From contig JAHPZA010000009.1 in the NCBI GenBank assembly GCA_019058445.1, forward strand, positions 729,023-793,022: 64,000 bases of DNA. The letters are read 5' to 3'. Below, in pieces: positions 1-64,000 of the stretch. Under the pieces are notes generated by a model that did no database searches, was not told where the DNA came from, and saw only the letters and a program-made list of their open reading frames with translations. Source of the DNA: Promethearchaeota archaeon. Its GTDB lineage: Archaea > Asgardarchaeota > Lokiarchaeia > Sigyniarchaeales > SOKP01. How positions within the stretch are numbered: the first letter of the stretch is position 1; each line of letters starts with the position of its first letter. Made by a program: the position numbers and the translations under genes.

Positions 1-163
1 TAAGTTTTCAAAATTTAATAACTATATTAATGAACTTATCTTTGATAATTAAATTACCGCACATAAAGACGATTATTGTTCGCAAAAGATTTAAATATAA
101 TTTTTATCAGTTTATAATCTGATTTGGTAAATAAACGTAATCATACCATCCAGCTAGAATACA

Positions 164-808
164 TTGACAATTGAAATAATATCTAAGATTGAAAGGTTTG
201 ATCATAAAATCTTTATGAAGATTTATAAAAATGAGGCTTTAAAGAGAAACAGGATTATTATTTTTGCGAAGATCTTTTCCTTCTTCGGTAATATGTATTT
301 TTGGGGAGTATTTTGGCTTATTTTAACAGTGTATGGGTATATTACAAAAGATTACGGATTATTTTGTTTGATGACAGGAGGCGGAATACAGAGTGTGATT
401 ATACATGTTTTAGTTCGATTTAAACTCGTAAGTCGAAATCGACCATTCATAACTTTAGAAAAAGAAGGAGTTGCCCAACATGATGATCTAATCAGAGAAA
501 ATAAATCCTTTCCTTCCGGTCATGTTGCTTTTTTTCTATTTTTTGGCACCTTAATCGCTTTTTATTACCAAAGTTGGCTTGTCCTCATGATATTCATAAT
601 TTTGGACATAATTATGGCAATAACTAGGTTAATTTTAGGGGTACATTTTCCTACGGATGTCATCGCTGGATTTGGTTTCGGCCTCCTATATGCATTAATT
701 TTTCTATATGGAACAGCAATTTATTGGATTTCCTTATTTTATTGGATCGGGCATACGTACTCCCCTATTATCCATGAATGGCTTTATTACATTTTTCAAA
801 TTCCATAA
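164..808 (+). CDS. PAP2-family membrane phosphatase
   Basis: R-x-RP, SFPSGH and TRLILGVHFPTDV motifs; several TM segments. Confidence 0.9.
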   Translation: MTIEIISKIERFDHKIFMKIYKNEALKRNRIIIFAKIFSFFGNMYFWGVFWLILTVYGYITKDYGLFCLMTGGGIQSVIIHVLVRFKLVSRNRPFITLEKEGVAQHDDLIRENKSFPSGHVAFFLFFGTLIAFYYQSWLVLMIFIILDIIMAITRLILGVHFPTDVIAGFGFGLLYALIFLYGTAIYWISLFYWIGHTYSPIIHEWLYYIFQIP

Positions 809-828
809 GTTCTATTGAATCTAAATTA

Positions 829-1722
829 TTATTGTAAATAATTGAAAATCTTCTCAAAATCAGATAAATTGAACGGTTTTAAAATATAGCCATTAGCTTT
901 TAATTCTTTGGTCTTTTTAGCTACTTCAGTTTCTGGTATTGCTGAGAGAAAAAATATAGGTAAATCACTATTTCTTTTTTCTAACCTAATCTTCTTAATT
1001 ATCTCATAGCCACTAATATCGGGTAAAAGAATATCTAGTAAAATTAGTTTTGGTTTAAACCTTGTTAGTTCTTCGAGAGCTCTATTTCCTTCTAAAATTC
1101 CCTTACAGGAAAAACCTTCCATCTCAAAATAGCTTGTTAATAAATTTACAGTTTCATTATCATCTTCAATAAGAAGTATGTCGTATTCAAGAGGACCGTC
1201 ATCCATAGCAGAATTTTTTTTCTCTATTTTTTCTAACTTTACTATCCGTTCTTCTAGTGTTTCGCATTGAGATAATATTCTTTCTAACATTGAGATCAAA
1301 TCGTTGTCTATTGAATCTCTATATGTTTTGATGATTAACTGAATATTTCCCTTTATACTTGTTAAAGGTTCTTTCAACTCATGAGAAAGAGCAGATATGA
1401 GGTCAATATCTGAACCTTTATAATTAAATTCAATTTTTGACTGGTATTTAATGAAAAACTTCACTGCGTCCCTAATAAGTTTGGAGATAGTGGAATAATG
1501 ATTACTATTATCCTTGATAAATCCATTCCATTCATCCTTAATCCCATCAGAAACATATAGGGAAATACGCTGTTTTTTAACATTATATACCTTTTCACCT
1601 CTTTGCCATTTCTTAAAGGCGTCTGTAATCTCACCGTGCCAAATAGCCTCTTTACCAGTTTCTTCTTCGAATTTTTCCATCTCTTCAGTTTTCACTAGTT
1701 TTTTAGCTATTTTAATCACCAT
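829..1722 (-). CDS. Response regulator: N-terminal RHH-like DNA-binding domain + HisKA (DHp) + receiver domain
   Basis: QRISLYVSD...TISKLIRDAV (RHH-like); SHELKEPLTSI H-box; ILLIEDD, LLDILLP and YILKPF receiver motifs; no HATPase domain. Confidence 0.8.
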   Translation of the reverse strand: MVIKIAKKLVKTEEMEKFEEETGKEAIWHGEITDAFKKWQRGEKVYNVKKQRISLYVSDGIKDEWNGFIKDNSNHYSTISKLIRDAVKFFIKYQSKIEFNYKGSDIDLISALSHELKEPLTSIKGNIQLIIKTYRDSIDNDLISMLERILSQCETLEERIVKLEKIEKKNSAMDDGPLEYDILLIEDDNETVNLLTSYFEMEGFSCKGILEGNRALEELTRFKPKLILLDILLPDISGYEIIKKIRLEKRNSDLPIFFLSAIPETEVAKKTKELKANGYILKPFNLSDFEKIFNYLQ

Positions 1723-1829
1723 AGAGAAAGTGTAATTTCAAAAGTTTTGAAAATATTTACTTTTTACATAATATCTTTTTTTTGCATATATAAATATTTT
1801 TTACATTCAAAAAAAAATATAAAAAAATA

Positions 1830-1855
1830 GGGAGTATCTTAAAAAAGATACTCCC
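1830..1855 (-). terminator. Hairpin followed by T-runs downstream of the MCP-like gene
   Basis: Perfect 11-bp inverted repeat GGGAGTATCTT-aaaa-AAGATACTCCC; T-rich tract follows on the minus strand. Confidence 0.6.
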
Positions 1856-1921
1856 AAGTAGTTCTAAAGACCGGAATTTGTGGTTAGTTAGCTCTGATTT
1901 TAAGGGATATTGGTAATTCAT

Positions 1922-3043
1922 TTAATTATTTAAGTGTAATGAGTTTTTTAATTCTTCTGCTAAGGCTCCTAATTTATTTGCTGTAGCAGATATTTCTTCC
2001 ATTGAAGCTGTTTGTTCTTCGGCTGCTGAGTTAATTTCTTCCATTGAAACTGCGGTCACTTTAATTCTGTCTAATATATCTTTAATATTTGAATTGGAAT
2101 TAGTAACAGCGTTTTTTGATTCTTCGGCTAATTTTCTTACCTCGTCGGCTACCACTACAAATCCTTTTCCGTATTCACCTGCTCTTCCTGCTTCAATGCT
2201 AGCGTTCAGTGCTAAGAGATTGGTTTGATCTGATATATTTGTAATAATTTCCAAAATTTGTCCAATGGCGTTTGAGGATTCCATGACTTTTTGGCTTTCA
2301 TTTGCTACTTGCTGCGTGGTAGTAGCAATTTCTTCGGATGATGCGTTTACCTCGTTTGCGGAGGCCACTAATTCGGTTGCCATATTTGAAACGTTAATAC
2401 TTGTATCTGAAGCAAGATGTAACACGCTAATAAGTTTATTTTTAGTTGTTTCGAGTTGTATTTCAGTAAAAGCAGCGATTCCTGTTGTCATTAAAATGGT
2501 AAAAGATATAAGTGTTGTACCTGTTTCTATGGCTGGTGAACTTTCCAATCCGAATTGTGGAATCAACATAGAAATTGTATACACTATAAAGCATATAACT
2601 GTCGCATTCAGAAATGCATAGGTAGGAGATTTCTTTACTAAATATATCCGAATCATCATAATACTACAGATTATCATAAGTATTAATAGACTAGATAGCA
2701 ATCCAATAAGGAAAAGTGGACTTAAAACAAGAGCAGGACTGATCTTCTTAATTATTGATATTTTCTTACCTCTATCCTTATAAAATGTTTCATAATAGTC
2801 TTTAAACACTGCAAGAAAGATAAGCGTAACAGGAACGACAGCAAAGAGGCTAAACGCAGTGAATAAATCTTCATAAATTCTCCCGATTATCTTAAATATT
2901 ATCGTAAACAAAAAAGAGACATAAACAAAAAACCAAATTACTAGTTCCCTACGTTTCATAAAAACAACTGCAAAAAGGCAAACTGCAATGCTCATCACGA
3001 TTGTTTGTTGAATATTCATCAAAATAAGATCATTATTATCCAT
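1922..3043 (-). CDS. Methyl-accepting chemotaxis-like protein with polytopic membrane N-terminus
   Basis: [40 protein letters not shown] signalling hairpin; about 6 TM helices. Confidence 0.9.
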
Positions 3044-3104
3044 ATTATAGATCTCACCATTTTAATATTATATTTTTAGCAGATTTTTAAAAAAAAATAC
3101 TACC

Positions 3105-4220
3105 TTAGTTCCCCTTTATCATTGTATATTTTAGTTCCTCGGCCAAAGCTCCAAGTTTATTTGCTGTGGCCGAAATCTCTTCCATTGAGGCGGTTTGTTC
3201 TTCAGCTGCAGCACTAATCTCCTCCATTGAAACCGCTGCGACTTTAATTCTTTGTAAAATGTCTTTTATCTTAGAATTACTGTTAATCACAGCATTCTTC
3301 GATTCTTCCGCTAATTTTCTCACTTCCTCAGCTACCACTGAGAAGCCCCTTCCGGCATCTCCTGCTCTTCCTGCTTCGATACTTGCGTTCAATGCTAAAA
3401 GATTCGTCTGATCTGATATGGTAGTAATGATTTGTAGTATCTGTCCAATGGCGTTTGAGGATTCCATGACTTTTTGGCTTTCATTTGCTACTTCTTGCGT
3501 CGTAGTAGCGATTTCTTCTGATGATGCGTTTACTTCACTCGCACTTGCAGCAAGCTCAGTTGCCATATTTGAGACGTTGATACTTGCGTTTGAAGCGATA
3601 TTCAAGAGATTTTTAATCCTTTTATGTGATTGCTCTAATTTCATTTCTGTAAAGGAAGCAACAGGGGTTGCCATCAAAATTGAAACAGATATAAGTGTTG
3701 AACCTATGCTTATAGGCAGGGCACCTTCAACTTCATATGCTATCATAAGAGAAGATATTACTACCATAAAAAATCCCAGTACTGACATATTAAGAAATGC
3801 GTAAGTAGGAGTTCTTTTCTTCATATAAATTCTAATGAGCATAACAATACTAATAATCATAAGAATCATCAAAAAATAGAGAAATCCGATTATGACAGGA
3901 CTTGCCAACACGGAGGCTCCAAACTTATTTGAAATTGAGAGTTTTTTATCCTTGAGAAATATTTCATAATACTCTTTAAACACTGCGATAAAGATAAAAA
4001 ATACTGGTATCGCTCTCGCTAAGGTCGATATCGTATATAATTCTGCAGAAATTGTTCCGAAAATCTTGAAAATGAGTGAGAAACAGATAGACATATACAT
4101 AAGTAGCCAAAGGAATAACTCACGACGGTATCTTAGAAATATAAATGCAAATATGCATGTTGCTATGATCATGATTATTGCCTGTTGAACATTCAAACTT
4201 AGAATTTCATTAGTATCCAC
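3105..4220 (-). CDS. Methyl-accepting chemotaxis-like protein (tandem paralog)
   Basis: Same MCP hairpin motif and TM layout as 1922..3043. Confidence 0.9.
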
Positions 4221-4529
4221 GAAAATCTCACTTCTTTTAAAATTATTTTTTTATTAATTGATGCTAAATTTTGTATTTAAATTTTTGCATAATATTCCCT
4301 TTTTTGCATAATTGGATCACAAAAGTGGAAATTTTATAATACCTATGTAAAAAAGTGAATCAATCTAATTTTTTACTTATTACTGAATATTTAACATTAG
4401 AAAAATAAAAATAAGTTTAAATAAGAGATATTTTGTAAATTTCTTGTAAATAAAGTAATATATGCTTAAATTCAGAATAGTTTTTATCTGTAAACAATAT
4501 AAGGTCAAGAATCAGTACGGTTAATTATA

Positions 4530-7181
4530 TTGATCAATCAAAATAATATCATAAACATACGGGAAGAATTTAATCCTTTATTTGAGTTTTCTTTAGACTT
4601 TTTATTTGTTTATGATTTAATTGGAAAAATATGGGACGCTAATGATGTTGCCATAAATAATTTAGGATATTCAAGGGAAGAAATTCTTAATATGAGTATT
4701 TTTGATTTCCTAATGGGGGAGGATAAAAAAACAGCTAAACAGGGATTAAAAGAAATTGGAGCCAGAGGTAAATTCGAAAACTATAATATTTTTAAAATTA
4801 AAAAGAAAGATAGTACGTTAATTTATTTAGAAGTTTCTGGAATCCCACTAAAAGATTCTTTAGATAACATATATGCATTTTTAGGTATCGGACATGATAT
4901 AACTGTTCTTAAAGAGATAGAACAAGTATTAATTGAATCCGAAGAAAAAAATCGATCATTAATAGAAGCAATGAATCAAGTGGGAATTGGTATTGATATT
5001 GTGAATAAAGAGTATAATATTTTGTTCCAAAACGATATTCTAAAAAAAAAATTTGGAAATCTTACCGGAGAACTATGCTATGAAAAATATATGGGACTTG
5101 AAGATCCGTGTGATTTTTGTCCAATGATAGAAGCAATAAAAAATAACAAAATTGAGAGCATTGAATTAACAGCTGCCGATGGAAGAATTTATGAATTGAT
5201 ATCAGCTCCTTTTCCTAATCCAGATGGAACTATTGATAAAGCTGCTGAAATTGTTATAGATCGTACTGAGCATATATTATCAGAGGAAAGATTAATCAAT
5301 TCTGAAAAAAAATTTCGACATTTATTTACTCAATCACCCTTTAGTATCTCGTTATTTGATATGAAGGGTAATCTAATTGAAAGTAATAGAAAATTTGTAC
5401 AGACGCTAATGGAATATACCAATATAGATTATACAGGACAAAATTTCATAGACATTGCATCAAACTTTAAAAATTCGAACCAAATCATTCAATTGTTTAG
5501 CGAAAGATTTAAGTTAATTCGTAGTGGAAATGTTCTAAAACCTTTAGAATTTTATTTAATAACTATGAGTGGTAAAAAGGTCTGGCTACGTTGGCAAAGT
5601 TCTGTTGTTAAAATAGGAAATGACCAATTTAACCAAGTAATAATTCAAGATATAACGGAACAAAAAGAAGCTGAGGAAAGAACAAAAGAATCTGAGGAAA
5701 AATTTAGAACTATTACTGAACAATCGTTTATGGGGATTGCCATTTTCCAAGATGATTTAATAAAATATGCAAATCAAGCCATGCTTAATATTTTTGGTTA
5801 TTCAATGGATGAAGTGAAAAGCTGGAAAACTTTAGAATATTTAAAATTGTTCCCCTCTGAAGATAAAGAGTTGATTTTAGAACAAATAAGAAAAAGGCAG
5901 GAGGAATATGACTCAAGTCAATATAATTATCAGGTAAGGTTCATAAAAAAAAATGGAGAGATTGGGTGGTTGGAGTTATTCTCTAATATCATTGAATATA
6001 GAGGGAAAACCACAGCTTTAGTTTCTATTATTGATATTACGGAACAAAAAGAAGTAGATAAAAAAGTCAGAGAATCGGAAGAAAAATTTAGAAATATTGC
6101 TGAACAGACTTTTATGGGAATTACAATTATCCAAGATGATTTAATAATCTACGCAAATCAAGCCATGCTTGATATATTTGGATATTCGATGGATGAAGTA
6201 AAAAGTTGGAAACCGTTAGAATACTTGAAATTATTCCCCCCTGAAGAAAAAGACTTCATGTCAAAACAAGAAAGAAGGAAGAAAGAAGAATACGATTCGA
6301 GCCAACATAATTATCAAGTAAGATTTATAAAAAGTAATGGAGAAAAAGGGTGGTTGGAATTATTCTCTAACGTTATTGAATATAAAGGAAAAAAGGCAGC
6401 TCTAGTTTCTATAATCGATATTACTGATAAAAAAATGGCTGAAGAATTAATTATTGAAGAAAATAAAAGGTTGTTGGAACTGCATGAAATGAGAAAGGAC
6501 ATTATTAATCGGGTTTCTCATGAACTCAAAACACCATTAACATCTATATATGGTGCTTCTGAAATTTTAATGGAGAAATTAAGAGATGAGATGAGTGAAA
6601 ATGTTTTTAATTTCATGGAGATCTCATACAGGGGTGCATTAAGACTGAAAGAATTAGTAGAGAATCTTCTCGATAGTTCTCTATTAGATACAAAAAAAAT
6701 TGAATTAAAATCGACAAATGAAGATATTGTAAGAATAATTCTAGAAGTAGTGAATGAAATGGCTCATTTAGCAAAACTTCGAAATCTCACGATAGAAACA
6801 GATCTGCCAGACTCTTTAGTTTTGGATGTGGATAAACTTAGGCTTCGTCAAGCTATTAATAACATAATTTCAAACGCGATTAAAAATTCTCCTCCTGATA
6901 GAAAAATTTTTGTAAATTTGAGCGAAGAAAAGGGTATTGTTGATATTAAGATAAAGGATGAGGGAGTTGGTATTACGGAAAAAGAAAAGGAAAAATTATT
7001 TGAGAAATTTGGTAAGATAGAAAGATATGGAATGAATTTAGATGTAGATATTGAGGGATCTGGACTTGGCTTATACATTTCAAAGGAAATAGTAGAATTA
7101 CATGGTGGGCAAATTCTTGTCAAATCTATGGGAAGAAACAAGGGTACTACTTTTACAATCAGATTATATAGAAATAGCTAA
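4530..7181 (+). CDS. Multi-PAS cytoplasmic sensor histidine kinase
   Basis: Repeated ESEEKFR...DITE PAS units; SHELKTPL H-box; NAIK, DEGVG and GSGLGL boxes. Confidence 0.95.
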   Translation: MINQNNIINIREEFNPLFEFSLDFLFVYDLIGKIWDANDVAINNLGYSREEILNMSIFDFLMGEDKKTAKQGLKEIGARGKFENYNIFKIKKKDSTLIYLEVSGIPLKDSLDNIYAFLGIGHDITVLKEIEQVLIESEEKNRSLIEAMNQVGIGIDIVNKEYNILFQNDILKKKFGNLTGELCYEKYMGLEDPCDFCPMIEAIKNNKIESIELTAADGRIYELISAPFPNPDGTIDKAAEIVIDRTEHILSEERLINSEKKFRHLFTQSPFSISLFDMKGNLIESNRKFVQTLMEYTNIDYTGQNFIDIASNFKNSNQIIQLFSERFKLIRSGNVLKPLEFYLITMSGKKVWLRWQSSVVKIGNDQFNQVIIQDITEQKEAEERTKESEEKFRTITEQSFMGIAIFQDDLIKYANQAMLNIFGYSMDEVKSWKTLEYLKLFPSEDKELILEQIRKRQEEYDSSQYNYQVRFIKKNGEIGWLELFSNIIEYRGKTTALVSIIDITEQKEVDKKVRESEEKFRNIAEQTFMGITIIQDDLIIYANQAMLDIFGYSMDEVKSWKPLEYLKLFPPEEKDFMSKQERRKKEEYDSSQHNYQVRFIKSNGEKGWLELFSNVIEYKGKKAALVSIIDITDKKMAEELIIEENKRLLELHEMRKDIINRVSHELKTPLTSIYGASEILMEKLRDEMSENVFNFMEISYRGALRLKELVENLLDSSLLDTKKIELKSTNEDIVRIILEVVNEMAHLAKLRNLTIETDLPDSLVLDVDKLRLRQAINNIISNAIKNSPPDRKIFVNLSEEKGIVDIKIKDEGVGITEKEKEKLFEKFGKIERYGMNLDVDIEGSGLGLYISKEIVELHGGQILVKSMGRNKGTTFTIRLYRNS
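5688..6430 (+). repeat. Internal tandem duplication of a PAS domain (period 384 nt)
   Basis: Units start at 5688 and 6072; near-identical text such as YANQAML.IFGYSMDEVKSWK.LEYLKLFP. Confidence 0.85.
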
Positions 7182-7309
7182 TTTTTACTTTTTTTATAAT
7201 TCATATCTAATTAAAATTATTTTTAGACTACCTTTAAAAAATAATAATGGAAGTTATTAATTTTATGAATAATTATGCTTAAATAAAGAATTAGCTTAAA
7301 ATCTTAAGT

Positions 7310-8041
7310 TTGGCTAGATTAAAAATGTCGAAAGATAAGAAAAAGGTTTTTGAATATGCGGATCCTACTTGTTTTAAATGCAACTCTCTAAATTATTGTA
7401 CCATAGGAAGGGCTAGCAAGATGCTAGATAATTGTCCTATGAAAGTTAGCCCGGAGATCCAAAAACAAGCTAAGGAGCTTTATAAAAACGATGAATTTGT
7501 AAAAAAATCAACTGGTGTGGCTTCAACTGTGGAAGCTAAAGGTTATATCCATTGGCCTCGGCTGAAGGACACTATTGAATATGCGAAAGGAATGGGGTAT
7601 AACAAACTTGGTTTAGCTTTCTGTGTCGGATTAAGGGAAGAAGCAAAACAAGTTGCAGAAATATTGGAAAAATATGAATTTGATGTATGTGGAGTATGTT
7701 GTAAAACAGGAGGAGTTAAAAAAACTGCTGTTGATGTGCCTGAAGAATTCACAATGTATTCTAAAACAGGGTATATGATCGGGTGGATTACTTGTAATCC
7801 CGCTGCACAGGCATTACTACTTAATAAGGCAAAAACAGAGATGAATATCATAATCGGGTTGTGTGTAGGACATGATATCACTTTCACGCATCTTTCAGAG
7901 GCGCCCGTGACGACATTAATCGCAAAAGACCGATCATCGCCCCATAATCCGTGTAGTGTATTGTTTACTCATTATGGAAACGAGTTTTTTAGGAAAGATC
8001 TTCAAGATTTAAAACATCCTGAAAAGAGTAATAAAGAATAA
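7310..8041 (+). CDS. DUF1847-type Cys-rich metal-binding protein
   Basis: GLAFCVGL, VCCKTGG, CNPAAQA, GLCVGHD and TTLIAKDR...HNP motifs. Confidence 0.85.
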   Translation: MARLKMSKDKKKVFEYADPTCFKCNSLNYCTIGRASKMLDNCPMKVSPEIQKQAKELYKNDEFVKKSTGVASTVEAKGYIHWPRLKDTIEYAKGMGYNKLGLAFCVGLREEAKQVAEILEKYEFDVCGVCCKTGGVKKTAVDVPEEFTMYSKTGYMIGWITCNPAAQALLLNKAKTEMNIIIGLCVGHDITFTHLSEAPVTTLIAKDRSSPHNPCSVLFTHYGNEFFRKDLQDLKHPEKSNKE

Positions 8042-8164
8042 GAAAAAATCTTGTTCTATTTTCTTTTAATTGGAGTAATTCACAAAAGCTTATATAAGGA
8101 TAGTTCTATTATAATTATACACTTTTGGCATTTAATAAATTCCAAAAAGGAATGTGATCCGATA

Positions 8165-8884
8165 ATGGCTGTAGCATTAATAGATTTAATTAATGGTATA
8201 TTTAGCATAATTTTTGTTTTAGTCTCGACCATAGTCGGACTAATAACCATTTCGAAATACTTTAAAACAAAAAAAAGAACTATACTTTGGATTGGTCTCG
8301 CTTGGATATTAATAGTCAGTCCTTGGTGGCCCTCATCGTTATCTGTATTGTGTGCTCTAATTACTGGCAAAGGTCTTTCTCTTCAGTTATATCTCTTCAT
8401 TGGAAATTTTTTAGTTCCCGTATTTTGTTTTTGTTTAGTTGCGGGCTTCACAAATACTTATCTACTTGAGAAGCAGAAAATTATTTTGGTCATATTTTTT
8501 ATTTTCGGAGTTATTTTTGAAGTATATTTCCTGTACTATTTAGCTATCGATCCGAGCGTTCATGGCGAATTACAAGGATTAGTCGATATAGAGTTTAGGG
8601 GATTTCTGAGAATATATTTGATATTAATCATACTTTTAACATTGATTCTTGGAATTTTAATTGCTCTAAATTCTATAAAAGCTGAACAACCTGAAATTAA
8701 GTTAAGAGGAAAATTTCTCCTAATGGCGTTTATTTCTTGGACGATTGGGGCAATTTTTGATGCCAGCGTTACCTTAAATTTCGTAACTTTGCCCATTATA
8801 AGAATAATTTTAATTTCAAGCGCAATTGAATTTTATTTCGGCTTTGTACTACCAGATTGGATAAAACCCCGTTCTTTAAAATAA
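8165..8884 (+). CDS. Uncharacterised ~7-TM membrane protein (probable start ATG 8165; ORF track gives 8051)
   Basis: About 7 hydrophobic segments; homologous to 32648..33373. Confidence 0.75.
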   Translation: MAVALIDLINGIFSIIFVLVSTIVGLITISKYFKTKKRTILWIGLAWILIVSPWWPSSLSVLCALITGKGLSLQLYLFIGNFLVPVFCFCLVAGFTNTYLLEKQKIILVIFFIFGVIFEVYFLYYLAIDPSVHGELQGLVDIEFRGFLRIYLILIILLTLILGILIALNSIKAEQPEIKLRGKFLLMAFISWTIGAIFDASVTLNFVTLPIIRIILISSAIEFYFGFVLPDWIKPRSLK

Positions 8885-8919
8885 TAACAATTTTTTTTTA
8901 TTATTCTTTCTTGAAAAAT

Positions 8920-9459
8920 TTAAAACCAATCTGTAAATTCTTCAACAGATCTCCTTTTTCCCTGTTTAATGTTTTTATAGTTGTCTACTTCCTCATCGAC
9001 AGCGCCAATTGCGATAATTCCCATCAGCTCATAAACTTTATCACTTAGTTTAAAGATCTCGTTAATTTGTTCCTTTATATCTGAATCAATTCCTAGCCAA
9101 ACTGCTCCTATTTCAGGTAAAACATGAACAGCCAGAAGAATATTTTCTACGAACGCCCCTATCGCCAATATATCACTGTCTCTCTTATCACTTTTTTTTA
9201 AGTCAAGAAATACAACTAAACAGCAGGACGCCGTTTCATAGATATCTGCATATTGAGGCATTACTTCGGCCAACATCATCTTCACTGTTGGGTGTATAAC
9301 GATATTTACTCTATAGGGCTGATTTAGATTCTCATCTAAGGCAAAACCGCATTCTAATATCTCTTTAATTGCTTGTTGGGTTAATTTTTTAAATGAAAAG
9401 TTCCTTACACTTTTTCTACTCTTAATTAAATCCATAAGATTTGAAGTCCGGACTTCCAT
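8920..9459 (-). CDS. Nitroreductase-family protein, degenerate motif
   Basis: SRKSVRNF and GAVW retained; APSxxNxQPW replaced by ALDENLNQPY. Confidence 0.8.
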   Translation of the reverse strand: MEVRTSNLMDLIKSRKSVRNFSFKKLTQQAIKEILECGFALDENLNQPYRVNIVIHPTVKMMLAEVMPQYADIYETASCCLVVFLDLKKSDKRDSDILAIGAFVENILLAVHVLPEIGAVWLGIDSDIKEQINEIFKLSDKVYELMGIIAIGAVDEEVDNYKNIKQGKRRSVEEFTDWF

Positions 9460-9560
9460 ATTTAAAAAATAAGGATTCTTATGAATATAAAGTTTTTTAC
9501 TTAAAGCGTATATTAAAGTCTAGTAGTGATTATTAAAAAAAATAAATAAATTATGTAAGA

Positions 9561-10100
9561 TCAATACCAATCAACAAAATCTTCAACGGGTCTTCTTTCT
9601 CTTGTTTTTTCATTCCTTTGTACTACCGCTTCATCAACTTCACCAATGGCAATTACACCCATTAATTCAAATTTCTCCGGATCTAACTTAAATAATTCAT
9701 TAACGCTCTCCTTTTTGTTTAATATTTCTCCTAACCAGACAGCACCTAAACCTGGTTGTGCATGTACTCCTAAAAGCAAATTTTGCATGAATGCACCAAT
9801 ACCTTGAATATCTTTTACCCGATCATAGGATTTTTCCTTATCTAGAAATACAACTAGATTCACATAAGCGCTTTCGATGATGTTGCCGTATTTAGTATGT
9901 TCTTTTAACATACCTTTCACTTTTTCATGCATAACTACATTGACCCTCCAGGGTTGATTATTCCTGCCTGAAGGAGCCCAGCGGCCGAATTCTAAGATTT
10001 CAAGGATAGTATCTTTATATATTTTCGAAAATATAAAATTTCTAACGCTTTTGCGACTTCTAACAAATTCTAGATATTTTTTTGATTCGCTTTCTTCCAT
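9561..10100 (-). CDS. Nitroreductase-family protein
   Basis: SRKSVRNF, WAPSGRNNQPW and GLGAVW motifs. Confidence 0.9.
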   Translation of the reverse strand: MEESESKKYLEFVRSRKSVRNFIFSKIYKDTILEILEFGRWAPSGRNNQPWRVNVVMHEKVKGMLKEHTKYGNIIESAYVNLVVFLDKEKSYDRVKDIQGIGAFMQNLLLGVHAQPGLGAVWLGEILNKKESVNELFKLDPEKFELMGVIAIGEVDEAVVQRNEKTRERRPVEDFVDWY

Positions 10101-10246
10101 AATATTTAATATTTAGTTTATGGTTTTAAAATTTTAACATAATATTTATGATCAAATATCTCAAAATAAAGGCAATAAATTATTAAATACTAAAAACAAA
10201 TTACTTTTAAAAATCTAAATTATTAGAAGTTCAGTGAGAGAATTAA

Positions 10247-11548
10247 ATGTTAGGTGATATTAGTGATGAAGTAGCAAATGAGCTACTCGCTTATTTTTCG
10301 AAAAGTATGATCGGTAATATTATAATTCGAGATGCTTCCTTGGAAAGTAAAATCTTTCCGGTAATGCATTATATTAATACGGCGTGCTATATCTTATACG
10401 ATCAATCTTATCAATATAATATCTTGAAAAAAGTAGCCAGTGAGATATCCCCTGAGGATATTGCTAAAAGATCTAAAACCTTATGTTCACCTCTAAATCA
10501 GTTGGCTTTTTATTCTATTGCTATGCTTTATTTACAAGGTCGAGCAGCTACGATTCATGATAATCTCTACAAGAAAAGGTCCAATCCAAATTTAGATATA
10601 GAACCTGAAAATAAGAAGAAAGAAACTAAATTCATCCTTGATTTTTGGAGAAGATTAAGTCCTAACTACCGCAACGATGGAGCTTTAACGGCAGAAAATA
10701 AACATATTGTGTTTCTTTCTGATGAGTATATTAATTCATTAAGGGATGAAATGATTCCTATTAAAGATAATAGAGAGATTATCACAAAACTTAGACAAAC
10801 CATTGCTCATTTAACTATTTTTAACTTCCTTTTTCAGGGGGAATGTAGGGCGGGAATTTCTGAACATGGGCCATACTATTTTGAAGGAGATCCAGATGCG
10901 TTAATATTCAAAGAATTTCAATTTCTCTATACAGGTAAAAAGATTTTTGGAATAGACTACTCTGATTTTATGTGGCAAAAAATCACTAAGCCATCACCAA
11001 TTCCTAATGTAATCTTCGGAATGACACTCAAGAATATGAATAAAATAGAATTTAATGATTGGGGAACATTATTTGCTGATCCAGCTGAGTGGCATTCCAA
11101 TATAACATCAATAGGTATTTGGACAAAAGAACAAATTCATCCAAAAGAATTACGTTATCCAAACAAAATGGGGTCAATAAAACCGCTTTCACTCAAAATT
11201 TTAGATGAATTAAGCGAATTTGCAAAAAGAGGTACCAAGGAACTTTATGTTGATTACTCCAAGTGGGATTTTACTAAGAAATTAATGCTTGGTACTAGCA
11301 ATTATGCCAATAGTTGCATGGCATTATGTGCCGGGTATGCAGGAATAGAAAATGAATTTAATTGGACATGGGCTAGAGACTATGCTGCGGGTAAATCCCT
11401 TAAGACAGATTTATTAGATAAAGAAAGAATAACGGAGTATATTGAGCATTTGAAAAGATGGAACGGAGGTCACCCATTTATGCAGCGCGTAATGAGAGGT
11501 AGAAAGATCCAAAAAACTGATCCCTTTTATTATTTTTTACAAGATTAA
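10247..11548 (+). CDS. Hypothetical protein (433 aa)
   Basis: Long ORF with normal composition; no family recognised. Confidence 0.7.
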   Translation: MLGDISDEVANELLAYFSKSMIGNIIIRDASLESKIFPVMHYINTACYILYDQSYQYNILKKVASEISPEDIAKRSKTLCSPLNQLAFYSIAMLYLQGRAATIHDNLYKKRSNPNLDIEPENKKKETKFILDFWRRLSPNYRNDGALTAENKHIVFLSDEYINSLRDEMIPIKDNREIITKLRQTIAHLTIFNFLFQGECRAGISEHGPYYFEGDPDALIFKEFQFLYTGKKIFGIDYSDFMWQKITKPSPIPNVIFGMTLKNMNKIEFNDWGTLFADPAEWHSNITSIGIWTKEQIHPKELRYPNKMGSIKPLSLKILDELSEFAKRGTKELYVDYSKWDFTKKLMLGTSNYANSCMALCAGYAGIENEFNWTWARDYAAGKSLKTDLLDKERITEYIEHLKRWNGGHPFMQRVMRGRKIQKTDPFYYFLQD

Positions 11549-12534
11549 TCCCGTGTTGAGATTAGATATTCCGAAATACCATCTCCTTGTTTCCCCTCAC
11601 ATGTAAAAATTGCTACCTGTTCAAAAATTTCAGTTAAACCTGTACGAGATTTGAGAGGTAAGTACTTGGAAAAAATCGTTTTTGACTCTAATGATTTTTC
11701 CTTTCCTTCCTTATCCGTCAAAATAAATATTGAGGACACAGGTGTTTTTCCATCTTCTTCTGTTTTTGTAGAAACTTCTACTTTTTCTATTATCACATTT
11801 TCTTTTCCCTTAGTATAAATTACTCCAGATTGAGGGGCTTTTCCTAAGAGGTCAGATTTAACAAAATTAATAGTCTGCTCTTCAAATTGAGCAGAAACCC
11901 AATTCCATCCATCAATTTGGACCCATTTCCTAATTCCCCAGCTGTGATCACGGTGGCCGTATCCTTTAATTTTTCGAGTTTCATAGATCTCACCTCTTTT
12001 CATCAAATCCAGAGTACCAGTTGCTAGCATAGGTTGTTCATAATGCTCTTGAGCTGCAATTTTGAGTAGTTCCTCACCATATTTTTCAAGAATCTTTTTG
12101 GGGTTTTCAATCTCAGCTAAATTAAATACTGGAAAGCGTCCCTGAAAATTAATGTCTAATTTAATTTTTTTATCTTTATATTTAACGCTCCATTCATTCA
12201 TTGGTTTTATACAGTAGTATTTTAGCTTATTATCAAATTCCCAGTTGGCGGGTATTTTTTCAAGGGGGACCTCATTATAATAGCTATTATCCTTGCCATC
12301 AACAATTAACAGCATTAATAATCGTGACTTGTTTTTATCCATATGTAGCGATAATCTAGTAATAAAGTACACATTATTTGGGCGATCAATAAAATTAAAG
12401 TACCAACTTTCGTTATGATATTGCGGGAATTTCCCTAATTCTTTTTCAAAATCATGAAAAAATTCATCCTTTTCGGACATTGGAACCCTATTCTTAATTA
12501 ATTTCTCTAAGTCAATATCATCTGACATTAACAT
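11545..12534 (-). CDS. Tocopherol-cyclase/CrtC-like beta-barrel protein
   Basis: NESWYFNF, HYEQ and GHRDHSWGIR.W motifs. Confidence 0.7.
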   Translation of the reverse strand: MLMSDDIDLEKLIKNRVPMSEKDEFFHDFEKELGKFPQYHNESWYFNFIDRPNNVYFITRLSLHMDKNKSRLLMLLIVDGKDNSYYNEVPLEKIPANWEFDNKLKYYCIKPMNEWSVKYKDKKIKLDINFQGRFPVFNLAEIENPKKILEKYGEELLKIAAQEHYEQPMLATGTLDLMKRGEIYETRKIKGYGHRDHSWGIRKWVQIDGWNWVSAQFEEQTINFVKSDLLGKAPQSGVIYTKGKENVIIEKVEVSTKTEEDGKTPVSSIFILTDKEGKEKSLESKTIFSKYLPLKSRTGLTEIFEQVAIFTCEGKQGDGISEYLISTRD

Positions 12535-12749
12535 TCCCTCCTAAATTAAAATATTATTCTTTATAAAAATTCAATTAAAATGATTTTAATTTATAATTTT
12601 AATTTTATATCTATTAATATTTTGGATGTGATATAAAACTCTTTCATAATAAATGTTTATTATACTTTCAAATTATATAATTAGGAAAACCAATAAAAAA
12701 AGTATTTAAAAAAAAAGAAAGAAAATAAGAAATTAAATATATTTTGTAT

Positions 12750-13283
12750 TTATTCGATATCTTTCGCATCATCTGGGATTGGATCATAGTATTCTATATC
12801 CATTAATCCACCAGTAGCATTCTCTTTCCAATGTGCCTTAATTGGCATTCCGATATAAGTGTCTTTAACATTGATGCCTGGAGCTAATTCTGCTATAGAA
12901 CATGTATCGGCACCATCATGTTGAACTAAAATCATAGGTTTCTCTTCAACTTGTCCCGTATCTGGATTCTTAAGATAGGCAATCGCATAAGTAGCAACTC
13001 GGGCAGTATCTCTAATATCCACCCATCTATCTGGTTTCACTAGACATTGACCGCAAACTAGCCTGGGAGGAAAGAATACTCTATTGCATCCAGAACATTG
13101 ATTTGCGATAAGTTTCTTCTCTTTTAATTTCTCTAACATTGGTTGATGATGTGTAATATTAAATCTAAATTTATAACTGGACAAATACCAACTTCCAGGC
13201 ATTGTTCGAGTTCTTACATAATCCTTCTTAATATAGTCTAAAGATTTTCTTTGGGTTAATTTTGACATTTTCTCTACCTCCAT
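12750..13283 (-). CDS. DUF35 Zn-ribbon/OB-fold protein (ChsH2-like, acyl-CoA binding)
   Basis: CSGC...FFPPR..CGQC followed by OB fold ending IGMPIKAHW. Confidence 0.9.
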   Translation of the reverse strand: MEVEKMSKLTQRKSLDYIKKDYVRTRTMPGSWYLSSYKFRFNITHHQPMLEKLKEKKLIANQCSGCNRVFFPPRLVCGQCLVKPDRWVDIRDTARVATYAIAYLKNPDTGQVEEKPMILVQHDGADTCSIAELAPGINVKDTYIGMPIKAHWKENATGGLMDIEYYDPIPDDAKDIE

Positions 13284-14521
13284 TTACGTTTTGGTTCATC
13301 TGACATAACCATAAGGGTACAAAGATTTAAACTTCCACCCCAACCATGCCCTATGGATGTATGAACAGTTTTAGGTACCTGATTATCAGCTTTTCCCATT
13401 ATTTGTAAGGCGGCAACCGCGGGTCTTTCCATCGCAGAAGCACCAATAGCATTGGTAGAATTAACCCCACCCGAACAATTAACTGGTAGATCACCATCTA
13501 AAGCAGTTGTACCATTTTCATACATTTGTGGTGCTGTAGTTTCTTCGAATAATCCTAATTTCTCCAGCCACATAAGTTCTTGATTTGGGAACGGGGAGTA
13601 TACCTCAGCATAGTCAATTTCTTTACGGGGGAATGAAATTCCTGCTTGAGAATAGGCTAACTCAGAAGATCTCATAGCGCCTATTTGGGCTGAAGGGTCA
13701 GTTTGCGCTGAGCCGCTTCCATCATATCCAAGGACAGCAGATTCATTTGCAACACTTGCCACACCATTAACATAAACAGGGATATCACACATGTCTTTTG
13801 CTTTCTCTTCTGTCGTGAACAACATAGCACAAGCTCCATCCGATGCCGGACAAAGCATACCATAGCGCAAAGGATATTGCACATAGGGCGTGTCTAAAAC
13901 CTCTTCAATTGTGAGATCAGGCATTCTTAAGTGAGCCCACCAATTCTTGGCAGCCATTCTTCTATTATGTACGACAACTCGAGCCAGATCCTCTTCAGTT
14001 ATTCTTGCTTTACTCATATAATTTGTTGCTTGATAAGCTGCTACTCCTATTGCTGCTCCGGCACTTAATATGCGTGAAAGGGAATCATAGTCTATTCCTA
14101 ATGTATTAAGAATCGAAATTTCTCCATATGCAGTGCTAGCAAGCCCCACACTAGTATCTCCTTGAGATTGTTGCTCATACGCAATTGCTAAAACTGTATC
14201 GATGCCTGGTAACCCCGCTGTGACATTATAATATCCTGCGATAGCGACTGTACCACCCGTAGTTCCTCCAGTTGTTACGCGCAATAATGGTTTATTTCTT
14301 GCGCCCATCCAATCAGTACTCCACAATTCAGGCATATTAGCCCCCTCAAATGCAGGCATGTTTCCGGTTACAAACGCATCTATATCACTTATTCCTAAAC
14401 TTGGAACTTTCTTCAAACAGTCCCTGATTGCCTCATTTACTAATTCCGGCATGTTTACATCAGATCTTTTTGAAGAATGCTCACAAAAACCAGCCGAAAC
14501 TATAGCTACTTGTCTACCCAT
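13274..14521 (-). CDS. Thiolase-fold protein without catalytic Cys, Ltp3-like (probable start ATG 14521)
   Basis: FEGANMPELW...KPLLRVTTGGTTGG, EVYSPF and NAIGA resemble Ltp3 as I recall it. Confidence 0.8.
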   Translation of the reverse strand: MGRQVAIVSAGFCEHSSKRSDVNMPELVNEAIRDCLKKVPSLGISDIDAFVTGNMPAFEGANMPELWSTDWMGARNKPLLRVTTGGTTGGTVAIAGYYNVTAGLPGIDTVLAIAYEQQSQGDTSVGLASTAYGEISILNTLGIDYDSLSRILSAGAAIGVAAYQATNYMSKARITEEDLARVVVHNRRMAAKNWWAHLRMPDLTIEEVLDTPYVQYPLRYGMLCPASDGACAMLFTTEEKAKDMCDIPVYVNGVASVANESAVLGYDGSGSAQTDPSAQIGAMRSSELAYSQAGISFPRKEIDYAEVYSPFPNQELMWLEKLGLFEETTAPQMYENGTTALDGDLPVNCSGGVNSTNAIGASAMERPAVAALQIMGKADNQVPKTVHTSIGHGWGGSLNLCTLMVMSDEPKRKWR

Positions 14522-14522
14522 T

Positions 14523-15665
14523 TCAATCACTTCCCTCCAATGTAAATAATATATTATTCTGGGCACACATTCCTATTTGCCCCGAAGCAATTGCTTTTTT
14601 TGCTCCCTTAACTTGATACCCGTTCGCTTCACCTCGAAGTTGTTTTGCCGCTTCAATAATTCTAATTAATCCCGTTGCACATGGGGGATTACCACCTATT
14701 GCCCCTCCAGACGGATTAATTGCTAAATCACCATTAATTTCAGAATTCAGATTCGCAGCTTTTCCTTTGTCAGCTAATCCGAGTGCTTCCGCTAAAATTA
14801 ATTCTTCATGAGCATAAGCTTCAAATAATTCCGCCACATCAATTTCGTTTTTTGGGTCTTTAATTCCCGCAGTAGTAAATGCTGTTTTTCCCGCAATTTC
14901 CATTGATTTACTTATTGATAAATCTCTCTCTCCAAGATAATATGCTTCCTGACTATATCCTACCCCTGTAATCCAAACAGGATTATCCGTTATTTTTAAA
15001 GCTTGTCTCTCAGGGGCCAATAAAATTGCAGCTATACTATCACAAGGTTGAGCAACCATTAACTCTGTTACAGGATCAGAATAAATTTCAGAATTTAATA
15101 CATCTTCGACAGTTATATTAGCATTTTGAGCCTCTGCTAATGCTAAGGGATTTTTAGCCGCGTTTTTTCTATTTTTAACAGCTACCTTAGCAATCTCTTC
15201 TTTGCTTACTCCAAACTTCTCCATATATGCTCTCATTTGAAAACCTCCGGCAGTTATATCATTCACATATCCAAGCGGTCTTTCCCAAGTGGGATCCGTC
15301 TCATACAATCGAGTAGAATGATAAGGGTAGCATGAAGGCATACTACCACTCCATATAACTGCTAATTTATGATTTCCGGATAAAATTCTCATTAATCCAT
15401 AGAGAACTGCATGAGCTCCATCCATTTCACACTTACTTTCATCTGCTAAATAACCGCCTCCTACCTCAACTGTGAATAAGTTACTTATGGTCCTGCCGTC
15501 ATAGTAATCATTCGTACATGATATAACCGTAGTAATATCCTTTTTCTTTAAACCTGACTTATCAAGTGCGCCCCTTACAGCTTCAAAAATCATTTCATAT
15601 CTGCCATAATTGGCATCTGAATACATTTTAACTTGATTAAATCCAACAATTCCTACTTTTTCCAC
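14523..15665 (-). CDS. Thiolase-fold protein, Ltp4-like
   Basis: DYYDGRTIS and DESKCEMDGAHA resemble Ltp4 (DYLAGRAFS, NESHVEMDAAWA, recalled); INPSGG present. Confidence 0.8.
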   Translation of the reverse strand: MEKVGIVGFNQVKMYSDANYGRYEMIFEAVRGALDKSGLKKKDITTVISCTNDYYDGRTISNLFTVEVGGGYLADESKCEMDGAHAVLYGLMRILSGNHKLAVIWSGSMPSCYPYHSTRLYETDPTWERPLGYVNDITAGGFQMRAYMEKFGVSKEEIAKVAVKNRKNAAKNPLALAEAQNANITVEDVLNSEIYSDPVTELMVAQPCDSIAAILLAPERQALKITDNPVWITGVGYSQEAYYLGERDLSISKSMEIAGKTAFTTAGIKDPKNEIDVAELFEAYAHEELILAEALGLADKGKAANLNSEINGDLAINPSGGAIGGNPPCATGLIRIIEAAKQLRGEANGYQVKGAKKAIASGQIGMCAQNNILFTLEGSD

Positions 15666-15676
15666 TTTTTATCACC

Positions 15677-16144
15677 TCATACCTTCACAAATCCATTTAT
15701 ATCAGATGGGGCTCCAGTAGTTTTTTCGCTCCAATCAACTTTAACCCTCATCCCAATCTTAATTTCATCAGGTGGCATATTCAAGAGTCTATTTACAATC
15801 GCTGTATTGCTACCATCAATTTGCACCATGGCTATAAGTTGAGGATCTTTAACCTTTCTAGTTCTTCTATCAGTAACTTTAAAATGTGTTATCGTAAAAT
15901 TTTGCAATGTTCCAGAATCCGGTAAGTCTACCCAGTTTTGATCAAGCGATAGGTTTTCATTACATTTTCCACACACACTACGGGGTGGGCAAAACACATC
16001 ACCGCATTTGGGGCATTTATTACCAACAATTTTCTTTTGTTCTAGACCATCGTAGAATTTATCCATGTATCTTCCAACCCAGAAATTAAATTCCGCACGA
16101 ACTAAGCCCTTATTATTTACTATTACTTTTTCTTCTTCGGCCAT
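15677..16144 (-). CDS. DUF35 Zn-ribbon/OB-fold protein
   Basis: CPKC...PPRSVCGKC and IKIGMRVKVDW. Confidence 0.9.
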   Translation of the reverse strand: MAEEEKVIVNNKGLVRAEFNFWVGRYMDKFYDGLEQKKIVGNKCPKCGDVFCPPRSVCGKCNENLSLDQNWVDLPDSGTLQNFTITHFKVTDRRTRKVKDPQLIAMVQIDGSNTAIVNRLLNMPPDEIKIGMRVKVDWSEKTTGAPSDINGFVKV

Positions 16145-16546
16145 TTTTTAATAACCATCTTTTATATTTAATTGAGTTGTGTTTACTATTTTTGATAGTT
16201 TATTTGTAATAATATTAATAGAACTTGATGACTAATATAAATTGCAGATTCTTAACTAATCAATTATAATTCATCATAAAAGCATTAATTACGAAAAGGT
16301 ATAATATTCGGGTATTATTTTTTTTAAAATAGGAAAAGAAGTAAAGGAAAATTGTAGAATAAAAATAATACGATTAATAACATAGATATTAAACTATTAT
16401 TTTTATAATACCTCAATATTACTCCTATTATCTTCTACATCATATACCTATATTTTCGAGAAACACATCCCGATAATTCTCTTCTTTAAATATCTTCAGA
16501 ATTTTTTAATATTTGTAGTAAACCTTACTATTAAAAAAGGTTAAGT

Positions 16547-16933
16547 GTGATAATTGTGAAAATATGGAAAAAAGAAGATGATGATATTTTAAGTATTGGT
16601 TCGCCTCATGAGACCTTAGGATTTTCTAAAGGAGAGAATTACCTTCAGATGTCTAAGGTTTTTCAAAAGTTCCTCATAAAAAAATATGACTTCAATTCCA
16701 TCAAACAAGTTCCTGAGATTAAGAAGCAATTGCAGGGAAGGAATATTTTAATCGTGAATGCAGAAGCCGTTCTTAAAAACAGAAAAACTTTAGAAGAGTT
16801 AAAAGATGCTTTGGAAGAACTTAAAGGGTATCTTAAGAAATGTGGAGGATCAATTGGAAGACTCGGAGATCACTATCTCATTTTGACTCCAAGTTCTAAT
16901 GTAAAAATTGCCAACAAATATGAAAGAAAATAA
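16547..16933 (+). CDS. sepF: Archaeal cell division protein SepF
   Basis: IKKQLQGRNILIVN...LEELK...GGSIGRLGDHYLILTP.NVKI pattern. Confidence 0.8.
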   Translation: MIIVKIWKKEDDDILSIGSPHETLGFSKGENYLQMSKVFQKFLIKKYDFNSIKQVPEIKKQLQGRNILIVNAEAVLKNRKTLEELKDALEELKGYLKKCGGSIGRLGDHYLILTPSSNVKIANKYERK

Positions 16934-17069
16934 GAGATCAATTTATTTTTTCTCTCTCTGATTTAGGATTTTGAGAAACGTTTGATTTTAGCTAATTTCT
17001 AGAAAGTATCTCCCAAAATATATTTATAAAAGTCCGACGAAATAATATTAAAATTATCTTATTAAGAGT

Positions 17070-17918
17070 GTGAACCCAAATATGGTTGAATTAGAAAATT
17101 ATAGAGAAATTGGAAAAACATTAATGGATGAATTGAAACTTACTAAATATCCAGTAGCAGTTAGGTTAATAGCACCAGACGAGGAAGTTCCAAAAAACGC
17201 AATAAAACCATTAGAATTGTTCGGTACTGAGGTTGCGGCATGTTTAACTTATACTTGGTGTAGTACAACTGGATTTTCGTTTTATTTAACAAAAAACGAT
17301 ATTGCTTGTAAACCAATTAGTATTGGTAATTTTGGATTAGAAAAAATAGCAGATGCAGAAGATTTATACAAGGCTTGGGAGAGAAAAGCAGCATATAAAA
17401 GAAATGCGGAATCGGAAAAAAAATCCCGCGAAAATGATGCGAGATTCCCTTATGGTCAAATTAAAGGTCTTGTTATTACACCATTACATCAAACCATTAT
17501 TAAACCTCATTTAACGATCGTATATTGTTCTCCTTTAATATTATCCCATTTAATTCTGGCTGCTACCTATGATGGAGATTGTATAATTAGTAGTTTCAAT
17601 GGGATGGAAGCATCTTGTAAAGAAGGAATAATACGAACGTATCTTACTAATGAATGCCAGGTGGTTTGTCCAGGGATGGGTGATCGTGTCATAGCGGGTG
17701 TACAAGATCATGAAATGATTTTTTCAATTCCAGAGAGCAAATTGGAGCTTGTTATGAACAATTTGTTTCTTGCTGGTAAAAAATTACAGAGTTCTGTTGG
17801 TTTGCATCCTTTTAAAATGCCATCTGTTAAATCAATAGGACCGATTACAATGTTTGGAAGACCAACCGAGCCTGAAGTGTGGAACATTTTAAGAAAAAAA
17901 ATAATAAAGGAAGATTGA
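17070..17918 (+). CDS. DUF169-family protein
   Basis: YPVAVRL, spaced Cys residues, CPGMGDR and EMIFSIP motifs. Confidence 0.8.
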   Translation: MNPNMVELENYREIGKTLMDELKLTKYPVAVRLIAPDEEVPKNAIKPLELFGTEVAACLTYTWCSTTGFSFYLTKNDIACKPISIGNFGLEKIADAEDLYKAWERKAAYKRNAESEKKSRENDARFPYGQIKGLVITPLHQTIIKPHLTIVYCSPLILSHLILAATYDGDCIISSFNGMEASCKEGIIRTYLTNECQVVCPGMGDRVIAGVQDHEMIFSIPESKLELVMNNLFLAGKKLQSSVGLHPFKMPSVKSIGPITMFGRPTEPEVWNILRKKIIKED

Positions 17919-17996
17919 AAATTTTAAGATTAGATAAACCTTCTTAAAAGTAGAAAAAATGCAAAAGAATCTGAAGAAGCAAATTAAGAAGTAATA

Positions 17997-19259
17997 TTAT
18001 TTTTTTTTTCGTTGTCTTAGAATTTCAATGAAACTTTCTATTTGGTTGGTAACTTGAGTCTCATTCAGCTTTCTGGGGTCGTTCATGTCCGCGTCTATAA
18101 TTAAACATGGGATATCAGCCTCATCCATTAATTTACGTTTTAGATCATATAATCCACATGAATTAGGACGACATGACATATTATTATGCAAAAGAACTCC
18201 GTCTATTTTCCAATCTCGAACTGTTTCTTCAAATTTTTTCACACGCGTTTCAAAATCATAAATATACCAAAAACTAAGCATTAATTCTGCCATAGCTTCA
18301 ATTGGTTGGTTTAGAACCATTTCTTTAGTTACATTAGGGTTCATATATTTACTAAAGGCATAGGTATACGGCTCATACACAATAATGGCACCCCACCGTT
18401 CAAGCGTACCAAAATATTTTAAATTATACCAAAAAGGTATCCCCTCGAACATCAAGCGAAAATTTTCTTGTTCTAATGCCCCAATACCATTATCTACTCT
18501 TGCTTTTGCTTCTTTATACATTTTTTTATAGAGTCTAATCGGCTCTTTAAGACCTGGCATGGTAAATAAGGGAAATAACCCTCCAAAGGTGTCCCTTGTC
18601 GATATCGGACAGGGAACTACTTTTCGTAATTCATAGATATCTTGCCAAACCATGCTTAAATCCCAAGAATTCTGGGTAATTTGTCTTGCTCGTTCTTCAT
18701 CATATTCATGTCCTGTTACTTCTTGAATAAAATCTAAGAATTCATAGAGTTGTTCAACTACGTATTTTTTAAAATAATTGTATTGTCTTTGGTTTGTATT
18801 GCTTACTACATGAGGGACATCAATAGTAAAATGGGGTACATTAAATCTTTCGGCTTGAACTTGAAACCAATTCACATGAGTATCACAGATCACATCTGTA
18901 GATAACATAAACGTTGGTTTTCTTGTGCCCCCCTTTATCATATCAGCTTCACTTTTAACGGCACCAACATTAGTTTTAAAATAAGAGCAGAGATCATACG
19001 AATATCCCTCTTCTTCAGCCATTTCAATGAAATTTTGGGAGTATTTTTGAGCAGCAGACACTGTGGCAGAATTTTCAGGTAGCATCGGTTGCACATCCAT
19101 AGCATATAATATTTCAACCGGAGACCCTGAAGTTGCCCAAGCGGTCGGTTTTCCATCTCGGTATGCTTGCTCGATGGCTAAGAAATGTCTTCCCATAATA
19201 TTTTTTAACCCCATTGTAGCATTTAGCATTTTATTACTTTTTATTTCAGCTTTTGACAT
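17997..19259 (-). CDS. 2-hydroxyacyl-CoA dehydratase / benzoyl-CoA reductase family subunit
   Basis: PVEILYAMD...PEN, DLCSY, ICDT, SCRP and DADMNDPR motifs. Confidence 0.9.
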   Translation of the reverse strand: MSKAEIKSNKMLNATMGLKNIMGRHFLAIEQAYRDGKPTAWATSGSPVEILYAMDVQPMLPENSATVSAAQKYSQNFIEMAEEEGYSYDLCSYFKTNVGAVKSEADMIKGGTRKPTFMLSTDVICDTHVNWFQVQAERFNVPHFTIDVPHVVSNTNQRQYNYFKKYVVEQLYEFLDFIQEVTGHEYDEERARQITQNSWDLSMVWQDIYELRKVVPCPISTRDTFGGLFPLFTMPGLKEPIRLYKKMYKEAKARVDNGIGALEQENFRLMFEGIPFWYNLKYFGTLERWGAIIVYEPYTYAFSKYMNPNVTKEMVLNQPIEAMAELMLSFWYIYDFETRVKKFEETVRDWKIDGVLLHNNMSCRPNSCGLYDLKRKLMDEADIPCLIIDADMNDPRKLNETQVTNQIESFIEILRQRKKK

Positions 19260-19269
19260 TTACCCACCT

Positions 19270-20307
19270 CTAAATAATTTCAGCAAATGCTGAAAATCTT
19301 GTTGATAATTGTTTATATGATTCTCGATTATATGTTACTTCTACAAAAAGATATGGTATCTCAAGGTTTTTAAACATCTTATTCATATATGGATGATCAT
19401 AGAGTATCGGTTCACAAAATTTTTGGGCAATATTTATAATCCCATCTACCTCGTAAATTTCTGCTAACTTTTTGATTACTTCAAATCTTTCATACGATGG
19501 AAATTTAGTAGAATGAATTGGTTTATTTAAATGGTATTTGGCTAATGCTACTATTGGTTCTTCATTTTCGTCAATGAGATCCCAGAAATATTTAGTTCCT
19601 ACCCCTAAATCATCTATGATAATATGGAAACCAAGCTCTTCAAGATATTTAATAAATTCGGTATCATCAATATCCGATCCAGTTAAAATAACTTTTTTAA
19701 TATTGGTATCTAAAAAAGGGTTTCTAGTTTTAAATTCTTCCAGTTTGGACTCGAGGATTTTTACAACCTCATCCTTATCTTGTTGTTGAGCTAATTTTAC
19801 TAAAGCATGGAATTCTGAGCCTTTCAATATCATTTTTTTTCTAAACTCAGAAATTTCTTTCAATAAACTCCGGATATTATTCATCTTTTTTATAGATTCT
19901 CTTAATTTTTCGGTAGTTATTTTTACATTAAAATGATCTTCTAATTGGGTAATTAACTCTTTCATGTCATCGATAAAAAACTTTAACGCACTCTCATCAC
20001 GTTTTCTTGGAGAATTAAGAAAGAACATGAAATCAAAATTCAGGCACTCAAGCCATATATCAAATTCACGATTAGTGCGATCACAGCCATGGGTTCCAAT
20101 TATTCCAATAATATCCTCATCTAAACCTTTTATTGCCTTTTCCAGGAGATTTCTTGTCCAAACGCAGTGGGTTGGTGGGATATGTTCATTTGCTTTATCA
20201 GGTTCAATTGTAGGATCACCAAAAAGGCGATAAGGAATTAATCCCGCTGCAAGAATGATTTCTTCTGGTGTCTCAACACCACTATCAAAAATACCAATCT
20301 TTTTCAT
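19270..20307 (-). CDS. 2-hydroxyacyl-CoA dehydratase / benzoyl-CoA reductase family partner subunit
   Basis: PEEIILAAG, HC, GCD, KFCEP and TRFSAFAE motifs. Confidence 0.88.
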   Translation of the reverse strand: MKKIGIFDSGVETPEEIILAAGLIPYRLFGDPTIEPDKANEHIPPTHCVWTRNLLEKAIKGLDEDIIGIIGTHGCDRTNREFDIWLECLNFDFMFFLNSPRKRDESALKFFIDDMKELITQLEDHFNVKITTEKLRESIKKMNNIRSLLKEISEFRKKMILKGSEFHALVKLAQQQDKDEVVKILESKLEEFKTRNPFLDTNIKKVILTGSDIDDTEFIKYLEELGFHIIIDDLGVGTKYFWDLIDENEEPIVALAKYHLNKPIHSTKFPSYERFEVIKKLAEIYEVDGIINIAQKFCEPILYDHPYMNKMFKNLEIPYLFVEVTYNRESYKQLSTRFSAFAEII

Positions 20308-20449
20308 ATTAAAGTACTCAATAAAATAGTTTTTAATAAGTATAAGTATTGCTAAATTAAATCCTTAAGAATAAAAAAATATTTATATTTTATTTTCATT
20401 TTATAGAATATTCTAATAGATTCTACTCATTAAATAAAAAGTTTTTCTA

Positions 20450-20770
20450 ATGTCTCAGCACACCATTTCAAGAACACTAAGTAAAGCAATTTTAAAGCCC
20501 GAAGTTCGTATAAAATTAAAGATTTGGAATACATATTTAACAGGGAAACTTGTAAAGTTCGATAATTATATGAATTTAATTGTAGAAAATGCTAAAGAAA
20601 TTTATTTTGGCAGGGGTGGAAAACGAAGCAAGGATCTTGGAACTGTTATGATCCGTGGCGCGTCTATAATATTCATTGGTCAAGATCGAGAGAAGATCGT
20701 ATTTATGGAAACTGATGAAGATATGGATCATGATGAATTGATGCATCGAGACGAATTTGATGATATATAG
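20450..20770 (+). CDS. Sm-like (LSm/SmAP1) protein with acidic C-terminal tail
   Basis: GKLVKFDNYMNLIV (Sm1) and GTVMIRG (Sm2); directly upstream of L37e. Confidence 0.92.
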   Translation: MSQHTISRTLSKAILKPEVRIKLKIWNTYLTGKLVKFDNYMNLIVENAKEIYFGRGGKRSKDLGTVMIRGASIIFIGQDREKIVFMETDEDMDHDELMHRDEFDDI

Positions 20771-20789
20771 AAAAGGAGTCTGATTAAAA

Positions 20790-20990
20790 ATGGGAAAAGG
20801 AACTCCAAGTAAAGGGAAAAAAAATAAGGCTAGTAGTCATAAAACTTGTAGAAGATGTGGGAAACATTCTTTCCATCGTAGAAAGAGATTTTGTGCAAGT
20901 TGCGGATTTGGAAGGACAGCCAAACTTCGTCAACCAAGTTGGAGAAATAGATATAGACCATTTAATGGGAATAAGGGTTTCTATCGATAG
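20790..20990 (+). CDS. rpl37e: 50S ribosomal protein L37e
   Basis: MGKGTPS...CRRCG...CASCGFGR zinc ribbon. Confidence 0.97.
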   Translation: MGKGTPSKGKKNKASSHKTCRRCGKHSFHRRKRFCASCGFGRTAKLRQPSWRNRYRPFNGNKGFYR

Positions 20991-21143
20991 GATGTATTAA
21001 AATTAATTCTTCTTTATTTAGATTAAGTTAGATTTTTGTTCCATTTCGATTTTAAATAATAGTATCGCATATTTTTTTAGATTGAAATGATTATTATTTT
21101 TAAATTAAACCTCTTTTGAATAGCAATTAAGTAAGAAATTTCA

Positions 21144-21521
21144 ATGAATATCTTAAAAATTGAAAGCCTAAATAGGGAATTAAAGGAATTAGAGATACGA
21201 AGTGGGATTACGGGTTCTGTTATTGTAAGTCGTAATGGACTTTTAATTACCTCTAGATTACCGAGGGATATGGATAAGAGAACGATTGGAGCTATAGCGG
21301 CTACTATGTTCGGCGCTATAGAAATGGCTTCAACAGCATTAGGAAGTAATGAAAAAGTCTATTGCATTACTATAGAGTTAGATGATTATCAACTAATAGT
21401 CCTAAACGTGACCAATGATATTATTTTTGCTTTATTGATAGATTTAAATGTGAATTTGGGTTTAATTCTTATTGAATTAGAAGAAACACTCAAAAAAATA
21501 CGAATTATTGCTAAAAGGTAA
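21144..21521 (+). CDS. Roadblock/LC7 domain protein
   Basis: GITGSVIVSRNGLLI, IGAIAATMFG and NLGLIL motifs. Confidence 0.9.
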   Translation: MNILKIESLNRELKELEIRSGITGSVIVSRNGLLITSRLPRDMDKRTIGAIAATMFGAIEMASTALGSNEKVYCITIELDDYQLIVLNVTNDIIFALLIDLNVNLGLILIELEETLKKIRIIAKR

Positions 21522-22266
21522 TAGTATGTTAACTGAAGATCAAAGGAAAAGATACTCACGACAAATTATTTCACCATTAATTGGAGAGAAGGGACAAGAA
21601 ATAATATCTTCTCTTAGGGTTCTACAAATTGGAGCTGGAGGGCTTGGATCCCCTTGTTCTTTATATCTTATTGCCTCAGGGATTAAAGAACTTACAATAA
21701 TTGATGATGATATTGTATCCATCTCCAACCTTCAAAGACAAATACTCTATAACGAAACCCATGTGGGTAAAGTTAAGGTTGAGATGGCCAAACAAGTATT
21801 GTCTAATTTGAATTCCGAGGTTCAAATAAATGCCTATAAAGATTTTATCGACGAGAATTCAATAAAAAAATATTTAAAAAATCAAGATTTTATAATTGAT
21901 TGCAGCGACAATATGAAAACTAAGTTCTTAGTAAATAAAGTTGCTGTGGAAAACAAAATTAAAGCTGTCATTGCTGGTATTAAGGATTTTTACGGCCAAA
22001 TTATCACAGTTAATCCGCAAAAAAGTGCCTGTTATCAATGTATTTTTCCAGAGCCTGAGTCTGAGCCCTCAAAAACTGAGGGCCCTTTACCAGTTATAGG
22101 AGTTACACCCGGTATCTTAGGCACTTTAGAAGCTTTAGAAGTTATAAAAACTGCTTTAAATCTGCCCAATTTGGAGAATAATCTTTTAATGGTTAATCTT
22201 ATAGATATGAGCTTTAGTAAGATAGAAGTTCTTAAAAACGAGAATTGTATATGCTCGGGAAAATAA
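21508..22266 (+). CDS. ThiF/MoeB/UbaA-family E1-like adenylyltransferase
   Basis: RYSRQ, GAGGLG, SNLQRQ, DCSDN and CYQC motifs. Confidence 0.92.
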   Translation: MLKGNSMLTEDQRKRYSRQIISPLIGEKGQEIISSLRVLQIGAGGLGSPCSLYLIASGIKELTIIDDDIVSISNLQRQILYNETHVGKVKVEMAKQVLSNLNSEVQINAYKDFIDENSIKKYLKNQDFIIDCSDNMKTKFLVNKVAVENKIKAVIAGIKDFYGQIITVNPQKSACYQCIFPEPESEPSKTEGPLPVIGVTPGILGTLEALEVIKTALNLPNLENNLLMVNLIDMSFSKIEVLKNENCICSGK

Positions 22267-22279
22267 AATAGAAAAAAAA

Positions 22280-22810
22280 TTAGATTTTAGTATATTCTGG
22301 ATGTTTTTCAAAAAATTCTTTAAAAAATTGTCCGTTTTTTGCGTATTCCACCGTCCCTAAATTTCCCCTTCGAGGGATTTTTTTTTTAACTTCCGCAGGA
22401 ATACCCACTACCATACTATTAGGTGGTATTTCTTTATTCACTAATACTGCTCCTGCGGCAAGCAGAGAACCCTCGCCTAATATAGAATTATGTAACACTT
22501 TAGCACCCATGCCCACCAAACACCCATCACCAATAGTACATGGGCCATGAATAGTAGCAGAATGTCCAATTATACAATCTGAACCTATATCAACAATGGT
22601 TCTAACTGTTACGTGTACGACCACATTTTCTTGAATACTCGTATTTTTCCCTACCTTAATTGTGCCCCAATCACCACGCAACACTGCTCCGAACCATATA
22701 TTTGCTCCCTCTTCAATTATAACATCTCCAATGATAACCGCCGTGGGGGCAATGAACGCAGTTTCATCTATTTGGGGTTCTATATCTGTTCTTGGACTTG
22801 GTATTATCAA
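22280..22810 (-). CDS. Gamma-carbonic anhydrase family (hexapeptide repeat) protein
   Basis: IWFGAVLRGD, IQENVVVH and IGHSATIHG. Confidence 0.9.
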   Translation of the reverse strand: MIIPSPRTDIEPQIDETAFIAPTAVIIGDVIIEEGANIWFGAVLRGDWGTIKVGKNTSIQENVVVHVTVRTIVDIGSDCIIGHSATIHGPCTIGDGCLVGMGAKVLHNSILGEGSLLAAGAVLVNKEIPPNSMVVGIPAEVKKKIPRRGNLGTVEYAKNGQFFKEFFEKHPEYTKI

Positions 22811-22948
22811 CTAAATCACCTATTTTATTCTCTTGTTGTCTTAACTTCTAAAATACATTATATTTTATTATATATTTGCTAGTTCACAATTGACATTTTC
22901 CATAAATAAAGAGGGTTAAATTGTAAAAAAGGAAAATGATTTAGATAA

Positions 22949-23494
22949 TTATTTCAATAATTCGGGATGTTGTGTGAAAAAATCTTTAAATTTCTTTCCG
23001 TTTTCTAAATATAATACAGAAGTCTTAGCCCCTTCAAACTCTCCTTGATAAATTCCTTCTTTTTTAAGTGAGGCGGGTATTCCTACTGCTAAACTTCTTG
23101 GGGGAATCTCATTATTCAGCAAAACAGCACCAGCGGCAAGTACAGAGCCATCTCCTAGTTTCGAATTATGTAAGGCATTAGATCCAATCCCTACAACGCA
23201 ACCATCCCCAATAGTGCAGGGGCCATGAATCATCGCATGATGCCCCACAATACAATCATCTCCAATAGAGACAGTCGTGCCATCTTCATTATGAATAGTT
23301 ACATTTTCTTGGATACTTGTATTTTTCCCGATTTTTATTGTTCCCCAATCACCACGTAAAACTGCACCAAACCAAATATTAGCTCCTTCTTCTATTGTAA
23401 CATCACCTATTATAACAGCAGAGGGAGCAATAAAAGCAGATTGATGAATTTTTGGCTCTATTCCTGTTCTTGGACTTGGAATGATAAGTGGCAT
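22949..23494 (-). CDS. Gamma-carbonic anhydrase family protein (tandem paralog)
   Basis: Same motifs; very similar to its neighbour. Confidence 0.9.
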   Translation of the reverse strand: MPLIIPSPRTGIEPKIHQSAFIAPSAVIIGDVTIEEGANIWFGAVLRGDWGTIKIGKNTSIQENVTIHNEDGTTVSIGDDCIVGHHAMIHGPCTIGDGCVVGIGSNALHNSKLGDGSVLAAGAVLLNNEIPPRSLAVGIPASLKKEGIYQGEFEGAKTSVLYLENGKKFKDFFTQHPELLK

Positions 23495-23630
23495 ATCTTA
23501 AACCTTTTATTTGTTCTTTCTGTTAATTTTTTTATTTTTCTTAATATATTTGATATAAATTTACGTAATTTTTAAAAATTCTTTTAATATTGTAAAAATT
23601 ATTCTATTAGACGATTTAGGAAAAAGAGCT

Positions 23631-24860
23631 GTGGTAATAAAATTGACTAATATTGAATATAATAATGAACTAGTTCAAAAATATGCAAATCTCACACGAA
23701 CTATTAATGAGGAGTTTATCAATATCCATCCAATTCAGAGAGGGGGAATTTTAACCCCTGAAGCTTATAAAGCATTAGTAGCTTATGGAGATGGATATAG
23801 TTTATGTGATAATTGCCTTAAAGGGAGAATTGACAAAATTGAAAACCCTCCTGTTGTTGAGTTTTTAAAAGATATGGCTAATTTTTTAAACATTGATGAT
23901 GTATTGCTTACAGGTGCCGCTAGAGATTCCAAGAGAATTATTATGGGAGTATTAGCGAAGAAATATCCGAAGCGGAAAACTGTAGTAATTGATAGTTTAG
24001 CTCATTATACAACATATTTAGCTATTGAACATAATAACTTAAACGTAAGTGAAGTCCCAAACTCTGGAGATTCTGAGTTTAAAATAGAAGCTAGTGATTA
24101 CGAAAAAATAATTAATGAAGTTATAGATGATGATGGGGAGTTGCCATTACTAGTGGTATTAACTCACGTTGATTATAAATATGGAAATTACAATGACCCT
24201 ACGCCAATTGGAAAGATTTGTAAAAAATTTAATATCCCCTTTCTGTTAAATGCAGCATATTCTGCAGGTACACTACCCATCGATTGCAAAAATTTTCACA
24301 TTGATTTTATATCTTGTAGCGGTCATAAATCGATGGCTGCATCCGGACCAATAGGACTTTTAGGATTTAAAGAGGAATTTTATGATGATATTATGAATGC
24401 ATCACAAATTCAAGGTAATTTATCAGCAAAATCTTTTCCCAGTAAAATCTGTAATGTTATGGGGTGTCCACCTGTGTATGGAGCTCCTCTAATTACTCTT
24501 ATGGCAAGTTTTCCCACCGTGGTCAAGCGTACTCAAAAGAAATATACGGACGAGGAGGGCAAAAAAATTAACTATGTCATAGATAAGATTAAGAATATAA
24601 AGGGAGTACAAATTAAGGGTAAATTACCTAAAATTCATCCCCTCACAAATATAACTACTGAAGGATTTGCTAACGTGGCTATGACTCATCCGAGAAAAGG
24701 ATTTTTTGTAAGAGACGAGTTTAAAGAACGAGGGATTATAGGGATGCTCCCCGGTATTTCTAAAGAAATGAAATTCAGTACCTATGGTCTAACTTGGGAC
24801 CAAGTAATACACTTTACAAATGCATTTTTAGAAATCGCTAAAAAATATAATCTCATCTAA
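23631..24860 (+). CDS. pscS: O-phosphoseryl-tRNA:Cys-tRNA synthase (SepCysS)
   Basis: PIQRGGILT, GDGYSLCDNC, AHYT, SGHKS (PLP lysine), MGC and STYG motifs. Confidence 0.93.
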   Translation: MVIKLTNIEYNNELVQKYANLTRTINEEFINIHPIQRGGILTPEAYKALVAYGDGYSLCDNCLKGRIDKIENPPVVEFLKDMANFLNIDDVLLTGAARDSKRIIMGVLAKKYPKRKTVVIDSLAHYTTYLAIEHNNLNVSEVPNSGDSEFKIEASDYEKIINEVIDDDGELPLLVVLTHVDYKYGNYNDPTPIGKICKKFNIPFLLNAAYSAGTLPIDCKNFHIDFISCSGHKSMAASGPIGLLGFKEEFYDDIMNASQIQGNLSAKSFPSKICNVMGCPPVYGAPLITLMASFPTVVKRTQKKYTDEEGKKINYVIDKIKNIKGVQIKGKLPKIHPLTNITTEGFANVAMTHPRKGFFVRDEFKERGIIGMLPGISKEMKFSTYGLTWDQVIHFTNAFLEIAKKYNLI

Positions 24861-24899
24861 GTTTTTGTGTTAATAAAAAAAAGAGAAGAAAAAAACACA

Positions 24900-26192
24900 T
24901 TAATAAACTTTCTCTATAATATGTATACAGAGGGCAGCTTCTCCAGCACCTATATTTCCGCCTCCATTTTCAGCAAGAGCTATTTTAGGATTCTTAACTT
25001 GTCTTTTATCCGCTTCTCCTCGTAATTGTGTCACTAATTCATACATCTGTGCAAGACCTGATGCTCCAATAGGGTGCCCACGAGCCAAAAGACCCCCACT
25101 AGGATTAATGGGGATCTTCCCAGTAAGTTCGGTAGCTCCACTTTCTACAAAAGGACCACCTTCCCCAACCGGACAGAATCCTACTTGTTCCATGATATGA
25201 AGTTCGCCAAATGCAGTTGCATCATGAACTTCTGCCACATTTATATCATCTGGTCCAAGACCGGACATCTCAAATGCTGCCTTAGCAGCTCGTTTACAAA
25301 TAGTATTGCTTTTCCATGAACCAGATTTTAAAATGGATGCACGTACTAAAATGGCTCTCTTTTTTAGATTAGGATGATCATCCAAAAACTTCTCAGAACA
25401 AAGAATAGATGCTGCGGAACCATCTCCAATAGGGGCACACATCGCTCTTGTTAATGGATAAGCTACAACGTAATCATTCATAACCTGTTCAACAGTTTGA
25501 GGAAATGTGTATTGAGCTAAAGGATTCATTGTGGAATTATTATGGTTTTTGGCAGCAATAACAGCTATCTGCCGCTGTGTAGTTCCATATTTTTTCATAT
25601 GATTACGAGAGGCCATGGCATAAAAATCCATGAACATAGAGTGCTCTTTTTTTTTCTGCTCTTTATTATCGCCCTTTTCTTTAGCACCTTTCTTGTTTCC
25701 TTCTTGAATCTGTTTTTTTAGTTGTGCAATCATCTTTCTTGTTCTTTCTACATCTGTCCCCGAGATAAAACCTGCCATACTTCCACCTCCACCACTGCGT
25801 TTTTTGCCGCTTTTAGAGGGTCTTTGATAATACATCTTTTCGGTACCGATGGCTAGCGTACAATTGTACAATCCTGCTTTTATTGCTGTCCAGGCGCCTT
25901 GAAAAGCAGTACTCCCGCTCGCACAAGCATTTTCTACATTCGTAATTGGGATCTTATCTACTCCATTTGCACTAAGCGCCACTTGACCTCTTATACAATG
26001 TTGAAACTCAGCCATACCCCACCCTGAATTACTGAACCAAGCAGCTTCAATATCTTTTTTTTTTAATTCAACGTCCTTGAGTGCCAATTCAAGGGATTCT
26101 CCAGTCATGCTCTTGATTGTTTTATCAAAATTTTTTCCAAATTTGATCATACCGACTCCGATTATATAAACATTATCACTCATAATTTTCAC
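24900..26192 (-). CDS. SCP2-type thiolase
   Basis: ENACASG, EVHDAT and GHPIGASG motifs. Confidence 0.9.
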   Translation of the reverse strand: MKIMSDNVYIIGVGMIKFGKNFDKTIKSMTGESLELALKDVELKKKDIEAAWFSNSGWGMAEFQHCIRGQVALSANGVDKIPITNVENACASGSTAFQGAWTAIKAGLYNCTLAIGTEKMYYQRPSKSGKKRSGGGGSMAGFISGTDVERTRKMIAQLKKQIQEGNKKGAKEKGDNKEQKKKEHSMFMDFYAMASRNHMKKYGTTQRQIAVIAAKNHNNSTMNPLAQYTFPQTVEQVMNDYVVAYPLTRAMCAPIGDGSAASILCSEKFLDDHPNLKKRAILVRASILKSGSWKSNTICKRAAKAAFEMSGLGPDDINVAEVHDATAFGELHIMEQVGFCPVGEGGPFVESGATELTGKIPINPSGGLLARGHPIGASGLAQMYELVTQLRGEADKRQVKNPKIALAENGGGNIGAGEAALCIHIIEKVY

Positions 26193-26358
26193 TTCTAATT
26201 TATGTTCAATTTAATTTATTTAAGTGAATTAAAATATCTAAATATTTAGAACTTTAATTTAAATTAAATCAATGCAAATTGTTTTAAAAGAAAAAAGAAT
26301 TCTTTTTATACTAATCTTATTTTGATAATATGAGAATAGGCAACATTAAAATAAAATT

Positions 26359-27303
26359 ATGACCGTAAAAGAATTACAAAGCGAAATTATTAGTTTGAGG
26401 AAAAAAGCGGATGCCACAATTTTAGCTCATTATTATCAACCAATTGAAATTCAGGAAATCGCAGATTTTTTAGGGGATTCACTCGGATTATCGCGAATAG
26501 CAAAGGAAAAAACAAACACAGAGTATATTATATTTGCGGGAGTTGATTTTATGGCAGAAACTGCATCAATAATAAATCCAGATAAACATGTGATGCTTCC
26601 CAGTTATGAGTCATTTTGTCCAATGGCAGCGTTTCTTACCCCCGAAAAAGTGAGAGAATTTAAAAAAATTTATTCTGAATTACCTACTGTAGTTTATGTT
26701 AATTCTACTGCTGCTGTAAAAGCAGAATGTGATGTATGTTGTACCTCATCAAATGCTGTTAAGATAGTGAAAGCAATAAAGGAAGAGTATGATGTGGAAG
26801 CTGTATTATTTGGTCCAGATGCAAATTTAGCTGATTATGCCGAACAAAAATCAAATATTAAAACGATTAAAATGCCTGAAAATGGCCATTGTTATGTTCA
26901 TTCTCAAATAACTTTGGAAGACATTAAAACTGCTAGAAAAGCTCATCCAAATGCGCTACTTCTTGTACATCCAGAATGCAAAAGAGAAGTCCGAGACTTG
27001 GCAGATTTTGTAGGTTCTACAGCACAAATGTATAACTTTGCTAAGGAGAGTCCACCTGAGGAGATAAATTTTATTATAGGGACAGAGGAAGGCCTTTTAG
27101 AAAGAATGGCCCAAGATTTTCATGATAAACGCTTTTATATCGCAAAGGAAAAATTAATTTGCTATAATATGAAAAAGCACAATCTTGAACTAATTAAATA
27201 TGTACTGGAACATCCTGATGATAAAAAGCATGAGGTAAAAGTACCTTCTGAAATTGCTAAAAAAGCAGTTATTCCTATTGAGAAGATGTTAAAATATTCA
27301 TAA
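26359..27303 (+). CDS. nadA: Quinolinate synthase
   Basis: LAHYYQ, GDSL, FMAE, CPMA, YVNS, CYVH, HPEC and C.NMK motifs. Confidence 0.96.
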   Translation: MTVKELQSEIISLRKKADATILAHYYQPIEIQEIADFLGDSLGLSRIAKEKTNTEYIIFAGVDFMAETASIINPDKHVMLPSYESFCPMAAFLTPEKVREFKKIYSELPTVVYVNSTAAVKAECDVCCTSSNAVKIVKAIKEEYDVEAVLFGPDANLADYAEQKSNIKTIKMPENGHCYVHSQITLEDIKTARKAHPNALLLVHPECKREVRDLADFVGSTAQMYNFAKESPPEEINFIIGTEEGLLERMAQDFHDKRFYIAKEKLICYNMKKHNLELIKYVLEHPDDKKHEVKVPSEIAKKAVIPIEKMLKYS

Positions 27304-27438
27304 AAAGTTCGTTATTCTAAGTTGGTTTTTATCATCCAAGAATTTTAAAAAAGGATTTGTGAGTCTCCCCCCCTATTTATAACCAGTTATTTAAATCTTA
27401 ATTTATTAAATTTTCTCTTTTTAGTTAAAAAATCTTTT

Positions 27439-28638
27439 TTATGTTCTAGATTCACTTTCTAAGATAGTCACAATGTTAAAACTTTCTCGAATTTTATTTC
27501 CATCCAATATATTTTGTTTAAGTCTTTTACCTTCTACAGATTTCAACAATTCTTTAGATTGAGAAATAAATTCTAAAAATTTCTTCCTATCAGTTTCTAA
27601 TAATCCCATATCAATCGCATTTTTTATTATAAGGTTTAGAATTAATAATTCAAATTGTTTTTGAATGGCATCCCAAATTAACCCCATTTCTCTTAATTGA
27701 ATTGAGATTTCTCTTGCCATTTTATCTAAATTAGATAATTCTGTATAATATCCGGACTCAAAATGGATAATTTCATCGATTAACCGGTCTTTTATCAGGC
27801 GCAATGTTGTAGTTCCTACTAAATCATCTTCATGGAAAAAAAAGTCGTCATTCTCTCGCTTAATTAGATAAAATCCAAGTTCATGTGTAATTAATTTAAG
27901 GCGGGCTAAATAATTTATCGCTTCAGGTGCTACATTATATATTTCACAAAACTGATCTAAGTTAAGTTTGTAACCAGAGAATTTTTGCATATCGCTAGTT
28001 TCATCCTCTTCATTCACACGCCAATATCTTCTTGCAAAGGCACCTTGACCTAGAATTGAGTTATAAAATACATAAAAAAGGGAAAGATAAAGATCTCGAT
28101 CCTGTTGAATTTCGAAGAAATTATCCCCTATCTTAGAAACAATTTTAACAATATGAAATATAAATGAATCAACAACTCCAATTTCTTTATAAAAAGTAAT
28201 TAAATTATCAAGTTTCTTGACGTTACGTTTGAGCTCATTTATCATAAATAGCTCTTCTTTTAATTTTAAAGGCTCTTCACCTAGTTTTTCGATCCCCTTT
28301 TCGGTAATAACGTATCCTTGATATTGTTTATTAGTTAATTTATCCGTAATGAGTCTCTGTTCAATATTGTTGTTTTCTCTATGCGAATTTAAATATTTTG
28401 AGACAGTTGATCTACTTAAATTTGAATATTTGACTAAACTTGTAAATCTTTGCGGACCTAAATTTCTTAGAATAAATAGTAACCTCCTACTATTATCGTC
28501 AATGGAACGCGCCTTTCTTAGCATTTCACCCTTTAATTTCTTTGAAATATTCCAGCTTTCCATATCTATCATATAATATTCAAAATATTTAAAGTTGGAC
28601 CAAATTTCCAAACTTGGACTAAATTTTTTGAAAAACAC
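27439..28638 (-). CDS. Winged-helix DNA-binding protein (start uncertain)
   Basis: RFTSLVKYSNLSRSTVSKYL helix-turn-helix and YVITEKG wing. Confidence 0.75.
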   Translation of the reverse strand: MFFKKFSPSLEIWSNFKYFEYYMIDMESWNISKKLKGEMLRKARSIDDNSRRLLFILRNLGPQRFTSLVKYSNLSRSTVSKYLNSHRENNNIEQRLITDKLTNKQYQGYVITEKGIEKLGEEPLKLKEELFMINELKRNVKKLDNLITFYKEIGVVDSFIFHIVKIVSKIGDNFFEIQQDRDLYLSLFYVFYNSILGQGAFARRYWRVNEEDETSDMQKFSGYKLNLDQFCEIYNVAPEAINYLARLKLITHELGFYLIKRENDDFFFHEDDLVGTTTLRLIKDRLIDEIIHFESGYYTELSNLDKMAREISIQLREMGLIWDAIQKQFELLILNLIIKNAIDMGLLETDRKKFLEFISQSKELLKSVEGKRLKQNILDGNKIRESFNIVTILESESRT

Positions 28639-28772
28639 TTAATGTTAAAATTCAGTATATTTAATTATACTCTATAATCATACCCTAAAATCAATATAAT
28701 TTCATAAAAGAAAGCATTTCATGGTAGTATGAAATCAATTAAATAGTAAAGAAAACTAAGATCCATAGAAAA

Positions 28773-28961
28773 ATGTCAATAGAAAACCCGAATTTATTGG
28801 AAAGAATAAAAAAAATTGAACAAAGATTAGATGCAATCGAGGATCGAATTTTATCATTAGAAACTTTTCTAAATCGCCGTCCATTAAGACCAGGACCTCC
28901 TATGCCTCCTGGACCGACACCTCCTGGGCCTCCAAAACCACCTGAACCATTTCGATTCTGA
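28773..28961 (+). CDS. Small coiled-coil + polyproline protein
   Basis: Heptads LLERIKKIEQRLDAIEDRILSLE, then PGPPMPPGPTPPGPPKPP. Confidence 0.7.
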   Translation: MSIENPNLLERIKKIEQRLDAIEDRILSLETFLNRRPLRPGPPMPPGPTPPGPPKPPEPFRF

Positions 28962-29117
28962 ATTTCTAATTAAAGCGATAGTACATGGAAAAATTTAATA
29001 ATTGCTAGAGAATTAAACTAAAGTATATTTTTTTAGACAAAAATACTTAATTATCTCTTCATCTTATTTCAGACTAAAAACATTTTTTAGAAAAAAATAA
29101 AAAAGGTGTGATGCAAA

Positions 29118-29372
29118 ATTACGCAATATAGATTCAGGCTTACTGGTGTGCCCCCAGATCAAGCTATTAAGTTAATCGAAGTAGACCCTAACCAAGGGAT
29201 TGCTGAAATTAAAAAGTCAGTACAAAGAGAATATAAATTAAATCCAATTTTAGCAATTCAATTTATCTTCAAGGGTAAAGTTTTACCTGATGATTTGAAG
29301 TTTTCTAAGATTGGTATACATCCAAAGAAGGATGTTATAACAGTAATGGCTACTCAAGCTGGTGGCATCTAA
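29118..29372 (+). CDS. Ubiquitin-like (beta-grasp) protein ending GG-I; start probably upstream of the annotated GTG 29148
   Basis: IAEIKK helix, FIFKGKVL.D motif, C-terminal AGGI; frame stays open upstream (ITQYRFRLTG) to TGA at 29109. Confidence 0.8.
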   Translation: MTQYRFRLTGVPPDQAIKLIEVDPNQGIAEIKKSVQREYKLNPILAIQFIFKGKVLPDDLKFSKIGIHPKKDVITVMATQAGGI

Positions 29373-29464
29373 AAGATTAACTTTAATAATTATTTACTAT
29401 TTTTTTATTTTTGTACTATTGTTAAGTACAATAAAACTGTATATAATCACCTTGAGGAAGATAA

Positions 29465-30745
29465 ATGATTACGCTTTATGATTCGCTACAAGATATTTTC
29501 AAGAATGTAACGTTGAAATTTTGCGATTCTCCAGGTAGAGATATCTTTGAATCAAATGAAATGAAAAGGCTCAGTAATCTCCTCCCTGAATGGGGCAGCA
29601 TAATTTATGAGGGGCTAAATCATGATGAAGTTGAAACTTATAGAACTATACGACATATTTTTCGCTCTTTATGGAGTTATTATGCGATAATGAATGAAAA
29701 GTTCGAATCGAATGTTAAAAAGGAAAATATTAAATCGCTCCAGAAGGATTTAGAGAAAATTTTTGAATATCAGTCAGATTTTCTTCCATTGTTACTTCTA
29801 TATCATGATATTGGTCGACCATTTAATAGAGAGTGGCATACTTTTGAATCTGCTAAAATAGTTCACCAAAAAAAGTTGTTTCATCGTTTTCATTTAACTC
29901 CAATTCAAAGGATTATTCTTACTGGGGTGATTAGACATCATTTACTCCCAGGAACAGTATTTACAGGAGAATCAAGTTATTTTGGAGCGATTTCTCTTTA
30001 TAATGATGAGAGTTTACAAGATATTTGGTCATCATATGAAAATATTGATATTTTATTCCATACCTTAATGGTTTTCACGATTATAGACATTTGGGGATAT
30101 GATTATTCAAAAATTTATGACCATTATTTTTCGCATTACCTTGAGATTCGTAATAACCTAATACGTGTATTTACAAATCTTAAATCCATAGAAAAGAAAG
30201 ATCATCATATATATCTGTATCAAGAATTCTCTAAAATTGACAAACTTAATCTAAAGTGGCGTATAGCTTGTGCATTAAGGATTTTCCAATTTGTTAATAC
30301 TCAATCATATTTGACAGAAAAGTTTTATTTTGCCAAAATTGATGAGGGATTAAATGATAAAAATCAAACCTGGAAAGATTTTTCGAGTTATTTAGGAAAT
30401 GAACACAGTTTAATTCAATTTAAGTATGCACTTCCTCTCATGATGGTTCTCGCATCAGGTAATTTTGTGCGAAAGCCATTTGATATAGAGGAAAAAATAC
30501 ACTCTAAAATTTTTGATTTTTGGCAAACATGTACAAATATTGTAAGATCTTCAAGTAAAAATCCAACATTAAGTTCTTCTAATCATCCAATATTATGGAA
30601 CTTTATATTCAACTTACCTCGTGGTTGGTTTTATCAATCAAAACAAGTCAAATACGTACTAAGCGATAATTTCCTAATGAATATTAGAAAAAGTTCCATT
30701 GAATTTAGTTCTAAAATGGATAGTTTCTTAGTAGATATTAAATAA
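29465..30745 (+). CDS. HD-domain-like protein
   Basis: RH...LYHDIGR...H...IRHH...D residue pattern. Confidence 0.65.
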   Translation: MITLYDSLQDIFKNVTLKFCDSPGRDIFESNEMKRLSNLLPEWGSIIYEGLNHDEVETYRTIRHIFRSLWSYYAIMNEKFESNVKKENIKSLQKDLEKIFEYQSDFLPLLLLYHDIGRPFNREWHTFESAKIVHQKKLFHRFHLTPIQRIILTGVIRHHLLPGTVFTGESSYFGAISLYNDESLQDIWSSYENIDILFHTLMVFTIIDIWGYDYSKIYDHYFSHYLEIRNNLIRVFTNLKSIEKKDHHIYLYQEFSKIDKLNLKWRIACALRIFQFVNTQSYLTEKFYFAKIDEGLNDKNQTWKDFSSYLGNEHSLIQFKYALPLMMVLASGNFVRKPFDIEEKIHSKIFDFWQTCTNIVRSSSKNPTLSSSNHPILWNFIFNLPRGWFYQSKQVKYVLSDNFLMNIRKSSIEFSSKMDSFLVDIK

Positions 30746-31029
30746 ATAAGCGATTTTCACTCAAATTGATTATTTAGAGTAAAATAATTTCTAAAGTTCT
30801 ATAGTTGTAAATTGAAATCCAAATTGTTGGAAATAGATGTAAGAAAGAATTCATTATTAAATCTAATTTAAATTTTCTGAACTAAATTCATTTCAAATGA
30901 CTCTTCTCAGAACTACAGCAGCATAATTTAACTCAAGGTAAAATTTATAAATCATATCGATGAATATATTTTCATTAACAATCTAAATTTAATTTATTTG
31001 TAACATAGAAATCTTTTGTTGATTTTAAA

Positions 31030-32436
31030 ATGAATAGTGAAAGTGATAATGATATAATTGAACGGAAGATGGCTACTACAGGGAAAATGATATCTTGGTC
31101 TGTTGGTGATATCCCGGGTTATCATTTAGGAACTGCCTATGCAATTTTTATTTTCTTTTTTTACGAAGTTGAAGTTGGCTTACCTACTGCATTAGTCGGT
31201 CTCGCTCTTATAATATTTGCCACCTGGAATGCAATAAATGATCCTATATTAGGTTATTTAACTGATAAACCCCGGAAATGGACAAAAAAATGGGGTATGC
31301 GATTTCCTTGGATTATGATAGGTGCTTTTCCTGCTCTACTCTTTTATTTTCTTATCTTCACTCCACAAATTGTTAATATCAATTCAAATCATTGGATAAT
31401 CTTCTTATATTTGGTAATGATATTATGTCTTTTCGATTTATTTTACTCACTCTTTGATATACATTTAGTTGGATCTTTTACAATGCAATTTCGTTCTGAT
31501 GAAGAACGCAGGAAGGCAGGTGAATATGATCAAATTATCCCTGGTTTGGGTATCATGGTATTAAGTATTATTCCGCCACTTATTATTGTATATGGAGATA
31601 TTGAGTCATATTCTTTAGCAGCATTGATAGTAGTTTTAATCATGTTAGTTTGTGTTATCCTTTCTATTCCTGGTGTAAAGGAATCTGAAGAGTTGAAAGA
31701 TATCTTTATTCAAGGATACGAATCTGCCGAAAAATTCTCATTTTTGAAAACATTAAAAATCGCGTTTAAACATAGAAGTTATGTGGTAGTAGCTATCTCA
31801 ATCCTTCTGTTTGAAACGGCTTATACTTTATTTTTAGCATCCCAACTCTATTATTTCAGGGATATTTTAAGGTTACCCTATTCCAATGCGTTGTATTCAA
31901 CTATAGCTACTTTTCTCGGTTTTATTATATCTATACCTTTTTGGGCTTGGGTTGCCAAAAAAATTGGACATGCACAGACTTTTACTCTGGGTCTTCTCTT
32001 AACATCCGTGACTCTTGTACCACTATTATGGATAGTAACTTTAGAAGGCTTCATTATATCCACTTTTATATGGGGTTTTGGTTTAGGAGCCTATTATGTG
32101 ATGATTCTACCAATATTTGCGGATGTAAATGATGAGGTCGCTCTTACTGCCGAAAAACGTCTCGAAGCAACTCTGACTGGAATTAGAGTTGTCTTTTCTC
32201 GCATAGCCATTATCTTCCAAGCTATTATTCTTGTATTGGTTCATATAGCTACAGGATATAATCCTGAGAGCTCTAAACAAACTACTTCGGCTGTTTGGGG
32301 AGTTCGCCTTCACATAGCATTGATTCCTTTAATATTACTCTTTATAGCATTTTTAATAATGCTTATATGGTATGACTTAAAAGATGAGAAAAAAGAAAAG
32401 ATATTTGCCCAGTTAAAAGAAAAAGGTCTTAAATGA
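31030..32436 (+). CDS. MFS transporter, GPH/MelB (glycoside:cation symporter) family
   Basis: WNAINDPILGYLTD and WGMRFPW motifs; about 12 TM. Confidence 0.9.
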   Translation: MNSESDNDIIERKMATTGKMISWSVGDIPGYHLGTAYAIFIFFFYEVEVGLPTALVGLALIIFATWNAINDPILGYLTDKPRKWTKKWGMRFPWIMIGAFPALLFYFLIFTPQIVNINSNHWIIFLYLVMILCLFDLFYSLFDIHLVGSFTMQFRSDEERRKAGEYDQIIPGLGIMVLSIIPPLIIVYGDIESYSLAALIVVLIMLVCVILSIPGVKESEELKDIFIQGYESAEKFSFLKTLKIAFKHRSYVVVAISILLFETAYTLFLASQLYYFRDILRLPYSNALYSTIATFLGFIISIPFWAWVAKKIGHAQTFTLGLLLTSVTLVPLLWIVTLEGFIISTFIWGFGLGAYYVMILPIFADVNDEVALTAEKRLEATLTGIRVVFSRIAIIFQAIILVLVHIATGYNPESSKQTTSAVWGVRLHIALIPLILLFIAFLIMLIWYDLKDEKKEKIFAQLKEKGLK

Positions 32437-32647
32437 ACCTTTAATTTATTTATCATATTTTTTTTTATCAAAAATTTGCTTCTAATTCTGAATTTTCTCG
32501 ATAAGTGAAAAATATAGAAATATTATAAGAGATAATTAAGAGAAAATGAATTACAATTATATGAAAAGAAAACTTTAAATGTTAAAAGTTATTGTATTTT
32601 TGTAAGTAGTTTAAATGATTTAAATTTCGAAATCTAAGTGATTTAAA

Positions 32648-33373
32648 ATGGAACTTGAAACAATTGAATATTGGCAAGGGACAACTTCTTTAATCTTTAT
32701 AATAGTAATTTTTTTTGTAGGATTGCACTTTTTTTTAAAGTATTTTAAATTTCATGAGAAGAATTTAGCGTATGCGGGAATTTCTTGGATTGGAATTTCA
32801 ATAACATTTTTACCTGAAGCAATTAATTTAATAATGATTCTCTTCTTTAATTCTCATCTAAGCATAGAGGTATACTTCTTAATAGTCTTTGGTTTTCTTC
32901 CTTTCACATTGTTAGCGTGGCTAATTCTTATAACAAATTTGATGTATAGAAACAAACAGAAATTATTATTAATTATCTATGTTTTAATTTTCGGAATCCT
33001 TGAAGTAGTTTTTTTCTATCTTCTATATAACGAGATAGAATATATCGGGAACTATTTAACATCCTTTAATATTAGATTTGGTTTATTCAGTCAAATTTAC
33101 TTGCTTATTTCTATAATTACTTTTGAAATTCCAGGTTTTCTATTTGCTCACCGAGGGTTAAAATCAGATGATCCTGAAATAAAATTGAAAGGAAGATTTC
33201 TTTTATTGGCCTTAATTCTCTTTGCTGTTGCGGCAGTTCTAGAAGTAGTTGCACCCTGGACTGTAGTTGTTGTAATTTCTGTAAGAATTCTTTTGATATT
33301 AAGTTCTTTTGCGTTTTATTACGGCTTTGTGCTACCTAACTTTATCAAGAAACTCTTTTTAAACGTGGAATAA
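32648..33373 (+). CDS. Uncharacterised ~7-TM membrane protein
   Basis: Shares PEIKL(K/R)G(R/K)FLL and FY.GFVLP motifs with 8165..8884. Confidence 0.75.
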   Translation: MELETIEYWQGTTSLIFIIVIFFVGLHFFLKYFKFHEKNLAYAGISWIGISITFLPEAINLIMILFFNSHLSIEVYFLIVFGFLPFTLLAWLILITNLMYRNKQKLLLIIYVLIFGILEVVFFYLLYNEIEYIGNYLTSFNIRFGLFSQIYLLISIITFEIPGFLFAHRGLKSDDPEIKLKGRFLLLALILFAVAAVLEVVAPWTVVVVISVRILLILSSFAFYYGFVLPNFIKKLFLNVE

Positions 33374-33535
33374 TGCATATAACTATAGATTTTAAAGAAA
33401 AAAAATTATTATTATATTTTTTGAGTTTTATTTTTTTTTTTATATTGAATGAGGTCTAGTTTATCCTATGTGTTTTCTGTAGTGACTTCTTTTTCGATAT
33501 TTAGAAGGTATAAAGATTTAGAAAAATATAAAAAA

Positions 33536-34699
33536 TCATTTCTCCTGTATTTTTAAGGCAATTAAATCAAGGATGTCAATAACTTTTATTTTATCTTGAA
33601 TTTTAGATGCCATTTCGTTTAATGCATCGTTTAAATTACCTATGCAAAAGGGACAGCTAGATAATAATATTTCAGCACCGGTCTCAATCGCTTCTCTGAT
33701 TCGATCTTTAGCATTATTTATAGCTAAGTCTGGAAATTGGCTCTTTACACCGCCTCCTGCTCCACAACAAAATGCATTTTTACGATTTCTTTTCATTTCA
33801 ATTAAATCAATTCCAGGAATTTTAGAAATTACTTCGCGAGGGACTTCAAAAAGATTCATATGTCGACCTAAATGACAGGGATCGTGGTATGTGACTTTAG
33901 TTTTCTCTTTTTCTTCAGTAAATGGTAATTTGTTAATTTTTAGTATTTCGACTAATAATTCTGTAATATGTTTTACTTCAAAAGGTAATTTTTCACCTAA
34001 AATTTCTGGATAGTCTTTTTTTAAAGTTCTATAACACCCCGCACATGCGGTCATAACTGTCTTAGCCCCCATATCCTTAAATAGTTCAATATTATGTTTA
34101 GCTTGTTCCTCAGCAAATTTTATATCACCAATTCTCAATCCTATGGAACCGCAACACCACTCATCTTTTGTGATTGCAATTTCCTTTCCAGCAGCATGTA
34201 ATATTTTTATCATATTTTTCAAAGTGCTTGGAGATCTAAGGGGCATCGTACAACCTCCAAAGAAAACTAATTCACCCTTATCTTTTATATTGGAAAATTC
34301 TGTAGTCCATTCATATTTTTTAGTTTTTTCCTCTCCATAAGGATTCCTCATATGATCGTGCTTCATATATTCAACTAATTTTTTATGTCTTTCCAACGGT
34401 GCGAATCCGTTTTTTACTAAATCTTTTCTAAAAGCTTCATAAATATCTGTAGTAGGGACTCCTGCCTCGCACATGTCTTTACAATATCCACAAGTAGTAC
34501 AACTATATATCACATCTGCAATTTCTTTATTCAGTTTAAGATCACCATTTAATATTCCTTGAATGAGATACATACGCCCACGTGCAAAGTAAGTTTCAAA
34601 TCTCATTTGTTCCCAGCTAGGGCACCCTTCTCGACAAAAAGCGCAACGTTCTAAAGTGCAATATTCAATTTCAGTTTTATATTTTTCAATTTGCATCAT
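33536..34699 (-). CDS. Fe-S oxidoreductase with two CCG domains (GlcF/HdrD-like)
   Basis: CTTCGYC..MC, CCG, YHDPCHL, CCGAGGG and CPFC motifs. Confidence 0.9.
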   Translation of the reverse strand: MMQIEKYKTEIEYCTLERCAFCREGCPSWEQMRFETYFARGRMYLIQGILNGDLKLNKEIADVIYSCTTCGYCKDMCEAGVPTTDIYEAFRKDLVKNGFAPLERHKKLVEYMKHDHMRNPYGEEKTKKYEWTTEFSNIKDKGELVFFGGCTMPLRSPSTLKNMIKILHAAGKEIAITKDEWCCGSIGLRIGDIKFAEEQAKHNIELFKDMGAKTVMTACAGCYRTLKKDYPEILGEKLPFEVKHITELLVEILKINKLPFTEEKEKTKVTYHDPCHLGRHMNLFEVPREVISKIPGIDLIEMKRNRKNAFCCGAGGGVKSQFPDLAINNAKDRIREAIETGAEILLSSCPFCIGNLNDALNEMASKIQDKIKVIDILDLIALKIQEK

Positions 34700-34703
34700 T
34701 ATA

Positions 34704-36083
34704 TCACTTTATATCAATTTGTTTTCCTGGATTTAGAATATTATTTGGATCTAGAGCTTGTTTTATCTTTTTCATAATATCAATTCCCCAAATTCCATGT
34801 TCTTTTTCCATATATCGCTTAAAAGCAAGCCCTACGCCGTGGACGGTTTCCATTGTTCCGCCAAATTTATGCACTTCCTCAACAAGCTCTCTATGAGCCT
34901 TTATGGCTGATTCTCCTTGTTCAGGAGTAAACATAATACCTATGAAAAAATCACCTGGATGATCCCAGATACCTACATATAAAACATTAATATTATACTT
35001 TCGACATATTTCAAGAGATTTGCTACGAAATTCTTTAACAAAAGGTACAGGAAGCCCAACATTTAAATCCCAACCGTGATATTTTACATAATTATCTAGA
35101 CCTAATCTTTTCGCCAATTTTTGAAAACCAATATGACGTTCTTCCCATTTCTTTTTTACAGAACGTGCTCTATTTTCTCGTCCACCATTTTTTTCACAGA
35201 GCCCTTTTAACATTTTAGTTTGGAGATCTACAATTTCTTCGATACCTTCAAACACTATTTGTAGTGTTGCAGGTGTATTGGACGTTCTGGGTAATTCTTC
35301 TTCAAGTTCTAAAGAAGCAGGATATAATCCTTTTTTAAATAAGTTGACTACAGTTTCAAAACCTTTATTAAAATTTTCAAATGTAAAACCCAAAATATTA
35401 CGCTTTTCATATAAAGGGAATGCTTTAATCACGGCTTCAGTAATTACTCCAAAAATTCCTTCAGTTCCTATAAAAAGCCTATTCAAATCTAAACCCATTG
35501 AAGATTTATGTATTGCTCTTGTTCGGATTAAATTTCCTGTAGGAAGTACAACTTCTAACCCTAATACTTGTTCTCCCATACTTTTATATTTTGTAGCACG
35601 ATATCCAACTGAATTCGTGGAAATGCATCCCCCTACTGTAGCTGATGGTCTACTCCATGGATCATGTCCCAATATTAAATTTTTTTTTTTTAATTCATTA
35701 TTTAAAAATTCTAAATTAATACCAGGTTGAACTCGTACACTCATATCATCCTCATTAATTTCAAGAATTTTATTCATAGATTTCATGTCTAATAAAATAC
35801 CCCCATAATGAGGAATAGCAGCTCCTAATAATCCAGTGCCTCCCGAATAAGGAGTTATGGGAATTTTCTGTTTATTAGCAAGTTTAAATATTTTTACTAT
35901 TTGTTCAGTATTTTCAGGCTTCACAACGATATCAGGAGAATGTTCAATAGTTTTTTTGAATTCAAAACTTCTATAAATGACTCCCCAATCTTTTCTATAT
36001 GAATAAAGAATGAAGTCCTTAATAGAAGCATTTTCTATAGGAACAATTCTTACTATTTCGTTAAAAAGATCTGTTTTTTCCAT
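34704..36083 (-). CDS. FAD-binding oxidoreductase (GlcD/D-lactate dehydrogenase-like)
   Basis: GGTGL.G, TVGG, GTEG.FGVIT, HGVG and DPNNILNPGK motifs. Confidence 0.9.
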   Translation of the reverse strand: MEKTDLFNEIVRIVPIENASIKDFILYSYRKDWGVIYRSFEFKKTIEHSPDIVVKPENTEQIVKIFKLANKQKIPITPYSGGTGLLGAAIPHYGGILLDMKSMNKILEINEDDMSVRVQPGINLEFLNNELKKKNLILGHDPWSRPSATVGGCISTNSVGYRATKYKSMGEQVLGLEVVLPTGNLIRTRAIHKSSMGLDLNRLFIGTEGIFGVITEAVIKAFPLYEKRNILGFTFENFNKGFETVVNLFKKGLYPASLELEEELPRTSNTPATLQIVFEGIEEIVDLQTKMLKGLCEKNGGRENRARSVKKKWEERHIGFQKLAKRLGLDNYVKYHGWDLNVGLPVPFVKEFRSKSLEICRKYNINVLYVGIWDHPGDFFIGIMFTPEQGESAIKAHRELVEEVHKFGGTMETVHGVGLAFKRYMEKEHGIWGIDIMKKIKQALDPNNILNPGKQIDIK

Positions 36084-36290
36084 TTAAATCACAAATAAGG
36101 ATTTTTATATATTTAATATTCTATTATCAATCTTTTATATCTTAATCAGTCATAATAGTGAATATAATTAATAATATTGATTCTCACCTTTTATTTTTTC
36201 TACATTTAAATTATGTATTTGAAAAAATTGAGTTTGCATTATAAATCTGGACTTATGGTTAAATTCTTTTAATTGATATTATCATGATAT

Positions 36291-37313
36291 TTATAGCAAA
36301 TTATATTTCGCTTTTAATTCCGTATAAGTTTCACCAATAACTCGCCACACTTCCTTTGGATTTCTACTAGCAACAGATGTCCCTTCAGCACCCCTATAAC
36401 ACCATGAAAAAATTGAATCTACTTTATAATCATCAAAAATTTTAATTGCTTTTTTCAATTCAATTTCTTTTTTTCTTGGAATTAGAAATGCTAAACACCA
36501 TAATTGTGATTCAAGGTTATATTTCGTTGCTAAATCAACTGTTATTTTGGTATATTTTTCAACATAATCCAAGGATTTTCTATATAATAACCAGTATGGA
36601 TCGGAGCTGAAGACGTCAATTGTATCTTTTAAAATCGCGCAACATCGATTCCAATCTTGTATACCTGTTACTTCTGGAGGGGGAAGTAAACAAACTGTTA
36701 TTTTTTTTGTAGGATCTATCTCTTTAACTTGTATTGAAATTTCTTTTAAAAAATTGATAATCATATCTTCTTTAAATTTGATTATATCGTCTGTCAATAC
36801 TATAGGCATATTTTTTTTATAAAAATCAGTAAATATCTCTTGGCATGTTTTACATCTGCAGGTAAAATATTCCGCGGTTGGAGGTGTATAATAATAATGA
36901 GGCTCATCCCAGAAAAATCCATCAATAAAATCTTTTTTTGCCAGAATTTTAATGGCATCAAATATATACTTCTGAAATTCAGGTTTATTAAAACATGCCG
37001 CTGGAACCTTTACTCCAGTTGTAGAGATTTCTTGCCTATATTTATGATTATTATGAAGAAAAAATGAGGGAGCTTCACCACCAAATATTCCACCCCACGC
37101 CCAAAAATTTATATAAACTGTGAAATCAAATTCTTTTGCTATTTGGCAAATACTAAAAACATTTTTTTTCCATTCAATCCAATCATATTCAGACATTGCA
37201 ATTAATATTGAATTGCATCCATGTTCACTCATTTCTTCAATATCTTGACGAGCTCTGTCAGGAAATAGATTGCCATAATATGCCACACCCAACTCTTTTA
37301 CCATTTTATACAC
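36291..37313 (-). CDS. Putative TIM-barrel glycoside hydrolase
   Basis: GVAYYG, GGIFGGE, DGFFWDEPH, CRC.TC and SDPYW motifs. Confidence 0.6.
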   Translation of the reverse strand: MYKMVKELGVAYYGNLFPDRARQDIEEMSEHGCNSILIAMSEYDWIEWKKNVFSICQIAKEFDFTVYINFWAWGGIFGGEAPSFFLHNNHKYRQEISTTGVKVPAACFNKPEFQKYIFDAIKILAKKDFIDGFFWDEPHYYYTPPTAEYFTCRCKTCQEIFTDFYKKNMPIVLTDDIIKFKEDMIINFLKEISIQVKEIDPTKKITVCLLPPPEVTGIQDWNRCCAILKDTIDVFSSDPYWLLYRKSLDYVEKYTKITVDLATKYNLESQLWCLAFLIPRKKEIELKKAIKIFDDYKVDSIFSWCYRGAEGTSVASRNPKEVWRVIGETYTELKAKYNLL

Positions 37314-37576
37314 CAGATTTACAATGCTTTGATATAATTCAAAAATGTGGTTGTTTATTATTATAACAGTAAATATTTTAAAGAATTTAAGTAAAATTAT
37401 TTGTAAAGCTTTATTTATAGCATGATTATGGATATACCAAAAATTAAAAATTCAAATAGATGAGTCATTTTCACTTAAATTAATTTTTAAAAAAATCTGA
37501 TACTAAATCCTAATTTTAAAACTTAAATAATTACTTAATTATTTAATAAAAAATAAATTCGATTTGAAATATAAAA

Positions 37577-38968
37577 ATGAAAATTGCCATATTAAATGGA
37601 AGTCCGAAAGGAGATCAAAGTGTTACAATGCAATACATATTGTATGTAAAGAAGAAAATTCCGGAGCATGAGTATAACATTTTAAATGTAGCTCAACAAA
37701 TAAAAAGGCTTGAAAAAAACGATGCCGCTTTTCAAGAAATTTTGGATGCGATCAGAGATTCAGATGCGGTTATTTGGGGTTTTCCTTTATATGTCATGGT
37801 TATTGCTTCCCAGTTTAAACGGTTTATTGAACTTATTTTTGAGAAAAAGGCTACGAGCTATTTTAATGATAAATATACCATGTTGTTATTGACTTCAATT
37901 CACTTTTTTGACCATACCGCTGAAAATTATATGCATGGAATTTGCGATGATCTGGGAATGAAATTTGTGGATTTTTATTCCGCAGATAGTTGGGATCTAT
38001 TATATCCTAAAAGAAGAGCGATGTGGCTAAAAATAGCTGAAAATTTCTTTGAAGCAGTCGAAAAGAAGATTCCAACTACGAGACAATTCCCTCCGATCCA
38101 CTTAAGGGAATTTGAATATAATCCAGAAAAATTCAAAAATGGAGAAAAAAAAGTAGATCCTGAAGATAAAAAAATTCTTATTATTACTGATTCTATAGAT
38201 GATAATAAAAATCTGGGAAAAATGATCAAAAAGTTCCAATCTTGTTTTTCCAAGAACATAGAAATAATCAATATTCATGATGTAGATATTCTGGGAGGAT
38301 GCATAGGCTGCGGTAAATGTGGATATAATCATGAATGCTCATATACGGGAAAAGATGGATATCAAGAATTTTGGGAAGAAAGTGTAATGAAGGCTGACGT
38401 ATTGATATTTGCAGGAACTATAAAGGATAGGTTCTTATCTTCAAGATGGAAAATGGTGTATGACAGAGCTTTTTATAACACCCACACTCCAACTTTAATT
38501 GGAAAACAGTTAGGGTATATAGTTTCCGGGCCTTTTAGTCAAATCCCTAATCTAAAAGAAATGATGCAAGCACATGTAGAAATCCAAATGTCAAATCTCG
38601 TAGGGTTTGTAACAGATGAGTATGGAGATTCCGCTGAAATAGATGCCCTACTATATGATCTTGCTCGACGATTAATTAAATTTGCGCAAATGAATCTCAT
38701 AAAACCTCAGACTTTTCTTGGAGTGGGAGGTTTTAAAATATTTAGAGATGATGTATATGGACGTAATCGTTTCGTATTCTTAGCGGACCATAAATGGTAT
38801 GAAGAACATGGGGTGTATGATTCCTTTCCTCAAAATGATCAGAGAGCGATTGAAATGAATAAGAAACTGATTCCTTTAATACAAATTGACAAAATTAGAA
38901 ATAAAATGGACTTTAGAATAGAATTTTTAAAACCTTTTAAGAAAGTAATCACTGATCCAAATAAATAA
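37577..38968 (+). CDS. Two-domain flavodoxin-fold / iron-sulfur flavoprotein
   Basis: LNGSPK, FPLY and CIGCGKC.....C motifs. Confidence 0.85.
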   Translation: MKIAILNGSPKGDQSVTMQYILYVKKKIPEHEYNILNVAQQIKRLEKNDAAFQEILDAIRDSDAVIWGFPLYVMVIASQFKRFIELIFEKKATSYFNDKYTMLLLTSIHFFDHTAENYMHGICDDLGMKFVDFYSADSWDLLYPKRRAMWLKIAENFFEAVEKKIPTTRQFPPIHLREFEYNPEKFKNGEKKVDPEDKKILIITDSIDDNKNLGKMIKKFQSCFSKNIEIINIHDVDILGGCIGCGKCGYNHECSYTGKDGYQEFWEESVMKADVLIFAGTIKDRFLSSRWKMVYDRAFYNTHTPTLIGKQLGYIVSGPFSQIPNLKEMMQAHVEIQMSNLVGFVTDEYGDSAEIDALLYDLARRLIKFAQMNLIKPQTFLGVGGFKIFRDDVYGRNRFVFLADHKWYEEHGVYDSFPQNDQRAIEMNKKLIPLIQIDKIRNKMDFRIEFLKPFKKVITDPNK

Positions 38969-38997
38969 AATTAAAAAAACCAAATTGAGATATAAAA

Positions 38998-40395
38998 ATG
39001 AAAATTGCTGTATTAAATGGAAGTCCTAAAGGTAACCTAAGCGTTACTATGCAATACATTCTCTATATTCAAAAAAAATTCCCCCAACATGAACTTAAAA
39101 TCCTAAATGTTGCACAACAAATCAAAACACTTGAAAAAGATCAAGAAAAGTTTCAGGAGGTTATTGAAGTAATTAAGGCTTCTGAAGGGGTAATATGGGG
39201 TTTTCCTTTATATGTTACGTTAGTCTCATCTCAGTACAAACACTTCATTGAACTTATTAGTGAAAAAGGCGTAGAAGATGCCTTTAAAGATAAATATGCC
39301 GCTTTAGTATGCACGTCCATTCATTTCTATGATCATACTGCTGTGAACTATATCAATGCAATCAGTGATGATTTAGAAATGAGATTTGTAGGATTCTATT
39401 CCGCAGAAATGATGGATTTAATGGAAGAGGAGCAAAGAGAAAACCTAGTTTCATTTGCTAAAGATTTTTTTTATACAATTGAAAACAAGTTATCAACAAC
39501 AAGGAGATATCCCCCTCTAAAATTACGAGAGTATAAATACACACCAAGTGGACTTATAAACGATAAAGAAAAAATTCATGCGAATGGGAAGAAAATTTCA
39601 ATTATTACTGACTTGACAGATGAAGAATCTAACTTAGCAAAAATGATTAAATCATTTCAGGATTGTTTTTCAAGTAATGTTGAAATAATTAATGTGAATG
39701 ATGTAGATATTAAGGGAGGTTGTTTAGGATGTTGCCAGTGTGCGTATGATAACCAATGCATATATAGGGATAAAGATGGATTTACAGAATTCTATAATAC
39801 AAAAGTTAAAACGCCGGATATAATTATCCGGGCTTTAACGATAAAAGACAGATATTTTTCTTCTAGATGGAAATTAGTGCTTGATAGGAGCTTTTTTAAC
39901 GGTCATGTTCCGACGATAATCGGGAGACAAATCGGCTATATTATTTCAGGTCCGCTGGGACAAATACCTAACCTGAGACAAATCATTTACGGGATGACTG
40001 AACTTGCAGATAACAATCTGGTTGACATTGTTACGGATGAATATGGAGAATCACGGGACATTGATCAAATGCTTTATAATTTAGCAGAAAGGGTAGTAAG
40101 ACTCTCAAATTCTAATTATATTAGTCCGGGGACTTATCTTGCTGTAGGGGGGAGAAAAATATTCCGAGATGCCATTTATGGTAGAATGCGCTTTGTTTTT
40201 CAAGCTGATCATCGGTATTATGAAGAACATGGATTATATGATTTCCCACAAGACGATGAACAAGCCAAGAAGATGAATGATATGTTTATCCCCTTGATTA
40301 ATAAAGATGAGAAATTTAGAAAAATGTTTTATTCGAGAACCACAACGGAAATGGTAAAACCATTGCAGGAGATAGTGAAAAATCCTAAAAAATAG
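38998..40395 (+). CDS. Two-domain flavodoxin-fold / iron-sulfur flavoprotein (tandem paralog)
   Basis: LNGSPK and CLGCCQC.....C motifs; colinear with its neighbour. Confidence 0.85.
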   Translation: MKIAVLNGSPKGNLSVTMQYILYIQKKFPQHELKILNVAQQIKTLEKDQEKFQEVIEVIKASEGVIWGFPLYVTLVSSQYKHFIELISEKGVEDAFKDKYAALVCTSIHFYDHTAVNYINAISDDLEMRFVGFYSAEMMDLMEEEQRENLVSFAKDFFYTIENKLSTTRRYPPLKLREYKYTPSGLINDKEKIHANGKKISIITDLTDEESNLAKMIKSFQDCFSSNVEIINVNDVDIKGGCLGCCQCAYDNQCIYRDKDGFTEFYNTKVKTPDIIIRALTIKDRYFSSRWKLVLDRSFFNGHVPTIIGRQIGYIISGPLGQIPNLRQIIYGMTELADNNLVDIVTDEYGESRDIDQMLYNLAERVVRLSNSNYISPGTYLAVGGRKIFRDAIYGRMRFVFQADHRYYEEHGLYDFPQDDEQAKKMNDMFIPLINKDEKFRKMFYSRTTTEMVKPLQEIVKNPKK

Positions 40396-40428
40396 AGTGG
40401 TTATAAATTAAATAAATCAGGGATTCAA

Positions 40429-40617
40429 ATGGTTTGGGGTGGAGCTTTTGATGAAAAAGGATCCGACTATATTAGAAATTTAGTACAGGCTGAAAAAACG
40501 ATAAAATTCCTCGAAAAATTTAAAGAAGAAGTAAATCAGGATGAGAAAGAATGCCTATTAAAGACCATAGATATTATAGTAAACCACTTTTCAAAAAATA
40601 GAAATGAAGAACCTTAG
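40429..40617 (+). CDS. Small hypothetical protein
   Basis: ATG-start ORF that fills the intergenic gap; amphipathic helical composition. Confidence 0.55.
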   Translation: MVWGGAFDEKGSDYIRNLVQAEKTIKFLEKFKEEVNQDEKECLLKTIDIIVNHFSKNRNEEP

Positions 40618-40622
40618 ATTAT

Positions 40623-41192
40623 TTATATTTTTTTTATTATTTCTTTTATAATATTAATAAGATTATCAGCTACTTTTTTTATTGTATCTGTGAGTTGAAA
40701 GTCAAAAAAAGGTAAATCTTCATTCTCACTTTTATCATCAATGGAAAATTCATCGTTTTTATACAAAACCAATTCTTTAAATCCCTCAAGGCTTTCTGGA
40801 ACAATACCTATCATAAACACGGATAAATTTTGAAGTCTCTCAACAATTAAATCCACAACAATATGAACAGGGATAGTATGAGTAGAAATAGGAATATAAT
40901 CACATAAATTTTCACGTTCTAATATTGCTACGGTTCCTGGTGGCCCGCTTAAAGTACACGTATCTAAAATTACTAAGTGCGATGGATTAAATTCTATAAC
41001 CTGATCAATTCTCGCCATAGGGTCTATATTTGCATTCATAAATAAAAATCGTTCATTAGAATAATCTAGAAGTTCAGTAACTATATAAGACCCTACTCCA
41101 TCATCACTCATTTTTTCCTCGCCAATTCCCATGAACACTATTTTGGTGGCACCATTTAAGCGGCTCAATAATTTTTCAAGTATCTCTTTCAT
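40623..41192 (-). CDS. hycI: Hydrogenase maturation protease (HycI-like)
   Basis: MGIG....DDGVG, VILD and ISTHTIP motifs. Confidence 0.85.
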   Translation of the reverse strand: MKEILEKLLSRLNGATKIVFMGIGEEKMSDDGVGSYIVTELLDYSNERFLFMNANIDPMARIDQVIEFNPSHLVILDTCTLSGPPGTVAILERENLCDYIPISTHTIPVHIVVDLIVERLQNLSVFMIGIVPESLEGFKELVLYKNDEFSIDDKSENEDLPFFDFQLTDTIKKVADNLINIIKEIIKKI

Positions 41193-41290
41193 AGTTATAG
41201 TAGAAAGGAATAGAAAATAAATTAATATTTCCTCTTCCTCCAGAAAACGGTAAAATTCATTAATTAGAGAAGATTTTAATTAAATAGGAA

Positions 41291-41899
41291 ATGACGGAAA
41301 AACCGATTGAAAAGAGTCAAATAGAAGGAATTATAGAAGGTAATAAAGTTATTATTTCTGATAAAGAAGGAATTGAAGATTTCTATAAAACTTCATATAT
41401 TGGAACACTTGAAAAAGATACGAATAATCAGGATATATTGATTTTAGAGCCAATGGAAGTCCTTCTTTTATGCGAGAGGCGAAGAATATTATTATGGGAA
41501 AACAATGATAAAAATAAAGCTCAATATGATTTCGAAAAACTCTTAGAATATTTCACTCAAAATGATGATAGATTATGGCATAAATATATCATCTATATGG
41601 ACTTACGAAAAAGAGGTTACATCGTTAGAACTGGTTATGGTGATGGCATAGAATTCCGCGTGTTCAAAAGAGGTGCTAACTTTGAAGAAGATTCTGCCAA
41701 ATTTTTAATATATCCCGTGTATGAGGGGAGTCCTATAGAATTGAAAGATTTAGATAGGATCTCCAGAGTTGCGATGAGTTCTCGCAAAGATCTTATAGTA
41801 GCTACTGTTGATAGGTTAAGTAAACCAATATATTACAGTGTGAAAAAATTCCAAATATTAAACATTGAAGGTAGTGAAAAAAAACAAAATGCAAGATAA
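41291..41899 (+). CDS. endA: tRNA-splicing endonuclease subunit, probably non-catalytic structural type
   Basis: L.PME, Y.DLRKRGYIVRTG, RVA...RK.LIVA.VD and IYY motifs; catalytic Tyr and His positions appear substituted. Confidence 0.88.
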   Translation: MTEKPIEKSQIEGIIEGNKVIISDKEGIEDFYKTSYIGTLEKDTNNQDILILEPMEVLLLCERRRILLWENNDKNKAQYDFEKLLEYFTQNDDRLWHKYIIYMDLRKRGYIVRTGYGDGIEFRVFKRGANFEEDSAKFLIYPVYEGSPIELKDLDRISRVAMSSRKDLIVATVDRLSKPIYYSVKKFQILNIEGSEKKQNAR

Positions 41900-43556
41900 A
41901 TTTGCTTGTGATACGTCTGTAATCTTTAATGGTCAAATCATAAATCTCATAGAAGATGGAGAATTAGGAGAAAAACCAGAAATTTTTATTTCAAATATAG
42001 TACTTGCAGAAGTTGAATACAGAACAAATATCCATAAAGAAATTGGGTATTTTGGATTAAACGTATTGAAACATTTGAGAGAACTTCATGATAATGGAGA
42101 AATCACACTTCACATTGTAGGTAAGCGCCCTACAAGAGAGGAAATCAAAATGAGTCCGGGAGGAGAACTTGATGCCTTAATTAGAGAGTCTGCGCGTGAG
42201 AATGATGCAGTATTAATCACAGCAGACCGAATTCAAGGTGATGTAGGTGCATTTGAGGGATTAGAAATATTATTTGCCTGGGAAAAAAAACCTAAAACAG
42301 AAATATTACCACAATCTCTTAAATTGATTTCTTATTTTGATGATGAAACGATGAGTGTTCATCTTAAACGTAATTTAGCGCCATATGCTAAAAAAGGACG
42401 GCCCGGTGATTGGCGTTTACAAAAAATATCCGAAGAACCGATATCAACCCAATTAATTGAAGATATCGCCCTTGAAATTATTGAAAACGTTAGAGAGGAC
42501 GAGCATTCTTTTATTGAGATCGAAAAAGAAGGTGCTCTTGTAGCCCAACTTCGTGAGTTTAGAATTGTAATAACACGCCCTCCGTTTTCTACAGATGTGG
42601 AAATTACTGCTGTGCGGCCTCTTGTGAGTTTAACATTAAATGATTATGCTATTGATAAAAGGCTAAAAACTAGGCTCAATAAAGCAGAGGGAATATTAGT
42701 TGCAGGACCACCAGGAGCAGGGAAATCTACATTCTCTGCAGCTTTAGCTAATTATTATTTAGAACAAGATAAAGTAATTAAAACTCTTGAGAGTGTAAGA
42801 GATTTGCAGGTAAGACCTGAAATTACACAATATACTAAATTAGAGGGAAGTCTTGAAAATTCTGCGGATGTGCTATTACTTGTAAGACCTGATTTTACAA
42901 TATTCGATGAAGTACGGGTATTTGAAGATTTTAAAATTTATTCAGATTTTCGGTTATCTGGTGTAGGTATGGTTGGAGTGGTTCATTCTTCTTCTGCAAT
43001 TGATGCTATCCAAAGATTTATAGGAAGAATCGAACTTGGAATGATACCTTCCATAATTGATACTATCATTTTTATCGAGGGTGGTGATATTTCTACTGTT
43101 TTAACTTTAAAAATGACAGTAAAAGTCCCTCACGGATTTAGAGATAAAGACCTTGCCAGACCAGTGGTAGAAGTTAGAAATTTTGATAATGGTCGACTTG
43201 CTTTTGAAATCTATAGTTTCGGACAAGACGTAGTTATAAATCCAATCAATCCATTAAAAACAAAAAGACCAACAAAAGATTTTGAATTTTCTAGGGAGTT
43301 TATACCGGGTAAAAGGGGGAAAGCTCCAAAAGAAAAAATCGAACTAGATGTAATTATTGAAAAGGAAAAAGTTATCATAAAAGCCGATCTCAATTATGCT
43401 AGTCAAAACATAGAAATATATGCAGATGGAAAACACATTTTTACTGGCTCACTGAGTAGAAAAAGTGAAATTAATCTTTCATTATTAAATAAAGAGGGAA
43501 GAAGAATTCTTAAAGAACTAGACAGGAATAAAGATATTTATGGAAAGATTAAATAG
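41889..43556 (+). CDS. PIN-domain ATPase (PINA; PINc/VapC-family ATPase); probable start ATG 41889
   Basis: DTSV PIN motif, GPPGAGKST Walker A, LLLVRPDFTIFDEVR and GVGMVGVVH. Confidence 0.92.
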   Translation: MQDKFACDTSVIFNGQIINLIEDGELGEKPEIFISNIVLAEVEYRTNIHKEIGYFGLNVLKHLRELHDNGEITLHIVGKRPTREEIKMSPGGELDALIRESARENDAVLITADRIQGDVGAFEGLEILFAWEKKPKTEILPQSLKLISYFDDETMSVHLKRNLAPYAKKGRPGDWRLQKISEEPISTQLIEDIALEIIENVREDEHSFIEIEKEGALVAQLREFRIVITRPPFSTDVEITAVRPLVSLTLNDYAIDKRLKTRLNKAEGILVAGPPGAGKSTFSAALANYYLEQDKVIKTLESVRDLQVRPEITQYTKLEGSLENSADVLLLVRPDFTIFDEVRVFEDFKIYSDFRLSGVGMVGVVHSSSAIDAIQRFIGRIELGMIPSIIDTIIFIEGGDISTVLTLKMTVKVPHGFRDKDLARPVVEVRNFDNGRLAFEIYSFGQDVVINPINPLKTKRPTKDFEFSREFIPGKRGKAPKEKIELDVIIEKEKVIIKADLNYASQNIEIYADGKHIFTGSLSRKSEINLSLLNKEGRRILKELDRNKDIYGKIK

Positions 43557-43595
43557 ATAATTATAAAAATAAAAAAAAAGAATATTATATTTTAT

Positions 43596-44882
43596 TTAAG
43601 CTTTAATTGAAGTAAGATCTACTCCTTTTGTTTCTTTAATGTATTTATAGACTAAAGGTACATTTATGAATAATGGTATTGAAAAGAGTATAAATGCCAT
43701 CCCTAAGCCTAAAAATAGCACAACAATACCTCCCAAAAGTAATCCACTGGTAATACCAAGAGCAGAGATAAAACCTCTTAGACCACCAGCAGTACCTCTT
43801 TTATCAGTTGGGACAATTTCAACTGTTACAATTCGTATACCTCCTATCAATCCCCACCATGCACCGTAGACCAAACCAAAGAAGATCCAAGTAATAATAC
43901 TCGTTCCCATTCCAATATTGACTAGCATAACAACAATAATTACAAATATTGGAAGTAATATTGACCAGAAATATAATACAAACTTTCTTCCTATTTTGTC
44001 CCCGGTTATTCCAGAAACGATATATGCGGATAGAATCATAGTTGCAGTAATTAATACGGCTGTATTTACTTGGCTTTCACTCACTCCTCCTTGGGTCCTC
44101 AAATATTCCTGCCCAACTATACAGAACAGATAACTTAGCCCATTTGTAAGAGCTAAGAATAAAACTACAATATATTCAGTTCTTCGGGAGGATTTAAATA
44201 ATGCTTTGACATTTTCCGTAAATGATGGAGTTTCCACTTTTTCTCCAGATTCTTTATGTTCCTTATAGGTCGAAGTTTCCTTGAGAGTGAATAAGACGAG
44301 TATTGTACATAAAAATCCTAAGATTACTGCAAACCACGATAAGCCCCTCCATGCGCCAACAGGGGAAGTCTCTGTAATAAAGACACCCCGAAGTATAGAT
44401 GATACAAAGACTCCAATAATCCCTCCAGACACAATAATATTAGCCCAAATGGCTCTTTTATCGTCTGGACATTCCTCATTAATGTATATCATCCAGATAT
44501 CGGAACTAAAGAACAGATAGAGCAGAAACAAAAAGACAATATACATGATGAAAGTTGTAGATAAGATCATCATGAGAGAGGCAAACGCCATTCCAAAACA
44601 AGTAAAAGCAAGTATCTTTTTTCTTCCAATTCTATCTGCCATATATTGATTTACAAAGACAAAATACATTCCTATTGTTGCAATACCAGCTCCTATGGAA
44701 TAAATTGCTTGTGCGGTATTCCGATTCATGTCTGCTAAGAATTCATCTATTATATTCGAGGGGATCACCAACGGATAAGCTGTTGTGTAAGCATCGAGTA
44801 TTTCTATTAGAATTAAGACAAACACTAAATACCGAAAATAGCCCTTTGACACTCTTAAAGAGCTACTAGAAGATTCGGTCAT
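43596..44882 (-). CDS. MFS transporter
   Basis: ADRIGRKK, GDKIGRK, PTDKRG and KETKG motifs; about 12 TM. Confidence 0.9.
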   Translation of the reverse strand: MTESSSSSLRVSKGYFRYLVFVLILIEILDAYTTAYPLVIPSNIIDEFLADMNRNTAQAIYSIGAGIATIGMYFVFVNQYMADRIGRKKILAFTCFGMAFASLMMILSTTFIMYIVFLFLLYLFFSSDIWMIYINEECPDDKRAIWANIIVSGGIIGVFVSSILRGVFITETSPVGAWRGLSWFAVILGFLCTILVLFTLKETSTYKEHKESGEKVETPSFTENVKALFKSSRRTEYIVVLFLALTNGLSYLFCIVGQEYLRTQGGVSESQVNTAVLITATMILSAYIVSGITGDKIGRKFVLYFWSILLPIFVIIVVMLVNIGMGTSIITWIFFGLVYGAWWGLIGGIRIVTVEIVPTDKRGTAGGLRGFISALGITSGLLLGGIVVLFLGLGMAFILFSIPLFINVPLVYKYIKETKGVDLTSIKA

Positions 44883-45006
44883 AAATATGAATCGATATTA
44901 ATCTATATAAATATTTGCCGTTTCTGATTAAGTAAAAAAAGAATAAATAGACAACAATGGAAAAAATGAATTTTTAAAAAAAAAAAATAATTATAAGTAA
45001 TTTGAC

Positions 45007-46233
45007 TTACCTTTCTTCTTGCACTGCTTCTAAAACCTTACCTTTAGTTTCATAGGGCTTTATTAATAGGGTAATCAAAGGGATAATCATAAAGATACCG
45101 CCCCATATGAAAAATCCACCCATAGTGGGATATGCTATTAATAAAACAAACGCAACCAGGGGGCCAATTACATATGCGGCACGAACTGCTGTGTAAGAGA
45201 CGCCTACAGCGGTAGACCTGATTTTAGTTGGAAATATTTCTGCAAAATACACCATAATCCAAGCTAGAATAATCGGCATAAATAAGTAAATCATAAAGAA
45301 GAAGATTGTTGTACCACCGGTAATTCCAAGACCTATGAATCCAATTACGGAACCAGTACATCCAATAATCATCGTACCATTTCTCCCCACCTTCTCCATC
45401 AAAATTCCAGATAAGATAGCACCAACCATCGTAAGTAATGCTGCAACTGTGAGTATGCTACGAAATTGAGGTTCTGACCAACCCAAAATGTTCATATAGT
45501 AATATGCACCCCAAGATCGAATAAGAATATATGAAATTGTCCACATACTATATACAATGGTACACATTAAAACGTAAATCATATCCGTTCTTTTCATTTC
45601 TTTAAGTGCTTCTTTTAATTTCAGAAGTCTAGATTCTCTTTTTGTGTGTTCAATCTCCCATCTCTGCGGTTCTTTCATGAAGTACCACATAACACAAAGT
45701 CCTAACATAAAGAAGAACCATATCCCATATGCCCAACGCCATCCTATACTTGTCGCTATAGGACCTGCTACAAATGCCCATATAGGTATTACACCTATAA
45801 GAAATGCGATGCTACCATATAGAGCTCTCTTCGCCGGGGGCGATTCCTCAGCTACAGGAATTTCCCAAATATTTGAAAGAGTTCCTAAGATCATAATTGA
45901 ATACAGTATCATGAACCAATGGAAGTTACCTTCAGTTGTGAAAACAATTAAAAGAGCGGGAATACCTAATACTAACATTAGAAATAACATCCCTTTTCTC
46001 CTTCCATATGCATCTGCAACCCATGCTATAATGAAAACTGCAAAAGTAATAATCCCGTAAATTCCTTGCCAGAACGCAAATTCTGCTGCTGTTATTCCAT
46101 AATCTTGAAGAATAAAGGGTATGAGAGGGCCCTCAATTTGAGATAAGCTTTGATCAAGAAGTCCAATAAGTCCCATGAATATTACAAGGAAAGCAACATA
46201 TCCACCTGACCTTTGTTCAAATTCTTCTGACAT
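45007..46233 (-). CDS. MFS transporter
   Basis: ADAYGRR, EKVGR, EIFPTKIRS and ETKG motifs. Confidence 0.9.
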   Translation of the reverse strand: MSEEFEQRSGGYVAFLVIFMGLIGLLDQSLSQIEGPLIPFILQDYGITAAEFAFWQGIYGIITFAVFIIAWVADAYGRRKGMLFLMLVLGIPALLIVFTTEGNFHWFMILYSIMILGTLSNIWEIPVAEESPPAKRALYGSIAFLIGVIPIWAFVAGPIATSIGWRWAYGIWFFFMLGLCVMWYFMKEPQRWEIEHTKRESRLLKLKEALKEMKRTDMIYVLMCTIVYSMWTISYILIRSWGAYYYMNILGWSEPQFRSILTVAALLTMVGAILSGILMEKVGRNGTMIIGCTGSVIGFIGLGITGGTTIFFFMIYLFMPIILAWIMVYFAEIFPTKIRSTAVGVSYTAVRAAYVIGPLVAFVLLIAYPTMGGFFIWGGIFMIIPLITLLIKPYETKGKVLEAVQEER

Positions 46234-46406
46234 TTTTAATCATTTTAATTTATTTTTTATATTAGAATTTCTCCATAAATTGTATGTTATGTCTTCTTTA
46301 AGATGTTTAACTATTTAAAGGTAGAATTTCCTTTAAAAAGAAAAAAAGGATAAAAAAAATTAATGAAATATCCTAAAATTATTAATACGTTATAGATATG
46401 TTTATA

Positions 46407-47198
46407 TTAATCTTTCTCTATTAAATCTTTTACTTTTTCAATGATTGGAGGCAGAACATCTATAATATCATCAAAGAATCTTAAATCTGCTACTCTATCA
46501 TAGGGTGTTTCTCCTCTATTTAAAATTATGAGTTTAGAACCCGATTGTTTCGCAATCCCCGGCATATTAGCCGCAGGGGTTACGACTAGAGAAGATCCAA
46601 TTACAAAAAACACATCTGAAGCTTCAGACCTCCTCATAGATTCATATAATTCATCTTCTGGCAGAGGATCTCCGAAATTTACTATACTATTAATTATCCT
46701 CCCCCCGCACTGCGGACATTTTGGCTGACCATCCTTAATTCCATCTGTTCTATATCCTTTTCCCCATTTATTCTTATCCCATCCTGCCTCTTCGAAAAGC
46801 ATTTTTTTATTACATTGTAGGCATTTCATGTAGTACATGTTTATGGCATATGATGAATACTATCATATGTTTCCATGAAGTTCTGCCAGCTTTTCAAAGG
46901 GGATCCCTGATTTCGCATGAAGCCCGTCAACATTCTGAGAAATTAAGTAGTCTAATTTCCCAATTTTCAATAATTCTACAATAGAAAAGTGAGCGATATT
47001 TGGTTTTACTTGGTCCCATGGAGGGGATTTTGGAGGAGGTAGCCCTGCATCCCTACGAGTCCACACTCCATCCGGTCCACGATAATCTGGTAGACCACTA
47101 TGAGTGGAAACTCCTGCTCCAGTAAAGACTACGAGTTGTTCAGATTCAGCAATCCATTTTGCTGCTAAATCGATTTTTTCTTTAAGTTCTGGTTCCAT
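46407..47198 (-). CDS. Sir2-family NAD-dependent deacylase interrupted by a 30-nt putative intron; join of 47198..46871 and 46840..46407 gives 253 aa
   Basis: The two ORF-track pieces are in the same frame and colinear with the intact paralog; no other lesion seen. Pseudogene is the alternative reading. Confidence 0.8.
46841..46870 (-). other. Putative bulge-helix-bulge-type mRNA intron (30 nt)
   Basis: mRNA reads AUGG-AA^A-CAUAUGAU-aguauuc-AUCAUAUG-CCAU-AA^A; contains in-frame UGA UAG; removal restores CAU GGA AAC AUG. Confidence 0.75.
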
Positions 47199-47339
47199 AA
47201 TACACAAATAAAATTACTATTTATAAAAAGATATTGTCCAAAATCTAAATTTAAAATACTGAAAATAAAAAGTCATATTTTTCAGATTAAAGGAAAATTG
47301 TTGTTTTAGTATCTCTTTAAATAATTATGATATCATAAT

Positions 47340-48110
47340 TTAGCGTGCATGATCCACCCCTACCATTTCTTTAACTTTTTCTACAATAGGAGGTAATACA
47401 TCAGCAATAGAATCAGAGAACCTCAAATCAGCTATATTGTCATATGGGGTTTCTCCTTGGTTGAGAATGATTAATTTCGCACCACTTTGTCGAGCAAGAC
47501 TAGGCATATGTGCTGCAGGATATACTACTAAAGATGACCCTATAACGAAAAATACATCACTTTCTGCTGATCTTCTCATTGATTCTTGTAAATCATCTTG
47601 GGGTAATGGGTCTCCAAAATTAACAATACTATTAATTAACCTTCCTTCACAATCCGGACATCTTGGGTGTCGTTTTCGTGGTTTTGACATTCGAAATCCC
47701 ATTCCATGTAGTCGTCTATTCCATCCTGCTTCTTCAAATGTTAACTTTTTTCCACAACCTAAACATCTCATAAGTTGCATATTTCCGTGTAATTCTGCAA
47801 GTTTTTCAAAGGGGATACCAGATTTTATGTGAAGCCCATCTATATTTTGGGATATTAAATAATCTAGCTTTCCCATTTCTAATAACTCTACTATTAAATA
47901 ATGAGCGATGTTAGGGTTAACTTTATCCCATGGAGGAGACTTAGGAGGGGGTAGACCAGCATCTCTCCGAGTCCACAGCCCATCTGGGCCACGAAAGTCA
48001 GGTAATCCGCTATCTGTGGATATACCCGCCCCGGTAAATATTACTAGTCGTTCAGATTCGGCAATCCATTTTGCGGCTAAATCTATTTTTTCTTTAAGAT
48101 CTGATTCCAT
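47340..48110 (-). CDS. Sir2-family NAD-dependent deacylase, intact copy (class IV / SIRT6-7-like); probable start ATG 48110
   Basis: [30 protein letters not shown], two CxxC, GSSL and LN motifs. Confidence 0.93.
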   Translation of the reverse strand: [256 protein letters not shown]

Positions 48111-48253
48111 AGTACACAAATAAAATAACTATTAATAAAAACATATTGTAATTAGTTAAAAAGAACCTAATTAAAAAGATATCCTACATTAAAATCAAAA
48201 AAATTAATTAATACTTGTATAACTATATAATAAAATCACGGAAGGAATTTAAA

Positions 48254-49669
48254 ATGGCGAAAAAGAAATCAAAAAAGAAAATTTCAAAGGATTACGATTT
48301 CAAATTATTACTACAGTCAATGACAGTTGCGAAAATTAAGGAACTAATTGATTATTACAATGAGAAATTTGTCATCAATGGACCGAAAGATGAATTGTTA
48401 AAGCGATTTTCTACCCTTAAGAAAGCAGAACTGGTGGAATTTGTTGATGCTGCTTTTACTAAGGCGGAGAAGGATGAATTGTATGATGAATTTGCCCCTG
48501 AAATTATACAGACTATAATGACTGATGCTCTTTCTCTAGTTAGTGGCGAACATAAAGTTGAACAAATTCATAATGCGTCAGTTATTTCTGGAGGAAAAGG
48601 CTATAGAGTATGGTTTAAAGGAAAATATGGCTCGAATCGCGCATCTTTGCAAATTCTGGATGATTCCACTAAAAAGAGTTGTACTTGTAGATTAGGAAGC
48701 ATAGATGGGATCTGTATGCATCAAATGGCTATTTATCTGATGCTTTTGAGTAAAAAAGCAATCTCTTTAGATAACATGCCTTTCAATGTTGATGAAAAAT
48801 GGTTTAAGTCTATACAGAAAAGGTTAGATCTGCTAGCAGCTCAAAGTTTATTTAAAGAAGACCCGACTATTATGCTTTCGAATGATTACTCCATCTATGT
48901 AAGCGGAGACCTTGTTACATTGCAATGGGGAGGGGATTATGCGGGGCGAACTACCAAGGATATCTCAGAGGAAGGGGGGGATGTAGATGAATGGGTTGCT
49001 CAAAAAGTGGTGGATATACTCCTTAAACCTATTAAAGTAAAAACAAAGGAGGGGGCGCCAAATAAATTAGTTATTGATTCTTATGGAATTATTTCAAAAA
49101 TAATGGGGAATCCTAAGTTAAAAGAGAAAATTTTGAAAAAGTTTGCTAAACTTGAAGATCCAGACCTACCCTCTGATGAACAATCTCTTGAAGAGTTTCT
49201 AAGAAGTGATTTAAAAGAGCAGACCGCAGATTTAAAGATTGACCCCCCATTTGAAGCTTATATGGGAAACGAGCCATTTCTATTCATAAGTTATACACAT
49301 AAGGATAAATCAGAAGTATACCCCATAATAGAAAAATTATATAACAACGGAATTAATATTTGGTATGATGAAGGAATCCCTTTGAGTACTGATTGGTGTA
49401 ATACCCTCGCAGAAAAAATTTTGGATTGTCAAGTCTTTTTATCATTTATTTCTCCCCATGTAAATGAATCGGATAACACTCAAGACGAAATACAATTTGC
49501 AATAAACGAAAAAAAAACCTTTCTTGCGGTGTATTTAACCGAAGGGGATCTTTCTCCTGGATTAAAAATGAGAATGAGGAGAATTCAGGGTATTGAAAAA
49601 TTCCAAATGGACCAAGAGAGATTTTATGACAAGCTATTGAACGAAATTAATAGAATAGTAAGCAACTAA
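48254..49669 (+). CDS. HeH/SAP-like + SWIM zinc finger + C-terminal TIR domain protein (probable start ATG 48254)
   Basis: MTVAKIKEL...LKKAELV; CTC......CMH; FISYTHKD, WYD and QDEIQFA. Confidence 0.8.
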   Translation: MAKKKSKKKISKDYDFKLLLQSMTVAKIKELIDYYNEKFVINGPKDELLKRFSTLKKAELVEFVDAAFTKAEKDELYDEFAPEIIQTIMTDALSLVSGEHKVEQIHNASVISGGKGYRVWFKGKYGSNRASLQILDDSTKKSCTCRLGSIDGICMHQMAIYLMLLSKKAISLDNMPFNVDEKWFKSIQKRLDLLAAQSLFKEDPTIMLSNDYSIYVSGDLVTLQWGGDYAGRTTKDISEEGGDVDEWVAQKVVDILLKPIKVKTKEGAPNKLVIDSYGIISKIMGNPKLKEKILKKFAKLEDPDLPSDEQSLEEFLRSDLKEQTADLKIDPPFEAYMGNEPFLFISYTHKDKSEVYPIIEKLYNNGINIWYDEGIPLSTDWCNTLAEKILDCQVFLSFISPHVNESDNTQDEIQFAINEKKTFLAVYLTEGDLSPGLKMRMRRIQGIEKFQMDQERFYDKLLNEINRIVSN

Positions 49670-49682
49670 TGAAATAAAAATA

Positions 49683-50417
49683 CTATATGTTTTTTTCTTT
49701 TTTTAATAACCTTATCAAATGGTTTAGATTATCTTCCAGACCATATTCTTTTACTCTATAAAAAGGTTCCTCTATCAAACCAAGTTGTTTTGAATTATGC
49801 GCATCACTTCCAATACTCACGGGAATTTTATGATTCCTTAACTTTTCGAAAAATACAAGATATTTAGGGGAATAAAATTGTGAATAACTTGAATTGAATT
49901 CAAAGAAGACATTACATTTTCTTAGAAATTGGATCAGTCTATCTATTCCAGTATATATAAAATTTGAGGGATCAAAATGAGCTAATCCGAATAGTGGGAG
50001 ATTATCAAACGAGATCTTTCTTTGCCAATAATTAATTAGGTTATTGATAAAGGCAAGACCTTCAAAAGTCTCCAAGTATTCAAATAATATGATATCAAAT
50101 TTGCACGGTTCTATAAGATTTTTTATAAATTCTTCAGAACTTCCAAGATCTACCTCTATTCCTTTATAGAGCAGGAGATTTTTCGAATTTGAGTTCAAAT
50201 AACTTTGGCAGTTTGAGATTTCATCTAAATAGGTTTCAATTTTTTCAACAGAGTTTAAAGTGGGCATTAATCCAGACTTCCAAGAATTTGTGAAATGATC
50301 AGTAATCGCTAGATAATTTAATCCAATCTTGACAGCTTTAGCAACAATTTTATTAATCGAATTTTTTCCGTCAGAATAAATTGAATGACAATGTAGATTA
50401 ATTTTAGGAAAATTCAT
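49683..50417 (-). CDS. PHP-domain phosphoesterase
   Basis: LHCHS.YSDG, ITDH, GIE, LAH and GSDAH motifs. Confidence 0.9.
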   Translation of the reverse strand: MNFPKINLHCHSIYSDGKNSINKIVAKAVKIGLNYLAITDHFTNSWKSGLMPTLNSVEKIETYLDEISNCQSYLNSNSKNLLLYKGIEVDLGSSEEFIKNLIEPCKFDIILFEYLETFEGLAFINNLINYWQRKISFDNLPLFGLAHFDPSNFIYTGIDRLIQFLRKCNVFFEFNSSYSQFYSPKYLVFFEKLRNHKIPVSIGSDAHNSKQLGLIEEPFYRVKEYGLEDNLNHLIRLLKKEKNI

Positions 50418-50431
50418 AATTGCAATAACAA

Positions 50432-52351
50432 TTAAATTAATCTAAATTTTCTATTGAGATACAACATATAAGTCCCACTAATACTTAGACAAATCCCAAA
50501 AAACAATAGACTTGATGTGTAGAAAAATTCACTAGTAATATGTCCTATGGTTATCCCTCTGAATGTTATTTGCTCAATTGAAATGAAATCTATTTCAAAC
50601 AAAATTACTATATAAAATATAAAGAGGGAGGATAGTATTTGCATGATTCCGATGATTATATTGGCATTATAAATCAATCTTGATTCTGTTTTATCTAATT
50701 CTATTATTTGGCCAACACCAATATCAATTGCCACTCTTTCTCTATCCACTTTTTTAATTAAAAAATAAGCTACTTCTCTTAATGGAATTATGTCCAGAAT
50801 GACTGTTGCAATTGTAAAGATACAAATAACAATTAATATCCGTAATAACACTTGAGTAAAATACAGTTCATAGCCGGGGGAGGGGGAACTAAGTGTACTT
50901 AAATTATTTAATACCCAAATTAATATCCCTATTACAATAATACATAATGCCTTTAATCCAGCTAAAGTTATTACTATGGAATAGCGATCTGTAATAGTTA
51001 ATGAATAGTATAACACTGTTATAAGAAATAGAATTGAGCCTAAAATGATTGCAGCTGGTTCCAAAACAAATGCTAAAATCAAACATGTAGTCCCAACGAT
51101 TATTGGGAGATAGGGAAAAAAGGGAGCTTTGAAAGGTCGAGCCAATGACTTTCTTTTGCGCCTCAAATTGACCGCAGCAAAATTAACCGCAGCTAGTCCA
51201 ATAAAATAGATAAACGTGGTAATCTCTGCAGTAAAACCAATACTAGTGTAAACTATTGCTAAAAATGTAAAAAGTATTGCAATGATAGTTGTAAGCAATA
51301 AGGCATACGTGGGCACAGTTTTCTTTTTATTTAATTCAGTAAATTTACTATGAACATAATTATCTCTCGCAAGTGCTTGTAATAGACTAGTTGCTGAACC
51401 TAAAGCTGCGTTCATAGCTATTAACGTCGATATTAACATTGCAGCACCCATTAGGTAAAATCCTATAGGTCCTAAAATATCAAATAAAATCTCACCTAAT
51501 AATACTGGGGATCCGATTAAATCTCCTCTTAAATTTCCTAAATTAATTAAAACAACAAAGGTTATTGATAAATAAATTACCAATGTTAAGAGTATGGCCA
51601 AGATATTGACTCTTGGAATATTTTTTGAAGGATTTTCTAAATCTACATTGAAATAGGCCAGATTTGATGTAATTGACGTAAATAATATGAATAAAAGTGC
51701 GAACATCTGAATTATTCCTAAAACACTCATTTGTGAATAAAGATAATCAGGATTATACCCAGAAGGATTAGTATTTGGAGAAATAAATAATCCTGAAATA
51801 ATAAAAATTGAAAAAATGGTAATCAATGTGATTGTTAATATAATTAACGTTCTAGTAGCAAATCTCTGAGTCCTAAAAAATACAATACTAGTTAGTACAA
51901 CTGCCAAAATTGCAACTGGAATGATAAATGGTTCTAAAAATGGAAAGAAGATAATGATTATGATGGTAAATGCTTGAGCTGAAAAAGAACATGTAGCAAT
52001 ATTTGCTATAAATAGGAAAGTTCCAATAATAAATGCAGAAAATCCACCAATACCTTCCTTACTAAAATTATACGCCCCCCCTGACAGAGGCAAACTGGTT
52101 GAGAGCTCAGAGTAATTAAGAGCGGTTAGAAAGATAAGTATCCCTCCAAGTAATAAACTAATTAAAACGCCAGGTCCCGCAACCTCGATCCCTATACCCA
52201 GTAGAACGAAAATTGAGCCTCCTATTCCACAACCTATACCATATAGGATTCCTGCAGTAATTCCATATTTTTTTTCAGTTGGAGGTTCAATTTCATTCAA
52301 ATTGTTAATCAGCTTAACACTAAATTTAAAATTTAATTTTATTAGATCCAA
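50432..52351 (-). CDS. APC-family amino acid permease with extra C-terminal TM helices
   Basis: GIGGSIF, YSELS..LP.SGGAY, ALARD and RPFKAP motifs. Confidence 0.88.
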   Translation of the reverse strand: MDLIKLNFKFSVKLINNLNEIEPPTEKKYGITAGILYGIGCGIGGSIFVLLGIGIEVAGPGVLISLLLGGILIFLTALNYSELSTSLPLSGGAYNFSKEGIGGFSAFIIGTFLFIANIATCSFSAQAFTIIIIIFFPFLEPFIIPVAILAVVLTSIVFFRTQRFATRTLIILTITLITIFSIFIISGLFISPNTNPSGYNPDYLYSQMSVLGIIQMFALLFILFTSITSNLAYFNVDLENPSKNIPRVNILAILLTLVIYLSITFVVLINLGNLRGDLIGSPVLLGEILFDILGPIGFYLMGAAMLISTLIAMNAALGSATSLLQALARDNYVHSKFTELNKKKTVPTYALLLTTIIAILFTFLAIVYTSIGFTAEITTFIYFIGLAAVNFAAVNLRRKRKSLARPFKAPFFPYLPIIVGTTCLILAFVLEPAAIILGSILFLITVLYYSLTITDRYSIVITLAGLKALCIIVIGILIWVLNNLSTLSSPSPGYELYFTQVLLRILIVICIFTIATVILDIIPLREVAYFLIKKVDRERVAIDIGVGQIIELDKTESRLIYNANIIIGIMQILSSLFIFYIVILFEIDFISIEQITFRGITIGHITSEFFYTSSLLFFGICLSISGTYMLYLNRKFRLI

Positions 52352-52374
52352 CTAACTTTAGAACTTCTAAAAAT

Positions 52375-53901
52375 TTAAGATTTTTCAAGGTGAAAAAAAC
52401 CTGAAATAAGTGTTAAAGAAGCAGCAATGATCATAAGGATAAAAATTGTTGGATTTTCAATGTCTCCCGCATTCAACAAGTTTAAAATGAACATTAATCC
52501 AATAATGATAAAGAAAAAACCAGCCGCAATTAGAATCCCGCCAAATAATTTAGATGCTCTATAGATAAAAGACAAAAATTCTAACCTATTAATCCTACTC
52601 TCTTTATCTCTAATTTCAGATTCAGTCTTTTCTAATTCAGCTTTTAACTTCTGGAAAATTGCCCGTGAATCAGTAATACTAGTTTCAATTACCTCTTTAG
52701 TTTTCACCAGTTTATCATATTCCGGTTGTAAATGGTCTATTTTCTCAGTTAACGCAACTAAACGTTCTTCCCTCTCATTATATTCCCTCGTTGATTCATC
52801 AATTGCATTTTTTATGTCAGTTAATCTTTTTTCACTTACTTCAATCAAATCTTCTTTGCTCTGAATTTGTTCGTTCAGAGATTCTAACGTATCAGTTACC
52901 TCTTGTATTCTAGATTCTATACCAATCATTTGCTGTTGTTTGTCAGTCAATTGGACCTTATATTTCTCTAAAAGTTCTATATAGGTATCTTTTTGTTTTT
53001 CCATTTCAGGGAAGCCCTCATTATATTGCTCTTGTAATTCCTGAATTTCCTTTATTCTGGATTCTTTTTTTTCTACTTGTTCATTTAAAGTCTTAAGCTC
53101 ATCCTCTTTTGCTAGAATTAAATTATCTGTATGCTGATATTCAATTTTGTTTTTCTCTATTGATACTTTTAACGTATCGTTTTCAGTTCTAAGACTTTTT
53201 AATTTTTTTTCCAGCGCTTCAGTTTCTTCTCTCTGTTTTTCGAGTTTATTTTCTCGTTCCTCAATATCTTTATTGGTTTTAGATATTTTAGACCTTAAAT
53301 CTTCTTGGGTTGCTACTTTTTCTTTAATCCCATCAGTGAGCACAATTAAATCTACTTGTCTGTTCTCATAGGTTTTAACTAATTGTTCATTATTTTTTAG
53401 AAGCTCTTTATATTCCTCTTCTAAAGTTTCCTTACTTTCTTTTGTTATTTGGGCTTGTTCTTCTAATGTTTTAGTTTCTTCGACCTTACGATTGTAATCT
53501 TCCTCAAGTTTAGCTATCTTGTCTTCTAAAGCGGTTAAATATTCCTTTTTATCTGTAATTTTTTTTGAAATAGATTCAAATTGAGAATTTGCCTCTTCGA
53601 TTTCTTTCCCTATTCTTTCAATAATCATTCGATCGATTTCTTCTTCTTCGATATCTTCTTTTTTCTCCGCTTCTTTTTTAACTTCCTCAATTGTAGTTTC
53701 AAAAGTCCGCAACTTTTTGTCTATCATATCCCTAGAGTCTTTGGCTTTTGATAATAACTCTTTGTCTACCTTTTCACTTTCTTTATCTATCTTACTATTT
53801 TTTTCTTTCTCCGTTTTACTATTCTTCTCTTCTTGGTCGCCAGAAGCCATTTTATCGCTCTTATGAGTCATAATTTTATTATAAAATTGAGTTACATACA
53901 A
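52375..53901 (-). CDS. Long coiled-coil protein with C-terminal transmembrane hairpin (start uncertain)
   Basis: About 400 aa of E/K-rich heptads followed by two hydrophobic helices. Confidence 0.8.
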   Translation of the reverse strand: MYVTQFYNKIMTHKSDKMASGDQEEKNSKTEKEKNSKIDKESEKVDKELLSKAKDSRDMIDKKLRTFETTIEEVKKEAEKKEDIEEEEIDRMIIERIGKEIEEANSQFESISKKITDKKEYLTALEDKIAKLEEDYNRKVEETKTLEEQAQITKESKETLEEEYKELLKNNEQLVKTYENRQVDLIVLTDGIKEKVATQEDLRSKISKTNKDIEERENKLEKQREETEALEKKLKSLRTENDTLKVSIEKNKIEYQHTDNLILAKEDELKTLNEQVEKKESRIKEIQELQEQYNEGFPEMEKQKDTYIELLEKYKVQLTDKQQQMIGIESRIQEVTDTLESLNEQIQSKEDLIEVSEKRLTDIKNAIDESTREYNEREERLVALTEKIDHLQPEYDKLVKTKEVIETSITDSRAIFQKLKAELEKTESEIRDKESRINRLEFLSFIYRASKLFGGILIAAGFFFIIIGLMFILNLLNAGDIENPTIFILMIIAASLTLISGFFHLEKS

Positions 53902-54161
53902 TTAGAATTTAGGATTTTAAAATTTAATTTTCATTTATATATGAAATTGACTTGGGTTTTTTTGATCAAACAGACTTTTCTTTAAATAAATATTCATTTT
54001 ATACAACCCAAAATAGAAAGCTCTAAATATATAAACCCTTTCATCTTTATAAATCCATATTTTTTTCCGTTTTTTTCAAAGTACTAAAAGGTCTTTGAGG
54101 AATAAGTTTATATAGGAAAATTGTTTAATACATCCCGATTAATTTTTTTTTACCCCTAAAA

Positions 54162-54248
54162 TGGGGTTTATGTTTCTCTTGACCGGATTGGGATATAACG
54201 CTATGGCTTGTATATTTGGATCGCGGGTGAACAGAAACATTAACCCCA
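54162..54248. ncRNA. Unidentified structured intergenic element
   Basis: 15/16 terminal inverted repeat enclosing a GC-richer, partly self-complementary core. Confidence 0.4.
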
Positions 54249-54480
54249 CCTATAAAGAAATTTTTAATTTTTGGCAACAGATTTAACAAGATTTTTATCT
54301 AAAACAATTATAAATTTCTAAATTCTCCTTAATTATAATCTATAATTAAAATTACAAGCAAGTCAATATCTCTGAAAAGTTAAACTATATATTAAATCAT
54401 TTCCTAATTTTTATTTAATCATATTTATCTATAAACAGTCATGAAAAACAATTTTAAAATGGATTTAAAGTTGAAATTTT

Positions 54481-57400
54481 ATGAACAAAAAAAAAATAAA
54501 TAAACGATTACTAATAATATTTCTGATTTTATTCCCTGCAGCTGTACTTTTTGGGTTTTTAACTGTCAATACTCGTGCTGAAGTATATGTCCCAGAAGAA
54601 AGTGAATATAATAATTGGCGTTGGGAAGTAGCTCAAAATGATATATTAGCATTTGAAGTGGAGCTTATCATGAAAGAAAATGATACGGGGGATCTGTTCC
54701 TACAACAAAAATATCTTGAAATTATGCAAATTGATGATATAGTTAATACGACCACTGATCTTATGGGGCCTTCAGAGGTATCTGATATAAGTGCTATACG
54801 TATGTTTTATAATTGCACCAGTAAAAAACCAGAGCAAATTCCAGATAGCGACCCCTTTGAAATTGCTATGTTCGGTTATAATGAAACTAATGCGCCACAT
54901 GAAAGATATTTTACAGGAGAATTTATATTTGCTCCATTGGTTTTACCTCTTAATGGATCAACATTGGATTCGTCTTTAGTAGATATCCTTAATAAAACTT
55001 TCTTCTATAACGTATATAAGATGGGTTATATGAATAGTGTAGACGAAAGTGGATATGACGATGCTTATAGTCCGGGAATAGATAAAATTTGGTACCATAA
55101 CACCTCATTAGATTACTATATGAATTTTACATATTTTGAGAATAATGGAACTCTTCAAACTGCTGCTATGGACTTCCTTATGTATTTTGATGAGGGTGAG
55201 GATGACGGCAGATGGATGATCGTAACGTATTTAGTACAAAGAGTTTTTGAGTATGATATTACTGATGAAGTCGAATGGGCAGTAGAGGAAGGAGACACTC
55301 TTTACTTTGGCATGGGTGCAGATGACGAAACTAGTGAATATAAAATCAATATTACTGATATTAGCTGTGAGAACGTTGAATTCCAGGTAATGGGAGAATG
55401 GACGCTTCAGCCTTTTCAAATAGTGTGGGGTGATACTTCAAGTTGGAATGGTACTGGTTATGAGCCTGAGCAATATGATGTACCTCTCGGTATTGCAAAT
55501 AATTTCTATCCAATACACCCATATGTTCTTGGCAGTGAGGATTTCATCCCTATACTTTATCCTAATAATACGGCATTTGAAGATTGGTCATTTGAATTTA
55601 ATAATTTTACGGAAGAACATTGGGAATTTGGGGAAGTTCTTATTCACGATGATATAATTATAGAATTCCTAATTCCTGAGGAGGACATTCATGTTGCTCT
55701 TAATATCGATCAAGACACGGGAATTCTAAAGTTATTAACATATGAAGAAGAAGGGCTCTTAGAAATGGTCTTATTTAGAAAAAATGTAACAAAACTACTA
55801 GATGGAGTTAGATTTGATGGTCAGATCTATTCAGATCTTATTGGAAATAATAAAGTCTTTCTTAGTAATCTAACTCTGAGCGGTGATACAGAAATATACG
55901 GAGCAGTTTTACCAGTCAATTTCCTTGAACCCCAGTATGGTCCATTTATACAAGAAATTCCCGGCTTGGAATTATATATTGATACCTACTCCAATAATAC
56001 TAATTTAATTTCTAATCCTAATATTACGATTCTCTATGACACACAAGTTTTACTTGATCTAGGAATTCCAGAAAGTGCATTAAAAGTATACCAATTCGAT
56101 ATGGAGGAACATATATGGGAGGAACATGTTGGTAACTATACAGTAATTAATGGGGAAGTTAATATAACTCATCTTGATTCCGCGTACCATACTATTGGAG
56201 TTGAGGAATCCTGGAATTGGAGCGATGATGTGTTTTCGGCAATTGATGATATATTAATTTATGAATCCTTAGGAAATTTGTATGGAAATATATCTGAATT
56301 TGGCGGTTTCGTAAACATACCTTACATAAATTTCGCGATTTTGAATATTACTAATGTAGGATTAGTAGATAGCTTTTATCAAGGGGATCCCCAAGAATTT
56401 AATCAAGTAAACGCAACATTAATGTATTATGATCCTGTAGTTGATGACCTGGTAACATGGGAAGATGCCGGTGAATTCATATTAAGCGAATACTATTATA
56501 ACCAGAGTCGAAAACCAGATCCAACTTTTTACTTAAACCTAACTCAGAATATGCTCGGATTCCCGATAATTATTCCATTACGATGGGATCAATTAGCTCT
56601 TCCGACGATTGGGCGTGTTTTAAATGAGACATTCTATAGTTCTCCATTGGCAAGAGAGTTAGGCTTTCCGATATGGGATGAGATTGAGGTAAATACACTG
56701 AAAAACATGATAACTTTTAATGATACGACTAGTGATTATTTCATGGAATTAACTTATTATGACAATGGTACCTTAAAAGATGCGGAGGTTGCCACAAAAT
56801 TCACCATAGATGACCAAGGCATAGATTTTAATTTAACTAGCACCAGGTTATTTGATTATAATACCACGGATGAAGTTGAGTGGGGTCTCGAGGTGGGAGA
56901 AAGTTATTATTTCGGTTCAAATTATCCCGAGGGTGGACCTACTTATGAACTGAATATCACTATAGTAAAACTCAATCAAAGTGCGGTATACTTAGCAGAA
57001 CTTTTCGGTTTTGATGAAGAAGCCTTCATGTTTCAGACATGGCTCACATTCGAAAATGTTTGGGCAAAGATGGAAATTTGGAATGTAAGTGATGTGGGAA
57101 ATGGAGTAAGCACTGGAGAATGGATCCCTTTAGATGTTAAGCAACCCATTTTTATTATCGCAGCCGCAAACAATTATTTTCCATTTGCTCCTGGCGATTA
57201 TCTGGGATATCATGGGCTCAGTGGTTCTATGGTTCCTCTTTTATTACCTAAAGGAATAGACGGCAATGATATCTCGCAGGATTTCTTAGATTTTGTAGCG
57301 ATAATGATCAGTAAGGAATATGGAGGAGAGGTCGTAGCAGCAATTTCTGAAGTGGATGAAGACTATCTAAAAATAGATTTAATAGCACCTGATTATCCAG

Positions 57401-58119
57401 AATATATCGGATATTTAGAGTGGTATTTAAATAATGACACGGGACTTACTAGATACTGGTACAGATATGAAGAATATTTAGATGAATCTTACATCATGTC
57501 TATTTTTGTAAAAAATCATAGTGCTGGAAGTGTTAACGCACCATATGAATATAATAATTACTTGGTACCAGATGTAAATGTAACAGTGAATGTTGAATGC
57601 GTTGGAGGCTATGAATTTTTTGAAGCCATGCTAAATAAGAATCCTGTAAATGGTTCATTACCATCCGGTATTGGTGTCCCAATGTTCTATACTGACATAT
57701 TCTTCATAAATTATACTGCACCTGCGTACAACCTTTCATTTACTATGGAATTGCCTTCAAAGTACAGTGTAACAAATGTTAAATATCTAGCCATTTATAT
57801 TCCAAACTATGAAGAACAAGAAGGCCATTGGGAATCTGATGCTATAGCGGATATCAGTTTCTTAACAGTAACAAAAGATACTCAAAATAATATACTTACC
57901 GTAAAAATTGAAAATATTAATGGAACAATTTCAGTGATATTAGCTTGGATGTATTCAGCACCTGCAGCTCCAGGTGGCGGTGGTGGAGGTGGCGGTGGCG
58001 ACAATGATGAGGAGGAAACTGTAACAGTTCCTGGATACAACATCTATATCTTATTAATGATATTATCATCAATCTCGACTATTATGATAATAAAACGCCA
58101 TAAAAAGAACAGAATTTAA
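54481..58119 (+). CDS. Giant secreted surface (glyco)protein with Loki-CTERM-like anchor
   Basis: Signal peptide; acidic; many N-x-S/T sites; internal repeats; Gly-rich linker, then VPGY, TM and basic tail. Confidence 0.88.
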   Translation: MNKKKINKRLLIIFLILFPAAVLFGFLTVNTRAEVYVPEESEYNNWRWEVAQNDILAFEVELIMKENDTGDLFLQQKYLEIMQIDDIVNTTTDLMGPSEVSDISAIRMFYNCTSKKPEQIPDSDPFEIAMFGYNETNAPHERYFTGEFIFAPLVLPLNGSTLDSSLVDILNKTFFYNVYKMGYMNSVDESGYDDAYSPGIDKIWYHNTSLDYYMNFTYFENNGTLQTAAMDFLMYFDEGEDDGRWMIVTYLVQRVFEYDITDEVEWAVEEGDTLYFGMGADDETSEYKINITDISCENVEFQVMGEWTLQPFQIVWGDTSSWNGTGYEPEQYDVPLGIANNFYPIHPYVLGSEDFIPILYPNNTAFEDWSFEFNNFTEEHWEFGEVLIHDDIIIEFLIPEEDIHVALNIDQDTGILKLLTYEEEGLLEMVLFRKNVTKLLDGVRFDGQIYSDLIGNNKVFLSNLTLSGDTEIYGAVLPVNFLEPQYGPFIQEIPGLELYIDTYSNNTNLISNPNITILYDTQVLLDLGIPESALKVYQFDMEEHIWEEHVGNYTVINGEVNITHLDSAYHTIGVEESWNWSDDVFSAIDDILIYESLGNLYGNISEFGGFVNIPYINFAILNITNVGLVDSFYQGDPQEFNQVNATLMYYDPVVDDLVTWEDAGEFILSEYYYNQSRKPDPTFYLNLTQNMLGFPIIIPLRWDQLALPTIGRVLNETFYSSPLARELGFPIWDEIEVNTLKNMITFNDTTSDYFMELTYYDNGTLKDAEVATKFTIDDQGIDFNLTSTRLFDYNTTDEVEWGLEVGESYYFGSNYPEGGPTYELNITIVKLNQSAVYLAELFGFDEEAFMFQTWLTFENVWAKMEIWNVSDVGNGVSTGEWIPLDVKQPIFIIAAANNYFPFAPGDYLGYHGLSGSMVPLLLPKGIDGNDISQDFLDFVAIMISKEYGGEVVAAISEVDEDYLKIDLIAPDYPEYIGYLEWYLNNDTGLTRYWYRYEEYLDESYIMSIFVKNHSAGSVNAPYEYNNYLVPDVNVTVNVECVGGYEFFEAMLNKNPVNGSLPSGIGVPMFYTDIFFINYTAPAYNLSFTMELPSKYSVTNVKYLAIYIPNYEEQEGHWESDAIADISFLTVTKDTQNNILTVKIENINGTISVILAWMYSAPAAPGGGGGGGGGDNDEEETVTVPGYNIYILLMILSSISTIMIIKRHKKNRI

Positions 58120-58141
58120 TTATTTAATAATATCTTTTTTT

Positions 58142-58219
58142 TTATTCTTTTATTAATTGTATTTTAATGAATAAGTGAAGCGTTCTAGGGCCAAAGGGAA
58201 CTAGTATATTCAAAATTTT
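58142..58219 (-). pseudogene. Duplicated 3' fragment of the amidohydrolase-YjbQ gene
   Basis: ILVPFGPRTLHLFIKIQLIKE* versus ILVTFGPRTFQLFIKIRLIKE* at 62153. Confidence 0.8.
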
Positions 58220-58384
58220 GATTTTTTCTACTTCAAACGAAAATAAAGATTTAATGAAAATCCTTTCAATTCTGTCAAAAAAATGGATTATTAAATATAA
58301 ATGTAGAAACTTACTATTATAATTCAAATCATTGTAAGACAATTTTTAAATTAAAATCTAATAACAATTTTTAGCTGAAAATAT

Positions 58385-61300
58385 ATGAAAGAAGAGTATA
58401 AGAAAAAAATTAAAGCTTCGATTTTCATTATTTCAGTCTCTATCCCTTTCGCAATGCTTCTGGGATTTTTTATTCCTACGGCAAAGGCAGGACCGGTTAT
58501 TCCAATAAATAATCTTACCGATCCTTATAATGATTGGCGTTGGGAAGTAAATATGGATGATCAACTAATCTACGAGTTAGAAATGGAAGTTTTTGATAAT
58601 GAAACAGGAGAATTAGTTTCTTCATTTAAGTCAATTCATATTTTCAATATTACTTCTTTTAGAAATACTACATATGATAATACTTTAGTTTCAGAAGTTA
58701 ATGCTACCGAATACTATTATGATTGCGTTAGTGATTCACTTATCCAAATAGGGGCCCCATTTCCGTTAGCTATGTTTGGATATAATAACTCTAGAACTCC
58801 TCGTGAAAGGTATTATATGCCAGAAGGGATGATTGCTCCTTTTATATTTCCAAGAAATGGCACTTCACAAAACGCAGAAGTGATGATGGAGGTTCTTAAT
58901 TACACATTTTATGAGAATTACCAAATGGGACATATGAATTATTTTGATGTTAATAGGTCTAATTATTTCGAGGAAGGAAGGACATGGAATGTATCTCTTA
59001 GTGGAGATAATGATGCACAAGCTCCATATCGAACAGGTGATTGGTATTCTGGAGATTTTTATATTAGAATAATATATGATCCAAATGATAAATTATTGTA
59101 TCAAGATGCCTGTGTCTTAGTGAAAGAGGAGAGTGAAAATCCTGGAGATCATTGGTATCTCTATAATGCTTCAATTACGAAAGTAAATGATTATAATGTT
59201 ACAGATGAAATAGATTGGTATTTTGAAGAGGGAATGACATTTTATATTGGTGAGAGTAATGTAAATGAAAGCTATGATGGTGGGATTCCGTACCACCAAG
59301 ATATTAAAGTTGATATTGCGGGATTTAATTATTCAAATTATGAAATCTCTACAATGTGGGGTGAAATGAACATGAATTTCCAAAATATTCTCATTAACGT
59401 TTCAATCTGGAATGATACAGCAGGTATTTATGAACAAGAAATGTCAAATTTTCCCGCAGGACAGGCAAACAATTTTTTTCCGTTTCATATAAGTGTCTTT
59501 GAACATAGTTTCCCCGTCTTCATGCCCAATACTACGGAAATAGAGGATTTAGAATTTATGATAAAATATCTAACCCCTTTTGGAGTAAGTGACTGGAATA
59601 TAGATGATGATAAGATTATTGAATGCAAATTCTCAGTATCGCAAGTTGCCGCATCTTGGTATATGGAAATTGATAAGGAGAAAATGGGTACGATTTTTGG
59701 CTATAGAGAAGTGGAAGGAAAAATAGATTATTTACTTTATCAAAGAAACATGACTCAGGTAGATAAAGGCCCTGTAATCGACCAGCGATTATATTCACAA
59801 TTAGAAGGGAATAATAAGGTTTGGATTAACTTCACCAATAATGGTACGAAGCCCATAGATTTTTATTGGGGAATAATCCCTGTAAATCCTCTAGAACCCC
59901 TCGACTATCTTTTTTACGAAGAAATACCCGACTTAGGACTATATATAGATGTTAACGTTAATAATAAGACATCAGTTGGGAAGGGTTTAGTTAATTTTAC
60001 TATTAACTATGATTCTGCAGCTATAAGTAATGCTGGTATTCCTGAGAGTAAATTGAGGGTGTATAGATTTAATGGTATCAAATGGGAGCCACTAGACACT
60101 TCTAATTATACAGTATATCCCAGTAGTGATACAATACGAGTTCACACTATGGGAGCAAATTTTTTCACGGTTGGAGCTCCTGAGGAATGGAATTGGTCAA
60201 AACAAATTACTGTTGGGAGTGAAATGTATTATGAAACAACAGGTACATTAAGTGGAAAGCTTTCAGAAGAGATGGGATCTGTCAATTTACCATTCGTAGA
60301 TTTCTATATACTAAATATCACTAATAGAGGATTATCATACAAAAATAGAGGGGATGGTATTGACTGTTGGATGAATCAAATTAATGGTTCATTGTATTAT
60401 TGGGATCCTGCTGTGAACGATTTAGTGAAATTTGAGGATTCGGGAGAATTTATATTAAATGAATATAACTTAAGCTATACAATTGATCCTCAAAAACCCT
60501 TTTATTTCAATTTAACTGAGCATACTCTTGGATTTCCTATTGTTATTCCTTTATTATTTAATAAATTGCATCTAGCATCTATAGGAGAAGCACTAAATGA
60601 TAGTTTCTATAGCTCTCCAATGATTAGAGAGATGGGATTTCCTAGTTGGGACGAGATAAAAGTCAATCATGTTACCAAAACACTAACTTTAAATGATACA
60701 ACGAGCGAGTATTATATATCAGCAAGTTACTATGATAATGGTACACTTAAAAAGGCAGTAGGATCAGTCGAATTCAATTTTACAGGAGAAATGGTCGATT
60801 TCAATATTACTACAATCAGGAAATATGATTACAATCAAACAGATGAGGTTGAATGGGGTGTAAAACCGGGTGATAGTTACTACTTTGGCTCAAACTTCCC
60901 AATGGGGGGTCCAACTATCGAGGTAAATGTAACCATTGTCGAAATTAATAAATCAGCCGTATTTTTGGGTGAATTAGTTGGTTTTAGTGATGATGGAGGT
61001 CCACCAATGTTTCAATCATGGTTAACTTTTTCAAATGTATGGGCAAAAATAGAGGTATATAACATAACAGAGGGGAAAAATGGAGTTAGAACAGGTGAAT
61101 GGCTTGATTTAGCAGAAATAGATGAGGAGGCCAATTCTACTATAATAATTGCTGCAGCAAATAATTACCTCCCATTTCCAATAGGAGATTATTACCGTTA
61201 TTTTAATCTTTCAGGAAATTTCCAGCCATTGCTAATGCCGAAGGGAATCGATGGATACAAACTTGCTGAAGATTATGGAGATCTTGTTTCACTTTTTGCT

Positions 61301-62125
61301 CTGTTTATGTTTGAAGGAGATGTGGTAACCAATATTGCAGAGAAAACTCATGAAAAGCTCCGGATTGAAATGATTGCTCCATCTGAACCAAGTTTTTATG
61401 GATATTATGAATGGTATCTTGATAATAAGACAGGTATTTCAAATTATTTTTACATGTATGGAGAATTAGAAGGTGAGACGTTTATCGCGACAACTTTTCG
61501 AAAAAATCATACTTTCGTATGGCATAATCCTATAGCGCCCCCAGAAGAAATTACCTTGGAATTTGATAATTATTTAATACCTGATATAAACGCAACGGTC
61601 ACTTTTGAATATTCTGGTAGTTTTGATTTCTTTGAAGCTGTACTTTACGAAAATCCCGTAAATAGCTCCTTATCTAGTAAATATGGTAACCCGATGTTTT
61701 TCACAGATCTATTTGTTGTTAATCATTCAAATAATCCTTTTAATATGACGTTTAGAATGGACTTGCCTTTAAGGTATCCCGTTAGTAAAATCGAGAGCTT
61801 AGCGATATATCAATATAATCCCTCTAATCCTGAAGAGGCAAAATGGGATTATGTAAAATTATCTGATATAGATTTCGGTAAATTTATTAAAGACATAGCA
61901 AACAATAATATCACTTTAGAAGTCTATAACCAGAATGGAACTCTATTAATTATGGTGGCATGGTTGTTTATGGGACCACGTGAAGGAATTCCAGTTTCAG
62001 ATGGTGGTGGTGATGATGATGAAGTTGTACAAATTCCAGGATACGACCTCTATATCCTATTACTGATAGTCTCGTTAATATCGACTATTATTATACTAAG
62101 ACGGCGTAAAATAATCAGATTTTAA
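58385..62125 (+). CDS. Giant secreted surface (glyco)protein, tandem paralog
   Basis: Colinear with 54481..58119; ends IPGY, TM, RRRK. Confidence 0.88.
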   Translation: MKEEYKKKIKASIFIISVSIPFAMLLGFFIPTAKAGPVIPINNLTDPYNDWRWEVNMDDQLIYELEMEVFDNETGELVSSFKSIHIFNITSFRNTTYDNTLVSEVNATEYYYDCVSDSLIQIGAPFPLAMFGYNNSRTPRERYYMPEGMIAPFIFPRNGTSQNAEVMMEVLNYTFYENYQMGHMNYFDVNRSNYFEEGRTWNVSLSGDNDAQAPYRTGDWYSGDFYIRIIYDPNDKLLYQDACVLVKEESENPGDHWYLYNASITKVNDYNVTDEIDWYFEEGMTFYIGESNVNESYDGGIPYHQDIKVDIAGFNYSNYEISTMWGEMNMNFQNILINVSIWNDTAGIYEQEMSNFPAGQANNFFPFHISVFEHSFPVFMPNTTEIEDLEFMIKYLTPFGVSDWNIDDDKIIECKFSVSQVAASWYMEIDKEKMGTIFGYREVEGKIDYLLYQRNMTQVDKGPVIDQRLYSQLEGNNKVWINFTNNGTKPIDFYWGIIPVNPLEPLDYLFYEEIPDLGLYIDVNVNNKTSVGKGLVNFTINYDSAAISNAGIPESKLRVYRFNGIKWEPLDTSNYTVYPSSDTIRVHTMGANFFTVGAPEEWNWSKQITVGSEMYYETTGTLSGKLSEEMGSVNLPFVDFYILNITNRGLSYKNRGDGIDCWMNQINGSLYYWDPAVNDLVKFEDSGEFILNEYNLSYTIDPQKPFYFNLTEHTLGFPIVIPLLFNKLHLASIGEALNDSFYSSPMIREMGFPSWDEIKVNHVTKTLTLNDTTSEYYISASYYDNGTLKKAVGSVEFNFTGEMVDFNITTIRKYDYNQTDEVEWGVKPGDSYYFGSNFPMGGPTIEVNVTIVEINKSAVFLGELVGFSDDGGPPMFQSWLTFSNVWAKIEVYNITEGKNGVRTGEWLDLAEIDEEANSTIIIAAANNYLPFPIGDYYRYFNLSGNFQPLLMPKGIDGYKLAEDYGDLVSLFALFMFEGDVVTNIAEKTHEKLRIEMIAPSEPSFYGYYEWYLDNKTGISNYFYMYGELEGETFIATTFRKNHTFVWHNPIAPPEEITLEFDNYLIPDINATVTFEYSGSFDFFEAVLYENPVNSSLSSKYGNPMFFTDLFVVNHSNNPFNMTFRMDLPLRYPVSKIESLAIYQYNPSNPEEAKWDYVKLSDIDFGKFIKDIANNNITLEVYNQNGTLLIMVAWLFMGPREGIPVSDGGGDDDEVVQIPGYDLYILLLIVSLISTIIILRRRKIIRF

Positions 62126-62152
62126 AAGTTAAATAAATATTATCCTTTTTTT

Positions 62153-63643
62153 TTATTCTTTAATTAATCGTATTTTAATAAATAATTGAAAGGTTCTAGG
62201 ACCGAAAGTAACTAAAATATAAAAATTTTCACGACCTCCTATCTCTAAGTTTCTGTTTAAGATCGGTAGAGTTAGTTGTCTACTCCCAAGAGTTGAAGCC
62301 AATTCATGATCGTAATGATTAAAATCAGCCCGATTTTCTAGGGCGCTTAAGGTATGTAAAAATTGAGAAGAGTCTTGCCTCGAAATTTCAGCAAATAGAA
62401 AATGAAGATCCAGATAATTTCCAAACTCGTGCTCATTTACAATTAATGATGTGGTTGTATGATATGATCTGATAAAGAGTTCTCCATTTTGTAAATTAGG
62501 ATATTCGGATATGGTTTTACGAAATATTTCTTTAATTAAGTCTGATAAATATAGTAGTTGAGTAATGCTATAACTTCTAAGTTGGATTTTATAGGATACT
62601 TCAACATAATTATTATTCTCAATAGCTTTTTCTTGTTTTAAGCTTATGAACGTCTTGAATAATTGAGGTTCATACCTACTTTTCAGTGGAAATACTTTAT
62701 GATTTAATCTATTAGCATTTCGAAAAGCCCATGTTCGCAATATGCATTTCTGAGAAAAGGGTAATTCTTCTGTTGCTCCTAAAAAACCTCTTACCATTTG
62801 GGAGATCTCCAAGGTTGGCGTTGCGCTACCAATTAATAATCTATGCCAACAATTCTGAATAAAACCTTTTATTGCAAATAATTGTCTAAAACAATCTGTA
62901 GGAGTCGTCCCTCCAATTGTTCGAGGATCTATTTCAATCCAAACATTATTAAAATACTTAAGCAAAGGATAATATAAATTAAGTTCTCCAGCAACATCCA
63001 TACCACTTAAGATGAATATATTTTTAGGATTTCTAGAGAAAAAAGATTTTAAGATGGGGTAAGAAATAAATTCAGCATAATTGTCAGGGATAAATAGATT
63101 ACCCATATCTATTCTAACGAAGAAATCGTTCTTTTTACAATAATTTAGTAAGTTTTTAAGTTCTAGATTTGTATCATCTAACAAATCTAATCTTGTATAT
63201 GAAGGATAGAGAACTATTCCGGCAATTTTTATATCTTTTTTCACTTGAGCAATATCTGAAATAATATCTCCAGTCCCTGAATGAGCTGAAAGATCATAAG
63301 ACAATACCCCTCTAAATATTTTAGGTTGTTTTTTCACAGCTCTAATTACATCTACATTACTAATCCCATATTTTCTTCCTAAATCCATTCCCTGAATTAA
63401 CCCAAGGTCAATATTAGCACAATTTAACTCAACAATTTCATCTTCCACACTAATTTTTCTGTGATAAAAATATTCACGACCTTGTTTATTTTTCAGTTTT
63501 AAAAGCTGCTCTAATTTTTCAGACATTTCAATATCTTTAAAAATCGGCCAAATTAAAGAATCTATTTGACCATATAAAAAAGCATTCGCATATTTTTCTC
63601 CAAATATACAAGAGAAATCTGGTTGATAAAGGCGCTCTGTCAT
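62153..63643 (-). CDS. Amidohydrolase-like TIM barrel fused to a YjbQ (UPF0047) domain
   Basis: RLLIGS..P and NA.RL barrel end; HTTTSL.VNE, H..AS.LG, L.IG and GPR YjbQ motifs. Confidence 0.7.
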   Translation of the reverse strand: MTERLYQPDFSCIFGEKYANAFLYGQIDSLIWPIFKDIEMSEKLEQLLKLKNKQGREYFYHRKISVEDEIVELNCANIDLGLIQGMDLGRKYGISNVDVIRAVKKQPKIFRGVLSYDLSAHSGTGDIISDIAQVKKDIKIAGIVLYPSYTRLDLLDDTNLELKNLLNYCKKNDFFVRIDMGNLFIPDNYAEFISYPILKSFFSRNPKNIFILSGMDVAGELNLYYPLLKYFNNVWIEIDPRTIGGTTPTDCFRQLFAIKGFIQNCWHRLLIGSATPTLEISQMVRGFLGATEELPFSQKCILRTWAFRNANRLNHKVFPLKSRYEPQLFKTFISLKQEKAIENNNYVEVSYKIQLRSYSITQLLYLSDLIKEIFRKTISEYPNLQNGELFIRSYHTTTSLIVNEHEFGNYLDLHFLFAEISRQDSSQFLHTLSALENRADFNHYDHELASTLGSRQLTLPILNRNLEIGGRENFYILVTFGPRTFQLFIKIRLIKE

Positions 63644-63783
63644 GTTTAAGTATCTTATAAGTTTTAATTAATGGATTTAAAATTAAATTATTCTAAAAAT
63701 ATCATAATTTATTTAAAATTAATCCCCAACAATAAAAAAAGTATATGAAATATAAACAAAAAATAATAATTTTTTAATAAGTT

Positions 63784-64000
63784 TTAATTGACTTTACATG
63801 CTTTTTTCCAGTACCCTCGATTGGGTCTATTAATTTCCCAATAATAACATATTTTTTTTATTAATAGATAATTACATCCCAATTTCTCAGCAATTTTATA
63901 TAGAGGGACTTTCCAAACCAAAAGTTGAAAATCATCTCTGGTTAATGATGATTTTTCCAATAAACTTTGAAGCTTAATACTTCTACTTTTATTTCTTAAA
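63784..64000 (-). CDS. 3' end of a gene truncated by the window edge; HTH-like C-terminus
   Basis: Manual translation of 63999..63784 is open: ...LTRDDFQLLVWKVPLYKIAEKLGCNYLLIKKICYYWEINRPNRGYWKKACKVN*. Confidence 0.65.
   Translation of the reverse strand, partial: LRNKSRSIKLQSLLEKSSLTRDDFQLLVWKVPLYKIAEKLGCNYLLIKKICYYWEINRPNRGYWKKACKVN

What the first reader, a model, noticed from the sequence alone, without database searches (positions are those of the whole stretch)
46841..46870. Candidate bulge-helix-bulge intron inside a protein-coding (sirtuin) mRNA of an Asgard archaeon
Seen in sequence: the minus-strand mRNA reads CUU C-AUGG-AAA-CAUAUGAU-AGUAUUC-AUCAUAUG-CCAU-AAA-CAUGUAC. AUGG (46876-73) pairs with CCAU (46846-43) as a 4-bp central helix, each strand is followed by AAA, and a perfect 8-bp stem closes the insert. 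The insert carries in-frame UGA UAG. Established: archaeal splicing endonucleases cut after the second nucleotide of each 3-nt bulge. Applying that rule (46871/46870 and 46841/46840) removes exactly 30 nt and gives L-H-G-N-M, matching the intact paralog. The insert sits just after the catalytic His-Gly, and both exons are otherwise intact. Inference: this is a tRNA-type spliced mRNA intron like the crenarchaeal cbf5 introns, here in a lineage and gene where I know of no report; pipelines would call it a pseudogene. Caveats: the outer exon-exon helix is imperfect, so the motif is the relaxed bulge-helix-loop form, and the flanking AAACAU direct repeat also fits a mutational duplication.
Basis: partly seen in the sequence, partly recalled or inferred. 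Interest (0 to 1): 0.95.

Follow-up and report, generated by a model that had tools for sequence, protein, structure and literature searches.

The report
Spliced tRNA-type intron in sirtuin gene
A 30-base insert that breaks a sirtuin gene of an Asgard (Promethearchaeota) archaeon has the RNA shape cut by the tRNA-splicing enzyme and is kept, with compensating base changes, in at least seven related lineages whose gene is otherwise intact, so it is very probably a spliced intron in a protein-coding message, a kind published so far only for the crenarchaeal cbf5 gene.

Summary
Window 46841-46870 (minus strand) is a 30-nt, stop-bearing insert in the second of two tandem sirtuin genes. It folds as a 4-bp helix, 3-nt bulge, 8-bp hairpin, helix, 3-nt bulge. 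The handedness matches an archaeal bulge-helix-bulge (HBh') motif.

The intron reading is supported by comparison, not by RNA data.
- The same insert sits at the same codon in 7 further contigs from other samples and assemblies, with lengths of 30, 29 and 27 nt.
- Every change in a helix keeps the pair: two compensatory changes and one wobble. The loop varies freely.
- All checked exons are open. dN/dS among intron-bearing copies is 0.06-0.15, at dS from 0.4 to above 2.
- I checked seven more genes of this genome with inserts of the same architecture: six of 30 nt and one of 29 nt.
- In a conserved EF-2-like gene, 24 of 143 related genomes carry 25 such 30-nt inserts at five sites.
- The genome encodes EndA (in this window) and RtcB.

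Still missing are a spliced transcript, and a second EndA subunit was not found. This scan has already noted such mRNA introns on other DNA and elsewhere in this genome. In print I found only cbf5.

The parts
46841..46870 (-). 30-nt BHB (HBh') intron, defined by the cuts 46871/46870 and 46841/46840
   Evidence: It is a 30-nt gap against the paralogue and the orthologues. The same insert occurs in 7 other contigs.
46871..47198 (-). Exon 1 of the sirtuin gene (ATG at 47198; 109 codons plus 1 base)
   Evidence: Pfam SIR2, profile positions 58-105 of 180. Translation.
46407..46840 (-). Exon 2 of the sirtuin gene (2 bases plus 143 codons plus the stop)
   Evidence: Pfam SIR2, profile positions 108-180 of 180. 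The spliced product is 253 aa.
46873..46876 (-). Central helix H, 5' strand (AUGG, in the exon)
   Evidence: Pairs with CCAU. All 4 pairs are kept in all 5 aligned variants, one through U-A to U.G.
46843..46846 (-). Central helix H, 3' strand (CCAU, in the intron)
46870..46872 (-). 5' bulge AAA, cut after the second base
   Evidence: The cutting rule is from PMC2738675.
46840..46842 (-). 3' bulge AAA, cut after the second base
   Evidence: The 3' bulge is AAA in 6 of 11 unrelated family members.
46847..46869 (-). Intron hairpin h': 8-bp stem (46862-46869 with 46847-46854) and 7-nt loop
   Evidence: There are two compensatory pairs across lineages. Loop length varies from 4 to 7 nt.
47340..48119 (-). 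Intact upstream sirtuin paralogue (259 aa), without an insert
41291..41899 (+). The only EndA (tRNA-splicing endonuclease) homologue found in the genome; presumed enzyme for the cut
   Evidence: Pfam PF01974 at 2.9e-18 and PF02778 at 2.5e-06. It is the single hit in the genome.

Best explanation
The 30 nt at 46841-46870 are an archaeal bulge-helix-bulge intron of the relaxed HBh' class inside the sirtuin pre-mRNA.

Proposed mechanism:
1. Exon bases AUGG pair with intron bases CCAU to form the 4-bp central helix.
2. Each strand then carries a 3-nt bulge, and an 8-bp intron hairpin closes the motif.
3. The splicing endonuclease EndA, encoded 5 kb away in the same window, cuts after the second base of each bulge.
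4. RtcB, encoded on contig C1, joins the exons. The 30-nt intron is released, probably as a circle.
5. The joined message encodes an intact 253-aa sirtuin, ...LAELHG-NMYYMKC....

Shown here: the structure, its conservation and covariation, the intact and constrained exons, the family of like inserts, and the presence of the enzyme genes.

Inferred: the cleavage, the ligation, and the activity of the product.

The intron is old. It is shared by lineages at dS of about 1-2. It is absent from some close orthologues, through loss or repeated gain.
For: 1. Geometry and junction. The helix is 4/4 and both bulges are 3 nt. The stem has 8 bp. The cut rule restores exactly the orthologous peptide. The chance of such a fold in a shuffled insert is 5e-5.

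2. Same site, other lineages. Contigs L106/L107, L108, L109, L110/L111, L112, L113 and L121 come from other samples and assemblies. All carry the insert after CATGGAA. They represent 7 distinct intron sequences.

3. Covariation. In the 5-sequence alignment, 60 of 60 cells pair. Two pairs change on both sides (C-G to U-A, G-C to A-U) and one by wobble. Registers slid by 1-3 columns pair in only 10-50% of cells. All other intron changes lie in the loop or at the stem apex beside it.

4. Length varies irrespective of reading frame: 30, 27 and 29 nt. The 29-nt copy puts the exons in different frames, and the cut rule restores HGNMYFMKC.

5. Exons are alive. All six full-length intron-bearing copies are open after removal (251-258 aa). 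Pairwise dN/dS is 0.06-0.15 at dS from 0.37 to above 2. Against intron-less orthologues it is 0.04-0.075.

6. Family in this genome. Same-shaped inserts split single Pfam domains in an OYE-type reductase, an EF-2-like GTPase and an AMP-ligase. They restore conserved motifs of chlD, gyrB and GH38 genes. A 29-nt one lies in a second AMP-ligase. Eleven unrelated inserts, taken from this genome and from the EF-2 genes of relatives, pair in 92.3% of cells in one fixed register. Slid registers give 34-41%.

7. EF-2-like orthologue. It is 60-94% identical to the G000 protein across 143 genomes. It carries 25 inserts in 24 genomes at 5 sites. All are 30 nt with a full 4-bp helix. The 18-sequence site alignment has 95.9% of cells paired and 2 compensatory pairs, and 0 of 500 shuffles reach its score.

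8. EndA and RtcB are encoded. Asgard EndA is reported as the broad-specificity (alpha-beta)2 type with the L1 loop (PMC5829648).
Against: - No RNA evidence. Neither scan of public metagenome contigs gave a spliced copy. The six contigs with a contiguous junction are only 69-78% identical to the intron-bearing lineages, so they are intron-less homologues.
- The outer exon-exon helix is missing (C.C next to the bulge), so cleavage needs an enzyme that accepts relaxed motifs.
- Only one EndA homologue was found in this 92.6%-complete genome, with no beta subunit.
- The folding energy is not exceptional.
- In this 31%-GC genome a structure-only census shows little or no excess over decoys. The motif alone is therefore not diagnostic.
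- The sirtuin covariation rests on 5 sequences, and 24 of 500 shuffles reach it.
Confidence: 0.87

Rival explanations
1. A disabling insertion. The 30 nt are a mutational insert or duplication, or a small mobile-element scar with an AAACAT target duplication. The downstream sirtuin is then a pseudogene that the upstream paralogue makes dispensable.
For: There are in-frame UGA and UAG codons and a 6-nt direct repeat. An intact paralogue lies next door. The insert is absent from the three GTDB orthologues of the genus and from several near relatives.
Against: The insert persists at one site in lineages separated by dS 0.4 to above 2. The exons are intact and omega is 0.06-0.15. Helix changes are compensated. 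The direct repeat is not conserved. There is no other copy of the sequence in the genome. The same shape recurs in conserved genes such as the EF-2-like gene and gyrB.
Confidence: 0.02
2. Programmed translational bypass, as in T4 gene 60 or the mitochondrial byp elements. The ribosome takes off at AAC (or AUA) before the stop and lands on the matching codon 30 nt downstream, with the hairpin helping. No RNA is cut.
For: In the sirtuin, matching AAC...AAC and AUA...AUA codons flank the gap, a stop follows closely, and a hairpin starts at the take-off site. The AAC hop would give the same LHGNM product.
Against: Other family members lack a take-off and landing pair that would give the conserved protein. 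One example is the EF-2 site GAU|...AAA|GAC. In all 25 EF-2 inserts the BHB cut rule restores the conserved sequence exactly. What is conserved is exon-intron base pairing with 3-nt bulges, which bypass does not require. Bypass is unknown in archaea (my own knowledge).
Confidence: 0.03
3. A BHB-shaped element that is cut, but not as constitutive splicing. Splicing could be partial or conditional, so that sirtuin output is gated by EndA/RtcB activity. Alternatively the cut could mainly destabilise the message.
For: The motif is relaxed, with no outer helix. Unspliced RNA would give a 111-aa product that ends just after the catalytic His. An intron-less paralogue sits beside it. In Haloferax, removal of a 5' UTR BHB intron affects expression (PMC7714728).
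Against: Nothing in the sequence calls for regulation. The strong purifying selection on exon 2 shows that joined product is made often enough to matter.
Confidence: 0.07
4. An assembly or sequencing artefact of this genome.
For: Read support cannot be inspected here.
Against: Independent assemblies from ENA, Logan, JGI and NCBI carry the insert.
Confidence: 0.005

Closest known systems
BHB intron in the cbf5 pre-mRNA of Crenarchaeota (Watanabe 2002; Yokobori 2009, PMC2738675)
   Same: It is a short intron inside a protein-coding sequence. It has a mostly relaxed BHB motif and is cut between bulge bases 2 and 3. It lies next to a catalytic residue. It is gained and lost among relatives, and annotation pipelines mistake it for a frameshift or a split gene.
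   Different: The host gene is a sirtuin and the phylum is Asgard/Promethearchaeota. It is one of many same-shaped inserts of about 30 nt spread over unrelated genes of one genome. For cbf5, splicing was shown experimentally. Here it is inferred.
Non-canonical tRNA introns of Asgard archaea (PMC11291895; preprint 10.64898/2026.10.13.758758)
   Same: The motif classes are the same (hBHBh', HBh', hBH). The presumed enzyme is the same. The lineages are ones with heavy intron loads.
   Different: The host RNA is an mRNA with no tRNA body to help recognition. I did not compare these introns with this genome's own tRNA introns. Aragorn found only 23 tRNA genes.
BHB intron in the 5' UTR of Haloferax volcanii HVO_1309 (PMC7714728)
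   Same: It is an mRNA substrate of the splicing endonuclease. Cleavage was confirmed in vitro and by circRNA-seq.
   Different: It lies in the UTR, not the coding sequence, and is 46 nt long. The euryarchaeal enzyme needs a strict BHB.
Translational bypass elements (T4 gene 60; byp elements of Magnusiomyces mitochondria; from my own knowledge)
   Same: They are short stop-bearing inserts with a hairpin and matching flanking codons, in otherwise intact genes.
   Different: Those are skipped by the ribosome. They need no exon-intron helix with 3-nt bulges. The family here does not keep matching codons.
HAC1/XBP1 unconventional splicing (IRE1 plus RtcB or tRNA ligase; from my own knowledge and PMC13149111)
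   Same: It is protein-only cutting and re-joining of an mRNA at small stem-loops, with a tRNA-type ligase.
   Different: The nuclease and the motif are different, and it is a regulated stress switch in eukaryotes.

Membership tests
Archaeal BHB intron (EndA/RtcB-spliced) | [quoted passage not shown] | tested here: met
   AUGG/CCAU with bulges AAA and AAA. The register is that of the published classifier. The 4 pairs are kept in all variants.
Archaeal BHB intron (EndA/RtcB-spliced) | At least one flanking helix of 2 or more bp (h' in the intron, or h between the exons) | tested here: met
   h' has 8 bp, and 9 bp in L112, L113 and L121. The outer helix h is absent (C.C, then isolated pairs). 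This gives the HBh' class, not the strict hBHBh'.
Archaeal BHB intron (EndA/RtcB-spliced) | Cuts after bulge base 2 give a functional junction | tested here: met
   The cuts restore LAELHGNMYYMKC, identical to the intron-less orthologue. They also restore the frame in the 29-nt and 27-nt variants.
Archaeal BHB intron (EndA/RtcB-spliced) | Structure maintained by selection (covariation among homologues) | tested here: met
   100% of cells pair, with 2 compensatory pairs and 1 wobble. Slid registers give 10-50%. The sample is small: 24 of 500 shuffles reach the score.
Archaeal BHB intron (EndA/RtcB-spliced) | Host gene stays functional while carrying the insert | tested here: met
   dN/dS is 0.06-0.15 among six intron-bearing copies, and all are open after removal.
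Archaeal BHB intron (EndA/RtcB-spliced) | Host encodes the splicing endonuclease and an RtcB-type ligase | tested here: met
   EndA at window 41291-41899. RtcB at C1:114713-116020, E = 2.6e-172.
Archaeal BHB intron (EndA/RtcB-spliced) | Endonuclease of a broad-specificity type ((alpha-beta)2 with L1 loop, or epsilon2), as a relaxed motif requires | tested here: inconclusive
   Only one EndA homologue was found, with no beta subunit. The literature assigns (alpha-beta)2 plus L1 to Asgard archaea.
Archaeal BHB intron (EndA/RtcB-spliced) | Spliced RNA and excised (circular) intron observed; cleavage in vitro | not testable with these tools
   No spliced copy was found among public contigs. CircRNA-seq is known to miss circles of about 30 nt (PMC7714728).
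cbf5 intron family | Located in cbf5 at the catalytic Asp codon, in Desulfurococcales or Sulfolobales | tested here: not met
   The host is a SIR2-family gene of a Promethearchaeota genome, going by the names sources give to the nearest homologues. It works like a cbf5 intron but is not a member of that family.
Programmed translational bypass element | Matching take-off and landing codons, with a stop right after take-off, conserved across the family | tested here: not met
   The sirtuin has matching AAC and AUA codons. The EF-2 members have no pair that would give the conserved protein.
Transposon or MITE insertion | Repeated copies in the genome, terminal inverted repeats and a conserved target duplication | tested here: not met
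   There is no second copy in the window or the genome. The direct repeat is not conserved.

The most novel reading that the evidence does not exclude
Promethearchaeia (Loki-type Asgard archaea) carry a family of uniform mini-introns. Each is about 30 nt: a 4-bp exon-intron helix, two 3-nt bulges, and an 8-9-bp hairpin with a 4-7-nt loop. These introns are gained, kept for long periods and lost in ordinary protein-coding genes. I checked at least 8 genes in this genome and 5 sites in one EF-2-like gene across the order. If so, cutting and re-joining of messenger RNA by the tRNA-splicing enzymes is a routine step of gene expression in the closest prokaryotic relatives of eukaryotes. Shared insertion contexts may also point to a site-specific way of spreading. 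One example is CATGGAA| in both the sirtuin and the EF-2 gene of G012, which share the same ATGG/CCAT helix.
Probability: 0.6. Interest if true: 0.9.

Novelty: new member of a known kind. Interest (0 to 1): 0.8.

Why it matters
- In the papers I could search, splicing of an archaeal coding sequence by the tRNA endonuclease is reported for one gene only, cbf5 of Crenarchaeota. PMC7714728 says so in 2020. PMC2738675 notes that other cases were only predicted.
- Papers on Asgard introns deal with tRNA genes.
- A conserved, selected intron in a sirtuin gene, as one of many in the same genome, would show that protein-only mRNA splicing is common in the lineage nearest to eukaryotes.
- It gives a concrete substrate set for testing the range of Asgard EndA.
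- It gives a dated case of intron persistence and loss.
- It warns that annotation pipelines split or discard such genes. Public records call this one as 111-aa and 136-145-aa fragments.

Tried and rejected
1. Structure-only census of the genome. I looked for BHB motifs whose removal merges two open frames, with parallel-pairing, mirror and slid-register decoys. There was no clear excess. At L = 30 with all 9 stem pairs there were 6 hits, against 0-2 in the slid registers. Adjacent genes and AT-rich hairpins swamp the signal. The other hits in this window are pairs of complete neighbouring genes: two thiolases, and DUF1847 plus a neighbour.

2. My first conclusion, that the insert is unique to G000 and recent, was wrong. 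Exact look-up of the truncated exon-1 product found other carriers (onward).

3. Stops flagged inside other sirtuin matches in relatives are just terminal stops.

4. Search for a spliced copy. Two metagenome scans and a protein search for full-length forms found only intron-less homologues. These are at most 87% identical in DNA (L076), and 69-78% for the contigs of the second scan.

5. Search for a second EndA subunit with Pfam models and with the protein itself found nothing. The one weak hit lies across two unrelated ORFs with no likeness to EndA.

6. Aragorn finds only 23 tRNA genes, 19 of them with putative introns. I could not compare these introns with the genome's tRNA introns.

7. A donor copy of the intron elsewhere in the genome: none found.

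8. The gene tree is too poorly resolved to decide between one gain with losses and repeated gains.

Full report
WHAT IS THERE

On the minus strand the window holds two tandem SIR2-family genes. The upstream one (47340-48119) is intact. The downstream one is split into open frames of 114 and 143 aa. Aligning the two genes shows a single difference in layout: 30 extra bases in the downstream copy, right after the catalytic His-Gly codons. They carry in-frame TGA and TAG.

The predicted fold of the region contains the AUGG/CCAU helix, the AAA bulge and the perfect 8-bp stem. The energy itself is unremarkable (z = -1.13).

The two Pfam matches abut: SIR2 profile positions 58-105 in exon 1 and 108-180 in exon 2.

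IS THE SHAPE THE RIGHT ONE?

In a BHB motif the 4-bp helix strand lies 5' of the 3-nt bulge on both strands. That is how the classifier of a recent Asgard tRNA-intron preprint defines it. It is also what the canonical 37/38 tRNA intron requires (established knowledge). The candidate has this handedness.

It has a full central helix, two 3-nt bulges and an intron helix, but no outer exon-exon helix. This makes it the HBh' class. Cuts between bulge bases 2 and 3 follow the rule stated for cbf5 (PMC2738675). They remove 46870-46841 and give LAELHG-NMYYMKC, identical to an intron-less orthologue.

I shuffled the 30 nt in place. A full helix plus at least 8 of 9 stem pairs arose 10 times in 200,000.

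THE SAME INTRON IN OTHER LINEAGES

The three species representatives of the genus lack the insert. So do several environmental relatives, the nearest being 87% identical in DNA. At first this made the insert look recent.

The exact 111-aa product of exon 1, however, sits in a protein cluster whose four members all have 111 residues. Further truncated products of 109-111 aa exist.

Their contigs, plus one found by a pattern scan, carry an insert at the same place, after CATGGAA:
- L109: the same intron sequence, with exons 91% identical to G000.
- L110 and L111: the loop has changed.
- L106 and L107: a stem G-C has become A-U, and the helix U-A has become U.G.
- L108: a 27-nt version.
- L112: a 9-bp stem with a UUUUU loop.
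- L113: the first stem pair C-G has become U-A.
- L121: a 29-nt version with a 4-nt loop.

In the 5-sequence ungapped alignment all 60 cells pair. Two pairs change on both sides and one changes by wobble. Slid registers pair in 10-50% of cells. Because the sample is small, 24 of 500 shuffles reach the score. Every other substitution lies in the loop or at the stem apex next to it.

The 29-nt copy puts exon 2 in another frame: the two open frames 10898-11236 and 11233-11691 overlap. The cut rule restores HGNMYFMKC. Length variation that ignores the reading frame is what an excised segment allows.

THE GENE IS ALIVE

After removal of the insert all six full-length intron-bearing copies are open (251-258 aa). 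Their pairwise dN/dS is 0.06-0.15 at dS from 0.37 to above 2. Against intron-less orthologues the window's gene has dN/dS of 0.04-0.075.

The gene tree is poorly resolved. Intron-bearing and intron-less rows are interleaved, and one origin is not excluded. The history is therefore either one old gain with losses or repeated gains. The introns are alike in sequence, which favours common descent.

A FAMILY OF LIKE INSERTS

Searching the genome's long open frames against the genome itself picks out stop-bearing insertions by homology alone. Three strong cases emerged: an OYE-type reductase, an EF-2-like GTPase and an AMP-dependent ligase. Each has a 30-nt insert with the same helix-bulge-hairpin-helix-bulge layout, and removing it restores the paralogue's motif. 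The halves match consecutive parts of one Pfam domain. A second AMP-ligase has a 29-nt, frame-shifting one.

Three leads from earlier notes of this scan (chlD, gyrB, GH38) were checked here. All have 30-nt inserts that restore MNPEEGELRPQ, LEGVRKRPAMYIG and HWDREW.

Eleven unrelated inserts, from this genome and from the EF-2 genes of relatives, share one register. They are about 36% identical to one another. They pair in 92.3% of cells, against 34-41% when slid. All 44 central-helix pairs form, and the 3' bulge is AAA in 6 of 11. gyrB and one EF-2 site also lack an outer helix, so the sirtuin is not unusual in that respect.

THE EF-2-LIKE GENE AS AN INDEPENDENT TEST

This gene has an orthologue in 143 of 154 genomes of the order, 60-94% identical to the G000 protein. 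Twenty-four genomes carry 25 inserts, which I found only through extra length and internal stops. All 25 are 10 codons long. All fold with a full 4-bp helix and 3-nt bulges at five sites: H|IDHG, AHID|HG, DHG|K, MTD|SDD and DSD|DEE. In every case the cut rule restores the conserved protein.

The 18 copies at one site pair in 95.9% of cells and have 2 compensatory pairs. No shuffle out of 500 reaches their covariation score, and slid registers give 28-48%.

A gene this conserved cannot be a pseudogene in a sixth of the genomes, so such inserts must be removed. They offer no take-off and landing codon pair that would give the conserved protein, which speaks against ribosomal bypass.

ENZYMES

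One EndA homologue, with both Pfam domains, lies at window 41291-41899. RtcB is on contig C1. No second EndA subunit was found. Published work assigns Asgard archaea the (alpha-beta)2 type with the L1 loop that accepts relaxed motifs (PMC5829648; preprint). That point stays open for this genome.

WHAT IS NOT SHOWN

No spliced RNA was found. Two metagenome scans and a protein search found only intron-less homologues.

A structure-only census of this AT-rich genome does not separate real introns from decoys. The motif alone would therefore not have been convincing. The weight lies on the comparative data.

COMPARISON AND NOVELTY

The insert works like the cbf5 intron of Crenarchaeota but is not a member of that family. 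As far as I could search, coding-sequence BHB introns are in print only for cbf5, and a 5' UTR case exists in Haloferax.

This scan has already noted such introns on other DNA and in this genome. I used those notes as leads and tested four of them.

Verdict: a real feature, and a new member of a known kind. My odds that it is a spliced intron are 87%.

Noticed in passing
window 41291-41899 (+): The genome's only detectable tRNA-splicing endonuclease gene (202 aa, with both Pfam EndA domains) lies about 5 kb from the intron-bearing sirtuin. No beta subunit was found anywhere in the 92.6%-complete genome.
   Followed up: partly
window 46827-46839 (-): Directly after the 3' bulge, exon 2 can form a small hairpin (CAUGU-ACU-ACAUG) in the predicted fold. 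It might stand in for the missing outer helix by stacking. This is untested.
   Followed up: no
L057:701-749 (EF-2-like gene of G012): Its 30-nt intron sits after the same exon bases as the sirtuin intron (CATGGAA|). It uses the same ATGG/CCAT helix and the same AAA 3' bulge, although the genes are unrelated. This may hint at a preferred insertion context.
   Followed up: no
L098 (EF-2-like gene of G060): One gene carries two 30-nt BHB inserts about 100 nt apart, one at H|IDHG and one at DSD|DEE.
   Followed up: partly
G000 C10:652107-652778 (-): A partial second copy of the EF-2-like gene (residues 537-760, 97% identical) lies 30 kb from the full gene.
   Followed up: no
whole genome G000: Aragorn recognises only 23 tRNA genes in 4.6 Mb, 19 of them with putative introns. 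This fits the heavily interrupted tRNA genes reported for Asgard archaea.
   Followed up: no
L114:1201-1488 and L115:811-1098: A 95-aa sirtuin N-terminal remnant sits next to an Eco57I/TaqI_C-type restriction-modification gene in another Promethearchaeota assembly. It is probably a truncated gene and is unrelated to the intron.
   Followed up: no
L110:1201-2007: This intron-bearing sirtuin has an exon 1 that is 95% identical to the window's, but a much more divergent exon 2. It sits near the outgroup in the tree. Recombination at or near the intron is possible.
   Followed up: no
L117-L120, L122, L123: Six intron-less sirtuin homologues (69-78% identical in DNA) have the contiguous sequence CATGGAAACATGTA, which is the empty form of the splice junction.
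   Followed up: partly
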